Positions 1 through 64,000 of a stretch of DNA of 64,000 nt are shown one piece after another (position 1 is the first letter of the stretch; every line of letters begins with the position of its first letter). Source of the stretch: an uncultured bacterium (lineage in GTDB: Bacteria > CAYUVA01); contig CAYUVA010000004.1 in assembly GCA_964448115.1 (NCBI GenBank), positions 1 to 64,000 on the forward strand, given 5' to 3'. The notes below the pieces were generated by a model, which was not told the origin of the DNA, ran no database searches, and saw only the letters and a program-made list of their open reading frames with translations. A program made the position numbers and the translations under genes.

Positions 1-1104
1 CTCGAGCATGTCACCGAGTACGGCTATCTTTCGTCTCCCGGATCCCAGCTCAGCCATGACCTCTAAAGCGCCATTCATCGACGGCAGCGAGGCATTGTAG
101 CTATCATCGATTACCAGTATATCATTGGGCATCTGGATTATATTCAGTCTCTTCTCCTCGCGCTGGAAGCTGCGCAATCCCTTGGCTATTTCATCCGGCT
201 CTAGTCCAAGAGCAAGCGCAATAGCTATGGCACCGAGCGCGTTCTGCAACTGGAAGCGTCCCGGTACATCGATGAAGAACTCTGTAGCTTCAGCCTTTTT
301 TATCCTGAATGCGCTGCCGTGATTCACCCGCCTCGGCTCCCCAGCAAGCTGGACATCAGCATCGGCGGTAATGCCGTAGGTCATATACCTGCAAGCGCGT
401 TTTCCTTTTATGCCTGCAAGTTCCTTGTCATCGACATTTATCACTGCTATATCATCGCTGCCAAGCCTTGAGAAGAGAAGCTCCTTCTCGATAAGCACCT
501 GCTTTAAACTGCGAAAGAATTCTATATGTACCATCTGTATGTTGTTGATCAGGGCGATATGTGGCTCGACAATATCGACCAGAAGCTCCATCTCGCCGGG
601 CTTGCTGATGCCGACTTCGAGCACCGAAGCCTGGTGGCTATCGTCGAGGGTGAATACTGATATAGGCAAGCCGACCTGTCCGTTGAAGTTCTTGTATGTC
701 TGGTGAACCTTGAACCTCGTGGAGATGGCAGCAGCGGTCATGCGGGTCAGGGTGGTCTTGCCCACGCTGCCGGTTATGGCGATCTTGGGTATATCGAACT
801 GCGCATAATACCATTTGGCGAACTGCTGGAAGGCTCCGGTGGTCTCCGCAACCGTAATTATGGGGAGAGCGCCGAACCTTGTAGCATAGTTTTCGCTTAC
901 CACAGCAGCACAGGCACCGGCGCTGATAGCCTCTTCAGCAAAGGCGCTTCCATCAAGATTTAACCCATGTATGCCGATAAACAAAGCTCCGGGAGCGATG
1001 GAGCGCGAGTCGGTGCTGATCTGGGAGATCAAAATATCAGGCTTGATGTTATAGGGCTTACCACCCATAACCTCGATCACCTTACCTAGCTCGACCGGTT
1101 TCAT
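1..1104 (-). CDS. murF: UDP-N-acetylmuramoyl-tripeptide--D-alanyl-D-alanine ligase, runs off the window start
   Basis: Not in the ORF track. Manual translation from the ATG at 1104 (ATGA overlap with the murE stop) gives MKPVELGKVIEVMGG..., with the GSVGKTT P-loop, VLEVGISKPGEM and IDDSYNAS motifs of MurF. Confidence 0.93.
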   Translation of the reverse strand, partial: MKPVELGKVIEVMGGKPYNIKPDILISQISTDSRSIAPGALFIGIHGLNLDGSAFAEEAISAGACAAVVSENYATRFGALPIITVAETTGAFQQFAKWYYAQFDIPKIAITGSVGKTTLTRMTAAAISTRFKVHQTYKNFNGQVGLPISVFTLDDSHQASVLEVGISKPGEMELLVDIVEPHIALINNIQMVHIEFFRSLKQVLIEKELLFSRLGSDDIAVINVDDKELAGIKGKRACRYMTYGITADADVQLAGEPRRVNHGSAFRIKKAEATEFFIDVPGRFQLQNALGAIAIALALGLEPDEIAKGLRSFQREEKRLNIIQMPNDILVIDDSYNASLPSMNGALEVMAELGSGRRKIAVLGDMLE

Positions 1105-2687
1105 TGTTCAACCTCTCCGTTTGCTCTAAGCGCTCGCAAAGCCTCGCTTGCCACCTCGGCATCATCGAAGTGGATAATCTTATCACCAAGAACCTGATAA
1201 TTCTCGTGTCCCTTACCAGCAATTATCACCATATCGCCAGGGGATGCAAGCTCGATGGCGCGAAATATAGCCTGTTTTCTATCTTCAATACGCTCGATTT
1301 TGTCTGTGCTCGTGTTGAAGCCGACCATTATATCATCGATGATGCGAAAGGGATCTTCGCTGCGCGGGTTGTCCGAGGTTACGATGATGTGATCGCTGTA
1401 CTGCTGGGCAGCTTGCGCCATGAGAGGGCGTTTGCTTCTATCGCGATCACCTCCGCAGCCGAACACGGTAATCAGGCGCCTTGGGCTGCACCTCCTGGCA
1501 GCGGATAAAAGGTTGCTTAGCGCATCGCTGCTGTGAGCATAATCGACAATGACGGAGAAGTCCTGTCCCTCGGTTATGGACTGGAACCTGCCGGGAACTG
1601 ATTTAACGCTATGAAGCGCGTGGGCGATATCCTTCAACTCAAGCCTGAGCCATATCCCCACCGCCGCTGCTGCAAGTGCATTGTAGATGTTATAGTAGCC
1701 TGGAATGAAGAGCCTTACCGCGCAAGTTTTTTCACCATGACAAAGCGTGAAGGCGTTGCCGTGGATGGTGGCTTCTATATTGCAGGCAAATAGGCTTATC
1801 CCCTCTTCTCTTTTCCCCCCAAACCTGGGGGGGATAAAAGTGGGGGGAGAGGCATTGGCTCCCTCCCCCTCTGGGGAGGGGCTGTGGAGAGGGGAAGATA
1901 GAATGCCATAAGTCGATAATAGAATTCCGCCTGCTGGCTTGATGGGTGAGAAGTGCTCATCATCAAGGTTGGTTACGATCAATCTTGAAGGCTTCTCGCT
2001 TCGCTCAAGCAGATCCACCAGGCGCAGCTTGGCAGCGAGATAGGCAGCGAAATCGCCGTGGTAATCGAGGTGTTCGTGATCCGATATATTGGTGAAGACC
2101 GCTGCATCAAAGCAGATGTCATCCACCCTCTCCTGAGCCAGCGCATGCGAGGAGACCTCCATTACCACCGCATCATACCCCTCGTTGAGCATCATTCTCA
2201 TCGCCTTGTGGATATCAGCCGCTTCGGGAGTGGTATGGGCTAACTTAATGGTGCGATCATCCATTATCATCCCGGTGGTTCCAATGATGGCTGCCTTTTT
2301 CCCCGCAGCCCTAAGCATGGCTTGGATGTAGTACGAGGTGGTTGTCTTTCCATTGGTGCCGGTGATCCCGATGACAAGCAGTCTCTTGGATGGCTCGCCA
2401 TAGAAGAATGAGGAGATCCTGGATAAGGCAGCCCTTGTATCGGCTACACGAATCATCGTGGTTTGTTGACTTATAGCCTGCCAATTTTGGCAAACCACCG
2501 CAACTGCCCCCTTTGAGATAGCCTGGGCTATATAATCGTGTCCATCGTATCTCAAGCCGGATATGCAGACGAACAAGTAACCCGGCTTCACATCCCGCGA
2601 ATCGCGTGAGATGCCGCTGATATCGAGGTGCAGCTCCCCAGTGTATTCGATAATCTCCAGTTCCTTTATAATTTCAGCCAATCGCAT
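1101..2687 (-). CDS. murE: UDP-N-acetylmuramoyl-L-alanyl-D-glutamate--2,6-diaminopimelate ligase with a ~33 aa repeat-derived insertion
   Basis: Motifs GITGTNGKTT, MEVSSH, EHLDYH, VDYAH, FGCGGDRD, DNPR (meso-DAP specificity) and AGKGHE. Confidence 0.97.
   Translation of the reverse strand: MRLAEIIKELEIIEYTGELHLDISGISRDSRDVKPGYLFVCISGLRYDGHDYIAQAISKGAVAVVCQNWQAISQQTTMIRVADTRAALSRISSFFYGEPSKRLLVIGITGTNGKTTTSYYIQAMLRAAGKKAAIIGTTGMIMDDRTIKLAHTTPEAADIHKAMRMMLNEGYDAVVMEVSSHALAQERVDDICFDAAVFTNISDHEHLDYHGDFAAYLAAKLRLVDLLERSEKPSRLIVTNLDDEHFSPIKPAGGILLSTYGILSSPLHSPSPEGEGANASPPTFIPPRFGGKREEGISLFACNIEATIHGNAFTLCHGEKTCAVRLFIPGYYNIYNALAAAAVGIWLRLELKDIAHALHSVKSVPGRFQSITEGQDFSVIVDYAHSSDALSNLLSAARRCSPRRLITVFGCGGDRDRSKRPLMAQAAQQYSDHIIVTSDNPRSEDPFRIIDDIMVGFNTSTDKIERIEDRKQAIFRAIELASPGDMVIIAGKGHENYQVLGDKIIHFDDAEVASEALRALRANGEVEQ
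1797..1897. repeat. Composite GC-rich palindromic (REP-like) element inside murE
   Basis: Hairpins CCCCCC-AAACCT-GGGGGG (1815-1832) and CCCTCCCC-CTCT-GGGGAGGG (1861-1880). Both modules recur at 62895-63035. Confidence 0.85.
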
Positions 2688-2749
2688 GGTCTTTTACTGG
2701 TTTTTAACTGTTGCGACGCCGCAACAGTTCCCTCAAGCCTCAAGCCTGC

Positions 2750-3856
2750 TCACCGCACTTTCAGTGTGCTCAATGCTAAAAGTGCCAGTATTGCCGAGAT
2801 GATCCAGAATCGCACTACCACCTTCGGCTCTCCCCATCCCCTGAACTGGAAGGTGTGGTGTAGCGGTGCCCTGAAGAAGAGACGGCGGCCGAGCAGGTTG
2901 ATGCAGATCCCCTTCTGAAGCAGCACGGATAGGGACTCTATGAAGAAGATTCCCCCGGCTATAATAAAAATCGCCTCTTCCTTGATGAGCAGGCATATCG
3001 TTCCCAGCACTCCACCGAGCGCAATGGCGCCGGTATCCCCCATAAATACCTCGGCTGGGTAGGAGTTATACCACAAGAATCCCATGCCGGCGCCGGCTAA
3101 TGCTGCGCAGAAGACCATCAGCTCGCCGGAGCCGGGCAGGTACTCGAACCTAAGATAATCTGCTGCCCTGTAGTTCCCGTGTACATAAGAAAATACGCCA
3201 AAGACCAGAGCCATCAGCGTGGCAGGCATGATAGCCAAGCCATCCAAGCCGTCGGTCAGGTTCACCGAGTTGGAGGTTCCCATTATCACGAAGATGATGA
3301 ATATGGCAAAGAAGATGCCCAGGTCTGCGATTGGCTCGGTAAAGCCAGGCAGATAGACCTTGGTCATCACCGCCAAGGGCACCGGCGATAACTGCTTCTT
3401 GAGATATATTGCAGCTAAAAACAGCCCAAAAAGCCCCTGCAAAGCCAGCTTCTGCTTGCTGCTTAGCCCAGCTTTGTCGCCCCGTGCCAGCTTGAGGCTA
3501 TCATCCATGAAGCCAATGGCACCGAACCAGAGAAGAGACATGAGGGTGATCAGCACAAAGGAATTCCTGATATCACACCACAGTAGCACCGGTATAAGCA
3601 CTGATATTATTATGATTATTCCCCCCATAGTGGGAGTGCCCACCTTGTGATCCTCATCCATGACATCGAAGCGCCAGACCTGGGACTTGATGTCTCGCTT
3701 GCGCAATAGCCTGATTGCATGGGGGCTGATGCTAAGCCCTATCAGGAAGGCAGTTATGGCAGCATAGGCGGAGCGGAACGATATGTACTTGAACAATCGC
3801 AGGAAACTGAGCCAGGTGTCCTCTCGATAGAATAGCTCGTAGAGAAAATAAAACAT
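2750..3856 (-). CDS. mraY: Phospho-N-acetylmuramoyl-pentapeptide transferase
   Basis: Motifs GTPTMGG, NSVNLTDGLDGL, PAEVFMGDTG and APLHH; multiple TM segments. Confidence 0.97.
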   Translation of the reverse strand: MFYFLYELFYREDTWLSFLRLFKYISFRSAYAAITAFLIGLSISPHAIRLLRKRDIKSQVWRFDVMDEDHKVGTPTMGGIIIIISVLIPVLLWCDIRNSFVLITLMSLLWFGAIGFMDDSLKLARGDKAGLSSKQKLALQGLFGLFLAAIYLKKQLSPVPLAVMTKVYLPGFTEPIADLGIFFAIFIIFVIMGTSNSVNLTDGLDGLAIMPATLMALVFGVFSYVHGNYRAADYLRFEYLPGSGELMVFCAALAGAGMGFLWYNSYPAEVFMGDTGAIALGGVLGTICLLIKEEAIFIIAGGIFFIESLSVLLQKGICINLLGRRLFFRAPLHHTFQFRGWGEPKVVVRFWIISAILALLALSTLKVR

Positions 3857-3860
3857 TCTG

Positions 3861-4607
3861 CTAGTCTCCGGTAGTGGTCTCCATCGGTGTTGTATCCTTG
3901 CCTTCCTTTGGATGCATTAGCTCCAAGACCTGGTTGTATGTTGCCTGGATCGAGAAGCGAGGCTTGAAAAAGATGCAACTGAGATCCATATTCCGCAGCG
4001 CATCCTGAAGCTGCTTCTCTGAGATTATCCGCCGTTGATACAATGACCCCATCCCTCGAAGCGCTGCATCGCGAATGAGCCAATTGGGATGTTCAAGAAG
4101 GCACATAACAGCAGCCACCGACAGATCATCGCTGCCCATCCCTCCAAGAGCCAATGGCAGGTTCATCAGAACCTCGAAGTTGCATCTTCTATAAAATGCC
4201 TTGTAGTTGGTGTAATCGACATCCATTCTCAGGTATCTTTTATGGATCGATTGCTCGATCTCTTGTTGCTTGCGCGGTGATAAGCTCAGTGTATCCAGAG
4301 CCGCCACCTGCACCTCCCAGTATGGATCTTTGAGGGCAAAAAGGAGGGTCTCGATCACCTTGTCCTCGTAGTTGCCGATATCACCAAGCGCAGTGCAGGC
4401 GTTGCGCCTGATGATGCCTACATTCCTCGGGCTGCGAACCTTTATGCATTCCATGATATAATCCAACTTCTCATGCCAGGAGATCATGCCGATGAGCTTT
4501 ATGCCGTTGTTTCGCACCTCCCAGCTTGGCGAATCCAACAACTCCTCGATGAATTTTTGTGCCTGGGCGTAGTCGAACGCCTCACCTCGCTGTATATCAT
4601 CGATCAA
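3861..4607 (-). CDS. HEAT-repeat protein within the mur cluster; start uncertain
   Basis: Repeated LxDPxWxVR-type motifs (LLDSPSWEVR, LKDPYWEVQ, LEHPNWLIR). The frame stays open upstream of the TTG start. Confidence 0.75.
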   Translation of the reverse strand: MIDDIQRGEAFDYAQAQKFIEELLDSPSWEVRNNGIKLIGMISWHEKLDYIMECIKVRSPRNVGIIRRNACTALGDIGNYEDKVIETLLFALKDPYWEVQVAALDTLSLSPRKQQEIEQSIHKRYLRMDVDYTNYKAFYRRCNFEVLMNLPLALGGMGSDDLSVAAVMCLLEHPNWLIRDAALRGMGSLYQRRIISEKQLQDALRNMDLSCIFFKPRFSIQATYNQVLELMHPKEGKDTTPMETTTGD

Positions 4608-4678
4608 TCGCTGGGAACGAGGTAGTAGTCTGCTCTTTGCAAACGCCTTTTTTGCTATAGAGAGCGTCTCTAGACTCC

Positions 4679-6259
4679 TTATCTTGAGAATATCCTTTTT
4701 ATCGACCTCGGAATAGGCATGACACCCAAGATCATCACACTTGCCATGTAGGCGATAAAAGCAACCACGCCTACCGTGCCGAAGAGCACGAATCGGCTGA
4801 TTAGCAGATCGAGGTCAATACTAACTCGAATCCATGAAAATGCCAACCATGAGATCGCTCCCATGATGGTTGTGGATATAATTATCTTAAGAAAATATAT
4901 GCTCTCGCTTCTTGGTATCCTGGCAGCCTTTCCCAGCCTCGCTCCTTGACGAAGCAGCAAAACAAGTAATATAAATTGGAACCCGGCGCTGATGGTCGTA
5001 CCCAAGGCTAATCCACCCAGGGGTAACAGACCAAGCGACTTGAATAATAAGACCAATGATAGCGAACAGAACGCATTCACTCCTACTGTGATCACATTGA
5101 CCAATGCATAGGTTCGGTTGTCGAGGATCGATGAGTAGGTGGTCTTGAGCAGCCTGATCAGGCAGAAGAAAACGATGCCGATGGAGTAGAAGGTCAGCGC
5201 ATAGGAGGTGTAAAGCGAGCCTCTTGCATCGAACTTGCCGTACTCGAAGAGGATGCTGGTCAGTGGCTGAGAATAGATGGTGAAAAACAAGAATATGGGG
5301 ACAGTGAAAAACAGTATGCGCCTTATGCCCCAAAATAATGTGCTTAAGAATCCAGGGAGGTTGCCTGAAGCCCAGTGCCTTGCCATGGTGGAATGCAGGC
5401 TCACCGAAGTGGAGACGCCGATTACGCCTATAGGCACTTGAAATACGCGGGCTGCATAAGCCAGTCCGGTGATGCTGCCGGCGGCTAAGAATGAAGCGAT
5501 GATGCGGTCGATAATGACCGAGATCTCTCCCACCGCTCCGCTGAGCACTGACGGTGTCCATTGCCTCTTGACCTCGCTGACGCCCCTATGCAATGACCTT
5601 AGGGTCGGCTTGAAGAAGACGCTAAGCCGCAAGGGGCTGATACGCTTGAAATAGGGAATCATAACCAGCAACTGCAACAAACCGCCTAGAACTATGCCCA
5701 AGGAGATGAGGTAAACCGCCTGGTCGTGAAAGCGCCCCCAAAAAGCTAGGCTTGCTACCAGGATACACCCGCCGTTAAAGGCGATGGGCGCTAAAGCCGT
5801 GTAACCATGCCCGGCTGAGGTCTCCTTTGAGTATAAATAACCCATGAGCAGCGAGGCAATACCAATAAAGAAGATAAAGGGGAAGATAATGCGCATGAGG
5901 CTCGAGGCGAGCGACTTCTCGGCAGGGGTGAAGCCAGGCGCCGCCATCCAGACGATGACCGGCGCCAGCAGGATGCCTAGGATGACTACAGCGACAAAGA
6001 CTGTAACTGCCAGGCGAAATATAGCCTCGCTGAAGGATAGCAGATCATCCTCGGTTGCCTTACCCTGGTAGTCCTTCAGTACTGGCACCAGCGCGTTCTT
6101 GACAGCCTCCTCTGCGACAACGGCTCGGATAAGGTTTGGGATGCCGAAGGCGACCTGGAAGATATCGTTAAGCGCTGACACACCCAGAAGCGCTCCGATG
6201 ACCTGGAGCCTTATCATCCCGGAAAATCGACTCAGCAGGGCGCCGATGCTCTGTATCAA
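4679..6259 (-). CDS. murJ: Lipid II flippase MurJ (MviN)
   Basis: Motifs SRFSGMIR, AFGIPNLIR, IDRIIASFL and YAARVFQVPIG; many TM segments. The true start may lie further upstream. Confidence 0.92.
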   Translation of the reverse strand: MIQSIGALLSRFSGMIRLQVIGALLGVSALNDIFQVAFGIPNLIRAVVAEEAVKNALVPVLKDYQGKATEDDLLSFSEAIFRLAVTVFVAVVILGILLAPVIVWMAAPGFTPAEKSLASSLMRIIFPFIFFIGIASLLMGYLYSKETSAGHGYTALAPIAFNGGCILVASLAFWGRFHDQAVYLISLGIVLGGLLQLLVMIPYFKRISPLRLSVFFKPTLRSLHRGVSEVKRQWTPSVLSGAVGEISVIIDRIIASFLAAGSITGLAYAARVFQVPIGVIGVSTSVSLHSTMARHWASGNLPGFLSTLFWGIRRILFFTVPIFLFFTIYSQPLTSILFEYGKFDARGSLYTSYALTFYSIGIVFFCLIRLLKTTYSSILDNRTYALVNVITVGVNAFCSLSLVLLFKSLGLLPLGGLALGTTISAGFQFILLVLLLRQGARLGKAARIPRSESIYFLKIIISTTIMGAISWLAFSWIRVSIDLDLLISRFVLFGTVGVVAFIAYMASVMILGVMPIPRSIKRIFSR

Positions 6260-6441
6260 AAAGAACCTGCCGTGTTTTTTCCCTTCACCATCCTGTGTAA
6301 GTGGTTGTGTTATTTATTTTGACCTCCCTCGCATACAAATATATCACTTCATGGCTTCTTTATTAACTTCTTTACATATAGCCCTGAGCTATGGATGGGA
6401 TGTATTTAATCAATTATCTTACCATCTTGATCATAACAACT

Positions 6442-6564
6442 TTAGGTCATGAATAAATATATTATTCGTAATGGTAACTTTCTATCAAGCAATTCAGCCT
6501 GCTTGGTGTCTCTTGCTAAGAGATAGTCGATCCAAACCGATGTATCGACTACTATTCTACTCAT
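6442..6564 (-). pseudogene. vapC: Truncated VapC (PIN domain) toxin fragment, 40 aa
   Basis: Manual translation MSRIVVDTSVWIDYLLARDTKQAELLDRKLPLRIIYLFMT*. It has the N-terminal PIN motif VDTSVWID and a TAATG overlap with the upstream fragment. Confidence 0.75.
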
Positions 6565-6644
6565 TACTTTTGCCTCATGGATTTATAGTCATATTCAATA
6601 TCCCAGTCGATCTTACCTTTTATTTTGCGAATTTCTTTAACATC
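6564..6644 (-). pseudogene. C-terminal remnant of a VapB-type antitoxin, in frame after the murG stop
   Basis: Translation DVKEIRKIKGKIDWDIEYDYKSMRQK* resembles the KGKIxxxxxYDYKxxR tail of VapB antitoxins and is coupled to the vapC fragment. Confidence 0.6.
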
Positions 6645-7805
6645 TCAACTCTTGCGCTTAACCTCTTCCTTGCCGCGGCATCGCTTGGACTCCAGGTAAC
6701 CAGCGACAGTTTTTGCGATCTTGACCGCTGCATCAGGGGCGCCGAGGCTCTTCATCGCCTTTGCCATAGCGCCTAGCCTCTCATCATCGAGCAGGCTCTC
6801 GGAGATCGCCTTTGCCAGCCTAGGCTTGTTAAGCTCGTTTTCCTCGAGCATCAATGCAGCCCCTGCATCTGCGAGCGCCTTTGCATTGTGGAACTGATGG
6901 TTATTGGCTGCCTTGCTCCAGGGAATAAGAAGCGCAGGCACTCCTAGCACTGCTAGCTCGCTTACCGTGGATGCGCCAGCTCGTGCGATGGCAAGGTCGC
7001 TTATCATCATCAGGCGGTGTATGTCATCCACATAACCAAGAGCCTGGTAGTGAAGGTTGCGCAGTTGCGGTACTCGAAAATCATCGAAGTAGCGCTGCCC
7101 GGTGATATGTATCCACTGCATCTTGCTCGCTACCTCCTGGTTGTGGTCGAAGATAACCGCGCAGGCAGGGACCAGGTCGTTTATCGCCTTGGAGCCTTGG
7201 CTGCCCCCCAAGATGAGCAGGGTCTTCTTCTGCGCGCATAAGCCGAGATCATCATAGATCGACTCTTTGTCCAACTGCTGGAGAAACTGCGCTCGCACTG
7301 GTGCACCAGTTACCATAATAGCTTTGTTCTTGGGAAAATAAGCCTTGCTTTGCTCAAAAGCCACGCAGATAAAGGTAGCAAGCCGCCCCAGCAGCTTATT
7401 GGTGAAACCAGGGCTCAGGTTGGTCTCCAGTATCATCGATGGTAGCTTGTCCAGCCAGGCGCGCAGGATGACTGGACCGCAGACGAATCCACCGGTGCCG
7501 ATCACGAAATCGGGATTTACTTGAGAAAAGACCTTGCGCGTCTCGCGAAGCGGCTTAAACATTGCCAGTTTACCTAAGTTCACCAGGTTTTTCCCAAGAA
7601 AGCGGGGTGACAGGGTTCGATTGAAGCCGGCAACATCGATGGCGCTGTATTTGTAGCCTTTCTGCGGGACTATCTTCGCCTCCATCCGATCCCTGGAGCC
7701 GATGAAGTGGATCTTCGCATTGTACCTTTGCTTCAGCGCTTCAGCGATAGCCAGTGCAGGGTATATATGCCCACCGGTGCCGGCACAGCATAAGATTACT
7801 CTCAT
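6645..7805 (-). CDS. murG: Undecaprenyldiphospho-muramoylpentapeptide beta-N-acetylglucosaminyltransferase
   Basis: Motifs GTGGHIYPA, GTGGFV, GGSQGS, RAGASTVSE and HQFHNA. Confidence 0.96.
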   Translation of the reverse strand: MRVILCCAGTGGHIYPALAIAEALKQRYNAKIHFIGSRDRMEAKIVPQKGYKYSAIDVAGFNRTLSPRFLGKNLVNLGKLAMFKPLRETRKVFSQVNPDFVIGTGGFVCGPVILRAWLDKLPSMILETNLSPGFTNKLLGRLATFICVAFEQSKAYFPKNKAIMVTGAPVRAQFLQQLDKESIYDDLGLCAQKKTLLILGGSQGSKAINDLVPACAVIFDHNQEVASKMQWIHITGQRYFDDFRVPQLRNLHYQALGYVDDIHRLMMISDLAIARAGASTVSELAVLGVPALLIPWSKAANNHQFHNAKALADAGAALMLEENELNKPRLAKAISESLLDDERLGAMAKAMKSLGAPDAAVKIAKTVAGYLESKRCRGKEEVKRKS

Positions 7806-7811
7806 GAAACC

Positions 7812-8726
7812 CTACTCCTTCCTTGGTATCTCGATGGTCATCATGTCCTTAGCCACCAGGACATTCTCGAAGTGCCTCTTAGCATCTAACAGAATGTCTT
7901 GATAGTCAGTGTATCGCGGGCTGATATGGGTCAAAACCAATTGCTTGACCGCTGCTTGCCGTGCAATGAGCGCCGCCTGGGCTGCGGTGGTGTGATCCCG
8001 CTGCTGTGCCTTGTCCAGATCATTGGTGGTATAGGTAGATTCATGTATGAGCAGGTCAGCATTCCGGCAAAACTCTACCTCAGCAGGAAATGTCCTTGTG
8101 TCGGCTATGTAACAGATTTTTCTTCCCTCTCTAGTCGGTCCGAGCACCTCCTTTGGCTCGACTATCCTCCCTGATTCGAGTTGAACACTCTCGCCCGCTT
8201 GTAACCTGCCATAAAGTGGACCGGGTTTGATACCCAATTCAAGCGCCTTTTCAACATTGAAGCGCCCCGGCCTCGGATGCTCGGTCATACAAAACCCGAA
8301 GCATGGCATTCGATGCCTCAAGGGGAGAGTAGAGATCGTGTATTCCTTGCCATCGATAGCAAATCCACTCTCCAGGGTTATAAAGTCGATATCGAAGGTG
8401 AAGCGGGCGCGGATTATCCTCTTGATGCCGGTGAAATATGCCTGGACGCCACGCGGACCTATTATGGTCAACGGTTGTTGTCGATCATCAAGCTCCATTG
8501 ACATCAATAGCCCCATAAGCCCGTTTACATGGTCTCCGTGAAGATGGCTGATGAATATCTTCGATATTCGGCTAATGCGCATATCCGAGCGCTTGAGCTG
8601 CAATTGAGCTCCCTCGCCGCAGTCGAGAAGGATGATCTCCCCATCACGACGAATCGCTATTGCTGGAAGCCCTCGATGCAGGGTGGGCGTAGCTGCGCTG
8701 GTACCGAGAAAGGTTACCTGGATCAA
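7812..8726 (-). CDS. rnz: Ribonuclease Z
   Basis: Motifs FLGTS, DCGEG, SHLHGDH, the GP-rich exosite GIKPGPLYG, HESTY and THISPRY. Confidence 0.95.
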   Translation of the reverse strand: MIQVTFLGTSAATPTLHRGLPAIAIRRDGEIILLDCGEGAQLQLKRSDMRISRISKIFISHLHGDHVNGLMGLLMSMELDDRQQPLTIIGPRGVQAYFTGIKRIIRARFTFDIDFITLESGFAIDGKEYTISTLPLRHRMPCFGFCMTEHPRPGRFNVEKALELGIKPGPLYGRLQAGESVQLESGRIVEPKEVLGPTREGRKICYIADTRTFPAEVEFCRNADLLIHESTYTTNDLDKAQQRDHTTAAQAALIARQAAVKQLVLTHISPRYTDYQDILLDAKRHFENVLVAKDMMTIEIPRKE

Positions 8727-9001
8727 TCGTTCCTCGCTTTGTGCACTATAATCATTATTAGGGCATACATTTACAATAACAGACCCTGCTTTACAACTGC
8801 GCTGGAAACAAAGATTTACCGTTTGCCCAGTAAGCCACTTGCCACCAAGCCACCAAGGCTCGAAGAGGACGGGATAATTCTCCTCTTCGGGGGAAAAATC
8901 GAAAGATAACAGTGAATCGAGGTATGGAATATTGCGATCTCATCGGTTGTTTGTTATAAGTAGCGTGCCTTGCAGAGAAACCAATAATTAGGAGCCTAAA
9001 G

Positions 9002-9202
9002 TTGACCATGTTAGAATGTAACCTTAAAAAGAACAAACAACAGTGCAATTGTACTTATGAGCCGTGCCCGCGCAAGGGCAAATGCTGCGATTGTATCCAA
9101 TATCACCTTGCCATGAGGGAGCTTCCAGCATGCTGCTTCCCTAACAATGTGGAGCGCACTTACGATCGCTCATTCAGGCGCTTCATCAAGACCTACCAAT
9201 GA
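9002..9202 (+). CDS. Small Cys-rich protein (DUF6485-like); probable ATG at 9008
   Basis: Pattern CNCTYEPCPRKGKCCDCIQYH...LPACCF, with an upstream AGGAG RBS. Confidence 0.75.
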   Translation: MTMLECNLKKNKQQCNCTYEPCPRKGKCCDCIQYHLAMRELPACCFPNNVERTYDRSFRRFIKTYQ

Positions 9203-9414
9203 TGGCTGAATATAATGATAAAGAGCCAATACAAGGCTTTCCACAAGGCTGGAAATCAATAACTAGTTGAAATAAAAGATATTTTCATAAATAGTGAAAC
9301 TTGATTTTCCTTCCGCAAAGGATTATTATATTATTGTAGGGTGTTGGTGACGCTTAGGTTCTTAATCATGCAACATGCCGAATATAACAGGCTTTTTCGG
9401 CTGGACTTGGGAGA

Positions 9415-12288
9415 TTGTTGATGCGAGATATCCTTATGAGAGTTGTCCTGGTTATCATAGCCACCTTTATCGTTTCCAGCGCCTTTGCTCAGGGTAAAAT
9501 CCAGTTCTACTTCCACGACTCGCCCAAGGGAGCGGGCAGTCAGACCTGGAACGATCAATGGAGCCAAGACACGGTATATCCTTCCGGCGAGTTCATGAAC
9601 GATGAGAAGCCTTTCTTGCAAAACTCACCCAGGGTGCAGATACCGTACAATCCAGCCACTTATTCCGAGCTTTATATCTATACCGATAATGGCTTGACTT
9701 ATGATGGTGTCTTGAATGCAGTGTTGGAATATGGCAACTGGTATGTTTACCTTCTGCTCGATGCCAATGCAACCGCTTGTTGTGGGAATGTCCATGTAGT
9801 TGCCGACCTGGTTGGTCCAAACGGAGGTTTAACACCCACACCATTGCATAACATTACACCTACTTATGTGCCAACCCCTGGTCAGTTGCAATATGCACAG
9901 ATTCCGCTGGGACCGATAACCAAACAGGCACACAATCGGCGCATCAGGCTCAAGATCTGGGCAGAGGGCACGCCATCACCGGCAAAGGACAAGCTATACT
10001 TGGTTTGGGATGATGATTTGCAATCGCCTCCGCCGGAGCCGACTCCCTGGAGGGCTTCCAGGCTCGATACCCACTGGATTTATACCTTCACTCCCACCTA
10101 CACGCCGACCACGACCCCGACCACGACCCCGTCTCGGACTCCAACATCGACCTACACACCGAGCTTGACGCCGACAATGACCAATACGCCGACTCTGACG
10201 CCGACAGTAACGCTCACTCCGACCTCAAGCCCCTCGGCGACCCCAACCTATACCCCGACCCAGACCAGCACCCTGACTCCAACAAACACCGGCTTGCCGA
10301 CCTGGACACCGACCGCTACGCCGACCTATACGACCACGCGGACTCCGACCTTCACATCGACTTACACACCAACCAGCACTAAGACTCTTACCCCGACGCA
10401 AACCCCGACCTTCACTGCAACGCCGACCAGCACATCCACATCAGTGCCGACCGCCTCACCGACAGCAACCTATACGGAGACTCCAACCCGAACGCCTACC
10501 AATACCTTCACCCCACTACCCAGCCATACGCCGAGCAATACACCGACAGCCTCATGGACTGCAACGCCAACGCCCTGTTCGGAAGTTGACCCCAGCGAGC
10601 CAAACGATCAAAATATATATGCCAAGCAGGTCCATGATAATACTGGCTTTCCAATGTTAAACTATGTCTGCTACTATAATGATATCGACTGGTGGTACTT
10701 CATGGGCAACCAGAATGCTGGCTTTGCCATCCAGACTGCGCATCTGTCGCCACTAGTCGATACTTACCTGACCATTTACAAGAGCGATGCCCTGACCATT
10801 CTTTGCGAGAACGATGATGATCCCAATCGAGCAGGCACAGTGGATGAACTTGCCTCCTTTTGCTTTATTGTACCTCCATCGTCAGGTACGGAGCTTTATT
10901 ATATAAAACTGCGCAATATGAACAGCAATTGGGGTCCAAATGCTTATTATGATCTCCAGGTATCGCTTATTACCCACACGCCGACCGCGACCTGGACCGC
11001 GAGCCACACGCCAACGATCACCTTTACGCCGACGGATACACCCACGGCAACAGCAACCCCTACCGGCACAAACACGGCCACGCCGACGCCGAGTTCCACC
11101 CCGACCATTACTCCTCCCCCGGCGCCTGAGATTTATGGACTTAATCCATATTCACCAGGTAATAGCGTAATGGTGCAATGGGAGCCGGTTCCTTCGGGCT
11201 GGGAGTATGATGCGCAGTGCTCGCTATCGGCTAGCTTCCCCGATGCACAATCGACTCCCTGTGCCTGGTCGGAGTTTACCTATTGCACTTTCTACGATCT
11301 TGAGAATGGAAAGAAGTATTACTTCAGAGCCAGGGCTCGAAACATATTGGCAACGCCGGGACCGTTCAGCCAGGTAGCAAGCACGCGCATGGATGCAAGC
11401 ACTCCCTCGGTAACCATCTGCGATCCACCACAGACGCCTATCTCCACCAACCAGGAACAGATCACCATCAGATATTCTCTTACCGAGTACCCCTTGGTGC
11501 AGCCTCCACAGGGCATCTATCCCTCCGGGATAGCCAATGTGAAGCTGTACTATAAGAAGCAGTTCCAGGCTTACCAATTATATACCGCAGCCGTTTATGT
11601 GGATACCACCCCGTGCCCGGGACCCACTCCTAACGATCCCTTTGAGAACGGCATCCTGTTCAACTTCGAGCCTGGTGGCTATGGACCATATTACTTCTAT
11701 ACCATCGGTGTTGACCGAGCGGGCAACAGCGAGACCTTCGACGGCACTCCCGAAGCGGTGATCATATACAGCGAAGATACGCCTACCCCGACAAATACAC
11801 CAACGGCGACCAACACAAGGACGCCATCCCCGACCCATACGGCGACCCCGACCAATACACCGCTACATTCCTACACGCCGACCAGAACGCCGACCATAAC
11901 CAATACGCCTTTACCATCAAGTACTCCCACGCCGACACAGCCGACCAATACGCCCACCTCTACTCCCACACAGACGCCGATTCCACCATCAATCTACATA
12001 GGCGGTTACATGTCTTCGCGCATAACTATTGCTGATGGGGGGCAGATGTCGCTATTAGCCTATGTCCACAAGGGGGATGCCGAGGTGAGCTATGTGGAAG
12101 TATATTTCGACGGCGCCCCAACCGGATTATACCTGGTGCCGGACCCGGTGAATGATGGGATCTACCAGTTCGTAACCAGCTTACCACCGGGGATACCGCA
12201 AGGCGGATATCCGCTTGAGCTTAAAGCTATCGATCTTGATTCCATCGGCAGCCACCTATGGCCCTACCTCGAGGTTACGGAGTATTAG
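9415..12288 (+). CDS. Large exported protein with Thr-Pro linkers, PPC-like and FN3-like domains, and a shared C-terminal domain
   Basis: Signal peptide ending SSAFA; three long TPT tracts; EPND...DIDWWYF motif; FN3-like YYFRARARN; C-terminus ending WPYLEV. Confidence 0.85.
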   Translation: MLMRDILMRVVLVIIATFIVSSAFAQGKIQFYFHDSPKGAGSQTWNDQWSQDTVYPSGEFMNDEKPFLQNSPRVQIPYNPATYSELYIYTDNGLTYDGVLNAVLEYGNWYVYLLLDANATACCGNVHVVADLVGPNGGLTPTPLHNITPTYVPTPGQLQYAQIPLGPITKQAHNRRIRLKIWAEGTPSPAKDKLYLVWDDDLQSPPPEPTPWRASRLDTHWIYTFTPTYTPTTTPTTTPSRTPTSTYTPSLTPTMTNTPTLTPTVTLTPTSSPSATPTYTPTQTSTLTPTNTGLPTWTPTATPTYTTTRTPTFTSTYTPTSTKTLTPTQTPTFTATPTSTSTSVPTASPTATYTETPTRTPTNTFTPLPSHTPSNTPTASWTATPTPCSEVDPSEPNDQNIYAKQVHDNTGFPMLNYVCYYNDIDWWYFMGNQNAGFAIQTAHLSPLVDTYLTIYKSDALTILCENDDDPNRAGTVDELASFCFIVPPSSGTELYYIKLRNMNSNWGPNAYYDLQVSLITHTPTATWTASHTPTITFTPTDTPTATATPTGTNTATPTPSSTPTITPPPAPEIYGLNPYSPGNSVMVQWEPVPSGWEYDAQCSLSASFPDAQSTPCAWSEFTYCTFYDLENGKKYYFRARARNILATPGPFSQVASTRMDASTPSVTICDPPQTPISTNQEQITIRYSLTEYPLVQPPQGIYPSGIANVKLYYKKQFQAYQLYTAAVYVDTTPCPGPTPNDPFENGILFNFEPGGYGPYYFYTIGVDRAGNSETFDGTPEAVIIYSEDTPTPTNTPTATNTRTPSPTHTATPTNTPLHSYTPTRTPTITNTPLPSSTPTPTQPTNTPTSTPTQTPIPPSIYIGGYMSSRITIADGGQMSLLAYVHKGDAEVSYVEVYFDGAPTGLYLVPDPVNDGIYQFVTSLPPGIPQGGYPLELKAIDLDSIGSHLWPYLEVTEY
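10081..10575 (+). repeat. Thr-Pro low-complexity coding tract (further tracts at ~10970-11125, ~11778-11982 and ~16672-16758)
   Basis: Degenerate TPTxT repeats in the protein with diverged synonymous codons. Confidence 0.9.
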
Positions 12289-12318
12289 CAAAGGCGAGAA
12301 CCTCAATCCGCATCATGT

Positions 12319-14301
12319 TCATAGCCTGGTGTCCAGGATCTCCAGTATCCCGTTGTTCCTCCAGTCGAAATGTCCTGGAAATCCCTTTATAACTTCACCT
12401 TGATCGGTTATTAGCACCGAGTATGGCAGGACCTCACCTTGTACAATGCCTTTGAGCAGGGTGAACTCGCGGTCGATGTAGCACTTGATACCGAGCTGAT
12501 CCTTTAACTGTTGCAGCCTTTGCTTTACGATCTCAGGAACCAGGTATATCACCTGCATATCAAGCTCAGAATAGCGATTGGTGAAATCGATCACATTTTT
12601 TAGCGTTCGTTGGCATAAGGGATCACCTGGATGCCAAAAATAAAGCAGTAATATCTGTGAGTGCCCTGTTATCGACCTTAACCGGGGATAGCGGTTCCGT
12701 TCCCAGTCATGAATCCGATGGGAGATTATCCTTTTTCTGTCCATCGGCTTAAACGGCTTCAGAATGCTCTCTTTCAGACGCTGAGCCTGTTGGTATATTG
12801 TTATCGCGTCCGGTATCGGGTCATTGAGCAAGGGATGATTCAGGTAGTAATGTAAGCTCTGGTAAGCCTCATCGTAGTTTCCATATATATAGTTGATCCT
12901 TCCCAGCCAATAATAGATCTGCGGATTATAAGCATAGAATCCCAGATCCCTCGATTTAGCAAGCATCTGAAGCGCATGGTAATTCTGTCCGAGCTTGTAC
13001 AGGCTCAAACCCAACCAATAATAGCCTGCTCCGTAATCCGTATCTGCTGAAGATTCAAGCTCGATGACCGTCTCCAGGATGTTTTTCGCCTTCTCGTAGA
13101 GACGCAGCTTGAAGTTGCTCATGCCAATCTTCAATAACGTATCCCTGTCTGCCATGGTGATATATTTAGGATCCAGGCTGTTGTTTAAGTGAACCGCAGC
13201 CTCTACGAACTCGCCTAGCTCATAATAAAGCTCTCCCTTGAAGCGTTCAGCGGATCGATAGTCAAGTTCTATCTGTAATCCCTGTATAAAGAGCTTGGCA
13301 TTCTTGGTGCCTAGATATCGCTTGATCAGCCGGCAGATTACCTGGGCGTGTTCCAGGGGGAATCTTATCCTTGTTCCCAACTCGAATAATCCCTTAGCCT
13401 CGGTGTCGATCAACGCTTGCACCATCCCCTTATGATCCAGGCCATAATATGCATCCAACGCAAAATAGAGATCCAGCAAGCCTTTATTCTCTGGGCAATC
13501 GATTATACTTCTGCTTAGATCAGAGACCATCTGGAAGCGATCCATCATGGTTGCAGCATAACAAAGATCCTCGATCAACATGATCGTATCCGGCAAGCAC
13601 TTAAGCAAGAAGGTCATATCCTGCAAGCCAGCAAATCCAAGGCTATATGCCTCTTGATGCTTGTTGGTCAGGTTAAGCAGATGGATCAGTTGTAGGGTTT
13701 GTGCAGGCTCATCCTTGGGGCACTCCAAGAAGAGCTTTCCAGCGATGGTGGAAGCTACATGGAACTTTCCTGGCAGCCTAAGACATGCCCTGGCAAAGAT
13801 CAGCGCATGCTCAAGGCGGCTGCAAAGCTCCAGTGAACTCTCCATGTACCTTAGCCTGTTATATATGTAAAACCAGTTCGGTTCTCTATGTAGATACTCT
13901 GTCTGTGCCTGCTGATTGATGTAGTTATCGATCTGAGCCTTCACCTTCTCGAACATATCCTTTTTCCTGCCCTCGAATCGGTGGCTCTGAATCTTCTGGT
14001 AGTAATTCACCACCCCATTCAGATCCCCCATCTGACTGGCAGCGTAAGCCAGGTACAGGTATGGCTGGTAATCAGGATCCTCGAGGCGCTGTTGCCGTGT
14101 ACCTTCATCAGCCTCGTATTTGGCAATCGAGTTCTCCAGGTAGTACCTGCCATTGCGGTAATCTCCATGCTCCACAGCCTTGACGCCCTTTTTATAATTG
14201 TATTGCCAGCCGTTGCCGAGCATCATAGCACAACCGCTAAGGGCGATTAGACAAGCAGCTATAAAGATGATTTCGAGTTTAGCCTTTTTAAAAAACCACA
14301 T
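12319..14301 (-). CDS. TPR-repeat lipoprotein with a C-terminal thioredoxin-like fold lacking CxxC
   Basis: Probable start MWFFKK (14301) with lipobox LSGC; TPR motifs (YYWLG); C-terminal LLYFWHPGDPLC...LPYSVLI. The ORF track starts at 14364. Confidence 0.75.
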   Translation of the reverse strand: MWFFKKAKLEIIFIAACLIALSGCAMMLGNGWQYNYKKGVKAVEHGDYRNGRYYLENSIAKYEADEGTRQQRLEDPDYQPYLYLAYAASQMGDLNGVVNYYQKIQSHRFEGRKKDMFEKVKAQIDNYINQQAQTEYLHREPNWFYIYNRLRYMESSLELCSRLEHALIFARACLRLPGKFHVASTIAGKLFLECPKDEPAQTLQLIHLLNLTNKHQEAYSLGFAGLQDMTFLLKCLPDTIMLIEDLCYAATMMDRFQMVSDLSRSIIDCPENKGLLDLYFALDAYYGLDHKGMVQALIDTEAKGLFELGTRIRFPLEHAQVICRLIKRYLGTKNAKLFIQGLQIELDYRSAERFKGELYYELGEFVEAAVHLNNSLDPKYITMADRDTLLKIGMSNFKLRLYEKAKNILETVIELESSADTDYGAGYYWLGLSLYKLGQNYHALQMLAKSRDLGFYAYNPQIYYWLGRINYIYGNYDEAYQSLHYYLNHPLLNDPIPDAITIYQQAQRLKESILKPFKPMDRKRIISHRIHDWERNRYPRLRSITGHSQILLLYFWHPGDPLCQRTLKNVIDFTNRYSELDMQVIYLVPEIVKQRLQQLKDQLGIKCYIDREFTLLKGIVQGEVLPYSVLITDQGEVIKGFPGHFDWRNNGILEILDTRL

Positions 14302-14436
14302 TGAAAGCCTGCTTTGGATTATTTCATTGCCAATACTGCAACATTTTAACCTAAAAGTAAACATCCAGGAAATGGATAAAGGAATTCTATTAACTTTGCA
14401 TCATGATACCTGCTGTGGTATTTACTAGGTGGAATT

Positions 14437-15291
14437 ATGAAAATAGGCAATTACACTGCTATCAGCGCCATAATAGTGCTTACAATCGTTGCCTTGTCTC
14501 TTATCGCTGCCACGGAACTTGATTGTCGAGATCGCTATTCAAAAGGAGATATCCGGCACCTGGACGAGAACCGGATGCTGGAGCTGGTGAACAAGGAGAG
14601 GCTGAAAAGGGGTCTCGATACGCTTGCTTGGAACGGCGAGCTAACCAGGGTTGCCAGGGGGCATGCAACCGATATGTTCAAGAACGACTTCTTCGATCAC
14701 AAGTCAGCCACCGATGGCAGCGAGCCTGCCCATCGCATAGCACGAAGTGCCATCTATGCAAGCAAGACCGCTGAGAACATAGCCCTTGACCGCAATGTCG
14801 ATAACGCACATCAAGGGCTGATGAACAGCCCTGGGCACAGGAAAAATATCCTCGATCCCGAATTCACCCACATCGGTATCGGCATCATCGACGGCGGTCT
14901 GAAGGGGATCTATGTCTGCCAGAACTTCGCCAAGCTCATCCCTGTATCAAGCCCCGGCGAGATACAGCTTACCTTGTATTCGAGGCTCCGCAATCATGTT
15001 CTCCCCATGCCTTTGCATCTTAATAGGAGGCTGAATGACCTGGCTGCCCGGCATACAGAGACCATGATCGAGCAGGATCGCGTCTTCTCGCCCAATCTCA
15101 AGGAGATGATCGGCGGATTCTCGGAGATGAGCGTGTTCGTGGCTACCACCGACCAGCCGGATCAACCGAATGATTCGATGCTCACCGATCTCTCACGCTA
15201 CCGGGAGGTAGGAATAGGGGTAAGACTGGCAAAGACCAGAAACAATCCCAATGGCATATACTTCCTGACCGTGCTATTAGCGAACAAATAA
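14437..15291 (+). CDS. Exported CAP/SCP-domain protein
   Basis: Motifs LVNKER, ARGHATDM, AENIA and LMNSPGHRKNIL; signal peptide. Confidence 0.9.
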   Translation: MKIGNYTAISAIIVLTIVALSLIAATELDCRDRYSKGDIRHLDENRMLELVNKERLKRGLDTLAWNGELTRVARGHATDMFKNDFFDHKSATDGSEPAHRIARSAIYASKTAENIALDRNVDNAHQGLMNSPGHRKNILDPEFTHIGIGIIDGGLKGIYVCQNFAKLIPVSSPGEIQLTLYSRLRNHVLPMPLHLNRRLNDLAARHTETMIEQDRVFSPNLKEMIGGFSEMSVFVATTDQPDQPNDSMLTDLSRYREVGIGVRLAKTRNNPNGIYFLTVLLANK

Positions 15292-15379
15292 GGTTCTTTC
15301 CTTTCTTTACACCAATAGCGAGCATAACCAGGCGCGGCTGTGCTTGTATTTCATAGATATTGAAATATAATCAAGGAAT

Positions 15380-17077
15380 ATGATGGATAATAGCGTGATC
15401 TCAATAGGCATTAAGAATCGATGGGTGTATGCTTTCATATTGGTATCTTGCTGTTTCCTCATTTCGCCCTTATCCTCGGAGCCGCGCTATACCGATGATG
15501 CAGATGCGGTCTTTTGGTTCATGGTCATAAGCGATGTCCACTGCGGCGCCCTGGAGTTTGGGCGCAATGTCCCTGTGGAGAACCTAGGCTGGGCTTTAGG
15601 GGAGGCTAATCGTGCAATCGATCCTGAATTTATAGTCAATTGCGGCGACCTTACAGACTCAACCAATGGAGGGATACTCCCCGCTCAGGGTCCCTTCCAG
15701 GAGGAGTGGGACATGTACAGTGGTGTCTTATCCGAGTATGGGATGAGACATGATTTTTATTACGATCTGCCAGGCAACCACGATGCATACAACGACTTTG
15801 GTCTCACATACTACCTGGCAAACTCGATGCAGGGACAGGCGACCGGCAAGCTGCAATATGCATGGGAGCAAACCTATGATTTCGGCAGATACAGCTTCTT
15901 TGCCGTAAACACAGCCGATCGTACCGGCGGGAGCTGGGGTAGCAATCGCCCAGGGCTTAGACCTTCCGAGCTTCAGGACTTCGAGGCTTTGCTTTACACC
16001 CACCGGCTGGGAAACCTGAGAATAGTATTCGGACATCATCCGATCAGCTTCTTCAAGGATGGAGCTGCCGAGTTTACCGATCTGCTGCACACTTATAATG
16101 TTAATGCTTATATATACGGGCATACGCACCTCAATTTCGTATCCTGGATGGATGGCATCCTGAGCTTTAACATCTCGTCATTATCCCAGGATCTCGATCG
16201 TAGATACGCGGTTTTTGCCATCGATAACGATGCTATAAGCTATGGAACCAAAGGTGTCTGGGAATTGGGGCTTCTGATTGTAACCGCGCCCTGGAATGTT
16301 GACCTGGCTGGTGGCAATCCCCATGCCTACCTTGTCTCAAGGAACTCGCCGAGCAACCCAGTTCGCGCCCTGTTTTTCGATAGCAATCCCCCCCGGTCGG
16401 TTCAGTATAGCCTCAATCACGGGTTATGGCAGCCGATGGAGGAGGTCAGAGAGCACCTATACCAGGGCTGGTTCGATGCCCGTCAGCTCGATAGTGGAAG
16501 GCAACGACTACAGGTCAAGGCAATTACATCGGAGAGCGAGGTCATAAAGGTAGAGACCTGGTTCGAGACCGGAATCTGCCAGTGCGATGATGGGATCGAT
16601 AACAATCAGGATGGCTTCACCGATTACCCAGACGATCCCAACTGCTATAGCCGGCACGATCCCTTGGAGGATCCAACGATAACGGCGACTCCTACTGCCA
16701 CCCCCTACCGATCGCCAACCCCGACGGTTACCCCTACCAGCACCGCTACCCGGATACCGAATCAGGCGCCGAAGATCGTGGCTGGAGGCTACCTGGGCAC
16801 CGAGCTGGATGGCAAGAACGGCGGCGAGCTTGCATTGGGCGCCCTGGTCAGCGATCCTGACGGAATGGAGGATGTTTACGCTGTCCAGGTCTTCTACATG
16901 GGCAATGGGACCGGGTTGTACCTGGAGCCGGATCCATATTCTGCGGGATATTTCGAGCTGAGAGCGATCATCGCGCCGGCAGCCCTGCCACCATCCAAGC
17001 ACTTGCTTGAGCTTGTGGCCGAAGATAGAAAACATGAAGCAAGCGAGCTTTTCCCCTACCTGATAGTCGATGAATAA
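15380..17077 (+). CDS. Exported calcineurin-like metallophosphoesterase with a Thr-Pro linker and the shared C-terminal domain
   Basis: Motifs SDVH, GDLTD, PGNHD, GHHP and GHTH; Asp-rich CDDGIDNNQDGFTD repeat; C-terminus ending FPYLIV. Confidence 0.88.
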   Translation: MMDNSVISIGIKNRWVYAFILVSCCFLISPLSSEPRYTDDADAVFWFMVISDVHCGALEFGRNVPVENLGWALGEANRAIDPEFIVNCGDLTDSTNGGILPAQGPFQEEWDMYSGVLSEYGMRHDFYYDLPGNHDAYNDFGLTYYLANSMQGQATGKLQYAWEQTYDFGRYSFFAVNTADRTGGSWGSNRPGLRPSELQDFEALLYTHRLGNLRIVFGHHPISFFKDGAAEFTDLLHTYNVNAYIYGHTHLNFVSWMDGILSFNISSLSQDLDRRYAVFAIDNDAISYGTKGVWELGLLIVTAPWNVDLAGGNPHAYLVSRNSPSNPVRALFFDSNPPRSVQYSLNHGLWQPMEEVREHLYQGWFDARQLDSGRQRLQVKAITSESEVIKVETWFETGICQCDDGIDNNQDGFTDYPDDPNCYSRHDPLEDPTITATPTATPYRSPTPTVTPTSTATRIPNQAPKIVAGGYLGTELDGKNGGELALGALVSDPDGMEDVYAVQVFYMGNGTGLYLEPDPYSAGYFELRAIIAPAALPPSKHLLELVAEDRKHEASELFPYLIVDE

Positions 17078-18611
17078 AGCGCCTGCGAGCCTTCACAGCA
17101 ATAAAACATTCACGATATCCTTATGGATATTCACCTTTGCCTTGAGCTTCTTTGTTCTTATCGCCGGCGGGCACCTTTACGGACAAGATGGGGTAGCGAT
17201 GTACCTGATGGCTTGCTCGTTGCTGGATCGCCTCGATTTCGATATTCCACCTGATGCCAACACCTTTGGCGCAGTATCGGGGGCAGAAGGCAGGCTGTAT
17301 GCCCCCTTTGGGATCGGGCAGCCGATAAGCGCAGCGCCGCTTTTGCTAGTCGGCAGGATCCTCAAGCGGATCTATGATATCGACTATCTCCCCTCGTTTT
17401 TCGCATCCTTTTTCAACTCCTTGATCAGCGCCCTTTTAATCATGGCTGTCTATCGATTTCTCGGCTTGATAGGGATCACATCGCGGCATCGTATCCTGGT
17501 ATCGGTCTCGCTGGCGATGACTACCATAATCGCTCCCTACTCCAAGTACTTTTACTCGGAGCCTTACTTTGCCTTGATGCTAATCTCCTCGTCCCTCATG
17601 TCGTATCGCTTTAAGCGAAGTGGTCGTCTCCTAGATATCATCACAGCCGGCAGTGCGCTTGGAATCGCCATATATATTCGCCCTATCGGCATCCTTTTTA
17701 CGCCAGCTTTCCTTGTCTATCTTTTGCTTATCCTGCATAGGTTGTCCAAATCGCATTCGAGCCTGCTCAAGCCCATTTTGGGCTTCATCATCCCGGTTTC
17801 AACCTCCGTGGCAGTGTACCTGATGTACAACTATCATCGATTTGGCTCACTGCTCGATAGCGGTTATCATCTACTTCCCGACGGCAGCCTGCGCGGGTTC
17901 ACACAGCCGCTCTGGTACGGCTTGAGCGTGCTTCTTATAAGCCCCGGCAAGAGCATCTTCATATACTCACCGCTGGTGGTGCTTGTTTTCTTCGCATTTC
18001 GCAGCTTTCACCGCCGCCATAAGGAGGAGTCCTGGCATTTCATTGCGCTCTACCTGCTATTTATGTTGACCTACGGCAGGTGGTGCCGCCCCGAGGGTGG
18101 CTATACCTACGGCGGCAGGTTCCTCTTGCCTTTGGTGCCTTACCTGGCGGTTCATATCGCCCCCTGGCTATCCGAGAACCTATCTAGTAAGCGAATTGCA
18201 GCCCTGTTTAGTGTACTGTTATTAGCTGGCTTTCTGGTTCAGCTCTTGGGCATCACAGTTAATTTTAGCGAGATCATCGCTCGTAATGAGGCTGCCTACT
18301 ATAATCGAGCAGAGGGGAGGTATGATCTATCTTTTCAGCCCTTCAGCGCGCATATCAGCAGCCTGTTGGATAAGTTATTCCCCCTTGCAGACAACCTTAG
18401 GGCGCGAGATCACCACACCATTGCCCTAACCAGGACGCTCGATGTGGTGAACTATCCCCTGTGGAGCGATTGCCTTGACCTTTGGTTTCTTCACCTAATC
18501 AAGGATAAGGCACTCAAGCCTCCAGCCTTTATATTGCTCTGTCTTGTTGCTATCTTGTTTACGGTATCCGCGGCAAAGCTGATAACACAGATGTTTAGAC
18601 CAGCTAACTAA
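17070..18611 (+). CDS. Polytopic membrane protein, probable GT-C fold (PMT/ArnT-like) glycosyltransferase
   Basis: Many TM segments, an acidic first loop (GQDG), and SEP, RP and YGGRFLLP motifs. Overlaps the upstream gene by 8 nt. Confidence 0.65.
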   Translation: MNKAPASLHSNKTFTISLWIFTFALSFFVLIAGGHLYGQDGVAMYLMACSLLDRLDFDIPPDANTFGAVSGAEGRLYAPFGIGQPISAAPLLLVGRILKRIYDIDYLPSFFASFFNSLISALLIMAVYRFLGLIGITSRHRILVSVSLAMTTIIAPYSKYFYSEPYFALMLISSSLMSYRFKRSGRLLDIITAGSALGIAIYIRPIGILFTPAFLVYLLLILHRLSKSHSSLLKPILGFIIPVSTSVAVYLMYNYHRFGSLLDSGYHLLPDGSLRGFTQPLWYGLSVLLISPGKSIFIYSPLVVLVFFAFRSFHRRHKEESWHFIALYLLFMLTYGRWCRPEGGYTYGGRFLLPLVPYLAVHIAPWLSENLSSKRIAALFSVLLLAGFLVQLLGITVNFSEIIARNEAAYYNRAEGRYDLSFQPFSAHISSLLDKLFPLADNLRARDHHTIALTRTLDVVNYPLWSDCLDLWFLHLIKDKALKPPAFILLCLVAILFTVSAAKLITQMFRPAN

Positions 18612-18612
18612 G

Positions 18613-20196
18613 ATGAGCGATAATGATAATAAAGATGTGGCTACCGGGGATCTCTTCGAGGGTTCCAAAGGCATAGGCTTAAGGTTCAAGCTCACCGCCA
18701 GCGTCCTGATCATTACCCTCACTATAATAACCGGCATCACCTATGTTCTGCTCAATAAATCAAGGAGGGATATCGTCTCGCTTATGACCCGGCACGGACT
18801 GTTCATAATGAATAGCTTTGCCAGGCAGATCGTCAACTCCTTCTCCGATGAGATCATCAATCATGGCAAGATCATATCGGCATATCGGCTACAGGGGATG
18901 CTGAATGAGTACCTGAAAGGCTCCGATCTCGTTGAGCTGTATGTGGTGAACGAGCGAGGCAGGGCTATCGCACACAGCAACTATAACATCATCGGAAGGA
19001 TGTATTGCGAGGCTGACTGCTTCGAGGTCATGACCAGCGGGCGCCCCAGGTGGGAGATCTCACGCAAGGTGAAGAATGAGGTAAATCCCTCTAAGCAAAA
19101 ATACCTGCCCAAGCGGCTGCAAGTGGCAGTACCTTTGATCGTTGAAGGAAAAACCGTTGGCGCTGTAAAAGGAAAATTCTCCCTGGCAGAGGTAGAGGAC
19201 AACTATGCCTTTTCACGCAGCAAAACCCTGCAAATCATCATCATCGAGACCCTGGTCATCATATTGTTCTTGACCTCCATCCTGTCAATCATGGTGATAC
19301 GCCCTATCAAGCGACTCGCAGACACCGCCCGGCGCATCGCTGAAGGCGAACTTGATCAGCAGGTCAGCATAGGCACCTCAGACGAGATAGGAGAGCTAGC
19401 AATTTGCTTCAACCGTATGACCAGGAACCTGATCGAGAGCAGGCAAAGGCTGCAAGAGAACATGGAATCGCTGGAGGCTGCCTACGAGGAGATCTCCAAG
19501 GCGCAAGAGGGGCTAGTAAACACCGAGAAGGAAGCAGCCATCGGCAGGCTCGCCGCCGGGATCGCACACGAGATCGGCAATCCTCTAAGCTCAATACTCG
19601 GATATACTGATATTATGCTTATGGACAGCATAGATGAGAGCCAGGCAAAGGAATACCTTAAATTGATCGAGAAGGAGATCCTCAGAATTCAAGGGATTAT
19701 CCAAGACCTCCTCGATTTCTCCAAGCCTAGAGAGATGTCAATGGAGATCCTTGATGCAACCGAGGTGCTAGACAAGTCGCTGCGCCTGGTGCAGGCACAA
19801 AAGGACTTCCAGAACATAGAAGCAACACAGCATCTACATAAGGGCAATTACCTGGTTATGGCAGATGAGAATCGACTCCAGCAGGTATTTATCAATATCC
19901 TGCTCAACGCCGCCCAAGCCATGCAGGGTAAGGGAAAACTAGATATCGAGGTGAAAAATATAAAAGATGATATCCTCATCAGCTTCACCGATTCCGGGGA
20001 GGGGATTGCCGATGACATCAAGGATCGCATCTTCGACCCATTCTTTTCAACAAAGGATGTCGGCAAGGGCACCGGGCTCGGTCTAACCGTCTCCAAGAAC
20101 CTGGTTGAGATGATGGGGGGCACAATGTCCTTCGAGTCAACCGTCGGCAAAGGAACAACCTTCTACATACGATTCCCAGCAGCAAGCTTTGAGTAA
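18613..20196 (+). CDS. HAMP-domain sensor histidine kinase (NtrB-like)
   Basis: Two TM segments, HAMP (DEIGELA), H-box AHEIGNPL, N-box NAAQA, G-boxes DSGEG and GTGLGL. No adjacent response regulator. Confidence 0.95.
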   Translation: MSDNDNKDVATGDLFEGSKGIGLRFKLTASVLIITLTIITGITYVLLNKSRRDIVSLMTRHGLFIMNSFARQIVNSFSDEIINHGKIISAYRLQGMLNEYLKGSDLVELYVVNERGRAIAHSNYNIIGRMYCEADCFEVMTSGRPRWEISRKVKNEVNPSKQKYLPKRLQVAVPLIVEGKTVGAVKGKFSLAEVEDNYAFSRSKTLQIIIIETLVIILFLTSILSIMVIRPIKRLADTARRIAEGELDQQVSIGTSDEIGELAICFNRMTRNLIESRQRLQENMESLEAAYEEISKAQEGLVNTEKEAAIGRLAAGIAHEIGNPLSSILGYTDIMLMDSIDESQAKEYLKLIEKEILRIQGIIQDLLDFSKPREMSMEILDATEVLDKSLRLVQAQKDFQNIEATQHLHKGNYLVMADENRLQQVFINILLNAAQAMQGKGKLDIEVKNIKDDILISFTDSGEGIADDIKDRIFDPFFSTKDVGKGTGLGLTVSKNLVEMMGGTMSFESTVGKGTTFYIRFPAASFE

Positions 20197-20389
20197 TATA
20201 GCCAAGAAGTGCCTTAAAATATGGCTTATCTCAAATAATCGAATTATTGTCTGAATTTTCAGCATCAAGCCAGTTATGGGAATTAAAAGAAAGGGGATCA
20301 CGCGAAGACGCTCACGCAAAGGCGCTAAGGCAGCCTAGCCACGACCAATACCACCTGTCATCCCGATGAGAAACTTGAAATGACAATTA

Positions 20390-20444
20390 AGGAATGAAAA
20401 TTATCACCTGCGAAATTGCGTTATCTTTCTAGAGAAGTAATCTA
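20390..20444 (+). repeat. 55-bp dispersed repeat, copy 1
   Basis: 45/55 identical and ungapped to the copy at 38400-38454 by manual alignment. Its end coincides with the pilD TAG stop. Confidence 0.85.
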
Positions 20445-21470
20445 AGGGAGTCGATACAAGCCGAAGTACCAGTCGATAAGCGCATCGCCGGTAAACATGA
20501 CGATGAAGGTAGCGACCACCAGGTAAGGACCGAAGGGAATAGGAGTGCGAAAGGTCGTCTCTCTCAATCTAAGTCGCACCAGCCTTACCCCTCGATGATA
20601 GATACGATCCATCCCATGCAGCAACATCGGCTTGGATTGATAATAGGGGGACTTGGGTCGTTCTGCTATCCGCTTTTTCACTCCATGTCCGTTTGAAGCA
20701 ATTCTTCCAGCATAGAATGGATGTCTATTTGATATGCCCGATCTTGCGCCCTTGAGCCTCAGTATCCCCTTTACCCCAGCTTTTCTTGTCCTGAGCTTGC
20801 TTATAACTACCATTGGGACCCCGACCATAGTACCCATGATGCATCCGAGTATGATCCCCAGGATAGCTCCCTTCCAGCCAAAGAAAGCACCCACGGCAGC
20901 CATCAGCTTTATATCTCCGCCGCCCATCCCCTCGATGCCGGTGGCAAGCTGGTAGAGAATTGCGATAGCAAGCAATATGCCGCCTCCGACCAGGATTCCC
21001 AGCAGCGATTGCAGCCAGGTTACCCTGGTCATCCCGGCTATGGATAGCACAAATCCAAGGCATACAAGGGGAAGCGAGATCTCATCCGGGATGATCTGAT
21101 GTCGAAGGTCTATCATGAAGACTATAACCAGGCAGACAGTCAGCGCCCAGTAAACAAAGGTCAATCCCTTGAGATCGAACAAGATGAATACAATGGAAAA
21201 AAGCAAGCCAGTGGCAAGCTCAACCAGAGGATAGCTAAGCGAGATCGCTGCCCGGCAATTACTGCATCTACCCTTGAGGAATATATAACTTATCAGCGGT
21301 ATATTTTGATACCATCGTATCTCGTGTCCGCAAAAGGTGCACCTGGAGCCGGGACGCACGATCGATAGCCCCCTGGGCAGCCTATAAATACAGACATTGG
21401 CAAAGCTCCCCAGCGCGCTCCCCAGCACGAAGCTGAAGATGGTGAGCACAAATTTTATCTCTGTGGGCAA
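20442..21470 (-). CDS. pilD: Prepilin peptidase/N-methyltransferase with a long basic insertion
   Basis: GSFANVCIYRLP, two CxxC pairs, IDLRHQIIPD, GMGGGDIKL and IPFGPYL. Confidence 0.93.
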   Translation of the reverse strand: MPTEIKFVLTIFSFVLGSALGSFANVCIYRLPRGLSIVRPGSRCTFCGHEIRWYQNIPLISYIFLKGRCSNCRAAISLSYPLVELATGLLFSIVFILFDLKGLTFVYWALTVCLVIVFMIDLRHQIIPDEISLPLVCLGFVLSIAGMTRVTWLQSLLGILVGGGILLAIAILYQLATGIEGMGGGDIKLMAAVGAFFGWKGAILGIILGCIMGTMVGVPMVVISKLRTRKAGVKGILRLKGARSGISNRHPFYAGRIASNGHGVKKRIAERPKSPYYQSKPMLLHGMDRIYHRGVRLVRLRLRETTFRTPIPFGPYLVVATFIVMFTGDALIDWYFGLYRLP

Positions 21471-21517
21471 ATCAATGAATTTTCAGCTTGCAGAACCTTT
21501 ATCGCTCTATCGAGTTA

Positions 21518-24019
21518 TTATGCCTTGCGCCTCTTTGGAAAAACCAGATAGGAGACAAATAACAGAAGGCAAGGAATAACCGCTAGTCCGAGTGTCAGAT
21601 CGCCGTTGACCATAAGCGCTGCCAGCGAGATCAATGGGATAAGCACCAGGCGTGTGAAGCCCTGTAATAGCACATTGCCTGATATCATCCTTGCGATGGG
21701 AGGGCTAATGCGATAATAGGCTTCAACTAGCAGCCTGCCGGGGAGATTGGTTAACAGGAACCTATCGCGGAAAGCCTCGAGCAGTACCACATCCTCAGCC
21801 AACTTGGAGCCATAAGCAGCGGTAGCGATGAAACAACCGCTTTGTTCCTTTCGTTCTCCCCTTACGATCTTATAAGTTCCCCACATCGACTCAGCTATGT
21901 TATTCTGGGTAAGGATCTCATTGGGATCCTTGTAAACAGCTACGAATATAGGGAATATCTTCTCATCCGGGTCATCATCATCCCAGTTTATCAGTATATC
22001 GGTGGTATCCCAGTCAACGGAGACGGTATGCCAGTGCACCGGTTCATTGAATTTCTTGCCTGGCAGCGAGGGGATCTGCACCTGGGCGAATGGTTTGCCC
22101 AGGTTGGGATCATCGCCTCGGTAGGCGGGCGTGCGGTCATAATAGAAGCTCACCGTTGTCGGCTCCGAAGCGATCTGCCCCAGGTTAGCTATTTTTGCGG
22201 TTATGCGCACTATGTCCCCGGCTACAGCCTGCTGCTTGTCAAATTTGATCTTGTGGGGATAGATGCCCAAATCAGGCTGGCGGGTGCGGGAGCGACCTTG
22301 AATATCGACCACCGACTCGTCTATGGGTGTATTCTCCTGCACATATTCGAGTAGGTTTACCCACTCTTTCTTCCCGGAGTGCACCCTGGTTCCACCGACC
22401 AGCGGAGCCACTATCCCAGCCATTACGCTGGTCATGGTAACCTTGAACTTCTGATCCGGTGGATACTCGGTCAGCGGAGTGCCGTGTAGATAAATCTCCT
22501 CCATCTTTATCCTCCGCCACTGTTCGCCCTGGAAGAAGTCCGCATCCGGCTTGGTCAAATCATAAACGAACTCCACGGTGTTGGAGACCTGGAAGTGCCC
22601 CATCTTCATGAACTCGGTGCAACTCGCCTCAAGGAGCAGCTTGAGCTTGTCCCTGGGAACGGTGATGATATCGACCTCGGAAGCGCCGCCATCTTCGGGA
22701 TCGAAGCCCTGGGGAAGCACCTGGTTGATCTCGGCAAAGGTGAGCGTCCCCGGCCACAGGCTCTGCCGCAAGCTCCCATCGTTCTCCATTGCCATATCAA
22801 GCCCCTCTCCGATAGCGGGGCGGGTCATGGCATCGCATACCAGGTTACCGAGCAGGTTCTCCAGCCCCTTGTCCTGGTCGCTACCGCCGGATAGGTAAAG
22901 CCAACTCTCGCCAGCAATATCGCTGAAGGGGTCGGTTGATAATCCTGGATACCAGGTTGCCATGTGGTCCTGGATCTGTAGCTTCCACTCCCCGAGGCGG
23001 CGGTCTATCTCCTGCACCGATTCATAACTGTAATCGATAGGCAAGGTGGTATCGTTGTGGTAAAGCTTGAAGCTAACGATATCGATCGCTTTGCCGGGCT
23101 GATAATCGAGGATGACCTTTGAGATCCACTGCTGGTTATCACCGGAGCGCACCAGGTAGGTTATCCAGTTGTCCGGGCCAACGAACGGTATCGGCTGATT
23201 GTACTTGTTATGGCTGTGCCCGTCGAAGATGATATCTATGCCCTTGACCGCCCTTGCCACCTGTACGATATCCCTCTCGTACCAGTCCCAGCGGTAGTAG
23301 TTGAAGTTGGAGCCACCGACATGGGTAACCGCGATGACCAGGTCGCACTGCTCCTGATTGCGCAAAAAGTCCACCATCTCCTTGGCAGCCTCGATGGTTG
23401 TTGCCATGTCATCCCCCACGGTCATGCCATCAGCCTTCATGTCCATGGAGTACCAGTCGGTCCAGGGAGTGATCAGTCCGAAGAAGCCTATCTTAAGCCC
23501 GCTTTGGGTGTTGATGGTGTATTTCCTAATGTAATCCCCTTCCAGCTCGGCGGCGGGTTTACCTTCGCGGAAGGTTACATTTGCCGCCAGGGTGAAGAAC
23601 TCGAAGCCGGTCTGTTCTCGTGCATAATCAATCGCCTCTTTCAGCACATCAGCCCCGAGCTGGCAGTCATGATTGCCTAACGCAAATGCCACGGGTTCAA
23701 GTATGGCATACACGGTTAGATCCCAGCCACCCAAGCCAGCCTCGAAGAACAAGCTACCCTCGAACGCATCACCGGAGTGGATAAAGAAGGTGTTCTCCTC
23801 TCCGTACTCTGCACGGGCACTTTCAATAAGGGTTGCGAGGCGCAGGCTGCTGCCGAACTGCGGATTACCCTCGGAGTCCAAGGGACCCCAGTCCATTATG
23901 TGCCCATGCGTGTCATTGACATGAACAAAGGCGAGCTGCTTGGAGTAGCTTGCGCCCGGCAGCGATGCAAGCCCAAGTGCAATGAAAAGCGCTATGATCG
24001 AAAACGCTGGTCGTCTCAT
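21518..24019 (-). CDS. Exported 5'-nucleotidase/metallophosphatase with CARDB-like and CFI-box-CTERM domains
   Basis: Motifs NDTHG, SGDAF, GNHD and GHSH; 5'-nucleotidase C-domain (GNLVCDA, NDGSLR); [11 protein letters not shown] followed by a TM segment and basic tail. Probable ATG at 24019 after GAGG. Confidence 0.9.
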
Positions 24020-24068
24020 AATACCAACCTCGTTCTTATTGTGATCCCCAAAACGCACCTAGCAGCCA

Positions 24069-25169
24069 TCAGTACTTCCACCTAAGCTGCAGTTTGAATG
24101 TATTTACATCATCCTTATCTTCATCCTCGAAGGTGGTGTTCTCCAAGTTCGCCTGCACCATAAGCGTGGAGCCTTCCACCGTCTCTATGTACCAGTTAAT
24201 GCCCAGCACATAAAAGTCATAAGCATCATCAGCGAGATCATCGTTTGCATCCCAGTGATCCGCTCTTAGCACAAGCTGAAACGGCGATAGCGACTGGTGT
24301 AGCATTCCGAGCTTGAGTGCGCCAAAAGCGGTGTAGCCGATCGAGTCTATCTTGTCATCGGTTGCGCTTAATATCTTTGCCTGCAGGTTGAGATATTGAG
24401 AGTCATAATTGATAAGCCCGGCGCTGCGCAGCTTGTCGTAGGCATCCTGTCCGTTGGCGCCGAGGTAGTATGAAAGCCTGATGCCTAGACCTTGCAGGAT
24501 CTTCATATCACCGAAGGGATGTGAGCCTACCGAGACGAGCAGGTCCTTATCCTCGTTGTTCTCCGGGTTCACATACCCGGTGCCCTGGTAGATGCCGATC
24601 TGGTAATTGAACAGCCCGGAGTCGATCCTGCCCCCGCTGAACACCAAGCCGAGGTCTGCCCTGTCCAGCATGGAATTCATCTTGAACGGCTCATCGGGGT
24701 CTTTTAGCTTTACTGTGCGCTCCAGATCAGCGGCGATAGTCAGATATTCCCAGGTATCGAGGGTGCCGAAGTGCACCGGCTGCACTCCCCCGGTAACCCT
24801 CAGGAACCTGTGGAAGTGGTAGGTCAGGTATGCATCCTCGACCCTAATCGCCCAGCCATCGAAGTAGCGGGTGGTGGTTCCAATCGGATTGCCCAGGTCA
24901 TCATAGATGGTCTGCGGCTTGAAGTCCTGGTAAACATTGATGCGAAACAGCCCATCTGTCCGGGTTGACAGCCTGAATTTACCGCCCATCCAGAGGCGAT
25001 CCACGCTGAACCGGTTGATGTCCTGGTCGCTGTTTATCGTCCATCGCAGCCAAGCCTCGCTGGTGATCTCAAGGGTATTGGCAGCGCTGGTTACATAGTC
25101 CTGCGCGCTTGCAGAAATGGCAAAAGCCATGATGCTGACAACCATAAACGATATAGATATCCTTTTCAT
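24069..25169 (-). CDS. Probable outer-membrane beta-barrel porin (OprO/OprP-like)
   Basis: Signal peptide, amphipathic beta strands and a terminal aromatic residue (LQLRWKY); paralogous to the neighbouring gene. Confidence 0.7.
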   Translation of the reverse strand: MKRISISFMVVSIMAFAISASAQDYVTSAANTLEITSEAWLRWTINSDQDINRFSVDRLWMGGKFRLSTRTDGLFRINVYQDFKPQTIYDDLGNPIGTTTRYFDGWAIRVEDAYLTYHFHRFLRVTGGVQPVHFGTLDTWEYLTIAADLERTVKLKDPDEPFKMNSMLDRADLGLVFSGGRIDSGLFNYQIGIYQGTGYVNPENNEDKDLLVSVGSHPFGDMKILQGLGIRLSYYLGANGQDAYDKLRSAGLINYDSQYLNLQAKILSATDDKIDSIGYTAFGALKLGMLHQSLSPFQLVLRADHWDANDDLADDAYDFYVLGINWYIETVEGSTLMVQANLENTTFEDEDKDDVNTFKLQLRWKY

Positions 25170-25190
25170 GATTCCTCCCTATAAGTTAAA

Positions 25191-26393
25191 CTAGAACGCC
25201 CACCTGAACTCGACCATAAAGGTCTTCACCCGATCTATCTTCAGGTAATCATAGTCGGTTGGAGTGTCGAAGTAATAAGCGGGCTTGTTATACTTTCGAT
25301 CCGAGTAATTGATCAGCAGGGTGCTGATTATCTCCTTGCTCTCCATATCGATGGAGGGGAACTTTATGTTCATGCCCACGGTATATTGCCCGTAGCGCAC
25401 ATCATCCAGGTAATCATAGCCATCTTCATAATCATCAAGGTCAGGGTTCCAGAAGTCGTACCTGGCGACGAAGCTCACCGAATCGACTGCTCCCAATCGC
25501 ATCATCGGTACTCCAGCAAAGCCCTCGATCATGAAGCCGCTCCCCAGCTTTGGTATGCCGTAGCGATCTCCCTTGGCATAGATCCATTCGCCGATGAGAC
25601 CGAGCTGTTCGCCGATTAGCGATAGCGAGCCTGCATAGCGGGCGATCGGATTGTTATCCTTGGTGATCACCGCGCCCTGGTAGGGATTTATGGTTGCTGC
25701 CGTCTTGCCCGTGTAGGAGGAGAGATTCAGCTTCACCCAGGAAAGGGGGAACAGATCGATCGCTGCCAGGAATGCCTTGTCGATATTGGTCTCCACGCTG
25801 GTGTACCCAGATCCCTGGTATAATCCAAGGGTGAACCTGAGCCACTTCCAGGGCATGTCGCTGCGGTAGGTTATGCCGAGGTCCCTGGAGTCGATCAGCC
25901 CCTCTTCCTTTGCCAGTGTCGAGCTTGCGGTCTCTATCTCCTCGTACTCTGCGGTTCCGAACCAGACCTTCTGAAGCCCCACTCGCAGTGTGCCACGCAG
26001 AACCGATGGGGTGAGATCCCGCTTGAAATCAGCGCTAACAAAGGCATCGTAAGCCCTCACCGTGTAGTTATCTCCGTAGGCTCTTGCCTGCCCCTCGCTT
26101 GAACCATCGTAGTCGTAGGCAGTCTTGAAGCCGTTCTCCGAGTGTACCCGGACCGAGAAGATGGTGCTGACCGTGCTGGAGACCGGAGTAGTTATGCTTA
26201 TTACTCCTTTTTCCAGGTAGAAAACACCGTTTTTCTCTGGTCCTAGATGATACACTGGTGAATCATCCGCGACATAGCGGAACTTGAAGTCTCCCCCTAT
26301 CTGCATAGCAAGCTCTCCCGAAGACGGTATCGGTATGAAGAGCAATATGGCCAACACTAATGAAAGGGGGACAAGGTCAGGGAATCCCCTCAT
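25191..26393 (-). CDS. Probable outer-membrane beta-barrel porin
   Basis: Signal peptide, C-terminal VEFRWAF, and the GxYQGxGYxxxExNxDK motif shared with 24069-25169. Confidence 0.7.
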   Translation of the reverse strand: MRGFPDLVPLSLVLAILLFIPIPSSGELAMQIGGDFKFRYVADDSPVYHLGPEKNGVFYLEKGVISITTPVSSTVSTIFSVRVHSENGFKTAYDYDGSSEGQARAYGDNYTVRAYDAFVSADFKRDLTPSVLRGTLRVGLQKVWFGTAEYEEIETASSTLAKEEGLIDSRDLGITYRSDMPWKWLRFTLGLYQGSGYTSVETNIDKAFLAAIDLFPLSWVKLNLSSYTGKTAATINPYQGAVITKDNNPIARYAGSLSLIGEQLGLIGEWIYAKGDRYGIPKLGSGFMIEGFAGVPMMRLGAVDSVSFVARYDFWNPDLDDYEDGYDYLDDVRYGQYTVGMNIKFPSIDMESKEIISTLLINYSDRKYNKPAYYFDTPTDYDYLKIDRVKTFMVEFRWAF

Positions 26394-26641
26394 CGCTCAG
26401 ATCCTCCCTAGGATGGAATTGTTTACCTTGAAAGTGTAATGCCTATGGTTTTCCATTCGGGATACCAATTCATAGTCTCCCTTTGCTTCCAGTGATGAAT
26501 ATACCTGCTCATTATCCATATATCAAGGCTATATTGAAATTATTTCAGGGGCAGCTCATTTGACATTTCTTGCCTATTGCAATAGCTTCACTAGTGTCCA
26601 GCTAACTAACGAAAATGGTAGTAACCTTTAGGAGAAAAACC

Positions 26642-27256
26642 ATGAATAGGCTATTAACTATAGCATTGACATTGGGATTGATCGTGCTTGGAAGTGGATT
26701 GGTGGTGTCCGCCGACGAGATCACCGATCTTATCGATGAAGCCACCAAGAGCTACAAAGCAAAGAACTACAGCGAAACCATAATATCCTTGCAGGAAGCG
26801 ATCCAGAAGGTGCAAAAGCTGCAGATGGAGGGAGTTAAGAAGTACTTCCCAGCAGCGCCATCCGGATTCACTGCCCAGGATGAGGAGGCTGCCAATGTCG
26901 GTGCACTGTTCGGTGGAACCGGCTTCAATATCTCACGAAACTATACCCAGTCCGAGGGCAGCAAGACCATGCAGGTTACCTTCATGGTCAACTCAGCCCT
27001 GATCCAGCAGATGGCAATGCTGATTACCAATCCGATGTTCGCCGGCATGAATCCCAACACCGAATCGATCAAGGTTAAGGGAATCAGGGGCACATATAAG
27101 TACGAGAAGAACAACATGCACGGCGAGATAAATCTACTGGTCAGCGGAAACTTCCTGGTACAGGTAACCGGCGAGATGGTGGAAAAGGATGATCTGCTTT
27201 CCTTTGCCAAGACAATAGACCTGGAGGGGATCAAGAAAGAGTTTGGAACATACTAG
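26642..27256 (+). CDS. Exported hypothetical protein
   Basis: AGGAG RBS before the ATG at 26642; signal peptide; no family recognised. Confidence 0.75.
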   Translation: MNRLLTIALTLGLIVLGSGLVVSADEITDLIDEATKSYKAKNYSETIISLQEAIQKVQKLQMEGVKKYFPAAPSGFTAQDEEAANVGALFGGTGFNISRNYTQSEGSKTMQVTFMVNSALIQQMAMLITNPMFAGMNPNTESIKVKGIRGTYKYEKNNMHGEINLLVSGNFLVQVTGEMVEKDDLLSFAKTIDLEGIKKEFGTY

Positions 27257-27285
27257 TCGCTTATTTGAAACCATAATCCATCGGA

Positions 27286-28155
27286 GTGGAATCTATGTCC
27301 ACCAGTTCTGGATACGTTGACCTTCATCTGCATACCTTTCACTCCGACGGTGCCCTTTCCCCGCGATCGCTGCTCAAGGCTGCTTTAGCGCGTGGCTTGG
27401 TCGCAGTTGCCATCACCGACCATGACACCATAAGTGGTCTAGCCGATGGACAGAAGATCGCCGATGAGCTAGGTATGGAATTCATCCCCGGGGTCGAGTT
27501 CAGTTGTGTTTTCAATGAATATGAGGATCTCCATATAGTTGGACTCTTCTTGGATTATAACTCGGCTGAGCTTTCCGAGAGGCTGGCTAGCTTTCAGCAG
27601 ACCAGGGATGAGCGCGCAAAAAAGATGGTGCAAGCACTTAACGATTTTAACTACAAGCTAGGAATCAAGCCGATCAGTTACCATGATATAAAAAGGAGAA
27701 CCAGGGGTGCTGTCGGCAGGCTACATATAGCCAGGGAGCTGGTAAATAAAGGGATCGCCGCCAATATACCAGATGCATTCCAACGCTACCTCATCGAGTT
27801 CAACGAGGCTAAGGAATTCTTCCCCGTGCAGGAAGCCATAGAGCTGATCGATAGACTGGGTGGGATATCGATCCTGGCACACCCGATATACTATGAGAGA
27901 TCCCCGGAGCGGCTCTGGAAGCTCATCGCCGACCTCTCAGATCTCGGTATCGACGGCTTTGAGTACTACTCCAACTACCAGGAGCCGGATCTCATGGATA
28001 TGCTTAAGGATCTTAAAGAAGCGCTCGACCTGGTCATATCAGGAGGCTCCGACTTCCACTCCCCAGAGGATGGCAGGGAGTTGGGTGGACTGCGAATTCC
28101 GTACAAGGTAGTAAGAGATCTTAAGAAACTATTACATGAAAAAAGGGCTACCTAA
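27286..28155 (+). CDS. PHP-domain phosphoesterase (TrpH/YciV-like)
   Basis: Motifs DLHLHTFHSDG, AITDHD, GVE, LAHP and GGSDFH. Confidence 0.92.
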   Translation: MESMSTSSGYVDLHLHTFHSDGALSPRSLLKAALARGLVAVAITDHDTISGLADGQKIADELGMEFIPGVEFSCVFNEYEDLHIVGLFLDYNSAELSERLASFQQTRDERAKKMVQALNDFNYKLGIKPISYHDIKRRTRGAVGRLHIARELVNKGIAANIPDAFQRYLIEFNEAKEFFPVQEAIELIDRLGGISILAHPIYYERSPERLWKLIADLSDLGIDGFEYYSNYQEPDLMDMLKDLKEALDLVISGGSDFHSPEDGRELGGLRIPYKVVRDLKKLLHEKRAT

Positions 28156-28168
28156 TAACTAAAAATAT

Positions 28169-28897
28169 ATGCCAGCAAGATCTCAAGCCTTGCAGGAACC
28201 AGAGCTTTCACTCATCATACCACTATTCAACGAGGCTGCCAGCATAGGTGATTATATCCCATCGCTGGCGATCGCATTCTCGATGATCTGCCACAACTGG
28301 GAGCTTATCCTGGTGGATAACGGCTCATGGGACAATACCCCTCAACTGCTTGCTCGCCTCCAGGAGCACTATCCGATGATTCGCATAGTTACGGTCAACA
28401 GGAACATCGGGTACGGGTGGGGGATAATCAGTGGAATAAGACAAGCTCGCGGCAGGGTGATCGGCTATAGCGATGGAGATGGACAGATCGCGGTGGATGA
28501 CCTGGCTAAAGTATATCGAGAATTCATCGAATCCGGCTGCGATCTCGGCAAAGCGTATCGTGTCAATAGGGCTGATGGCTACCTCAGAAAAACGGTATCC
28601 AGCCTGTATAATCTATCCTTTAGGCTGCTGTTCAAGACAAGGGTGCGCGATGTAAATGCTAAGCCTAAGTTCATGACCAAGGAGTTGGTTGAGAGATTGA
28701 ACTTGAGATCAAAGGATTGGTTCATCGATGCCGAGGTGGTAATTGGAAGCAGGGATTCGAGGGTCATGGAAACCGCCATATCCTTCCAACCCAGGCAGCG
28801 GGGCAGCTCCAATGTTCGACTTGGCGCTATCGTTGAGTTCGTGATAAATATGATCCGTGAAAAGAGACGATATCGGGAGATTGACAGCAAGATATGA
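28169..28897 (+). CDS. Family 2 glycosyltransferase (DPM1-like polyprenol-phosphate GT)
   Basis: Motifs IIPLFNE, VDNGSWD, NIGYG and DGDGQ. Confidence 0.9.
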   Translation: MPARSQALQEPELSLIIPLFNEAASIGDYIPSLAIAFSMICHNWELILVDNGSWDNTPQLLARLQEHYPMIRIVTVNRNIGYGWGIISGIRQARGRVIGYSDGDGQIAVDDLAKVYREFIESGCDLGKAYRVNRADGYLRKTVSSLYNLSFRLLFKTRVRDVNAKPKFMTKELVERLNLRSKDWFIDAEVVIGSRDSRVMETAISFQPRQRGSSNVRLGAIVEFVINMIREKRRYREIDSKI

Positions 28898-29685
28898 GAC
28901 TAAAACCAAAGGTGGTCATTCTTTGCGGTGGGCGAGGGATTCGCATAGCCGAGGAGACCATCTCCAAGCCAAAACCGATGGTTCAGGTCGGCGAAAAGCC
29001 TATCCTTTGGCATATCATGAAGCACTATGCACGCTACGGCTTCGACGAGTTCATACTTTGCCTCGGCTATAAGGGCGAGATCATCAAGGAATATTTCTTA
29101 CGCTATCGCGCCATGAGCTGCGATTTCACTATCCAGCTCGGCAAGTCGGATGCCATCGAGTTCCACGATGCTACCGCCGAGGAGAGCTGGAGGGTAACGC
29201 TGGCTGATACGGGGCTGCATACCAACTCGGGCGGAAGGATCTTGCGCATAGAGAAGTACCTGAGAGACGACGAGCCTTTTTTCCTGACCTATGGTGATGG
29301 CTTGTCCGATGTCAATCTTGATGGGCTTTTACGGTTCCATCTTTCAAAAAGGCTGGCTGCTACCGTTACCGGTGTACATCCCTTGTCCCGCTTTGGGGAG
29401 CTTAAAATACACGGGGATTTGGTGGCTGAGTTCTCCGAGAAACCGCAGGTGGCTGACGGTTGGATAAATGGCGGTTTCTTCGTGCTAAACAAAGAAGCCC
29501 TCAATTATATTAAAGGGGATGTCATGTTCGAGCGACAACCGCTGGAAAGGCTTGCAGGCGCAAGGCAGTTGGCTGTATATAAACATCACGGCTTCTGGCA
29601 GTGCATGGATACCAGGCGGGATCTCGATAAGCTCAACGAGCTTTGGGAGAGTGGGCAGGCACCGTGGAGAACCTGGAGCCACTGA
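28894..29685 (+). CDS. rfbF: Glucose-1-phosphate cytidylyltransferase
   Basis: Motifs LCGGRGIRI, KPKPMV, LGYKG, TYGDG, INGGFF and GFWQCMDT. Confidence 0.93.
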   Translation: MRLKPKVVILCGGRGIRIAEETISKPKPMVQVGEKPILWHIMKHYARYGFDEFILCLGYKGEIIKEYFLRYRAMSCDFTIQLGKSDAIEFHDATAEESWRVTLADTGLHTNSGGRILRIEKYLRDDEPFFLTYGDGLSDVNLDGLLRFHLSKRLAATVTGVHPLSRFGELKIHGDLVAEFSEKPQVADGWINGGFFVLNKEALNYIKGDVMFERQPLERLAGARQLAVYKHHGFWQCMDTRRDLDKLNELWESGQAPWRTWSH

Positions 29686-29771
29686 GGGAACGGCTGGAGG
29701 GAATATTATTCCATGACCTAAATGAATCATAGCAAATTTTAACGAAGAACGAAGAACGAGAAACTATCATA

Positions 29772-31460
29772 TTGTTGATACTCGCTTTTAACTGCTACAT
29801 GAACGACTCGGCAGCAGCCATAATGGTAGATGGCGAGGTCATCGCTGCCATAGAAGAGGAGCGCTTCATCGGCAAGAAGCATACCGGCGCCTTCCCTTCC
29901 AATGCGATTAAGTTTTGTCTTGAGGCTGCCGATTGCACTATAGATGATATAGATGCGGTTGCCTTCAACATGAAGCCGTGGTTGCACTTTCATCGGCGAC
30001 TGGGGCTTATTGCCCGGCATGTTCCGAGATCGCTGCGTTTCGGCGCCAGCCATGGACCAAAGTGGTTCTCCATGATCGCCGTTAAGGAGAAGCTGCGCAG
30101 AGAGTTTCCCACCAAGAGCATAATTCCCGGCTACGAGTTCTACTGGGTTGAGCACCACCAGGCTCATGCTGCAAGCGCATTCTATCCATCCGGTTTCGAG
30201 CGTGCAGCCATAATGACTTGGGACGGAAGCGGCGAGCTAGCCTCATGGCAGATGTCATTGGGCAGCGGGAACAGGATAAGCAAGATAGCTGAGGGGTATT
30301 ATCCCCACTCGCTAGGGTATCTTTACAGCACCATCACCCAATACCTCGGTTTCAGGGTGCACGGTGGCGAGGGCAAGGTCATGGGCTTAGCCTCCTATGG
30401 CGATGATAGCTACTTCAATGATTTCGAGGATCTTGTACGGTTTCAAGGCGATGGCACCTTCAGGCTCGATCTGTCATATTTCGATTTCCAAAGGGGCTTA
30501 TCTCGTTTCTATAGCCAGAAGCTGATCGATCGCTTCGGACCTGCTCGAGAGCCGGAGAGCGAGATCACCCCCCGCCACCAGAATATAGCCTCTGCACTCC
30601 AGCATATCTTCGAGAAGGCAGCTTTTTCATTGCTAGACCGTCTTTATGCAGAAACCAAGACTAAGTATCTGTGTATCAGCGGTGGTGTTGGACTGAATGG
30701 TCTTTTAAACGGCAAGATCCAGGCGCAAACCCCCTTCGAGGAGCTATACATCCAGCCTGGCGCCAACGACGCCGGTTGCTCGCTGGGCGCCCTTTTTTGG
30801 GTGCATTGCATGGAGAAGGGGTTGCTGCATCACCCCTTGAAAAACCATGTTTACCTTGGAGCGAGCTATGATGATAAACGGGTGGAGGCTGCGCTTCGGG
30901 CAAAGGGTCTAAGCTACCAGAGAACCGATGAGGTCTGGGAGCTAGCAGCCAGGATGCTCGCTGATGGCAAGATCGTAGGCTGGTTCCAGGGGAGGATGGA
31001 GTTTGGTCCCCGGGCGCTTGGCAACCGCAGCATCCTAGCTGACCCACGCATCGCCGAGATGAAGGATATCTTAAACTCAAGGGTAAAGCACCGGGAGAGC
31101 TTTCGCCCCTTTGCGCCAGCGGTGCTCGCCCATAAAAGCGGCGAGTATTTCGCATCAGCCTACCCATCTCCCTTCATGCTGCTGATATTCGATGTGCTCC
31201 CAGGGAAGCGATCTGTGATTCCAGCAGTTACCCATGTCGATGGCACCGGCAGGGTGCAGACCGTCTCTTTGGCTGATAATGCGAGGTTCTACAGGTTGAT
31301 ACAAGCCTTCGAGCGCCTGACTGGGGTGCCGGTGGTACTGAATACCTCGTTCAATGTACGCGGGCAGCCGATCGTCAATACGCCGACAGAGGCTATCGAT
31401 TGTTTTTTATCCACTGGCATGGATGCCCTTGTCATCAATGATTTTATTGTCTTGAAGTGA
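29772..31460 (+). CDS. NodU/CmcH-family carbamoyltransferase
   Basis: Motifs EEERF, HHQAHAASAF, EGKVMGLA, EFGPRALGNRSIL, RESFRPFAP and LNTSFN. Confidence 0.95.
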   Translation: MLILAFNCYMNDSAAAIMVDGEVIAAIEEERFIGKKHTGAFPSNAIKFCLEAADCTIDDIDAVAFNMKPWLHFHRRLGLIARHVPRSLRFGASHGPKWFSMIAVKEKLRREFPTKSIIPGYEFYWVEHHQAHAASAFYPSGFERAAIMTWDGSGELASWQMSLGSGNRISKIAEGYYPHSLGYLYSTITQYLGFRVHGGEGKVMGLASYGDDSYFNDFEDLVRFQGDGTFRLDLSYFDFQRGLSRFYSQKLIDRFGPAREPESEITPRHQNIASALQHIFEKAAFSLLDRLYAETKTKYLCISGGVGLNGLLNGKIQAQTPFEELYIQPGANDAGCSLGALFWVHCMEKGLLHHPLKNHVYLGASYDDKRVEAALRAKGLSYQRTDEVWELAARMLADGKIVGWFQGRMEFGPRALGNRSILADPRIAEMKDILNSRVKHRESFRPFAPAVLAHKSGEYFASAYPSPFMLLIFDVLPGKRSVIPAVTHVDGTGRVQTVSLADNARFYRLIQAFERLTGVPVVLNTSFNVRGQPIVNTPTEAIDCFLSTGMDALVINDFIVLK

Positions 31461-31615
31461 AAGCCATCTCAAAAAGAATGGATTTTCTCTCTTTGTGTCT
31501 TTGAGGTTTCTTTTAAGATCTGCCGCGGGTGCCGCAGATTTTTAAACGCGGCACCCCCGGAAAGCCGAGTTATAAGCGATATCATATACTATTATCCATT
31601 TCTATACTTCAATTA

Positions 31616-31833
31616 AATCAATGAGTTATCCCCTCTGCGTGCCATTTTGGCACGATAATTTGGGGGCAAGATTGGGGGCATGAGGATCCTCAGAAGATAT
31701 TTTAAAAAATATTCTTCTTTAATCTCAATGAGTTAATCTAAATAGATCAATTAGCACCCCTCGATTAGGGCTTTTAAACTTGAGTCGATCGACGAAGATT
31801 TCGAGCAAAACCACCTAAAAAATCAAATAGTTA
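31616..31833 (+). promoter_or_regulatory. Cluster of IHF-consensus-type sites
   Basis: AATCAATGAGTTA (31616-31628) and AATCAAATAGTTA (31821-31833) match WATCAANNNNTTR; TCTCAATGAGTTA (31723-31735) has one mismatch. Confidence 0.5.
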
Positions 31834-31840
31834 AGTCACA

Positions 31841-31856
31841 TGTTCCACATGGAACA
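31841..31856. promoter_or_regulatory. parS-like site
   Basis: TGTTCCACATGGAACA, one mismatch from the palindrome TGTTCCACGTGGAACA; intergenic. Confidence 0.6.
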
Positions 31857-32153
31857 TTAATCTATTTTTTGACAAAGCCCCTGTTTGAGCGATCTAGTTT
31901 TGAAAAATGGCAGTGGCACTCGGATCCTCAAATTAGATCCCTATAAATATTGGCTTGAAGGTGTGGTTTATATGCCCTATTCGGACAATTATCTTCATCA
32001 AATGGTAAAATATAAGTAATACGATTAAATAATTGGATCTTTTGAAGAAGGTTTGGGATGTAAGTAAGTGGTTGTGAAACTTTGAATTCGAATGCGTGAA
32101 TGATTAGTATTAGAATAAAGAGCTAAAGAGCAAACACTAAGGACTGTTTACAA

Positions 32154-33980
32154 ATGGCAAAGATACCTTGGCAGCTTATTGATGAACTGCTAAGCAGGGC
32201 TGATATCGTTGAGGTGGCACGAGAGTATCTGGATCTGAAGCGTGATGGTGCGAACTGGAAGGCTCTCTGTCCTTTCCACGATGACAAGGATCCCTCTTTC
32301 AAGGTGTCCTCCATTAAGGGGATCTACAAGTGCTTTGGTTGCAACGCAGGGGGTAATGTAATCAACCTGGTTCAGAGGTTGGAGGGTATAAGTTACTGGG
32401 AGGCAGCCGAGCAACTGTGCGAGAGATACGGTATAAGATACGAACGAAAGGCACTCTCTGCGGAGGAGAAGCGAGTCCTGGAGAAAAAGGACCGCGCCTA
32501 TAAATTGCTTAGAAAGGTCTGCGATATCTACCGTGCCAACCTGTTTGGCGAGGATGATGACGGCAAGAAGATGATGGCGTACATCAAGGGACGCGGTCTC
32601 AGTGAGCATACTATCAAGGACTTCAAGCTCGGAGCGGCGACTACCAGGTGGGATCAGCTAGTAAAGACCTTTGAGAAGAGGCTCAAAGACCTGGATCTGA
32701 TGGAAGAACTTGGGCTTATAACCCGCAAGAAGGATGGTTCCGGTTATGTAGATACCTTCCGAAACAAGGTAGTCTTTCCGATATTAGACCACCGTGAGCG
32801 CATAATAGGCTTCGGCTATCGAAGCATGGACGACAGTGGAGCAAAGTACATCAACACGCGAGAATCCATGGTCTTCAAGAAGGATCGCGAGCTTTACGGG
32901 CTTTGGCTTTCAAGGGATTATATAAGGAAGTCGAACTCGGCGATAGTCATGGAAGGCTACTTCGATGTTTTAGGCGCCTGGGAACACGGGGTACGCAATG
33001 TGGTTGCCACCATGGGCACAGCCTTCTCGGCAAGACATCTTGATATGGTGAAGCGTTTCACGCAGAATATCGTCTTTTGCTTCGATGGCGATGAGGCTGG
33101 GGAGAAGGCTTCTTTATCCGCGGTGCAAAGGTGTCTGCCCAAGAGCTTCAATCTTCAGGTGATGAGATTGCCCGATGGATTAGATCCCGATGACTATCTA
33201 AAGAAGCACGATAAGGATGAATTCCATAAGCTCGCCTTCACATCCCCTTCTGGATTACGATTCGTGATTGAATCGATAGTCTCCAGGCATGATATAAGCA
33301 AAGCAGAGCAAAAGGTGGAGGCGCTCAACAAGATAATCGATTATGTAATACAGGTCAACGATCCGGTGCTAAGAAGCGAATACCAGCGTCTGATCGCGGA
33401 TAGATTACAGCTAAAGCAGGCTGATCTGGTGAGTCGATTAAACCTCGCCTTGCAAAGAAGGCAGTACTTTACCACCCAGGATATTGAAAAACAGTATATA
33501 CCGCATCGAGAGCTAATTACCTGGCTGCTTTACATTATTCACCATAATGCTGAGGCTGCAAAGCAGGTCTATGAGGTACTTGTCCCCGAAGATTTCGAGT
33601 TCGATGAACTGATCACTATAGCTAAGGTTATCTATGACATGATAGAATCTGGGATAGAACTATCGCCCAAGAAACTATATGCAGCATATCAACAGGAGGG
33701 GGTGATGGAGGATTTCCAGGAGCTAGTTGAGAAAAAGTACCGATACTTCAGCGCCTCACAACAGGATCATATTCTCCATACCACGGGCTGCGTGCAGGCG
33801 ATCCAGCGCAAGCTGCTCGGTAATGAGCTTGAAAATAAGAAAAAGCAGCTTTTGGAAGCATTACGCAATAATGCTGTCGAGGATGCCTCAAAGATTAGCG
33901 AAAGTATTCAAGAGCTAGCAGAGCGCCTAGAGGAACTTTTCTGTGATCCCTGCGACAAGGTGGAAAAGAACATCCACTGA
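32154..33980 (+). CDS. dnaG: DNA primase
   Basis: Zinc finger CPFHDDKDPSF...CFGC, KYINT, and TOPRIM motifs EGYFDV and FDGDEAG. Confidence 0.97.
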   Translation: MAKIPWQLIDELLSRADIVEVAREYLDLKRDGANWKALCPFHDDKDPSFKVSSIKGIYKCFGCNAGGNVINLVQRLEGISYWEAAEQLCERYGIRYERKALSAEEKRVLEKKDRAYKLLRKVCDIYRANLFGEDDDGKKMMAYIKGRGLSEHTIKDFKLGAATTRWDQLVKTFEKRLKDLDLMEELGLITRKKDGSGYVDTFRNKVVFPILDHRERIIGFGYRSMDDSGAKYINTRESMVFKKDRELYGLWLSRDYIRKSNSAIVMEGYFDVLGAWEHGVRNVVATMGTAFSARHLDMVKRFTQNIVFCFDGDEAGEKASLSAVQRCLPKSFNLQVMRLPDGLDPDDYLKKHDKDEFHKLAFTSPSGLRFVIESIVSRHDISKAEQKVEALNKIIDYVIQVNDPVLRSEYQRLIADRLQLKQADLVSRLNLALQRRQYFTTQDIEKQYIPHRELITWLLYIIHHNAEAAKQVYEVLVPEDFEFDELITIAKVIYDMIESGIELSPKKLYAAYQQEGVMEDFQELVEKKYRYFSASQQDHILHTTGCVQAIQRKLLGNELENKKKQLLEALRNNAVEDASKISESIQELAERLEELFCDPCDKVEKNIH

Positions 33981-34043
33981 TCCCCTAGCGCTTAAACAGT
34001 GTATTTGCTTTACAAAATTGGGTGAAGATGATACTAGCTTTTC

Positions 34044-35186
34044 TTGTCGATGCCTGACAATAATTCCGACCTTATCTGGAAAAAGGAGCTGGAAGTGAAA
34101 AAGATAAACATAAACCTATCTGCAAAGAAATACTCGATACTCGTGGAAAGAAATGGGCTTGAAAAGCTCGACCAGTATATCGAAGAGATACAATTTCCAA
34201 AGAAGTTTGCCATCATTACCACGGTCAATGTCGCCGACCTGTTTTTGAAAAAGATCACCGATAAACTAAAACCTCGAGGATATGAAATCCTGGTAATTAT
34301 GCATCCCGAAGGGGAGAAGAACAAGACCCTTATGGCGGCGGCTAAGGTCTGCGAGCGCTTGCTCGAGCATGGCTTCGACAGGTTCTGCGGGTTGATTAAC
34401 CTCGGTGGCGGTATGACAAGCGACATTGGCGGATTCGCTGCCGGACTCTATATGCGCGGGATAAGGTATATCAATGTCCCGACCACTTTACTGGCTCAGA
34501 CCGACAGCGCAATCGGCGGCAAGACTGGGGTCAATCTCAGGGATGCAAAGAACCTTCTCGGCGTTTTTTACCATCCGGACATGGTGCTTTGTGACCCAGA
34601 CATACTGGTATCGCTATCTGACATAGAGTTCATAAGCGGAATGGCTGAAGTGATAAAGTATGCGATCTTAGGGGACTCACACCTGTTCGATTATCTCGAT
34701 AATAATAAAGAGCAGATCCTGCAAAAAGATCCCAAGCATCTAAGATATATAGTCGAGCGATGTGCCAGGATAAAGGCGGAGCTGGTCAGCGAAGATGAGT
34801 ATGACTTCGGTAAGCGAAGGCTGCTCAACCTGGGACATACCTTCGGTCATGCAGTAGAGGCGCTGACAAGTTACGATCGCTTTCGCCACGGACACGCGGT
34901 AGCTATCGGGATCTCCATCGCCTCGAACATCGCAAATAAGCTAGGAATACTTAAAAAGGAGGACTACAAAAAGATAGAGGACCTCCTAGATAGCTATAGG
35001 CTACCCACGGCAACCCAAAATATCGACCCCGAAGCTGCATTTGAGCAGCTTATCAAGGACAAGAAGGTAAAACTGGGGAGGTTACATCTAGTATTGCCCA
35101 CCGCCATCGGAGAAGCAGTGGTAAAGGACGATGTGCCTGCCGATACCATCAAGTCAGCGATTAGCGAAACCTTCATCGTGCTTTAA
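34044..35186 (+). CDS. aroB: 3-dehydroquinate synthase
   Basis: Motifs GEKNK, LGGG, PTTLLAQTDSAIGGKTGVN, EVIKY and LNLGHTFGHA. The start could be 34050 or 34095. Confidence 0.96.
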   Translation: MSMPDNNSDLIWKKELEVKKININLSAKKYSILVERNGLEKLDQYIEEIQFPKKFAIITTVNVADLFLKKITDKLKPRGYEILVIMHPEGEKNKTLMAAAKVCERLLEHGFDRFCGLINLGGGMTSDIGGFAAGLYMRGIRYINVPTTLLAQTDSAIGGKTGVNLRDAKNLLGVFYHPDMVLCDPDILVSLSDIEFISGMAEVIKYAILGDSHLFDYLDNNKEQILQKDPKHLRYIVERCARIKAELVSEDEYDFGKRRLLNLGHTFGHAVEALTSYDRFRHGHAVAIGISIASNIANKLGILKKEDYKKIEDLLDSYRLPTATQNIDPEAAFEQLIKDKKVKLGRLHLVLPTAIGEAVVKDDVPADTIKSAISETFIVL

Positions 35187-35526
35187 TACCGTTATACCGT
35201 GGTAGAGCGATAAATGAAGGGGCACGAGCGGCGAGTGTAGGCGAATCGTGGAGGAGCTCATGGAGGGAACTCTATTGCCAATATTATTAGATTCCTTCCC
35301 TACCTTGGCGCAACTCGCCAGAGCTTTGCTCGATCGCAATGACAAACAGGGTTAATTTCTGGGATTTTGAGACAAATACCTATGGGAAGGAGTGGGGAAG
35401 AAGGCTTCAATGTAATATGAGTCATGGCTTTTAGCCCTGCATGGCAAGTGAGAGACTCCTCGTCTATCAAAGATCTTCATTTGCTGTGTGCGCTTGTGTA
35501 TAATAGAAAACTATAGACTGCTTATC

Positions 35527-36891
35527 ATGCAAGACAAGGTAACAAGGCTGCTGCGCTGGGCAAAGGGAGAGACAGCGTCCCCCTACAAGATCGACCTGGA
35601 GCCGACCCACGGCTGCAACCTGCGCTGCGTCTTCTGCTGGACAAGGGACGAGCAGCGCCTTGGCTACGCAGCCTATCGAAGACCGCTTTCAAGGGAACGG
35701 CTTCTGACATTAATAGATGAGGCTGCCGAGATGGGAGTAGCTGAATGGCAGGTCGCCGGCGGCTGGGAGCCGATGATTAAGCCGGCACTCGGACTGGAGA
35801 TTATGGAGAGGATCAAGGCGCACGGCATGTACGGCAGCCTGACCACCAACGGAACCCTATTCAACGAGCAGATCATCAAGCGCATGGTCGAGATAGGCTG
35901 GGATCAGGTGCTCTACAGCGTGGAGGGGGCTACATCAGAGACACATGACAAGCTGGTGGGTAAACAGGGCGCTTTTGGCAAGATCCTCGACAGCCTGGCG
36001 CTTTTTCAGAAATATATGCGCCTGGCTGATACCAAAAAGCCAGTGATCAGCTTCCATACCGTGATCACCGAGTACAACTGGCTTGAGATCGCTGATATGT
36101 TCGATGTCGCAGCCCGCTTTGGGATAGTCGGCGTGGATGTGGAGCCAGTTACTATCTGGAATCAGGAACTTTCACATTACCGCATGAGCAGCCAGAGCAA
36201 GGAGGCTTTCCTGGCAAGCATCCCTGATATACTGAAAAAGGCGAGGCGGCTCAAGGTGGCCACAAACCTGCAAAAAATGCTGGATCGCAACCTGATCGAT
36301 AAGAGCAAGCTGGACAAGACCATCGCTAGCGACCGTCTATCATGCCAGGCTGCGGACAATCCGCTGCTGAGCGTCCCCTGCTACGAGCCGTGGCTTAATA
36401 TGGAGGTCAGGGCAAGCGGGCATGTGGTGCCCTGTCGGCTTAACGATGATGATGACTATGTTCATATAGAAGACTACTCCCTTAAGGAGATATGGCTAGG
36501 TGATTTTTTCGAGGATATTCGCGGATTGATGCTGCGCGGTCAGCTTCCGGGATATTGCAAGACCTGTGCTGCCGGAAAGTTGGTGCAGAATCGACTGCTG
36601 CGCCAGAGGCTGCGCGATGCCTACAATAGCCTTCCGCTATCCGAAACGAGTAAAGCAGTGGTCCAGGTGCCCGTGATCTCCGAGCCAGAGCGCCAGAGTA
36701 GGGAATTCGAGCGCCTGAAGCGTCGATTGAACGCACTGGACGAGCAGGCGGAGTTCCTGGAGAATGAGCTGCTTGAGGTGCAGAACCAGCTTCTGAGCCT
36801 AGAAGGCTACAAAAAGGATTACAAGCGTATAAATTCCAATATCTTTTACAAGTTATATATAAAAATAAATAATTTAATTACTAAATTCTAA
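35527..36891 (+). CDS. Radical SAM protein with a SPASM/Twitch-like region and a C-terminal coiled coil
   Basis: CNLRCVFC, GGWEP and TNG motifs; CYEPW...VPC...CKTC; heptad-rich tail. ATG at 35527 (the ORF track starts at 35488). Confidence 0.9.
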   Translation: MQDKVTRLLRWAKGETASPYKIDLEPTHGCNLRCVFCWTRDEQRLGYAAYRRPLSRERLLTLIDEAAEMGVAEWQVAGGWEPMIKPALGLEIMERIKAHGMYGSLTTNGTLFNEQIIKRMVEIGWDQVLYSVEGATSETHDKLVGKQGAFGKILDSLALFQKYMRLADTKKPVISFHTVITEYNWLEIADMFDVAARFGIVGVDVEPVTIWNQELSHYRMSSQSKEAFLASIPDILKKARRLKVATNLQKMLDRNLIDKSKLDKTIASDRLSCQAADNPLLSVPCYEPWLNMEVRASGHVVPCRLNDDDDYVHIEDYSLKEIWLGDFFEDIRGLMLRGQLPGYCKTCAAGKLVQNRLLRQRLRDAYNSLPLSETSKAVVQVPVISEPERQSREFERLKRRLNALDEQAEFLENELLEVQNQLLSLEGYKKDYKRINSNIFYKLYIKINNLITKF

Positions 36892-37167
36892 GCTATCTCT
36901 GTATGACGGTTGATACTATCGGAAATCTTCTGAAAAAATGGTTCAGGTATTAAGATTGTACTAATGGATTATCGTTATCCTGATCAGCAAGATAAAATCT
37001 TGTAACCAGGAAAGGAAGATCTGCAAGTCAAGAAGTATGAACCTAGGGCAGTAGTTGTGCATATAAGCGAGGAATGGTAAACCAGCAGGCGTTACTAGGA
37101 TATGGAGTTACCAGGTGATAATCCCGACCTTTTGATTTTCAAGTCCTCGTTAAAGGACGGTTGTCTT

Positions 37168-37205
37168 TGCCACCCCCAGAATTAACTCAATGGGTGGCAT
37201 TTTTT
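37168..37205 (+). terminator. Probable intrinsic terminator between convergent genes
   Basis: TGCCACCC-16 nt-GGGTGGCA followed by a T tract. Confidence 0.5.
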
Positions 37206-37249
37206 ATAAATGGACTAGGCTAATTGACTATCAATTTATCGAGCCACAA

Positions 37250-38272
37250 CTATCTCCTCTTCGACGCTATTCTCCTTGCCAGGTCTTGCATGTCAGCAAC
37301 CTCGTCCCTCTCATCAACTATCTCTTGACCCAAAAGCGTCTCCAACATATCCTCAAGCGACACGATCCCCTCTATACCGCCGAATTCATCTACTACTATA
37401 GCGATGTGCTGGTCCTGCTTGAGCATCTGCTCGATTGCAGTAGCCACGGTAGTTAACTCAGGGAAATAGATAATCGGCTTTTTAAGCACAGCCAACTTAA
37501 CATCTCCTTTGCCCGAGGCGAGTGCTTCATACAGGTCTGCTCTCAGAACATAGCCCTTTATATCCTCTGTTGACTCCCCATAGATAGGGATCCTCGAAAA
37601 AGGTATCGGTTGGTATGTCTCAACCATTTCTTTCACGGTCATATCTTGAGGCAGCGAAAATAGCACGGTTCGTGGAGTACGAATCTGCTTGAGGGTGATC
37701 TTGCCGAGAGCGAGAACATTCGACACTATTCGATGTTCCCTTGCCCTTAAAGTCCCACCCTTCCATCCAAGCCTTATTGTTGCAAGCACCTCAGCCCTGG
37801 TAATGAGATCTTTATGCCGCTGGTATCCGATTAGATGGTTGATCTTCTCCAGCAGGATGATTAGCGGAAAGCAGATAAAAATCATTATCCTGGTTGCATA
37901 AGCTGTGATACTAGCCAGCGAAGCAGCGTGGACAGCACCGAGTGTCTTGGGGATAATCTCGCTAACCACCAGGATGGCAAGTGTCATTATTGCACTAGCT
38001 ATACCAACCGCAGCGTTGCCGAATATGACCGCCGCCTGTGCGCCGACCCCGGTAGCTCCCACCGTATGAGCAACTGTGTTTATAGTCAGGATCGCTGCCA
38101 GGGGACGGTCTATATTCTCCTTCATCTGCTTTAGGAGCTTACCTGTCTTGGAGCCTTGCTCGATCATCACCTCCATCTTGCTGCGAGGAAGGCTCAACAG
38201 ACTCGCCTCCAGCAATGAGCAAAGAAATGAGATCGATATGGCGAGGACAGCGAATATTAAAAGAAGCGTCAT
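37250..38272 (-). CDS. CNNM/CorB-type (DUF21 + CBS) metal transport protein
   Basis: Motifs SFLCSLLEASLLS, SEIIPK, FSRIP and VVDEFGG. Confidence 0.92.
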   Translation of the reverse strand: MTLLLIFAVLAISISFLCSLLEASLLSLPRSKMEVMIEQGSKTGKLLKQMKENIDRPLAAILTINTVAHTVGATGVGAQAAVIFGNAAVGIASAIMTLAILVVSEIIPKTLGAVHAASLASITAYATRIMIFICFPLIILLEKINHLIGYQRHKDLITRAEVLATIRLGWKGGTLRAREHRIVSNVLALGKITLKQIRTPRTVLFSLPQDMTVKEMVETYQPIPFSRIPIYGESTEDIKGYVLRADLYEALASGKGDVKLAVLKKPIIYFPELTTVATAIEQMLKQDQHIAIVVDEFGGIEGIVSLEDMLETLLGQEIVDERDEVADMQDLARRIASKRR

Positions 38273-38399
38273 TTCTCGTATTCTATCTTATTTCAATAGG
38301 ATCCATTTTATACCGAAAGCCCGCGCATTTAAAATAGCAATCAGATACCGATCCCTCAAGCAGAGCATATAGAAAATTTTATCCTTATCTATTGCACAA

Positions 38400-38472
38400 T
38401 AGATTACTTCCCTAGAAAGATAACCCCATTTCGTGCATGATAATCTTCGTGCCTTCTGACCTTTTCGGGATC
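38400..38472 (-). repeat. 55-bp dispersed repeat, copy 2 (core 38400-38454)
   Basis: Reverse complement is 47/55 identical to 61898-61952; similarity extends to GATCCCGA. Confidence 0.88.
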
Positions 38473-38735
38473 ATCCCGAGTAGCCCACCGGCTTGCACCA
38501 GGTTCATGAGTAAATGACATACTATATCCCTTATCGCTGCTTCAATGACCGTATTTATTGCGAGACGGGGGCGGGAACCCTGGAGAGACGCACAAGAAAA
38601 CGGCTTCGAACCGGATCGATTCTTCAGTGCTGCCCTAACCCAAATTCGCTTGCAAACCAGGCGACATTTATATATACTCGTACTGCAAAATGTAAGTAAC
38701 TTTGGGACCCTAAATCTTGCAGGAGGAACGAGACT

Positions 38736-39593
38736 ATGGCTACCAAGAAGATTCTGGTAATCGGTGCTGGTTTAATGGGACGGGGAATCACCCAGGTTTG
38801 TGCACAATCAGGATACAAAACTGTAATGTCCGATATCGACCAGGCACAGATAGACGATGCTATGGGACTTATAAACAAGCTGCTCTCCAAGAATGTAGCA
38901 AAGGAAAAGATGACCCAGCAGCAGGCAGATGAGACCCTGGCAAATATTACCACCTCGAATAACCTGGAGTTCGCCAAGGAAGCAGATTTCATTATCGAGG
39001 CAGTATCGGAAAACAAGGAGCTTAAGAAGAAGATCTTCCAACAACTCGATGAGATGGCGCGCCCGGATGTTATTCTAGGCACGAATACAAGCTCGATCCC
39101 AATAACCGAGATAGCCTCGGTTACCAAGCGCCCAGACAAGGTTATAGGCGTGCACTTCATGAATCCGGTGCCGGTGATGAAGCTGGTCGAGATCGTAATG
39201 GGTTTACAGACCTCGCAGGATACCTTGAATACAACCAAAGAACTTGCCACGAGCCTGGGCAAGGAATTCGTGGTTGCCCAGAGAGACTTTGCCGGCTTTA
39301 TCGTAAACCGGATCTGTGTTCCACTAATTAATGAGGCAGCATGGCTATTGCACGACGGCATGGGAACGGTAGAGGATATTGATAAGGCTATCAAGCTAGG
39401 CTTAAATCATCCCATGGGTCCGTTAACCCTTGGAGATTTCGTAGGTCTGGATACCACGCTCTATATCCTGGAGATCATGTACGAGTGCTATAAGGATGCT
39501 CGATATCGTCCATGTCCATTGCTTAGACAACTAGTTCAGGCAGGACACTACGGCAGAAAGAGCGGCAGAGGGTTCTACGACTACTCTTCATAG
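38736..39593 (+). CDS. hbd: 3-hydroxybutyryl-CoA dehydrogenase
   Basis: Motifs GAGLMGRG, IEAVSE, NTSSI, HFMNP, GFIVNR and HPMGP; AGGAGG RBS. Confidence 0.93.
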   Translation: MATKKILVIGAGLMGRGITQVCAQSGYKTVMSDIDQAQIDDAMGLINKLLSKNVAKEKMTQQQADETLANITTSNNLEFAKEADFIIEAVSENKELKKKIFQQLDEMARPDVILGTNTSSIPITEIASVTKRPDKVIGVHFMNPVPVMKLVEIVMGLQTSQDTLNTTKELATSLGKEFVVAQRDFAGFIVNRICVPLINEAAWLLHDGMGTVEDIDKAIKLGLNHPMGPLTLGDFVGLDTTLYILEIMYECYKDARYRPCPLLRQLVQAGHYGRKSGRGFYDYSS

Positions 39594-39695
39594 GGAGAAG
39601 CTTTTTACAAAGATGGCTGAAGGCTATTAGGAGCGGGCATTGAACCGTCTCCTTGTGGACAAGAGGAGAATAACAAGTATCAGCTTATTTAACCA

Positions 39696-40796
39696 TCAGG
39701 GATAACCGATCACAATAATGTTATCACCGAGGATTTGGTACTCACAATCCCTTAGCTTTATCGCATCCTTCAAACCCTCGACACCCTTTCCGGAAAACAG
39801 CGAGACCGCCTTTTCTCCTCCGATGAGTATCGGAGCGATGACGATGCTCACCTTGTCAAACAGGCGCTGCTCTAAAAAGCTCGTGATGGTCATGCCACCG
39901 CCCTCGACCAGCAGGCTGGTGATCTCTTGATTCCCCAGGTAATCGAGTAATCCAGCCAGATCCAGCCCATTTTCATCGATCTTAAGCCCCAGTATATCGA
40001 CATGTCCGGGTAGTTTCCTAGAAGGGAGCTTCCATCTTACATTTTTTGCTATGCACCAAACGACCCGCTCCTGTCTGGTGCGGTTGAAGATGTTGCTTTC
40101 AAGGTTAACCGTTGCATCGGGGTCGAGGATCACCCGATGCGGTTGTTTCCCTTGATAGCCCTCGATTCTACATGTAAGTTGAGGATCGTCCTTGTGCACG
40201 GTGGCTGCTCCGACCAGGACGGCATCGTGCTTTGCTCGCAGGCTGTGGGCGAACTCCCTCGCCTTCTCGCCGGAGATCCACTGCGAGTCGCCCGTCCTGG
40301 TGGCGAGCTTTCCGTCCATGCTTATGGCGCACTTGACCAGAACAAAAGGGCGCCTGGTGGTGATCCACTTGAAGAAGCACTCGTTCAGTCGCCTAGCCTG
40401 AGTCTCAAGGATGCCGACCTCGACATCGATGCCGTGATCGCGCAATATCTTGACACCCTTGCCCTGAACGCTCGGATTAGGGTCGATGCAAGCGATATAA
40501 ACCTTGCTCAAGCCAGCGTTTATGATCTCGGTAGTGCATGGACCGGTTCTGCCAACGCAGCAGCAAGGCTCTAGGGTAACGAACATCTGTAGTCCCTTGG
40601 GGGTGATTTTAAGGCTGCGCAGCGCTTGTACCTCGGCGTGAGGTTGTCCGGCGCAACGGTGATACCCCTGACCAACGATCTCGCCATCCTTGACGATCAC
40701 AGCTCCCACCATCGGGTTGGGGGATGTCTGTCCCTCCGCTTTGGCTGCCAGATCGAGCGCTACTCTCATAAAGCGTTCTTTATCTTGCTGTCTCAT
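39696..40796 (-). CDS. ribD: Riboflavin biosynthesis deaminase/reductase
   Basis: Motifs SPNPMVGAV, HAE, LEPC..GRTGPC, SMDGK and LVEGG. Confidence 0.96.
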   Translation of the reverse strand: MRQQDKERFMRVALDLAAKAEGQTSPNPMVGAVIVKDGEIVGQGYHRCAGQPHAEVQALRSLKITPKGLQMFVTLEPCCCVGRTGPCTTEIINAGLSKVYIACIDPNPSVQGKGVKILRDHGIDVEVGILETQARRLNECFFKWITTRRPFVLVKCAISMDGKLATRTGDSQWISGEKAREFAHSLRAKHDAVLVGAATVHKDDPQLTCRIEGYQGKQPHRVILDPDATVNLESNIFNRTRQERVVWCIAKNVRWKLPSRKLPGHVDILGLKIDENGLDLAGLLDYLGNQEITSLLVEGGGMTITSFLEQRLFDKVSIVIAPILIGGEKAVSLFSGKGVEGLKDAIKLRDCEYQILGDNIIVIGYP

Positions 40797-40806
40797 TCTT
40801 ACTTGC

Positions 40807-42273
40807 TTATTTTTTATTTATCGTGTCTTTAATTTTATCTTTTATAGCAACCAGAAGCGCCAGATCATAAGACTTGAAGGCTCGCAGTGCAAAGAGGAAA
40901 AGAAGATAGACAATCGTTGCCAGCACTGATACCAGGAAAAAGTTCATTTTGGGGAGCAGATAAAGCACCGCTCCTGCTGGCAGCGCGCAAAGAAGAGGCT
41001 TGTAGATATTTACTATTAACCCGATCGACCCCTTGGCTATTATACGCAAAAGGCATGCCAGAACGATCATGTCCAGAAACTTGGTCGCACCGCAAACAAC
41101 ACCAGCGCCAACAAAGCTATACTTAGGTATCATCACAAAGTTCAGCCCTATATTTATCCCCGCATTGACCAGCACATACAGGATGACCACATTGAGCAAT
41201 CGACTGTTTTTCAGGATATTAAGCGCTGGAATGTCCATGAATATGGTAAACAGCCCCCAAGCTAAGAAGGGAAGTACACGACCTGAATCGTGGAAATCCT
41301 TTCCAAATACCATGGTTACTATATCATAAGAGCGGAAGGTCATAATCACAACAATGGGGATCGATATTATTGCCAAGAGCCTCACCGATTCGCGGTAGGT
41401 CAGCCACATCCGATCCCTTGCCTGGGCATACAGGTAGCTCATCAGCGGCAACAGCGCTATCTCCAGGCTGGTCGGTATGAAGGTGAAGAATTCGAGGATG
41501 CGCATCGAGGCGCTGTAGTAGCCTACTGCTGCCTCGCTGCTGTAGTGCGGGGAGCTGATCTTGGATAGAAGCACCACATCTATGCGCGCATAAATCATCC
41601 CAACTATCATCAAGGCTGTGAATGGAAGGGTCTCCTTGAGCACCTTGAGCATCTTGCCGGGGGCAATGCGTCCCCATATCCTGATCCCGAACCGCTTCAC
41701 GATAAATGCCAGGCAAAGCGCGGTGATCGCAGAAGACATCAGGTAGGAGCCGAGCAAGCCGATCAGGTAAAAGCCTAAAAGCAACGCAGTTACGCCACTT
41801 GTTACCACCAGCAGCTTGAAGACCACCTGCATGGCAGCGGTTACCTCCATGCGCTGCAAGCCGTTGAACAGGGCGTTGAACATGGCTATAAAAGCATTGG
41901 TGAGCAGCGAGACGCCACCCACTATGCCCAGAATGACTACATCCGGCTTGTAGGCAAGCACCTGGAAGATGATCAGCATAACTAGATAGAAAAAGGTGGC
42001 AGAGATGAATGATATGGCAAGCGCATTTGGAAGATAGAAGTCGGCTGACTTGTTGTCCTTGCCCACCTCACGCACCAGCAAAGTGCCCATACCCAGGTCA
42101 ACGAAGAAACCGAACATCTGGATGTAAACATAGACCAGCGCGTACTTTCCATAAGCCTCTACACCCAAGGTGCGAGTGATATACATGGTCAGTGCCATGG
42201 ATAAAAAGCGGGTGAGAAGACTGGCAGATAAAAGGAATATCGTGTTCTTGGCTACCTTTAATGCTTGGCTCAT
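40807..42273 (-). CDS. Wzx-family polysaccharide flippase
   Basis: Motifs AKNT, TRTLGVEAYG, DLG and VGYYSAS; many TM segments. Confidence 0.88.
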   Translation of the reverse strand: MSQALKVAKNTIFLLSASLLTRFLSMALTMYITRTLGVEAYGKYALVYVYIQMFGFFVDLGMGTLLVREVGKDNKSADFYLPNALAISFISATFFYLVMLIIFQVLAYKPDVVILGIVGGVSLLTNAFIAMFNALFNGLQRMEVTAAMQVVFKLLVVTSGVTALLLGFYLIGLLGSYLMSSAITALCLAFIVKRFGIRIWGRIAPGKMLKVLKETLPFTALMIVGMIYARIDVVLLSKISSPHYSSEAAVGYYSASMRILEFFTFIPTSLEIALLPLMSYLYAQARDRMWLTYRESVRLLAIISIPIVVIMTFRSYDIVTMVFGKDFHDSGRVLPFLAWGLFTIFMDIPALNILKNSRLLNVVILYVLVNAGINIGLNFVMIPKYSFVGAGVVCGATKFLDMIVLACLLRIIAKGSIGLIVNIYKPLLCALPAGAVLYLLPKMNFFLVSVLATIVYLLFLFALRAFKSYDLALLVAIKDKIKDTINKK

Positions 42274-42395
42274 CTTCGCTAGGCTGTCATCGATTGTTCA
42301 AGATAAAAAGAATATACCGGATCGCATACTCCTTGCAACTGGGGATTGAATCCTGGATGCAGGATAAAATAATTAAGCAATATCAAGCAACCTGT

Positions 42396-42425
42396 TTGAC
42401 AGGGGGTGGCGAATATACCTATAAT
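42396..42425 (+). promoter_or_regulatory. Consensus sigma-70 promoter
   Basis: TTGACA-18 nt-TATAAT, 12 nt upstream of the ATG at 42438. Confidence 0.7.
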
Positions 42426-42437
42426 TCGTGCAATAAT

Positions 42438-43253
42438 ATGAGATTAACATCGATACTTATGATCATGGCGCTAGGCAGCCTTTTGGCTACAATGCAGACA
42501 ATGCCAGCTCATGCACAGACCAGGCAAGGCAGCTCCTTGGCGGACCAACAGCTTACCATCCCCTTCAGGATGCCGTTTTCTGTCGGCGAACAACTCAGCT
42601 ATGATATAAAGATCTTCGGCATAACAGTGGGGCATGGAACCCTCTACATCAAGGGGTACGGCCAGGTCAGAGGTAAAAAGGTCTATCACATTATCGCCCG
42701 ACTGGAGAGCGCATCATTCTTCAACAAGATCTATGCAGTAGATGATTACTTCGAGACCTTCGTTACCACCGATGATTTCAAGCCGCTGCTTTTCAAAATG
42801 AACATAAAGGAGAGCAAGGCTAAGAAGAACCGCACTATCGTGATTTATCAAGACAAGCTGATGGCTGAGGTCATCGGCAGGCGAACATTCGATATCGGCG
42901 AGCACGCCCAGGATGCGCTCTCCTCGCTTTATTATCTTCGATGCCTGCACTACAAGCCCCCGCAGGACTTCTTCATCAACGCCCTCACCGACAAGCGCAA
43001 GCATAAGGTCAAGGTCTCCACCGAGCGAACCGAGAGCATCGAGGTGGATGCGGGCACCTTCGACTCTATACTTTATGTGCCGGTCATTGACTGGAAGGGA
43101 CATGTCTATAAGGATAAGCTGAATAGGCTGAGCGTCTGGATAAGCAACGATGAAAGGCGACTGCCGGTACTCATGTCAACAAGGCTATTCTTCGGAACCA
43201 TAAGAGCTGAGCTGACCAGGTTCCAAATTGGTGAACCAGACCATAAGGAGTGA
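42438..43253 (+). CDS. Exported DUF3108-like protein
   Basis: Signal peptide from the ATG at 42438; motifs PFSVGEQLSY, DALSSLY, AGTF and WISNDERRLPV. Confidence 0.8.
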   Translation: MRLTSILMIMALGSLLATMQTMPAHAQTRQGSSLADQQLTIPFRMPFSVGEQLSYDIKIFGITVGHGTLYIKGYGQVRGKKVYHIIARLESASFFNKIYAVDDYFETFVTTDDFKPLLFKMNIKESKAKKNRTIVIYQDKLMAEVIGRRTFDIGEHAQDALSSLYYLRCLHYKPPQDFFINALTDKRKHKVKVSTERTESIEVDAGTFDSILYVPVIDWKGHVYKDKLNRLSVWISNDERRLPVLMSTRLFFGTIRAELTRFQIGEPDHKE

Positions 43254-43259
43254 TGACCG

Positions 43260-44201
43260 ATGCCAAGATGCCTTGTTACCGGAGCAGCGGGATTCATCGG
43301 TTCGCACCTGGCGGCGAGACTGGTAAATGATGACTGGGAGGTCATCGGCATCGATTGCTTCACCGATTACTATCCCAAAGAGATCAAGCTAAAGAATCTC
43401 GATCTTTGGCAGCGGCATGGTCGGTTCATCCAGGGAGACCTAAACCAGGTGGATCTTGATCCGCTGCTCCAAGACACCGATTACATCTTCCACCTGGCAG
43501 CACAAGCCGGCGTCAGGGCAAGTTGGGGAGATAACTTCGAGGTCTATATTAGAAACAACATACAAGCCACCCAGCGGCTTTTGGAAAAGATGAGATCATA
43601 CCCTAATACCCGTCTGGTTTATGCGGGGACATCATCGGTTTATGGCGATATAGCGCAGCTCCCCTTCAGTGAGGACGCCCCTGCCCGCCCCATATCGCCT
43701 TATGGGGTAACCAAGCTCGCTGCCGAGCACCTGCTACACCTGTATCATGTCGCTTACCAGATCGACTATGTAACCCTGAGATACTTCACCGTTTATGGAC
43801 CTGGACAGCGTCCGGATATGGCTTTTCACCGCTGGTTCAAGGCTGCGCTCCTGGGCGAGCCACTTACCATCTTCGGCGATGGCACCCAGACCAGGGACTT
43901 CACTTATGTTGCTGACATAGTCGAGGGGACAATCCAGGCAGCGCTCAGCGACCATACCGATCATATCTTCAACCTGGGCGGCGGGCATCGGGTGAGCGTT
44001 AATGATATAATAAAGATGCTAAGGGAGCTTACTGGACTATCATTCAAGGTCGAGTATATAACAAAACAAAAGGGCGATATGACTCACACGGCTGCGGATA
44101 TTTCAAAGGCAGGCAGGCTGCTAGGCTACGAGCCGAATTATGACCTTGAGAAAGGGCTTCTCGCACAGTTCGAGTGGATAAGGCAGCTATATGGATCATA
44201 G
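43260..44201 (+). CDS. NAD-dependent nucleotide-sugar epimerase/dehydratase (UDP-glucuronate 4-epimerase-like)
   Basis: Motifs TGAAGFIG, HLAAQAGVR, YGVTK and YFTVYGPGQRPDMA. Confidence 0.92.
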   Translation: MPRCLVTGAAGFIGSHLAARLVNDDWEVIGIDCFTDYYPKEIKLKNLDLWQRHGRFIQGDLNQVDLDPLLQDTDYIFHLAAQAGVRASWGDNFEVYIRNNIQATQRLLEKMRSYPNTRLVYAGTSSVYGDIAQLPFSEDAPARPISPYGVTKLAAEHLLHLYHVAYQIDYVTLRYFTVYGPGQRPDMAFHRWFKAALLGEPLTIFGDGTQTRDFTYVADIVEGTIQAALSDHTDHIFNLGGGHRVSVNDIIKMLRELTGLSFKVEYITKQKGDMTHTAADISKAGRLLGYEPNYDLEKGLLAQFEWIRQLYGS

Positions 44202-44235
44202 ATCGTCAAACATAATACAACAAGGAGGCTTAAGG

Positions 44236-44427
44236 ATGCCTTTGTCAGAGAAACTTGTTCAAAAGATGGCTTGCCCCAAGTGCAAGGGGAAGCTGATCCT
44301 CACCGAGGCGCAGGATTTCTTCATCTGCGAGCCTTGCAAACTCAAGTACCCGATCATAGACGAGATACCTAGGATGCTTATAGACAAGGCGCTTCCCCTC
44401 GAAGAAAAGGACAAGGAGTCCAAGTAG
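44236..44427 (+). CDS. Trm112/YcaR-family protein
   Basis: ACPKCKG...CEPC..KYPIIDEIPRML, with an AAGGAGG RBS. Confidence 0.88.
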   Translation: MPLSEKLVQKMACPKCKGKLILTEAQDFFICEPCKLKYPIIDEIPRMLIDKALPLEEKDKESK

Positions 44428-44637
44428 GAGCAACCCCGACATTTTCGGGATGTCAGCCCTTATCGGGGCAGACAGGCGGAGATGTCCCTGATATTTCGCA
44501 ATTGCGCGGGGCGAGCCAAATCGAGAATCTAGGTTGAAATAAATTCTTGAATGGAATAGGTTACTTTGTTAGTATTCTTTTTATATTGTTGATCGTTCTC
44601 TCTACAAAGTCATGAGATCTTCGGAGGGAAGATTTAT

Positions 44638-44919
44638 ATGGAAGCTCTCGGAATGATAGAAACCAAAGGACTGGTAGCCCTTATCGAGGCAGCCGATGCC
44701 ATGGTTAAGGCAGCCAAGGTCGTCCTGGTCGGCTATGAGCGGATCGGTGGTGGTTATGTGACCGCACTGGTCAGAGGTGATGTAGCAGCCTGTAAGGCAG
44801 CAACCGATGCCGGCGCTACCGCAGCACAGCGAATAGGAGAACTAGTAACCGTACATGTTATCCCCAGACCGCACGCTAACCTGGAGACTGTATTCCCCAT
44901 CGCGGTTAAGGAAAAATAA
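44638..44919 (+). CDS. Bacterial microcompartment hexamer shell protein (BMC-H, EutM/PduA-like)
   Basis: Motifs [22 protein letters not shown] and HVIPRPH. Confidence 0.96.
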
Positions 44920-44937
44920 GCAGCCTAATAAAGGATA

Positions 44938-45495
44938 ATGAAGCTCTCCGATAAGGTTCTATTCTCTTATGAGAATATCCAAGAAAAGCTCGGGGAGCTA
45001 AGTCTTTATATCAAGGACAACTTCGATCGCAATCGCCTGGTTCTCGTAGGTGTGCTGGATGGAGCCAGGTATATCATGAGGGATCTTCTGCCACTCCTCG
45101 CACCGACCCCACCTTGCGATTTCATCAAGATAAAGACATACAAAGGTACAAACAATAATGGCACACCAACGGTTGTTTTAAGGGATCTTGATTTTGATAT
45201 CGCCGGCAAGGAGGTGCTGGTAGTAGATGATATCCTGGATACTGGAAGGACGCTGAGTTTCATCGCTGATCATCTTCGGAAAAAGAAACCGGCTCGGCTG
45301 GAGTTATGTGCATTACTGAGAAAGCACTCTATAAGGCTTTATCCCGTCGAGTTGTCCTTTTGCGGATTCGAGGTAGCGGATCGCTGGATCGTGGGCTATG
45401 GTATGGACTATAACGAGCGCTACCGCGACTTGCCATATCTTACCTACTTGATAAGCGAACAAGCCGGTAAATCTACTGAAAATCGAGCAGGATGA
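44938..45495 (+). CDS. hpt: Hypoxanthine phosphoribosyltransferase-like protein
   Basis: PRPP-binding motif VLVVDDILDTGRTL and IVGYGMDYNERYRDLPY. Confidence 0.88.
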   Translation: MKLSDKVLFSYENIQEKLGELSLYIKDNFDRNRLVLVGVLDGARYIMRDLLPLLAPTPPCDFIKIKTYKGTNNNGTPTVVLRDLDFDIAGKEVLVVDDILDTGRTLSFIADHLRKKKPARLELCALLRKHSIRLYPVELSFCGFEVADRWIVGYGMDYNERYRDLPYLTYLISEQAGKSTENRAG

Positions 45496-45530
45496 GCTAT
45501 AAGTTGTCTAGCGGGATGCTTAATGAAATA

Positions 45531-46556
45531 TTATTCAGATGCAGTGCTGGCTTTTAGGGATTCCAGAATCTGTTTTACCCGCCATATTTGCTCATCATAG
45601 CGACCTGGCGCCAGCTCGATAAAGCGAGCATAAAAGTCGATAGCCTTTTCTACCTCTCCGAGACGATGATGCGCCAAGGCTGCGTTCAGGTGCGCCTCGC
45701 AGAAGTTGGGGCTAAGGCTCAGTGCATGCATATAATAGGTTAGCGCCAGCCTGTCATCCCCTATCCTGGATGCCATGATGCCCAGATTATTCAGTATCTG
45801 CGGATTATCCCTCCCCAATGCAGCAGCTCTTCCAAGATAGTCTTTAGCCTTATCCGGCTTACCAATCTTGACATACAGCTCAGACAAGGACAGCAGGGTG
45901 GTCAAACTATTGGCATCGATCTCAAGCGCCTTCTCATAGGCGAGAATAGCCTCATCCAGCCTGCCTTCGCCTAGCAGTGTATCTGCACGCTCAAGCAGAT
46001 TTTGCGAGGTCTGCTTTTCATCCGGCACCTTTGCCGTGGTTGCTTTTATGATTATCTTCGGCTCCTCATCGGTTGTAGCTACCTCTGGGTGAAGGGTTTG
46101 TTTCTCACTGCTTTTATTCATGGGTGTCGAAATGGGGATTTTGAGATGAGTTTTCACGGTTGGACGAGGTGTGAAGGCGGGCATGGGAGCTATTTCTTTT
46201 GCTTGTGCTGATTGGATCGCGTTAGATACCGCTCTGCCAGTTGGAATTGGTGTGGGGAGATCATCGCTAGCACTCGAATCGACCTTCTTCGGCGCTGTAG
46301 TTATTGCAGAACACATCTTGCTCGATTCTTTTGAATCTGTAATAGTACTCCGATACATCGAGAGCCAGCCTACCATTACAGCGACTAGACATAATGCGAA
46401 CGCAACCAGGATGATATTAATCCTGATGGCGCGGTTTCTATCCTTTCCTCCCTCGCCCTCATCGAGCTGGGAGCTGATTATCTCTTCTCCACCGGGATCA
46501 TGCCCCCTTTTTTTCTCCTCTTGCGCCTTTCTCAGTGCTTTTAAGATAAGACTCAT
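45531..46556 (-). CDS. Bitopic TPR protein with a GspB/MshN-like N-terminus
   Basis: MSLILKALRKAQ start, one TM segment, a low-complexity linker and C-terminal TPRs. Confidence 0.75.
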   Translation of the reverse strand: MSLILKALRKAQEEKKRGHDPGGEEIISSQLDEGEGGKDRNRAIRINIILVAFALCLVAVMVGWLSMYRSTITDSKESSKMCSAITTAPKKVDSSASDDLPTPIPTGRAVSNAIQSAQAKEIAPMPAFTPRPTVKTHLKIPISTPMNKSSEKQTLHPEVATTDEEPKIIIKATTAKVPDEKQTSQNLLERADTLLGEGRLDEAILAYEKALEIDANSLTTLLSLSELYVKIGKPDKAKDYLGRAAALGRDNPQILNNLGIMASRIGDDRLALTYYMHALSLSPNFCEAHLNAALAHHRLGEVEKAIDFYARFIELAPGRYDEQIWRVKQILESLKASTASE

Positions 46557-46567
46557 ATCGTATGGTC

Positions 46568-47611
46568 TCAGCCTGGCAGGTTTCGCAGAAAACGAAGCAT
46601 AGCCTGGAAGTGCTCTGGATGCTCAGCGATGAAGGTCATCTTCTTTCCGCTCGTCGGGTGATCGATGGTTAGGCTGCGGGAGTGAAGGGTGAAGTATTCG
46701 AGTTTCCTTACCTTTGCCTGCACTGCCTGATTCTTGATCCTCCTCGATGCACCCTTGCCATAGACCTTGTCCCCTAGCACCGGGTTGCCGATGCTGGCAA
46801 GATGAACGCGCACCTGGTGCGTTCTGCCGGTCTTCAGCGCGATCTCGATGAGCGTGCAGTCATCGAAGCACTCCAGCACCTTGTATTCAGTGATCGATTC
46901 CCTTGGCTTATTGGTTCGGGTCGAGATCCTCTTTCTATCCTTGATGTGCCTACCAATGGGAGTATCAATGATGCCGCTGTGGCTGGGCATCTCTCCGACC
47001 ACCAGGGCATGGTATATCTTCTTGACCTTTCTTTGAGCGAACTGCTCGGAGAGCTTTAGGTGTGCCTGGTCGTTTCTCGCCATGATGATCACACCTGAGG
47101 TTTCCTTGTCGAGACGGTGAACCACTCCGGGACGCTTGATGCCGCCGATGCCGCTAAGTTGACTACAATGGTGCAGCACCGCATTGACCAGTGTTTGGTT
47201 ACGGTTACCGGCTCCAGGGTGGGTTACCATCCCTGGCTGTTTATTAAGCACGATTATATGGTCATCCTCGTATATAATATCGATGGGGATATTTTCGGCA
47301 CTGACGGAAGGCTCGGTCGGCGGGGGAATAATCACTACTATGACATCGCCGGCTTTTACTTTATAGCTTGCTGTTTTATTTATCGCTCCGACAGATACAA
47401 GTCCTCTATCGATCAGTTTTTGCAATTGCGATCGTGAGATTTGCTTGCATCGATGGGCAAGAAACTTGTCGAGCCTGGTACCGTCGTTACCGGTCTGAAC
47501 CTGGAACTCTAATGTTTCAGTGCCTTTGCTAGCAGGGATGTTATCGTTCCCTTCTAGGTCATTCCGGTTGGATGAGTCCGTAGTTTCCGTCCTTGCGCAC
47601 ATACAGGACAT
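46568..47611 (-). CDS. rluD: RluA/RluD-family 23S rRNA pseudouridine synthase; start uncertain
   Basis: S4 domain RLDKFL; motifs NKQPG, HRLDKETSG and TGRTHQVRVH. Confidence 0.92.
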   Translation of the reverse strand: MSCMCARTETTDSSNRNDLEGNDNIPASKGTETLEFQVQTGNDGTRLDKFLAHRCKQISRSQLQKLIDRGLVSVGAINKTASYKVKAGDVIVVIIPPPTEPSVSAENIPIDIIYEDDHIIVLNKQPGMVTHPGAGNRNQTLVNAVLHHCSQLSGIGGIKRPGVVHRLDKETSGVIIMARNDQAHLKLSEQFAQRKVKKIYHALVVGEMPSHSGIIDTPIGRHIKDRKRISTRTNKPRESITEYKVLECFDDCTLIEIALKTGRTHQVRVHLASIGNPVLGDKVYGKGASRRIKNQAVQAKVRKLEYFTLHSRSLTIDHPTSGKKMTFIAEHPEHFQAMLRFLRNLPG

Positions 47612-48092
47612 TTATCTTATCGTTTCTTGAATTACGAAAGACCATGAATGAAGCCTTGGAGAGCGATAGTTGCTCAGCAGCTTCCTCTATTGACATCGGC
47701 TTGGGAATAAATTTATCCGTCTCAATGATTTCTGGCATAAATCCTTCATCAGTGCTTGATAGCTCGGAGGTTACGAACTGTGCTGTATCGAGTTCATTAT
47801 TCTTTTGCCGACGAGATTTATACATCTCCTTGTGTTTTCTGGCTTGCCTTTCAATCTTTTCCAGGGCAGCATCGACCGATTGGGTCATGTCGCTGCTTTG
47901 TTCCTGGGCTTGGAACATGAAATCCTTGCCCTTGACCAAGAATTCGGCGGTATTTCTTGTTTTCTCCAGGGTCAAAGTAGCCTGTATGGAGATAGCCTCA
48001 TCCATCATTTGGATCTTGCTCAGCTTCTCCTTGATAAAGATCTTCAAGGCATCGGGGACATCGTAGTGTCTTCCAGTGATAGTCAGGTTCAT
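47559..48092 (-). CDS. hpf: Long-form ribosome hibernation promoting factor
   Basis: ITGRH N-terminus and KPMSIEEA...VLYVRKDGNYGLI C-domain; follows rpoN. Confidence 0.93.
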   Translation of the reverse strand: MNLTITGRHYDVPDALKIFIKEKLSKIQMMDEAISIQATLTLEKTRNTAEFLVKGKDFMFQAQEQSSDMTQSVDAALEKIERQARKHKEMYKSRRQKNNELDTAQFVTSELSSTDEGFMPEIIETDKFIPKPMSIEEAAEQLSLSKASFMVFRNSRNDKINVLYVRKDGNYGLIQPE

Positions 48093-48142
48093 GGTGTTAT
48101 ACCTCCGATAGATCGTTTTCGTTAATTATGACACTTGCAAAC

Positions 48143-49726
48143 TCAATAGGTTCTCCTCTGGTTGGAGGAGGGAATACCAAGTTGTTCTCGGTACTTTGCT
48201 ATGGTTCTTCTTTTTATCATGATACCCATTTCTTGCTCCAGGCGGTCGGCGATTGCCTGATCACTCAACGGTTTCTTCTTGTCCTCCTGGGCGATCATAT
48301 CCTTGATGATCTCCTTGATACGAAGCGAGGAGACATCCTCGCCCCTTAAGGTTGACAGTCCACTATGGAAGAAAAACTTAAGCTCGAAGACCCCCTGGGG
48401 GGTGTGTACATACTTGCCGGAGGTGATACGACTTACCGTAGATTCGTGCATACCTATATCTTCGGCAATATCGCGCAGTGTAAGCGGTTTCAGATACATT
48501 ATCCCGTAATCCAAAAAATCCCGTTGGAACTTGACGATGCTCTCCACAACACGATATATAGTGCTTTGCCTCTGTTCGATGCTTTTTATCAGCCACAGAG
48601 CATCACGCAGCTTATCCTCCAGGAACTTGCGCGTCTCCCCAGGCTCCCTTGCCTCATTGTGCAGCAAACGGCGATAGTAGCTGCTCAGGCGCAGGCGGGG
48701 CATACCCTCGTCGTTAAGGGTTATCTTATAGCCATCCTTTTCCTTGGTGATGAAGACATCCGGGGTGATGTAGTGATCTTCATCGGGGAGATATTCCCTG
48801 CCCGGTTTGGGCTCCAGCTTCTCTATATTTGCTATCGCCTTCTTTAGCTGATCGATGTCAACCTTGTATATTTTGCTCAGTTCCTTCATTTGATTGCGCA
48901 GCACCTTGTCGAGGTTCTCATCCACCAGCCTGTAGGTGAGCGTGTCGGTCATACCTTTTTGCTTAAGCTGAAGGATAAGGCACTCCCTTAGGTCCCTGGC
49001 GCCAACGCCGCTTGGCTCGAAATCCTGTATAACCCTCAGAACCTTCTCGACCGCAGCCACGGTTACACCCTCGATCCTGGCTATCTCCTCGATAGTTGCT
49101 CGCAGGTAACCGTAGTCGTCGATGTTGCCGATGATCTGCTTGCCAATTTTCTGCTCTGCCTCGGAAAGTGAGGAGAGGCTGAGCTGCCATAACAGATGGT
49201 CATGCAGGTTGCCAGCCTTGCTTAGATAGTTCTCGTATTGGGGAACCTCACCCTCCTCGCTCGGCGTGTAACCGAAGTCGTCTCCATTATCGAAGATCCT
49301 CTCCCAGTCGGTATCGGAGAAGAAGCTCTTCGAGCTTGCATCCAGGTAGGAAGCATCCCTTAGTATGCCATCCAATGTCCTGCTGATGGCGTCCTCCACG
49401 CTCTCAACGGTGTCGCCTTCTTCGGCAGGCTGTTCGTTTGGCGAGATTGTTTCTTTATTTTGTTGGTCTCCAGGTAATGGCGGGCTATATCCCTCCTCCT
49501 CATCAGCAGCCCTTTCAGGTGGTGCCTCGGTATTGCCCCCTCCCTCGACTTGATCCTCCTGGCTGGTCAACAGATCCTCCAAGAAAGGGTTCTTCATAAG
49601 CTCCTCGTTCAGGTATTCCTCTAGCTCCAGCTTGCTTAGCTGCAACAGCTTAATGGCAAGCTGCAGGTTGGGGGTCATGATCAGCTTTTGAACCAGCTTA
49701 GGTGTGAGCCTTAGTTCCAAACCCAT
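48143..49726 (-). CDS. rpoN: RNA polymerase sigma-54 factor
   Basis: Motifs MTPNLQLAIKLLQL, HESTVSR and the RpoN box RRTIAKYR. Confidence 0.98.
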   Translation of the reverse strand: MGLELRLTPKLVQKLIMTPNLQLAIKLLQLSKLELEEYLNEELMKNPFLEDLLTSQEDQVEGGGNTEAPPERAADEEEGYSPPLPGDQQNKETISPNEQPAEEGDTVESVEDAISRTLDGILRDASYLDASSKSFFSDTDWERIFDNGDDFGYTPSEEGEVPQYENYLSKAGNLHDHLLWQLSLSSLSEAEQKIGKQIIGNIDDYGYLRATIEEIARIEGVTVAAVEKVLRVIQDFEPSGVGARDLRECLILQLKQKGMTDTLTYRLVDENLDKVLRNQMKELSKIYKVDIDQLKKAIANIEKLEPKPGREYLPDEDHYITPDVFITKEKDGYKITLNDEGMPRLRLSSYYRRLLHNEAREPGETRKFLEDKLRDALWLIKSIEQRQSTIYRVVESIVKFQRDFLDYGIMYLKPLTLRDIAEDIGMHESTVSRITSGKYVHTPQGVFELKFFFHSGLSTLRGEDVSSLRIKEIIKDMIAQEDKKKPLSDQAIADRLEQEMGIMIKRRTIAKYREQLGIPSSNQRRTY

Positions 49727-49737
49727 GTCATTATGCC

Positions 49738-50490
49738 TTATCTATTTATTTCCTGTTCGAGCCTGAATTTCTCGCCCAGGTAAAACTTTCTGACCTTCTC
49801 CGAGTTGGCTAGCTCAAAGGGCGTGCCATCGGCGAGGATCTTACCCTCGTTTATTATATAAGCGCGATCGGTGATCTCCAGGGTAACCCGCACGTTATGA
49901 TCGGTAACTAGTACGCCGATCCCCTTTGCCTTCAATTGCTGGATAATGTTCTGAATATCGATGACTGCCAGGGGGTCTATGCCAGCAAACGGCTCATCGA
50001 GCAGTATGAAAGCAGGATTGGTGATCAAAGCCCTGGTGATCTCCAGCCTTCTCCTTTCGCCGCCGGAGAGCGCATCAGCCCGCACCTTTGCCAGGTGGGT
50101 GATCCCCAGCTCTGAAAGTAGCTTCTCTAGCAATTCCTGGTATTGCGACCTTTTTACAGGCAGGGTCTCGATGATAGCGAGCAGGTTCTCCTCGACGGTC
50201 AGCTTGCGAAATACCGAAGGCTCCTGCGGCAGGTACCCGATCCCTCGCCTGGCGCGTTGGTACATCGGCATGTCGGTGATCTCGTGGTTATCGATGAATA
50301 CCCGCCCCTTTTCTGGTTTTATCAAGCCTACTATCATGTAAAAGGTGGTGGTCTTGCCGGCTCCGTTAGGTCCGAGCAATCCCACTATCTCACCGCTGGA
50401 GATGCCCAGGCTGACCTGATCGACAACTCGCCGTTCTCTGTATGCCTTGACCAGGGCTTCGCAGCGCAACCTGTGTTCTTCGTTTGCCAT
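49738..50490 (-). CDS. lptB: LPS export ABC transporter ATP-binding protein
   Basis: Motifs [33 protein letters not shown] and YLGEKF; upstream of rpoN. Confidence 0.96.
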
Positions 50491-50516
50491 TGAATGTTAC
50501 GAATATCTTTACTTCT

Positions 50517-50545
50517 AATATAGGTTAATCATCCATCCAAGTCAA
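50517..50545 (-). promoter_or_regulatory. Probable sigma-70 promoter of the lptB-rpoN operon
   Basis: TTGACT-17 nt-TATATT on the minus strand. Confidence 0.55.
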
Positions 50546-50581
50546 TGGTATAAATTTTGCAGGCGAGACCCCGATCAGCTA

Positions 50582-52141
50582 TTGAACTTCAAATTAGGCT
50601 CAAACTGTTATACCCTGTTGGACATAATGGCGCTCTTCTGGCTGAGGTTATCGGTATTCAATAGGCTATGGTTGCTGCCCCTGCTCGTATATTTATTTTT
50701 TTCTACTGTCTTGCTGTTTCAAGGCAAGATACATGTTGACGAGGGAACCTACTTAGCCTCTGCCGCCCTGTTAGCTGATGGGAAGCTCCCCTACATCGAC
50801 TATCTATACCTCCAGATGCCAGTGTTTCCCTTCATATATGGAGGTTTGTTTTACATTATCGGCAGCGGACTGCTCAAGGCTCGCCTGATCTCCATGCTCT
50901 TCGGATTCGCTTGCCTTTTATTGACCATGATGCTGGCGAGTAAAATCCAAGGCAGGGAGGCAGCTATCCTGGCCGCCACCCTGTTTGCTTTATGTCCCAT
51001 GCAGGCATACTACTTCATGATCGCCCGCATATTCTCCATGGCATCGTTTTTCCTTGTTTTAGGCATATACCTGGTTTATGCGGGCAAGGGAAGATACTGG
51101 TACGATATTGCGGGGGCTAGCGCGGTTACCCTGTCGGTGCTGACCAGGCTCACCTTGGCTCCCATGCTCCTTATGCTATTGGCTTATATTTTACTTAGAG
51201 ATAAAAGGCTAAGTCGAGGCTTCATATACTCATGTCTTGCGAGCCTTGTAATCATCGCCATCTCAACAGTCCCCTTTCTAATCGCTGCCCCACAAGCCTT
51301 CATCTACTGCATCATAGGCTTCCATCTGGAGCTTAAAATGGGTGTGCAGGGGAATCCCTGGCTGGCTAAACTGAGAATAATCGCCGATATGCTCTGGTTT
51401 TACGCACCACTGGTTGTTCTGGGAATGTTGGCAGTTTATGGATGGCTGCGGGGAACGATAAGACGAGGCGACTTGTCCGGTGATACCGCCCGTTTTCTCA
51501 TGGCTATTATGGGTGGGCTTCTGGTCGTTTTATTGGGGCATCTTTCAGCCAAGTACAGCCAAAGCTCTTACCAGACGGTGATCTTCCCGGTGGCTGTTCT
51601 TTTAGTCGCGATTGCGTTGATCAATTATATGCGCATTATGCTTTCAAACACTATAGTTATAGCCTTATTGATCATCAGCGCATTGATCTCGCTGAGCAGC
51701 TTACCCCGTTTTATGTCAGATATGGATCACACAAGCGCAATGGGGCTTCTTGGCAAGCAGAAGAGGATATTATTAAAGCATCTCCCCGTTGGATCTCTGG
51801 TCATTTCCTCGGATACGCCCCTTTTGCCGATCGAGGCGGGGATGAGCATCCATACTAGCTTCGTATCCAACGAGTATTTCCCTGATTATGATACCAGGCG
51901 CTGCCGCCAGCTCCACCTGGTAAACGACGAGATACTGCTCGATTTAGTAAAATCAGGGATCGCTGATGGAATCCTGATACAGGATTACTCATATACCTTA
52001 GCCTTCCCGAACCTCAAGCGGGTGCCCCTAAAAAATCGAGAGCGCATAATACAAGCCATTGCAAGGCGTTATCGCCTGGTCGAGACCATGCCCAACCTGT
52101 ACAATAAGGGCATAAAAACCTATCTATATATCAAGAGATGA
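50582..52141 (+). CDS. GT-C fold (PMT_2/ArnT-like) membrane glycosyltransferase
   Basis: HVDEGTY first loop and GKLPYIDY...QMP; many TM segments. The start may be the ATG at 50627. Confidence 0.75.
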   Translation: MNFKLGSNCYTLLDIMALFWLRLSVFNRLWLLPLLVYLFFSTVLLFQGKIHVDEGTYLASAALLADGKLPYIDYLYLQMPVFPFIYGGLFYIIGSGLLKARLISMLFGFACLLLTMMLASKIQGREAAILAATLFALCPMQAYYFMIARIFSMASFFLVLGIYLVYAGKGRYWYDIAGASAVTLSVLTRLTLAPMLLMLLAYILLRDKRLSRGFIYSCLASLVIIAISTVPFLIAAPQAFIYCIIGFHLELKMGVQGNPWLAKLRIIADMLWFYAPLVVLGMLAVYGWLRGTIRRGDLSGDTARFLMAIMGGLLVVLLGHLSAKYSQSSYQTVIFPVAVLLVAIALINYMRIMLSNTIVIALLIISALISLSSLPRFMSDMDHTSAMGLLGKQKRILLKHLPVGSLVISSDTPLLPIEAGMSIHTSFVSNEYFPDYDTRRCRQLHLVNDEILLDLVKSGIADGILIQDYSYTLAFPNLKRVPLKNRERIIQAIARRYRLVETMPNLYNKGIKTYLYIKR

Positions 52142-54642
52142 GGGCACTGATCGCAATACTTCCCGCTATCATGATACTTTTCTTCGCGTCTGTTTGCGGG
52201 ATCTATGTTTACTATGGTGCTATCAATGTTGACGAGGGTTTCTATGTGCTCTCTGCCTGGCTGACTCGAATGGGCAAGGTTCCCTCGGTCGATTTCTTTT
52301 ACAATCAGCCCCCGATATATCCATACATATACGGCTTTTTGCAGGGCATCGCCGGCTTCGGACTGCTATCGGGGAGGATCGTATCAGTTATCTTTGCTTT
52401 AGGAAGCATCCTGCTTATCTATCGGAAAATATCCAGGTGCGGCGATATTGAATCAAGGCTGATCTATTGTGCCCTTATCTGCCTATCCCCGCTTGCTGCC
52501 TACTATCTGAGCATCGCCAAGCTGTATGCTCTAGGAGCCGTATTGTTAAGCCTGGGAACATATTTCCTTTGCGAGGTTAGCAAATCGAGGCTGGCGCCTT
52601 ATTTGGCGATCGCATTTATCTCCTTGGCTTGCGGGGTGCGCCTGACCTGTTTCCCAGTGCTCATCGCAGCCTGGATGCTGGTGTGGATCTTCGGATCACC
52701 GCGCACGGCAATCAACAGCTCCATGCTCTCAGCCTCGATTATTAGCCTGCTCTACGCTCCATATCTTATCATCGATGCCCAGCGCTACATCTACCAAGTC
52801 TATACCTACATCATCGAGAAGGATGTTATTCCTTTGAAGCGCTTGCTGCTTCATCGCATAGATGGCGCTGCCAACCTGGCGCAGAATTATTGGCTCATCA
52901 TACTGGTGCCCTTGGTGTGGCTTTTATATGGCTTAACTGCTGGGGACCTGCCAAAGAGGTTAAAAAGGCTGTTGACTACAGATAAGACCGAAGCACAACC
53001 AAGCGAGATGATCCTTTGGATTTGCTGGCTCGCCTTTGTTATTGCCCATTTCGGCGTGAAGAAGCAGAGCATCGATCGCTACCTGGTCATGGCAATGCCC
53101 TTGGCCGCTGGTGCGGTTGCGCTGAGCATCTCCAGGTGGCTGAATAGCCTCGATGATCGAATAGTAAGGCGGGTGGTGGTCGGCGGAGTGCTGATTATAT
53201 CTTTGTTGCTCTGCTTCGGGCAGGTTGGCGAATACCTGGCGGTGCCTCTCGGAACCAGTAAGATCGCATACCTCGAACTGGTTGCCGGAGATATCAAGCA
53301 GCTTGTGCAAAAGCATTTCGAGGCGGGGGATGCCACGGCAAAGACCCCCTCCGGTGGGGAGAAAAGATCAGCAGATGGATTTCTGCTTAGCTTCAACAAC
53401 GCGCTGGCACCGATGACCGGGCTGATGCCATATCCTGGCTACGAGATGAATACCTTGAGCTTCCAGGATAACTGGGATTTAGCCCGGTGTCTCGATTATC
53501 GAATCATCAACCATCGAATGTTGTCCAATGCGCTGAAGAATCACGAAATTGCGGTTATCCTCATCACCGATAAGACCTTCAGCCACAACTTTCCACGCTT
53601 CAGACCAGCGCCTTTTAATATGGTCGCTGAGCTGATGTCCCTGATAAAGGAGAACTATCGCCTGGTGAGAAAATATCCTGGCTTGGGTTACTTCGGGGAG
53701 GAGGCGCTTCTTTATACACCCAAACAAGGGGATCAATCCCAGTGGTTCCCCTCACAGCAGGACGCAACCCGGCGAGGATGGCTCAAAGCGGCACAACGGC
53801 TATACCTTAAGGGCGATTTCGAGGCTGCTTATGCCATATATGATTCGCTGGCAAGGGAGCAGTGGCTCAAGGGCATTCATCGATCATATTATTTTGACTC
53901 GATTCGGAACCTTTTCAAATGCGACCATTCGACAAATATAGCTGTAAAGGCAACTTATGAATTGCCCCTACAATGGCGCACAATGGATGAAACACAGCAG
54001 TTCGTATCGTCGGTCGAGTTAGGCGCTTTTGGCATCGAACACAGCAAATTCAGGGACCAAGCCTTAAGATACCTTGCAAAGGCGCATCAGCTTCAACCAG
54101 AGAACTACTTGCCTCTTTTGTACAAGGGGATCATCCAATGGCTGGAGTCAGGTGCGAAGGAGGCTCTTGATGATGCCCTCGACCTGAAGGGATTGCTCGC
54201 CAGCAGCGACCTGCCTTACTACCATTTCATGCTTGGAGAGGCTTACTTGTGTGCACCGAAGATAGCCAGGAACGCTCGACAAGCTGGCGATCTGGATCAA
54301 GCCTGGACAAAGCAGGAGATGCTCCAGGCTGCTCTGCATCACTACCAGGCTGCCCTAAACAGCGATCCCACATTTGCCATAGCTTACTTGCGCTTGGGGG
54401 ATTTATACCTGCTAGATGGCGATGTGGCAAAAGCCGAAGCATATTACTCGATCGCCGATGATCTCGATAAAAGCCTGGGCGAGCTGGTGCAGCGCCGCAA
54501 AAGGCTTTTGGCTGGTGAGGCGATGATTGGCGCAGGGGCGAGATTACCCCCTAAGGCAACCTCAATGATCCGGATCATAGCGCCTAGGGTCGATATCCTT
54601 GAGCCGCTGGTTGAAAAGATACTGGCTGAGTCGCTGCCATGA
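52138..54642 (+). CDS. GT-C fold membrane glycosyltransferase with a C-terminal TPR region
   Basis: NVDEGFY and GKVPSVDFFYNQPP; paralogous to the upstream gene; TPR motif AYLRLGDLY. Confidence 0.75.
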   Translation: MRALIAILPAIMILFFASVCGIYVYYGAINVDEGFYVLSAWLTRMGKVPSVDFFYNQPPIYPYIYGFLQGIAGFGLLSGRIVSVIFALGSILLIYRKISRCGDIESRLIYCALICLSPLAAYYLSIAKLYALGAVLLSLGTYFLCEVSKSRLAPYLAIAFISLACGVRLTCFPVLIAAWMLVWIFGSPRTAINSSMLSASIISLLYAPYLIIDAQRYIYQVYTYIIEKDVIPLKRLLLHRIDGAANLAQNYWLIILVPLVWLLYGLTAGDLPKRLKRLLTTDKTEAQPSEMILWICWLAFVIAHFGVKKQSIDRYLVMAMPLAAGAVALSISRWLNSLDDRIVRRVVVGGVLIISLLLCFGQVGEYLAVPLGTSKIAYLELVAGDIKQLVQKHFEAGDATAKTPSGGEKRSADGFLLSFNNALAPMTGLMPYPGYEMNTLSFQDNWDLARCLDYRIINHRMLSNALKNHEIAVILITDKTFSHNFPRFRPAPFNMVAELMSLIKENYRLVRKYPGLGYFGEEALLYTPKQGDQSQWFPSQQDATRRGWLKAAQRLYLKGDFEAAYAIYDSLAREQWLKGIHRSYYFDSIRNLFKCDHSTNIAVKATYELPLQWRTMDETQQFVSSVELGAFGIEHSKFRDQALRYLAKAHQLQPENYLPLLYKGIIQWLESGAKEALDDALDLKGLLASSDLPYYHFMLGEAYLCAPKIARNARQAGDLDQAWTKQEMLQAALHHYQAALNSDPTFAIAYLRLGDLYLLDGDVAKAEAYYSIADDLDKSLGELVQRRKRLLAGEAMIGAGARLPPKATSMIRIIAPRVDILEPLVEKILAESLP

Positions 54643-55952
54643 GCCTGCATAATAAAAAGAGAATAATCGCTGCCTTTAGCCTCCTGTTTTTCACCAAGGC
54701 AGTCATATATTCTCTTGTGCTTCCCCCCTGGCAGGGCGAGGATGAACCGCAGCACCTCGCATATCTGTTGATGGATAAATACGAAGACAAGCAAGGTCTG
54801 CCCAAGAAGATGCTTGTATCCAGCATAGAAAACCGCATCATCGACTCCATGCGAGAGCACCGGTTCTTCGAGCTGCACGACCTGGTCGCGCCTAGAGGGG
54901 ATAGCGGCTTCGCCTCATTCTACAAGGAGGCGAGGGTGTCAAGCCAGCCTCGACTCTATTATCAACTCGCAAAGCCGATCATTAGGGCAGCAGGAAATGA
55001 TCCTCTCATTCAGCTCTATGCCGGGAGGCTGCTTTCATCGCTATTCGGGGCGGTGACCGTCGCTTGCATTCTGCTTGCTGTAGCTATCGCCTTTGGTGAG
55101 ACCCAATGCGTGCTGGCGGCAGGCATTCTACTAAGCCTCCTCCCTTACTTCTCGTACCTTGCTGGTCGATTCAACAACGATATCCTGGCAGGGCTTATGG
55201 GAGCAGCAGCGCTGGCGGTCATCATCGCGTTGTATCGTTACCAGCCTAGGTTGGGTCATATTATTCTACTTTTCTTGATCTGCCTGGCAGGCATCCAAAG
55301 CAAGCGAAGCTTCGTTGCGATTGCCTTGTTCGTAGCGCTTGCGATATGGGCTTTACCAGCCAGCAACCTTACCGGTCGCCTGGGACGAACTAGCTTGTTA
55401 TTCATGGTTGCTGTTTCACTTAGTTTGATCATTGTATTGTTAGCCCAGGTGATGTCTGCGGATGTCGATGTAATCGAGCAGATCAAGGTTCATTTCCAAT
55501 ATATTAATTATATCAGCCTTCACTCGGCAGTCGAGTTTTCAAAGCAGATGACCAAAAGCTTCATCGGTACAAGCCACTGGGGGCACGGGCAGATGCCGGC
55601 TTGGATTTATGCCTCGATCGGGATCACGCTATTGCTGCTTTTCATTATAGGGATGGTCGAGCTTGGATTACGCTTTGATGCTGGCTTGGGGCTGGGGATG
55701 CTCGTCCTGCTTCTTATTTCAGGTTTTTGCGTTTTTATTTATTATCTTCAGGGTGGATATGAGTGGAATCGAGCCTCGGCGCGCTACATGCTGCCAGCAA
55801 TGGGTGCCTTTATCCTCATAGCTACTGCGGGGATGCGAAGCCTTGATGGGAAAAAATGGAGTAGATGGGCGAGCTATTTATTGCTTCTGGTGCTGTTGGT
55901 TAACGAGGTTTATTACTTCACGGCATATATCTTAGGCATGTACCTGCCTTAG
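54639..55952 (+). CDS. DUF2142-like GT-C membrane protein
   Basis: Motifs PPWQGEDEPQH, QPRLYY, NND and ARYMLP. Confidence 0.7.
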   Translation: MSLHNKKRIIAAFSLLFFTKAVIYSLVLPPWQGEDEPQHLAYLLMDKYEDKQGLPKKMLVSSIENRIIDSMREHRFFELHDLVAPRGDSGFASFYKEARVSSQPRLYYQLAKPIIRAAGNDPLIQLYAGRLLSSLFGAVTVACILLAVAIAFGETQCVLAAGILLSLLPYFSYLAGRFNNDILAGLMGAAALAVIIALYRYQPRLGHIILLFLICLAGIQSKRSFVAIALFVALAIWALPASNLTGRLGRTSLLFMVAVSLSLIIVLLAQVMSADVDVIEQIKVHFQYINYISLHSAVEFSKQMTKSFIGTSHWGHGQMPAWIYASIGITLLLLFIIGMVELGLRFDAGLGLGMLVLLLISGFCVFIYYLQGGYEWNRASARYMLPAMGAFILIATAGMRSLDGKKWSRWASYLLLLVLLVNEVYYFTAYILGMYLP

Positions 55953-56062
55953 ATACTTGATAAGCCTGGATTTTCGAATAATTGCCTAGCAGATTCACCG
56001 CAACCTGGTTGTAAAACTCAGCACTTCAATCCAGAGATGCTCATAGAACAATCGCTCCTTGA

Positions 56063-56506
56063 TTAGTGTGAATGTTTGCCATCCTCCTTGCCTCGCACCC
56101 TAAAGGCTAGGTCCTTTAAGGTAACCTCTGCCAAGCGCTGGTGAACCATGTTCCCGACTTCCCTTATGAGATCCCCCAACATGCATTCCTGGTTATCGCA
56201 GATAGGGGATCCCAGAAGGCAGTCGGTGATGATTAAGGGACCGTCAATCTTCTCTACAAGCTCCAACAAGGAGAGCTTTGACGGATCCCTCTGGAGCGAG
56301 AATCCGCCCTTCGCTCCCCTGCTGGAGCTTATGATCTCGGTCTTAACCAGCTTTTGCAACACCTTGGAGAGGTGCGACTCGGAGACTCCTATATCTTCTG
56401 CTATCTGTCCGGCAGACAGCGATATTCCGATCCCTTTAGATGCCAAATATGCAAGCGCATGTATGCCCAGGTTCGATGCCTCTGATATACCAAGAATGTT
56501 CTTCAT
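56063..56506 (-). CDS. Rrf2-family transcriptional regulator with three Cys
   Basis: Motifs HLSKVLQKL, SSRGAKGGF and CLLGSPICDNQEC; AAGGAG RBS before the ATG at 56506. Confidence 0.93.
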   Translation of the reverse strand: MKNILGISEASNLGIHALAYLASKGIGISLSAGQIAEDIGVSESHLSKVLQKLVKTEIISSSRGAKGGFSLQRDPSKLSLLELVEKIDGPLIITDCLLGSPICDNQECMLGDLIREVGNMVHQRLAEVTLKDLAFRVRGKEDGKHSH

Positions 56507-56562
56507 CTGTCGCTCCTTCTGCCCAGTTTCATGTTCATGATCCAGTGTCCATATCGGTATTC

Positions 56563-56597
56563 GGTATCCTAATACCTGTTTCAAAAACAAATGTCAA
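56563..56597 (-). promoter_or_regulatory. Probable promoter with an overlapping inverted repeat (candidate Rrf2 operator)
   Basis: TTGACA-17 nt-TATTAG on the minus strand; GGTAT-N4-ATACC at 56563-56576 overlaps the -10 element. Confidence 0.45.
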
Positions 56598-56653
56598 CCC
56601 CAAACGGTATCACTTCCTCTTTGTGTCTTAGTGCCCTTGTGGTTGAATACCCC

Positions 56654-57559
56654 TCAAGCCTCGTGCCTCAATCTTTCTTTCCCGATGAACTCTATTATGC
56701 CGGGGGTGATATCGGTGATAGCTGAAATCTTGTGCTCAAGAAGACTACGAATCGGTCCCCAGAGGAATGTCGGCACTTTGTTGGTTGTATGTTCCCTGGT
56801 TGTGAGATCTTCAAGGTTACCGTGATCGGATGACAACACGACCGAATGCCTTGAGAGATCCGTATTCTCAAGTACGGCGACCACGAACTCATCCAGCTTC
56901 CTTACCTCCTGGCAGGACATCTCCTTATTGCGATGGTGCGCTACCATATCGCTGATAAAGTACTCGTAGAGCACCAGATCATAATCCAAAGACATCCTGG
57001 CGAGCCTTTTCCCTGCCTCTGTGGGTGTAAATTCGGGCACATCATAGCCGAGTCGTTGTAAAAATTTATTAGTGAAGTCTTGATATATTCCTCGCCCTTG
57101 CAGCAGGTCTTTGATACGCATGAAATCGAGTCCAGCAGCCCTGACTAATGTGGTGCTTACCGAGTCGGGACGCAACCTCTTCTCGCTGAAAAACAGGTCT
57201 TGATATACATTGGCAAAGGCGACCTTGAAGCCACCCTGGTTTAGATCCTTGAGAATATTGCGCTCATATATAATCTTTTTAAGCCCCTCTGGCGGGAAGG
57301 CGTTTATATGCTTCCCCATTTTTTCTTGGGCATTGATGCCGGTAAAAAGGCTGGTCTGTCCAGTTGCGCTTTGCGGGATGCCAGGCACGCCAAGCACCGC
57401 ATCGGTTGGGATGGCTATTCCGTCAAAGGGGCGCTCCACTGGCTGCCCAGCACGCAAGCCCTTGAAGATGCGGTTCGGCTCTAGCTCCAGCGGATTGGAG
57501 TCTTTATTGCTCGCATCCCCGATGCCCAAGCCGTCTATGAATATGAAAAGCACGCTCAT
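56654..57559 (-). CDS. Alkaline-phosphatase-superfamily metalloenzyme (iPGM/phosphopentomutase-like)
   Basis: Motifs FIDGLG, PQSATGQT, SDMVAH, SDHGN and HTTNKVP. Confidence 0.85.
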   Translation of the reverse strand: MSVLFIFIDGLGIGDASNKDSNPLELEPNRIFKGLRAGQPVERPFDGIAIPTDAVLGVPGIPQSATGQTSLFTGINAQEKMGKHINAFPPEGLKKIIYERNILKDLNQGGFKVAFANVYQDLFFSEKRLRPDSVSTTLVRAAGLDFMRIKDLLQGRGIYQDFTNKFLQRLGYDVPEFTPTEAGKRLARMSLDYDLVLYEYFISDMVAHHRNKEMSCQEVRKLDEFVVAVLENTDLSRHSVVLSSDHGNLEDLTTREHTTNKVPTFLWGPIRSLLEHKISAITDITPGIIEFIGKERLRHEA

Positions 57560-57671
57560 CGCAAGCTATTTTTAACATAGAGAGCGGTTTTAGCAAATAC
57601 TCCCTTTAGATTGCGCATTGCACGGATTTTGATATCCTATCTCAAAAGGCTAACTGAAAGGAGCAAAAAAT

Positions 57672-58568
57672 ATGTGGATCCAAGAGCCGACCAAGGTTCA
57701 CCAGGGGCTGTATTTTCTCGGCAGAGAGGAGCTTCCCATCTATCTGGTCAAGGGCGAGCGAGAGGCTTTCTTGATCGAAGGAGGGCTGAAGCCGATTACA
57801 CCATTGGTCTTGAATCAAATCAGCGAATACGACATAGATCCATCAAGCATCAGCGGGCTTGTAATACTCCACAGCCATTATGATCACACCGGCGCGGTGC
57901 CCTCGCTGAAGCGCAACCTTCCCAACCTGATCATTCATGGCTCCGAGCGCTGCCGGGCGAATCTATCCAATCCAAAGGTGCTGCGCTTTATCGACAAGGT
58001 CAATGACTCGATCATCGAATACCTGGGGCTTAGAGGGACTCTTGGCGACTGCGAGCAGGCAATAGACTCGCTGACGGTCGAGATTACACATAAGCAAGGG
58101 GACAGCGTTGAGCTAGGGGGCGTTTCGCTGCATTTTTACGAGGCGCCGGGGCACAGCGACTGCGGAATGGCGGTCTATATACCGCAATGGGAGACCCTTT
58201 TTATCTCCGACTTCGGCGGATTCCTGAATGATATTGATGATATCTTTGCTGTCCCCTTTCAGGACATCAATCTGTACATTGAGACCATCAAGAAACTGAG
58301 CGAGCTTGATGTGAAGGTGATCTGCCTGGGGCATTTCGGCATACTGACCGAGCGTGATGCTGCCGACTTTTTTAAGCGAGCGCTCGATGCCACGCATGGT
58401 TTACATGGCAAAGTCATCGAGAACCTATCAAGCCTCGAAGAGGTCCCCCAGTTCACCGAGCAGTGGATGCTACAGAACTACCGAGGACGGATTACCCTGA
58501 TACCAAAGGATGTGTTCCGCAAGACCTTCGAGCACATGGTCAGGATGATCCTCAATACAGCCAATTAG
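57672..58568 (+). CDS. Metallo-beta-lactamase-fold hydrolase
   Basis: Motifs HSHYDH, PGHS, SD and GH. Confidence 0.88.
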   Translation: MWIQEPTKVHQGLYFLGREELPIYLVKGEREAFLIEGGLKPITPLVLNQISEYDIDPSSISGLVILHSHYDHTGAVPSLKRNLPNLIIHGSERCRANLSNPKVLRFIDKVNDSIIEYLGLRGTLGDCEQAIDSLTVEITHKQGDSVELGGVSLHFYEAPGHSDCGMAVYIPQWETLFISDFGGFLNDIDDIFAVPFQDINLYIETIKKLSELDVKVICLGHFGILTERDAADFFKRALDATHGLHGKVIENLSSLEEVPQFTEQWMLQNYRGRITLIPKDVFRKTFEHMVRMILNTAN

Positions 58569-58571
58569 TCA

Positions 58572-59861
58572 TTGAACAAAGCGGCAAAAAGTGCTGTACC
58601 TGTGCTGGGCATCTTTATCATAGCACTTTGTCTGCGACTATGTTTCGGGCTTTTCCATGCGCCAAGACCACTGGCTGACATCGATGGTTACCTGCGCTTA
58701 GCAAAGAGCTTATCTAAACAGGTGGGGCTATCTTTCCATAAAGGAGCGCCGACCTCGCAGAGACCACCGCTTTACCCGCTGTTTCTAGCCACCCTGATCC
58801 TGAATTCGAGGGATATCGACCGGGCGGTGATCATCTGGCAGTCGATGCTAGGCGCTGCCAGCGCGGTGATCATATTTATGGCGGTAAGGCTGATTTTACC
58901 CTTTATTTATAGCATCATTGCCGGGCTTATCGCTGCGGTTTACCCGTTTTTCATCTACTATTCGAGCCGCATATTGACCGAGACCTTGACTATTTTTCTT
59001 TTATCGCTGCTGGCTTTGGTTTACCTGATTATGTTAAAGGAGGCTATGGAGAAACAAAGGCTGGACATTCTTTACCTTGTGCTTACCGGCTGGATCTGCG
59101 CCCTGCTTGCCCTGACCCGATCTAACCTTTTTATGTTGGTTTTGCTGGTGCCGTTGGATCTTTTTCTCAAGCGAAGATACCTCAAGGGGCGAGTCGCGGT
59201 CTCCATTGCGATCTTCCTGATTAGCTTCTCGATGCTGTACAGCCCGTGGGTCTGGTACAACTACAGGGTTCATCATAGGCTGATATTGACCAATACAAAC
59301 GGCGGATACACTTTCCTGGAGGGAAATAATCCTGAGTTTTACCAGAACATGGTCGCCCGCTTCCCTAAAGCTCCTCGCTGGGAAAAGGATGACTGGGAGG
59401 ATTGGAGGGCACGGATCTTCAACCAGACCGCCCTTTTGGATGAGGCTTCACGCAGCGATTACTTCTATGCGATGGCATTCGACTACATAAAGGAGCATCC
59501 CTTCTGCTTTGTCCACTCCACTTTCGTCAAGGCAATTTGGTTCATCAGCCCATTTATAAAAAGCAATGATACCAAGCTAAGCATCATCGGATTTATTGCA
59601 TACTCCCCGCTTCTCGTGCTAATGGTCATAGGATTACTCTCCTGGCTGCGCGGCATAAGCAAGCGTGGAGGCTCGGCTTCAGCATCGATTTATGATCATT
59701 ATAGCTTGTTCATGGTGATTTTTATCGCGAACTGGGGATTATGCGCCCTGTACTGGTCGCAGATGCGCTATCGTACCAGCCTGATGCCACTGGGGATGAT
59801 GATCGCCATGGCGGGATTGAGGGTCTGTATGAAGCGAATCAGCGCTACTCGAGATAGATAG
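58572..59861 (+). CDS. GT-C fold (family 39-like) membrane glycosyltransferase
   Basis: DIDGY loop, RPPLYPLFL, LTE, PWVWYN...GNNP and RYR motifs. Confidence 0.78.
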   Translation: MNKAAKSAVPVLGIFIIALCLRLCFGLFHAPRPLADIDGYLRLAKSLSKQVGLSFHKGAPTSQRPPLYPLFLATLILNSRDIDRAVIIWQSMLGAASAVIIFMAVRLILPFIYSIIAGLIAAVYPFFIYYSSRILTETLTIFLLSLLALVYLIMLKEAMEKQRLDILYLVLTGWICALLALTRSNLFMLVLLVPLDLFLKRRYLKGRVAVSIAIFLISFSMLYSPWVWYNYRVHHRLILTNTNGGYTFLEGNNPEFYQNMVARFPKAPRWEKDDWEDWRARIFNQTALLDEASRSDYFYAMAFDYIKEHPFCFVHSTFVKAIWFISPFIKSNDTKLSIIGFIAYSPLLVLMVIGLLSWLRGISKRGGSASASIYDHYSLFMVIFIANWGLCALYWSQMRYRTSLMPLGMMIAMAGLRVCMKRISATRDR

Positions 59862-60772
59862 CCCTTACCTTCTCCACGACATCGTTCCAGCCACCTTCCC
59901 TAACGAAGACCGCTGGCTTGCCTATGGGCGCGTTTACTTCCTCCATGACCAGGTGCTTGAGATTAGAAATAGGGAAGTGGTTTGGATTCAAGCGGTCCAA
60001 CTTCCGCTCTCAGACCTTTGACTATCGACTTGGGATCATCACCGGGGATTAGAATAATATCCACCTGTCGCTTATCCCAGACTTCAACAGTCCAGTTGAA
60101 GGTATTTAAGAAGGCAAAATCGAAGAAACAAGCTGATGAGCTATGGACCAGAAAACCGTAACCATTTATCGGATCCATGAAATATGGCATGGGAAAGTAA
60201 GTATTGGTAAGGCGATCCTGCCGGTGATTTACCGGGTCTCCTCCCCTGCCCACTCCCTGCTCCTGAACCAAGGCGGGAAAGCTCTGTCCCTTGAGATCCA
60301 TGAAGTTGTATTGCTCGTCAAAGCCCCAAAAACTAGCATTCTCTAGCGCTTCAAAGGAGAACTTGATGCTATTGGCAGGGACGCTTTGCTCCAGCTCGGT
60401 CTTCACTCTCAGGTTTCCCCTCTCGGTAAGCTGAAAGGTAATGCTGCCCACCCTCTTGACATTTTTTTTGATACCGATGGTTTGTCCGCTTCTTGCAAGC
60501 TGAAGTGGCGTATATTCTGGATTATCCTTGGAGAACTCGAAGAAGCCAAACAACATATCGACTATCGGTGTAAATGTCTCGTAGCCAAGCTCGGTGAGTT
60601 TAAGTAACTGCTGTTGGTCATATCCAACGATCAGGCAGCCATCAATTAATCGCCATCGGTAGTCCTCGATATACCTCCAGTCATCATCATCCTCCTCCAA
60701 GCAAGAAGATATTATTACCGAAATGAGAGCTAGAGTAATAATGATCGAAATATATGATACCAGTTGTCTCAT
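59845..60772 (-). pseudogene. Internally deleted GH31 (YihQ/sulfoquinovosidase-like) lipoprotein gene
   Basis: ORF 59963-60772 has GH31 N-domain motifs (EQYNFMDLKG, EQGVGR, TYFPMPYF) and stops before the catalytic barrel. Fragment 59845-59946 encodes EVNAPIGKPAVF, matching the GH31 C-terminus. Confidence 0.72.
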
Positions 60773-60778
60773 CGGCGG

Positions 60779-61672
60779 TTAGAAGGCGATTATCAAGCCG
60801 TATTGACCATCGTTGTATTCGTGCTCTCCATAGGCGGGTGCGATCTCATTGGTATCGAAGCTTATGGCAACCTTATACTTTCCTGATGGAAGTATGATCT
60901 TCTTCATCTGCGCTGGCGCCAGCGGAACCTGGGTAATCTTTTCACCGCTGAAGTATAGGGTCAGGCGGTTCCTGGTGCTGTTACCCACTTTTATCAGGGA
61001 CAAGCCCTCCTTGTTATAGTCTCCCTTTCGTTCCGGCTGAGGGAATTCGCTGTAATCGCCCTGGGCAATTTTCTGTATCTGGGACAGGATGAATTCATTC
61101 TCTGCCTTTATGTTTTGGTATAGTAACTTGACCTCATCTATCCTTGGGCTATTGGGGAATCGTTGCATGAAGTCCTTAAGCGCCTGGTGATCGTTATTCT
61201 GCTTTGCCTGTTCGATGATCGAAGCCTCCAGCCGCGCCTGTTTATTCGCTTGTATTGCCTTCAGTCGGCTGGCTGCGTCATCATAGTATGGCGAGTCCTC
61301 GTGTTGGCTCATGTAATCCATATAAACCTGGGGATCATCGGATTTGATAATCTCCTCGTATTCTAGCTTATGTACAAGCTCCTTAAACTCCTCGGCGTGT
61401 TCCGAGTCGGGGAATTGGTCCAGAAAATTGCCATAAGCCGCGATCGTATTTTCACTTTTTGCCTTTTCATACATCAGTTCTTCCAGGCGGTTTTTTGCTT
61501 GGGAACTGTATTTACTATCAGGATGCTTATCAAGGAATTCCTGGTAGGCATCTATAGTGTCTCTTTGTACCGCCTGGCGATAGGCTGATCCAGCGCAGAA
61601 GCTAAGCGATATCGATAATATAGCGAGCAGTGCTAAGCAAAATGTTGGTCTCATTATTTTAATCTCCGCCAT
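60779..61672 (-). CDS. Probable lipoprotein with helical TIxAYxxFLxxxPxS repeats
   Basis: Signal peptide with Cys (LSFC) and four repeats of the motif. Confidence 0.7.
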   Translation of the reverse strand: MAEIKIMRPTFCLALLAILSISLSFCAGSAYRQAVQRDTIDAYQEFLDKHPDSKYSSQAKNRLEELMYEKAKSENTIAAYGNFLDQFPDSEHAEEFKELVHKLEYEEIIKSDDPQVYMDYMSQHEDSPYYDDAASRLKAIQANKQARLEASIIEQAKQNNDHQALKDFMQRFPNSPRIDEVKLLYQNIKAENEFILSQIQKIAQGDYSEFPQPERKGDYNKEGLSLIKVGNSTRNRLTLYFSGEKITQVPLAPAQMKKIILPSGKYKVAISFDTNEIAPAYGEHEYNDGQYGLIIAF

Positions 61673-61879
61673 AGTTTGATCTTATTATCACCCCTACATA
61701 CTATTCAAAACGGCTTTTATTTTCAATTCAGGGATACAGGGATACCTTGTTATCCTCCATTTACCAAACCAGGACTTAAGGATTTACCTGGCTTGAGGCT
61801 ATTGTCATGCCAGCATAGGCGAGCGTCCAGTCCTTTAGCCACCAAGTGGCGACAAAAATTATATATAAAGAGCAGCACC

Positions 61880-61952
61880 GATCCCGACCTGTTCAGGAGG
61901 CACGAAAATTATGAAGCACGAAAGTGCGTTATCTCTCTAGGGAAGAAATCTA
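61880..61952 (+). repeat. 55-bp dispersed repeat, copy 3 (core 61898-61952)
   Basis: AGGCACGAAAATTATGAAGCACGAAAGTGCGTTATCTCTCTAGGGAAGAAATCTA, ungapped against copies 1 and 2. Confidence 0.88.
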
Positions 61953-62058
61953 AGATAAAGGGTTGATGATACTGAAGGCTTCATATACCATTGGCTGTCG
62001 AACAAATTTTGAATCATCGGCAGAAGATACTGCATAGAAAAGATTATGAGGTTAAAGC

Positions 62059-62859
62059 ATGGGTTCGTTGAGAGATAACTTCGAGACCATAAGCGTTTCG
62101 ATTGATGAGAGGATCGCCACCGTTGCCTTGAATCGCCCTGAGATCCATAATGCCTTCAACGAGGTGCTGATCGCCGAGCTTACCGAGGTTTTCAATGTTT
62201 TAGGCAATGATGACAATGTTCGGGTTGTAGTTTTAACTGGTCGAGGAAAATCCTTTTGCGCCGGCGCGGATCTCGAATGGATGGGAAGAATGCGCAACTA
62301 TAGCTTCGAAGAGAACTATGATGACTCCTATGCCCTCGCTGAGTGCATGTACACCATATACTCGTGCCCCAAGCCTGTAATAGGGTGCATCAATGGCTCT
62401 GCATTCGGTGGAGGATGCGGTCTGGTCGCTGCCTGCGATATATCACTTGCCTCCAATGAGGCACGCTTTGCACTATCGGAGGTGAAGCTCGGCTTGGTGC
62501 CTGCTTGTATCGCACCTTATGTCATCATGCGCATCGGAATAAAGAACGCTCGAGAGCTTTTCCTAACCGGAGAGCGAATTAACGCAAAGATGGCTCAGAA
62601 CATTGGGCTGATAAACTATGCGCTCGAAACTGACCTGTTGCAACATCGCATACGGCAGCTTTGCAACACCCTTATTACCAGCGGTCCCAATGCACTTGCA
62701 ATATGCAAGCAATTGATAGCCGATGTGCCAACCATGTCATTGAAGGAGGCTAAGCAATACACCGCCAGAATGATAGCAAAACTGCGAGTCAGCGACGAGG
62801 CAAAGGAGGGTATAAGCGCATTCTTTGAAAAAAGAAAACCAAGTTGGGCTCACGAATAG
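62059..62859 (+). CDS. Enoyl-CoA hydratase/isomerase (methylglutaconyl-CoA hydratase-like)
   Basis: Motifs LNRPEIHNAF, FCAGADL, GGGCGL, SEVKLGLVPA and FFEKRKPSW. Confidence 0.92.
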   Translation: MGSLRDNFETISVSIDERIATVALNRPEIHNAFNEVLIAELTEVFNVLGNDDNVRVVVLTGRGKSFCAGADLEWMGRMRNYSFEENYDDSYALAECMYTIYSCPKPVIGCINGSAFGGGCGLVAACDISLASNEARFALSEVKLGLVPACIAPYVIMRIGIKNARELFLTGERINAKMAQNIGLINYALETDLLQHRIRQLCNTLITSGPNALAICKQLIADVPTMSLKEAKQYTARMIAKLRVSDEAKEGISAFFEKRKPSWAHE

Positions 62860-62894
62860 AACACTTCACCGTCCGGCATGATTACCTCAAATCT

Positions 62895-63035
62895 GCTCCC
62901 TCTCCCTCTGGGAGAGGGCTGGGGAGAGGGCATTCCATCACCCCCCCCGTTCACGGGCATCTCCTCTTCTTTTCCCCCCGTTCACGGGCATCTCCTCTTC
63001 TTTTCCCCCCGTTCACGGGGGGATTAAGGGGGGGA
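62895..63035. repeat. Composite REP-like palindromic element with an internal 31-bp tandem duplication
   Basis: Hairpin CCCTCTCCC-TCT-GGGAGAGGG (62898-62918); unit CCCCCCGTTCACGGGCATCTCCTCTTCTTTT repeated ~2.5 times at a 31-bp period (62943-63022). Confidence 0.9.
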
Positions 63036-63839
63036 AGCGACAAATACCCTACCATTCATGCTACCGCTACGATAGCCCTCAAGATCCAAGCTGATAAAAA
63101 CAAAACCAAGCTCCTTAAATCGGGCTATGATACTTTCTCTCATGCCTGCTTCTAAAAGCCTCGGTATCTCTTGCCCCAAAACCTCGATACGAGCGCTTTT
63201 GTCTAATAATCGCACCCGATATTGACTGAAGCCAAGCGATTCCAGATGTTCCTCACCCTTTTCAACCATGCAAAGTAATTCCTCGGTTATCCTTTGCCCG
63301 TATGGAAATCGGCTAGCTAGGCAAGCCATGCTCGGCTTGGCAAAGGTTTCCAAGCCCAGCTCCTTGGATAGCTCCCTGATCTCTTGTTTACTCAAGCCAA
63401 CCTCTGCCAGCGGACTACTTATACCCAACTCTTTCAGCGCTTCAAGTCCGGGACGATAATCACTAAGATCATCTACATTGCTACCATCGGCAATTTGCTC
63501 CATACCTTTTTCAATGGCTACCTCCTTCAGCTTCCCCATCAACAACTTCTTACAGTGATAGCAACGATTAGACGGGTTACTGATAAATTCTGCGTTCTCC
63601 ATGCAGTCTGAGTTCACCTCGATTACACCGATACCATGCAAGCCGGCGAATTCCAGTGCTCTTTGATGTTCCCGCCTTGGATAGACTGCATCCCTGGCGA
63701 TTACTGCAATCATCTTTTCTCCAAGCACTTGATTGGCTACATAAGCAAGAAACGAAGAATCTACCCCCCCTGAGTATGCAACAAGTAAACTTCGGTAAGA
63801 TCGAATTTTCTCTTTTAGTGCTGCAAGCTTTTGCTTCAT
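63024..63839 (-). CDS. larE: ATP-dependent sacrificial sulfur transferase LarE
   Basis: PP-loop SGGVDS; motifs RCYHCK, DYRPG, ACLASRFPYG and DLEGYRSGSMN. Confidence 0.93.
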   Translation of the reverse strand: MKQKLAALKEKIRSYRSLLVAYSGGVDSSFLAYVANQVLGEKMIAVIARDAVYPRREHQRALEFAGLHGIGVIEVNSDCMENAEFISNPSNRCYHCKKLLMGKLKEVAIEKGMEQIADGSNVDDLSDYRPGLEALKELGISSPLAEVGLSKQEIRELSKELGLETFAKPSMACLASRFPYGQRITEELLCMVEKGEEHLESLGFSQYRVRLLDKSARIEVLGQEIPRLLEAGMRESIIARFKELGFVFISLDLEGYRSGSMNGRVFVASPP

Positions 63840-64000
63840 TCTACCACTTTCTTAACATAATCTTCTCTCGGGAGCCTATGCCCCCGATAGCGGATGACGC
63901 CTTTTTTATCCACCAGTATATTGGTTGGGATGCCGAAGATCTTGTACTTGGAGGATATCCTTCTATTGCTATCCAAGAGGATCGGATAGGTGATCTTATA
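63836..64000 (-). CDS. C-terminal part of a TlpA/ResA-like thioredoxin-fold protein, runs off the window end
   Basis: Manual translation YKITYPILLDSNRRISSKYKIFGIPTNILVDKKGVIRY...; ATGA overlap with larE. Confidence 0.75.
   Translation of the reverse strand, partial: YKITYPILLDSNRRISSKYKIFGIPTNILVDKKGVIRYRGHRLPREDYVKKVVE

Follow-up and report, generated by a model that had tools for sequence, protein, structure and literature searches.

The tail domain (about 105 residues) that ends two proteins encoded in the window, as we call the whole 64,000-nucleotide stretch of DNA that was analysed, appears to be a docking tag that acts non-covalently, by strand swapping, and not a signal for a translocon; we give this reading a probability of roughly 0.55. 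The findings speak for a role in attachment or assembly, in which each copy likely binds a further copy of the domain, and the tag is shared by about 160 likely exported proteins of the genome that contains the window (G000). Known ways of tethering many secreted proteins are by sortase, by a dedicated translocon or by a two-part pair such as cohesin and dockerin. If most large exported proteins of a cell do share a single-component Ig tag that works by strand swapping, this would be another solution to the tethering problem, would explain the organisation of surface enzymes in two uncultured lineages and could give a new protein-assembly tag.

The two window proteins that bear the domain (carriers) are organised as follows:

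9415..12288, plus strand: carrier 1 (957 aa), with a signal peptide, unassigned domains split by long Thr-Pro linkers and the tail domain at the C-terminus
9415..9489, plus strand: predicted signal peptide of carrier 1, about 25 aa, as read off the translation
11779..11982, plus strand: Thr-Pro linker of about 68 aa ahead of the carrier 1 tail domain (translation)
11983..12288, plus strand: tail domain copy 1, 101 aa, single terminal type, without the acidic loop (family profile, 103 bits)
12259..12276, plus strand: terminal WPYL strand of copy 1 with a near-invariant Pro; predicted swapped strand (conservation, alignment, structure models)
15380..17077, plus strand: carrier 2 (565 aa), with a signal peptide, a calcineurin-like phosphoesterase, further domains, a Thr-Pro linker and the tail domain at the C-terminus
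15515..16129, plus strand: metallophosphoesterase cargo domain, carrier 2 residues 46-250 (Metallophos PF00149, 49 bits)
16673..16759, plus strand: Thr-Pro linker of about 29 aa ahead of the carrier 2 tail domain (translation)
16760..17077, plus strand: tail domain copy 2, 105 aa, single terminal type, without the acidic loop (family profile, 90 bits)
17051..17068, plus strand: terminal FPYL strand of copy 2 (alignment); predicted swapped strand

As the preliminary description had claimed, the two tails are homologous: pairwise alignment gives 38 identities over 102 positions (37%, E 2e-17) and contains all six conserved blocks listed there. A signal-peptide-like start and a Thr-Pro linker are likewise seen in both ORFs, and a C-terminal transmembrane (TM) segment was looked for and is absent from both. 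Pfam and NCBIfam searches with carrier 1 returned no match at E ≤ 0.1.

The preliminary description had also expected many paralogues, always C-terminal, on signal-peptide proteins and phylogenetically restricted, and had set against this the case of only two copies in the genome. An iterated HMM search, run to convergence, retrieved 199 copies in 163 ORFs of G000. A signal-peptide-like start is found in 147 of 151 carriers and, by the same lenient test, in 1065 of 2396 other ORFs, and a further TM segment beyond the N-terminus in one of the 151 carriers; of the 65 ORFs that reach 1000 aa or more, have a signal-peptide-like start and lack TM segments, 56 bear the domain. The strictly C-terminal position did not hold up. 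The domain forms the end of 144 of the 163 carrier ORFs; in the other 19, more than 15 aa follow the last copy, with five having the domain immediately after the signal peptide and 14 having long C-terminal extensions. Internal copies and 35 tandem pairs were also found. Thus, the tail domain is not a strict C-terminal signal. Proteins carry one or two copies, apart from a single ORF with four (the maximum). Many but not all copies follow a Thr-Pro linker: of 114 single terminal copies, 67 are preceded by 40 aa in which P and T make up at least 50%. Paralogues have a mean identity of 31%; Gly17, Pro168 and Trp167 (alignment columns) are kept in 99%, 98% and 80%, respectively. The domain is strongly acidic, with a mean net charge of -8.

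Outside G000, the domain was found only in one phylum (CSSED10-310 in record titles), in 11 of its 14 genomes; in the wider search, three of 400 other genomes had it at E ≤ 1e-31, all three of this phylum, in agreement with the expected restriction. A cargo-free stand-alone copy is encoded in each of the 12 genomes inspected, in G000 at C4:99820-100407. An acidic loop is present in all 12 stand-alones, in 33 of 35 second tandem copies and in 54 of 110 single copies; the corresponding numbers for a Trp located upstream are 12 of 12, 24 of 35 and 15 of 110. The G000 stand-alone falls in a 13-tip clade of the tree with 11 terminal second copies (support 0.84), apart from the 11 other stand-alones, and the first-copy and the second-copy model do equally well on the stand-alones (6 of 12). 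By inspection, the stand-alone has no lipoprotein signal. In eight of the 11 other genomes, a 449-aa gene lies beside it; because this gene has no BLAST match in G000, we rejected it as machinery and ascribe its position to synteny.

The sequence comparisons agreed with the earlier statement that the motif is not that of a T9SS CTD, PEP-CTERM, LPXTG, SLH or dockerin tail. No Pfam or NCBIfam model covers the whole domain in the window copies or in 42 members tested; the same sequences did not match TIGR04183 or PF18962 (T9SS CTD), PF00404 (dockerin) or the Pfam SLH model, and the structure model of the domain has no helices. The LPXTG, PEP-CTERM and IPTL-/CFI-box-CTERM layout (motif, TM helix, basic tail) does not fit the almost TM-free carriers, and no carrier is in the IPTL-like TM-tailed protein set of G000. 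An exosortase was considered as the sorting enzyme and rejected, since G000 has one short exosortase-like ORF and separate TM-tailed targets that lack the tail domain. Searches of PDB sequences with the tail domain gave no match (best E 1.1 and 0.067). NF041940 (choice-of-anchor X, a 37-position model) is matched at E ≤ 0.01 by the optional acidic loop of 16 among 42 members, and seven of 20 mostly loop-bearing members pass its 25-bit cut-off via the loop only; the match spans just 18-28 of about 105 residues, and the two window copies do not match this model, its cut-off of 25 not being reached. In open-access full-text literature, we found nothing on the tail domain and nothing on "choice-of-anchor X".

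The monomer model of the tail domain (window copy 1, 11983..12288; pLDDT 93.9) is an all-beta, helix-free Ig-like sandwich of six strands, in which the last 12 residues give isolated bridges only, so that the terminal WPYL strand is predicted to be unpaired. Single Ig/FnIII chains align to monomer residues 1-95 with their own last strand left out (9kvu_A: chain residues 5..88, Z 7.3, rmsd 2.7, 82 aligned). In the tandem model (pTM 0.88), both terminal segments turn into strands (98-102 and 246-249), and the same chains now span 1..250 of the model, ca. 90 residues being aligned and the last strand included (9kvu_A: 3..94, Z 6.2, rmsd 2.6, 90 aligned); the aligned range of 6k7o_A extends from 3..89 to 2..95. 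These models indicate that, in the tandem, the last strand of copy 2 would complete copy 1, as read from alignment ranges and DSSP strings rather than from inspected coordinates, for one chain of one tandem and not for separate proteins.

The relationships of the fold are generic. Structural matches of the monomer are Ig/FnIII domains only, with Z values below 8 throughout (best 7.8), and Foldseek gave none for the monomer at E ≤ 0.001; of 45 Foldseek matches for the tandem, those listed are generic two-Ig chains with a TMq of 0.35 or less. By title, there is no T9SS CTD or cohesin chain among the 50 structural-alignment (VIA) rows for the models, a set that may have missed such chains. Atlas neighbours are Big_7/Big_9 clusters (0.90-0.91). 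The preliminary description had regarded a confident match to a characterised domain, such as a generic Ig-like one, as speaking against a new tag; no whole-domain family match emerged, although the predicted generic sandwich comes close to that case.

Covariation was analysed in 152 non-redundant tandems with the test block (the copy-1 terminal strand versus the copy-2 A' strand) fixed in advance. This block was reached by none of 200 permutations, and its best pair ranks second of 10,290 inter-copy pairs, a signal that comes from few sequences with rare residues, in the same family as the structure model and by a permutation that ignores relatedness. Both cis blocks were negative. The signal is one-directional, since the reciprocal block was reached by 41 of 200 permutations and is not significant. 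The covariation weakly supports the reciprocal swap between the tandem copies.

A mechanism can be proposed on this basis. Each copy would be an Ig-like sandwich short of its own last strand, the gap being filled by the WPYL strand from a different copy. Carriers would reach the periplasm via Sec and leave by a general route (G000 has six secretin matches). For a single-copy carrier, the partner in trans would be another such carrier, a tandem carrier or the stand-alone. The second tandem copy may be a fused stand-alone module, with the Trp-bearing helix and an acidic loop likely binding Ca2+, so that tandems would either satisfy themselves or act as branch points. In this way, hydrolases and adhesins would be gathered into a mixed assembly, outside the cell or on its surface, that takes over the role of cohesin and dockerin.

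A more far-reaching version may be put forward tentatively: a like-with-like clip in which a single Ig tag can exchange its last strand with any other copy, so that ca. 160 hydrolases and adhesins, tandem branch points and the conserved cargo-free subunit build a scaffold-free, cellulosome-like extracellular meshwork. In this lineage, the clip would have taken the place of cohesin-dockerin, and Lys-directed cleavage ahead of second copies, for which the cell's own C25 peptidases are candidates, would open self-paired tandems. A Lys-small motif is found ahead of 22 of 35 second tandem copies versus seven of 114 singles.

When 146 carrier bodies of G000 were compared with the ORFs in ca. 2.0 Mb of a genome from another lineage (G035) that were sampled, 25 matched a G035 ORF. 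Thirteen of these matches are on dockerin-bearing proteins (six distinct), seven on proteins with a second unnamed tail, domain B (six distinct), one on a tail-domain protein and four on proteins with none of these modules, three of the four being the same ORF, which is truncated by the end of a locus at the point where a dockerin starts. PF00404 exceeds its cut-off for L130:12123 and L171:1574. Dockerin and cohesin matches number 21 and 6 in G035 and 2 and 2 in G000, none of the latter on a carrier. Domain B, exemplified by the last ca. 115 aa of L157:16368-17180, is present in the same 11 of 14 genomes pattern in the CSSED10-310 phylum; it was ruled out as a homologue of the tail domain by an hhalign probability of 0.4%. 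G000 has 199 tail-domain copies and five weak B matches, and G035 has four tail-domain copies and at least 42 B proteins; no protein in the sets searched joins the tail domain with B or a dockerin. The tail slot switches among three unrelated modules, and models are supplied for the two unnamed, heavily expanded families.

The shared slot shows interchangeability, not the same mechanism. Like dockerin (PF00404, partner cohesin PF00963), the tail domain is a small module without a membrane anchor that follows a Thr-Pro linker, usually at the end of the protein, and occurs on secreted enzymes of many kinds. Dockerins are helical, duplicated EF-hand modules that bind a different module, cohesin. 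The tail domain, in contrast, has no sequence match to them, is predicted to be all-beta and to pair with itself and not with a separate cohesin, and no many-copy scaffold was found for it (maximum of four copies per ORF). The dockerin analogy also feeds a rather unlikely alternative, namely, that docking is heterotypic, the partner being domain B, a surface protein or LPS/glycan held via the acidic loop, with self-pairing secondary or a modelling artefact. The shared dockerin slot and presence pattern, the seemingly reciprocal copy numbers of the two modules in G000 and G035 and their absence from any common protein would fit this. However, the presence pattern may reflect a single ancestral gain, the genomes being kin, the query used to search for B contained a Thr-Pro linker, and with its net charge the tail domain is ill suited to bind LPS directly unless a metal is present; like-with-like contact is what the tandem model and the covariation suggest. 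A generic Ig-like spacer or stabilising domain, partly Ca2+-binding, spread by domain shuffling and without a docking role, seems highly doubtful. The generic fold matches and the Big_7/Big_9 neighbours agree with it, and so does the resemblance of the core to repeats of long choice-of-anchor X proteins (P0066, P0143 and P0149), but these repeats match profile positions 19-100 only, without the N-terminal GY and C-terminal WPYL ends. The retention of Gly17, Trp167 and Pro168 despite the low mean identity, the low copy number per protein and the cargo-free stand-alone in every genome inspected are also at odds with a spacer.

A quite unlikely reading is that of a T9SS-CTD-like secretion signal that is recognised by an outer-membrane translocon, either a type II system or one of unrecognised type, and that may later be removed. 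The general layout is that of T9SS cargo: in most large exported proteins, a signal peptide and a variable cargo precede an Ig-like domain at the end. All six C25 peptidases of G000 bear the tail domain, in the slot of T9SS CTDs. T9SS CTDs occupy that terminal position on gingipains. The cell is diderm, with four Omp85 and six secretin matches, and the Lys-small motif ahead of second tandem copies also fits. The tail domain, however, also stands in N-terminal, internal and tandem positions and has no profile match, and G035 counterparts bear a dockerin instead. The 13 PorV-family matches in G000 are weak, all below cut-off and mostly FadL-like on reading; PorV-like barrels were rejected as the receptor, as the five of 12 that lie no more than 1.5 kb away from a carrier are, on a rough estimate, about as many as expected from the density of carriers. 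No neighbour family is enriched beside carriers (best p 0.011 among 92 families). A shared-gene screen of G000 and G035 gave 196 candidates, and 90 proteins (mostly these) were scanned with Pfam, leaving few without a family and no candidate translocon. Searches of G000 for SprA and for TIGR04183 were blank, but so were their controls, in a genome that is 94% complete. Of the sorting or anchoring tag proposed earlier, the attachment part is favoured and the T9SS-like part is not, given the tandem, internal and N-terminal copies, and the implied cognate receptor or translocon did not emerge from the neighbour, family or shared-gene screens. As to docking between tail domains, it is favoured by the same non-terminal positions; any-with-any pairing leaves specificity and cell anchoring unexplained (a further TM segment in 1 of 151 carriers), and the C-terminal bias (144/163) and the prevalence on large exported-looking proteins (56/65) also fit a secretion signal.

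Strand-swapped dimers of Ig and cadherin domains are known. Strand exchange is also reported to operate in the pilins of type V pili, e.g., Mfa1 (PMC13655056). Unlike these pilins, the tail domain is a tag of 105 aa that some 160 unrelated proteins share, its exchange, as predicted within a tandem, would be reciprocal and not that of a head-to-tail filament, and its stand-alone form lacks a lipoprotein signal by inspection. As in the pilins and in the Ig/cadherin dimers, a terminal beta-strand would complete the sandwich of a neighbour and a Ca2+ site may be present; with the pilins, the tail domain may also share a protease site, located ahead of the second copy.

Two proteins of the window end in the tail domain (about 105 residues); they and two further genes of the same stretch are as follows:

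9415-12288: carrier 1, 957 aa, no family match
15380-17077: carrier 2, 565 aa, metallophosphoesterase
17070-18611 (+): glycosyltransferase-like membrane protein gene that overlaps the carrier 2 stop (PMT_2, E 8e-4; sub-cut-off for NF047440)
21518-24058 (-): 5'-nucleotidase-like exported protein with a CFI-box-CTERM C-terminus (NF041770, 87 bits, cut-off 40)

Both carriers are present as given in the preliminary description, and the homology of their ends, judged there at about one-third identity, was confirmed by alignment of the last 101 aa of carrier 1 with the last 105 aa of carrier 2 (37% identity, E 2e-17). An HMM built from these two copies was run iteratively against every six-frame ORF of the source genome, G000 (3.98 Mb, 94% complete). 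It converged at once and retrieved 199 copies in 163 ORFs, a count that includes a few contig-end fragments and short doubtful ORFs; the many paralogues anticipated from the window thus exist. The expectation that the domain is always C-terminal did not hold: 114 ORFs have a single terminal copy, 29 a terminal pair and one four copies, but 15 carry one non-terminal copy and four a non-terminal pair, and five non-terminal copies directly follow the signal peptide, for example on a GH31-like glycosidase.

Mean identity among paralogues is 31%, while both ends hardly vary (Pro 95%, Gly 99% and Tyr 88% at the N-terminal end; Trp 80%, Pro 98%, Tyr 76% and Leu 90% at the C-terminal end, the WPYL segment). 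An acidic loop is present in about half of the copies and absent from both window copies. It is this loop that matches choice-of-anchor X (16/42 members match, 7/20 over the cut-off), and the two have only the loop in common. The tail domain does not qualify as a T9SS CTD, a dockerin, an SLH domain or a sortase-type signal, in line with the initial view that it was none of these.

A lenient hydrophobicity test classed 147 of 151 carriers as exported-looking, as proposed, compared with 1065 of 2396 non-carrier ORFs; a further TM was found in only one of the 151, which agrees with the suggested lack of a TM anchor. The domain is borne by 56 of the 65 exported-looking G000 ORFs of at least 1000 aa and by all six C25 peptidases; family scans of relatives and homologues added S8, M14 and C13 peptidases and FG-GAP, PKD, FN3 and lamin-tail proteins. 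No other shared tail of such kind was found among G000 non-carriers, whose large end clusters are, by our reading, TPR, radical-SAM, glycosyltransferase and kinase proteins. An FN3-like domain appears split in five carriers, its first strand lying at the extreme C-terminus past the tail domain and linker and the remainder upstream, an arrangement suggestive of circular permutation or strand complementation; an intact version is at C17:9853-11679. The split carriers are:

C53:14181-17885
C25:34138-37008
C29:36661-38775
C16:63840-66227
C1:76593-78365

Outside G000, a match was found in one of 30 genomes, related to it at the domain level only. In the phylum of that genome, 11 of 14 genomes were positive at E<=1e-25, and the remaining three gave no match at E<=0.001. 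The proposed phylogenetic restriction was borne out, since only three of 400 genomes, all from the same phylum, matched at E<=1e-31, a strict threshold that would miss weak relatives. Eight of 15 loci found with an alignment of stand-alones (short cargo-free genes encoding the tail domain) are catalogued under candidate division CSSED10-310, a predicted Gram-negative sister of Acidobacteriota (PMC8248873); the parts of that description consulted here do not mention such a domain. E<=0.001 was reached by 1143 of 1.84 billion representatives; among the matches listed (150 of 1143), three long repeat proteins match the core only (positions 19-100), and one such cluster is named choice-of-anchor X. 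No description of the tail domain was found in the open-access full-text literature.

G035, a comparison genome, contains only four tail-domain copies. In the approximately 2.0 of its 2.6 Mb surveyed for tails, the post-linker position is held instead by domain B (~115 aa, 42 proteins) or type I dockerin (14 proteins). Within the same portion, a counterpart aligned over at least 250 aa was found for 25 of the 146 carrier bodies of G000: 13 of the counterparts bear dockerin, seven end in B, one has the tail domain and four have none (three of the four being a single ORF cut at the dockerin start). Among the matches listed for the phosphoesterase (120 of 274 relatives), only carrier 2 and one other bear the tail domain; the rest have varied tails, including one dockerin-like by inspection and Cys-TM tails, one of them just short of the MYXO-CTERM cut-off (19.6 vs 20 bits). 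Because of this variety in both sets, the post-linker slot behaves as an interchangeable attachment position. Two tail clusters of these relatives gave no NCBIfam match. In one (26 proteins, among them P0166 and P0177), the members displayed terminate in a short motif rich in Pro-x-Leu; the other (40 proteins, among them P0170) carries an unassigned tail of ~90 aa. Domain B, C-terminal after Thr-Pro linkers (L157:16368-17180 (-) and 41 other G035 ORFs), occurs in 11/14 genomes of the CSSED10-310 phylum at 29 to 142 matches per genome; the members scanned had no Pfam/NCBIfam match, and no relationship to the tail domain was detectable.

G035 has 21 dockerin and six cohesin matches, the cohesin proteins including an IPTL-like TM-tailed cohesin, a B-ended two-cohesin protein and a dockerin-cohesin tandem; G000 has two of each, none on carriers. 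The cohesin-dockerin network of G035 spans proteases and other non-cellulase cargo, with ORFs at:

L101:4365-5240 (+)
L130:4600-7806 (-)
L098:306-4100 (+)

In the monomer model (pLDDT 93.9), six strands form and the WPYL segment does not make a proper one. The structural matches of this model are generic Ig/FnIII domains (best 6fhn_A, Z 7.8, rmsd 2.7, 86 aligned), mostly aligned over residues 1-95 with the last strand of the targets omitted. Since single ~90-residue Ig chains align over the range 1..250 of the tandem model (pTM 0.88; linker helix 115-135, strands 98-102 and 246-249) and regain their last strand, the simplest, if indirect, reading, from the alignment ranges of one tandem, is that copy 1 would be completed by the terminal strand of copy 2. 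Mutual information on 152 tandems, a signal from few sequences, supports a contact of the copy-1 terminal strand with the copy-2 A' strand (0/200 permutations, which are blind to kinship; best pair rank 2 of 10,290) but not the reciprocal block (41/200); the cis blocks are both negative. The model points to one direction of swapping and covariation to the opposite; neither is proof.

Stand-alones were found in all 11 positive genomes of the CSSED10-310 phylum and in G000. They are mutually 55% identical and start with a hydrophobic stretch, followed by 30-70 residues that are variable apart from an invariant Trp, and then by a loop-bearing tail domain. In a midpoint-rooted tree of 207 domains, the 11 from the CSSED10-310 phylum group as one clade (support 0.96), and that of G000 lies elsewhere, in a 13-tip clade with 11 terminal second copies (0.84). 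Because second tandem copies, unlike singles, have the loop (33/35 vs 54/110) and the upstream Trp (24/35 vs 15/110), we infer that the tandem joins a cargo domain to a module of the stand-alone kind; a point against it is that first-copy and second-copy models do equally well on the stand-alones (6/12). Lys plus a small or acidic residue just precedes 22/35 second copies, compared with 3/35 first copies and 7/114 singles, a possible protease site that the stand-alones of the CSSED10-310 phylum do not share consistently. A conserved 449-aa protein (L044:8106-9452 (+)) adjoins the stand-alone gene in 8/11 genomes; it had no Pfam match at 1e-7 and no BLAST match in G000.

We favour, at a probability of about 0.55, non-covalent docking: the tag would pair through exchange of its terminal strand and likely does cohesin-dockerin work. 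Of the secretion or surface-attachment tag first suggested, attachment is preferred. A T9SS-like secretion signal is improbable; PorV matches in G000 are all sub-cut-off. TIGR04183 and SprA gave no match there, with the controls likewise silent; the genome has six secretin and four Omp85-family matches in 4 Mb (contigs C1, C6, C14, C15, C40; C2, C9, C25, C43). Binding to a different partner, not to its own kind, is somewhat less doubtful. Neither neighbour-family enrichment at carriers nor a shared-gene screen yielded the receptor or translocon that the preliminary description had implied. A generic spacer, which the Ig/FnIII likeness might suggest, is the least probable reading given the fixed ends.

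Besides the tail domain, G000 has 12 FadL/TraF-like barrels (FadL likeness judged by eye) and, as a separate system, a short ORF resembling exosortases together with about eight TM-tailed proteins, none bearing the tail domain:

C2:147677-148240: short exosortase-like gene, adjoining one TM-tailed protein gene
C2:144699-147587 and C6:6209-11707: examples of TM-tailed proteins (IPTL-like motif, TM helix, basic tail)

The G035 orthologue of the exosortase-like gene most resembles archaeosortase B and XrtH, with sub-cut-off scores. Within the window, the CFI-box-CTERM of 21518-24058 is a second, TM-type sorting signal, and the Thr-Pro linkers may be a glycosylation target of the candidate glycosyltransferase at 17070-18611.
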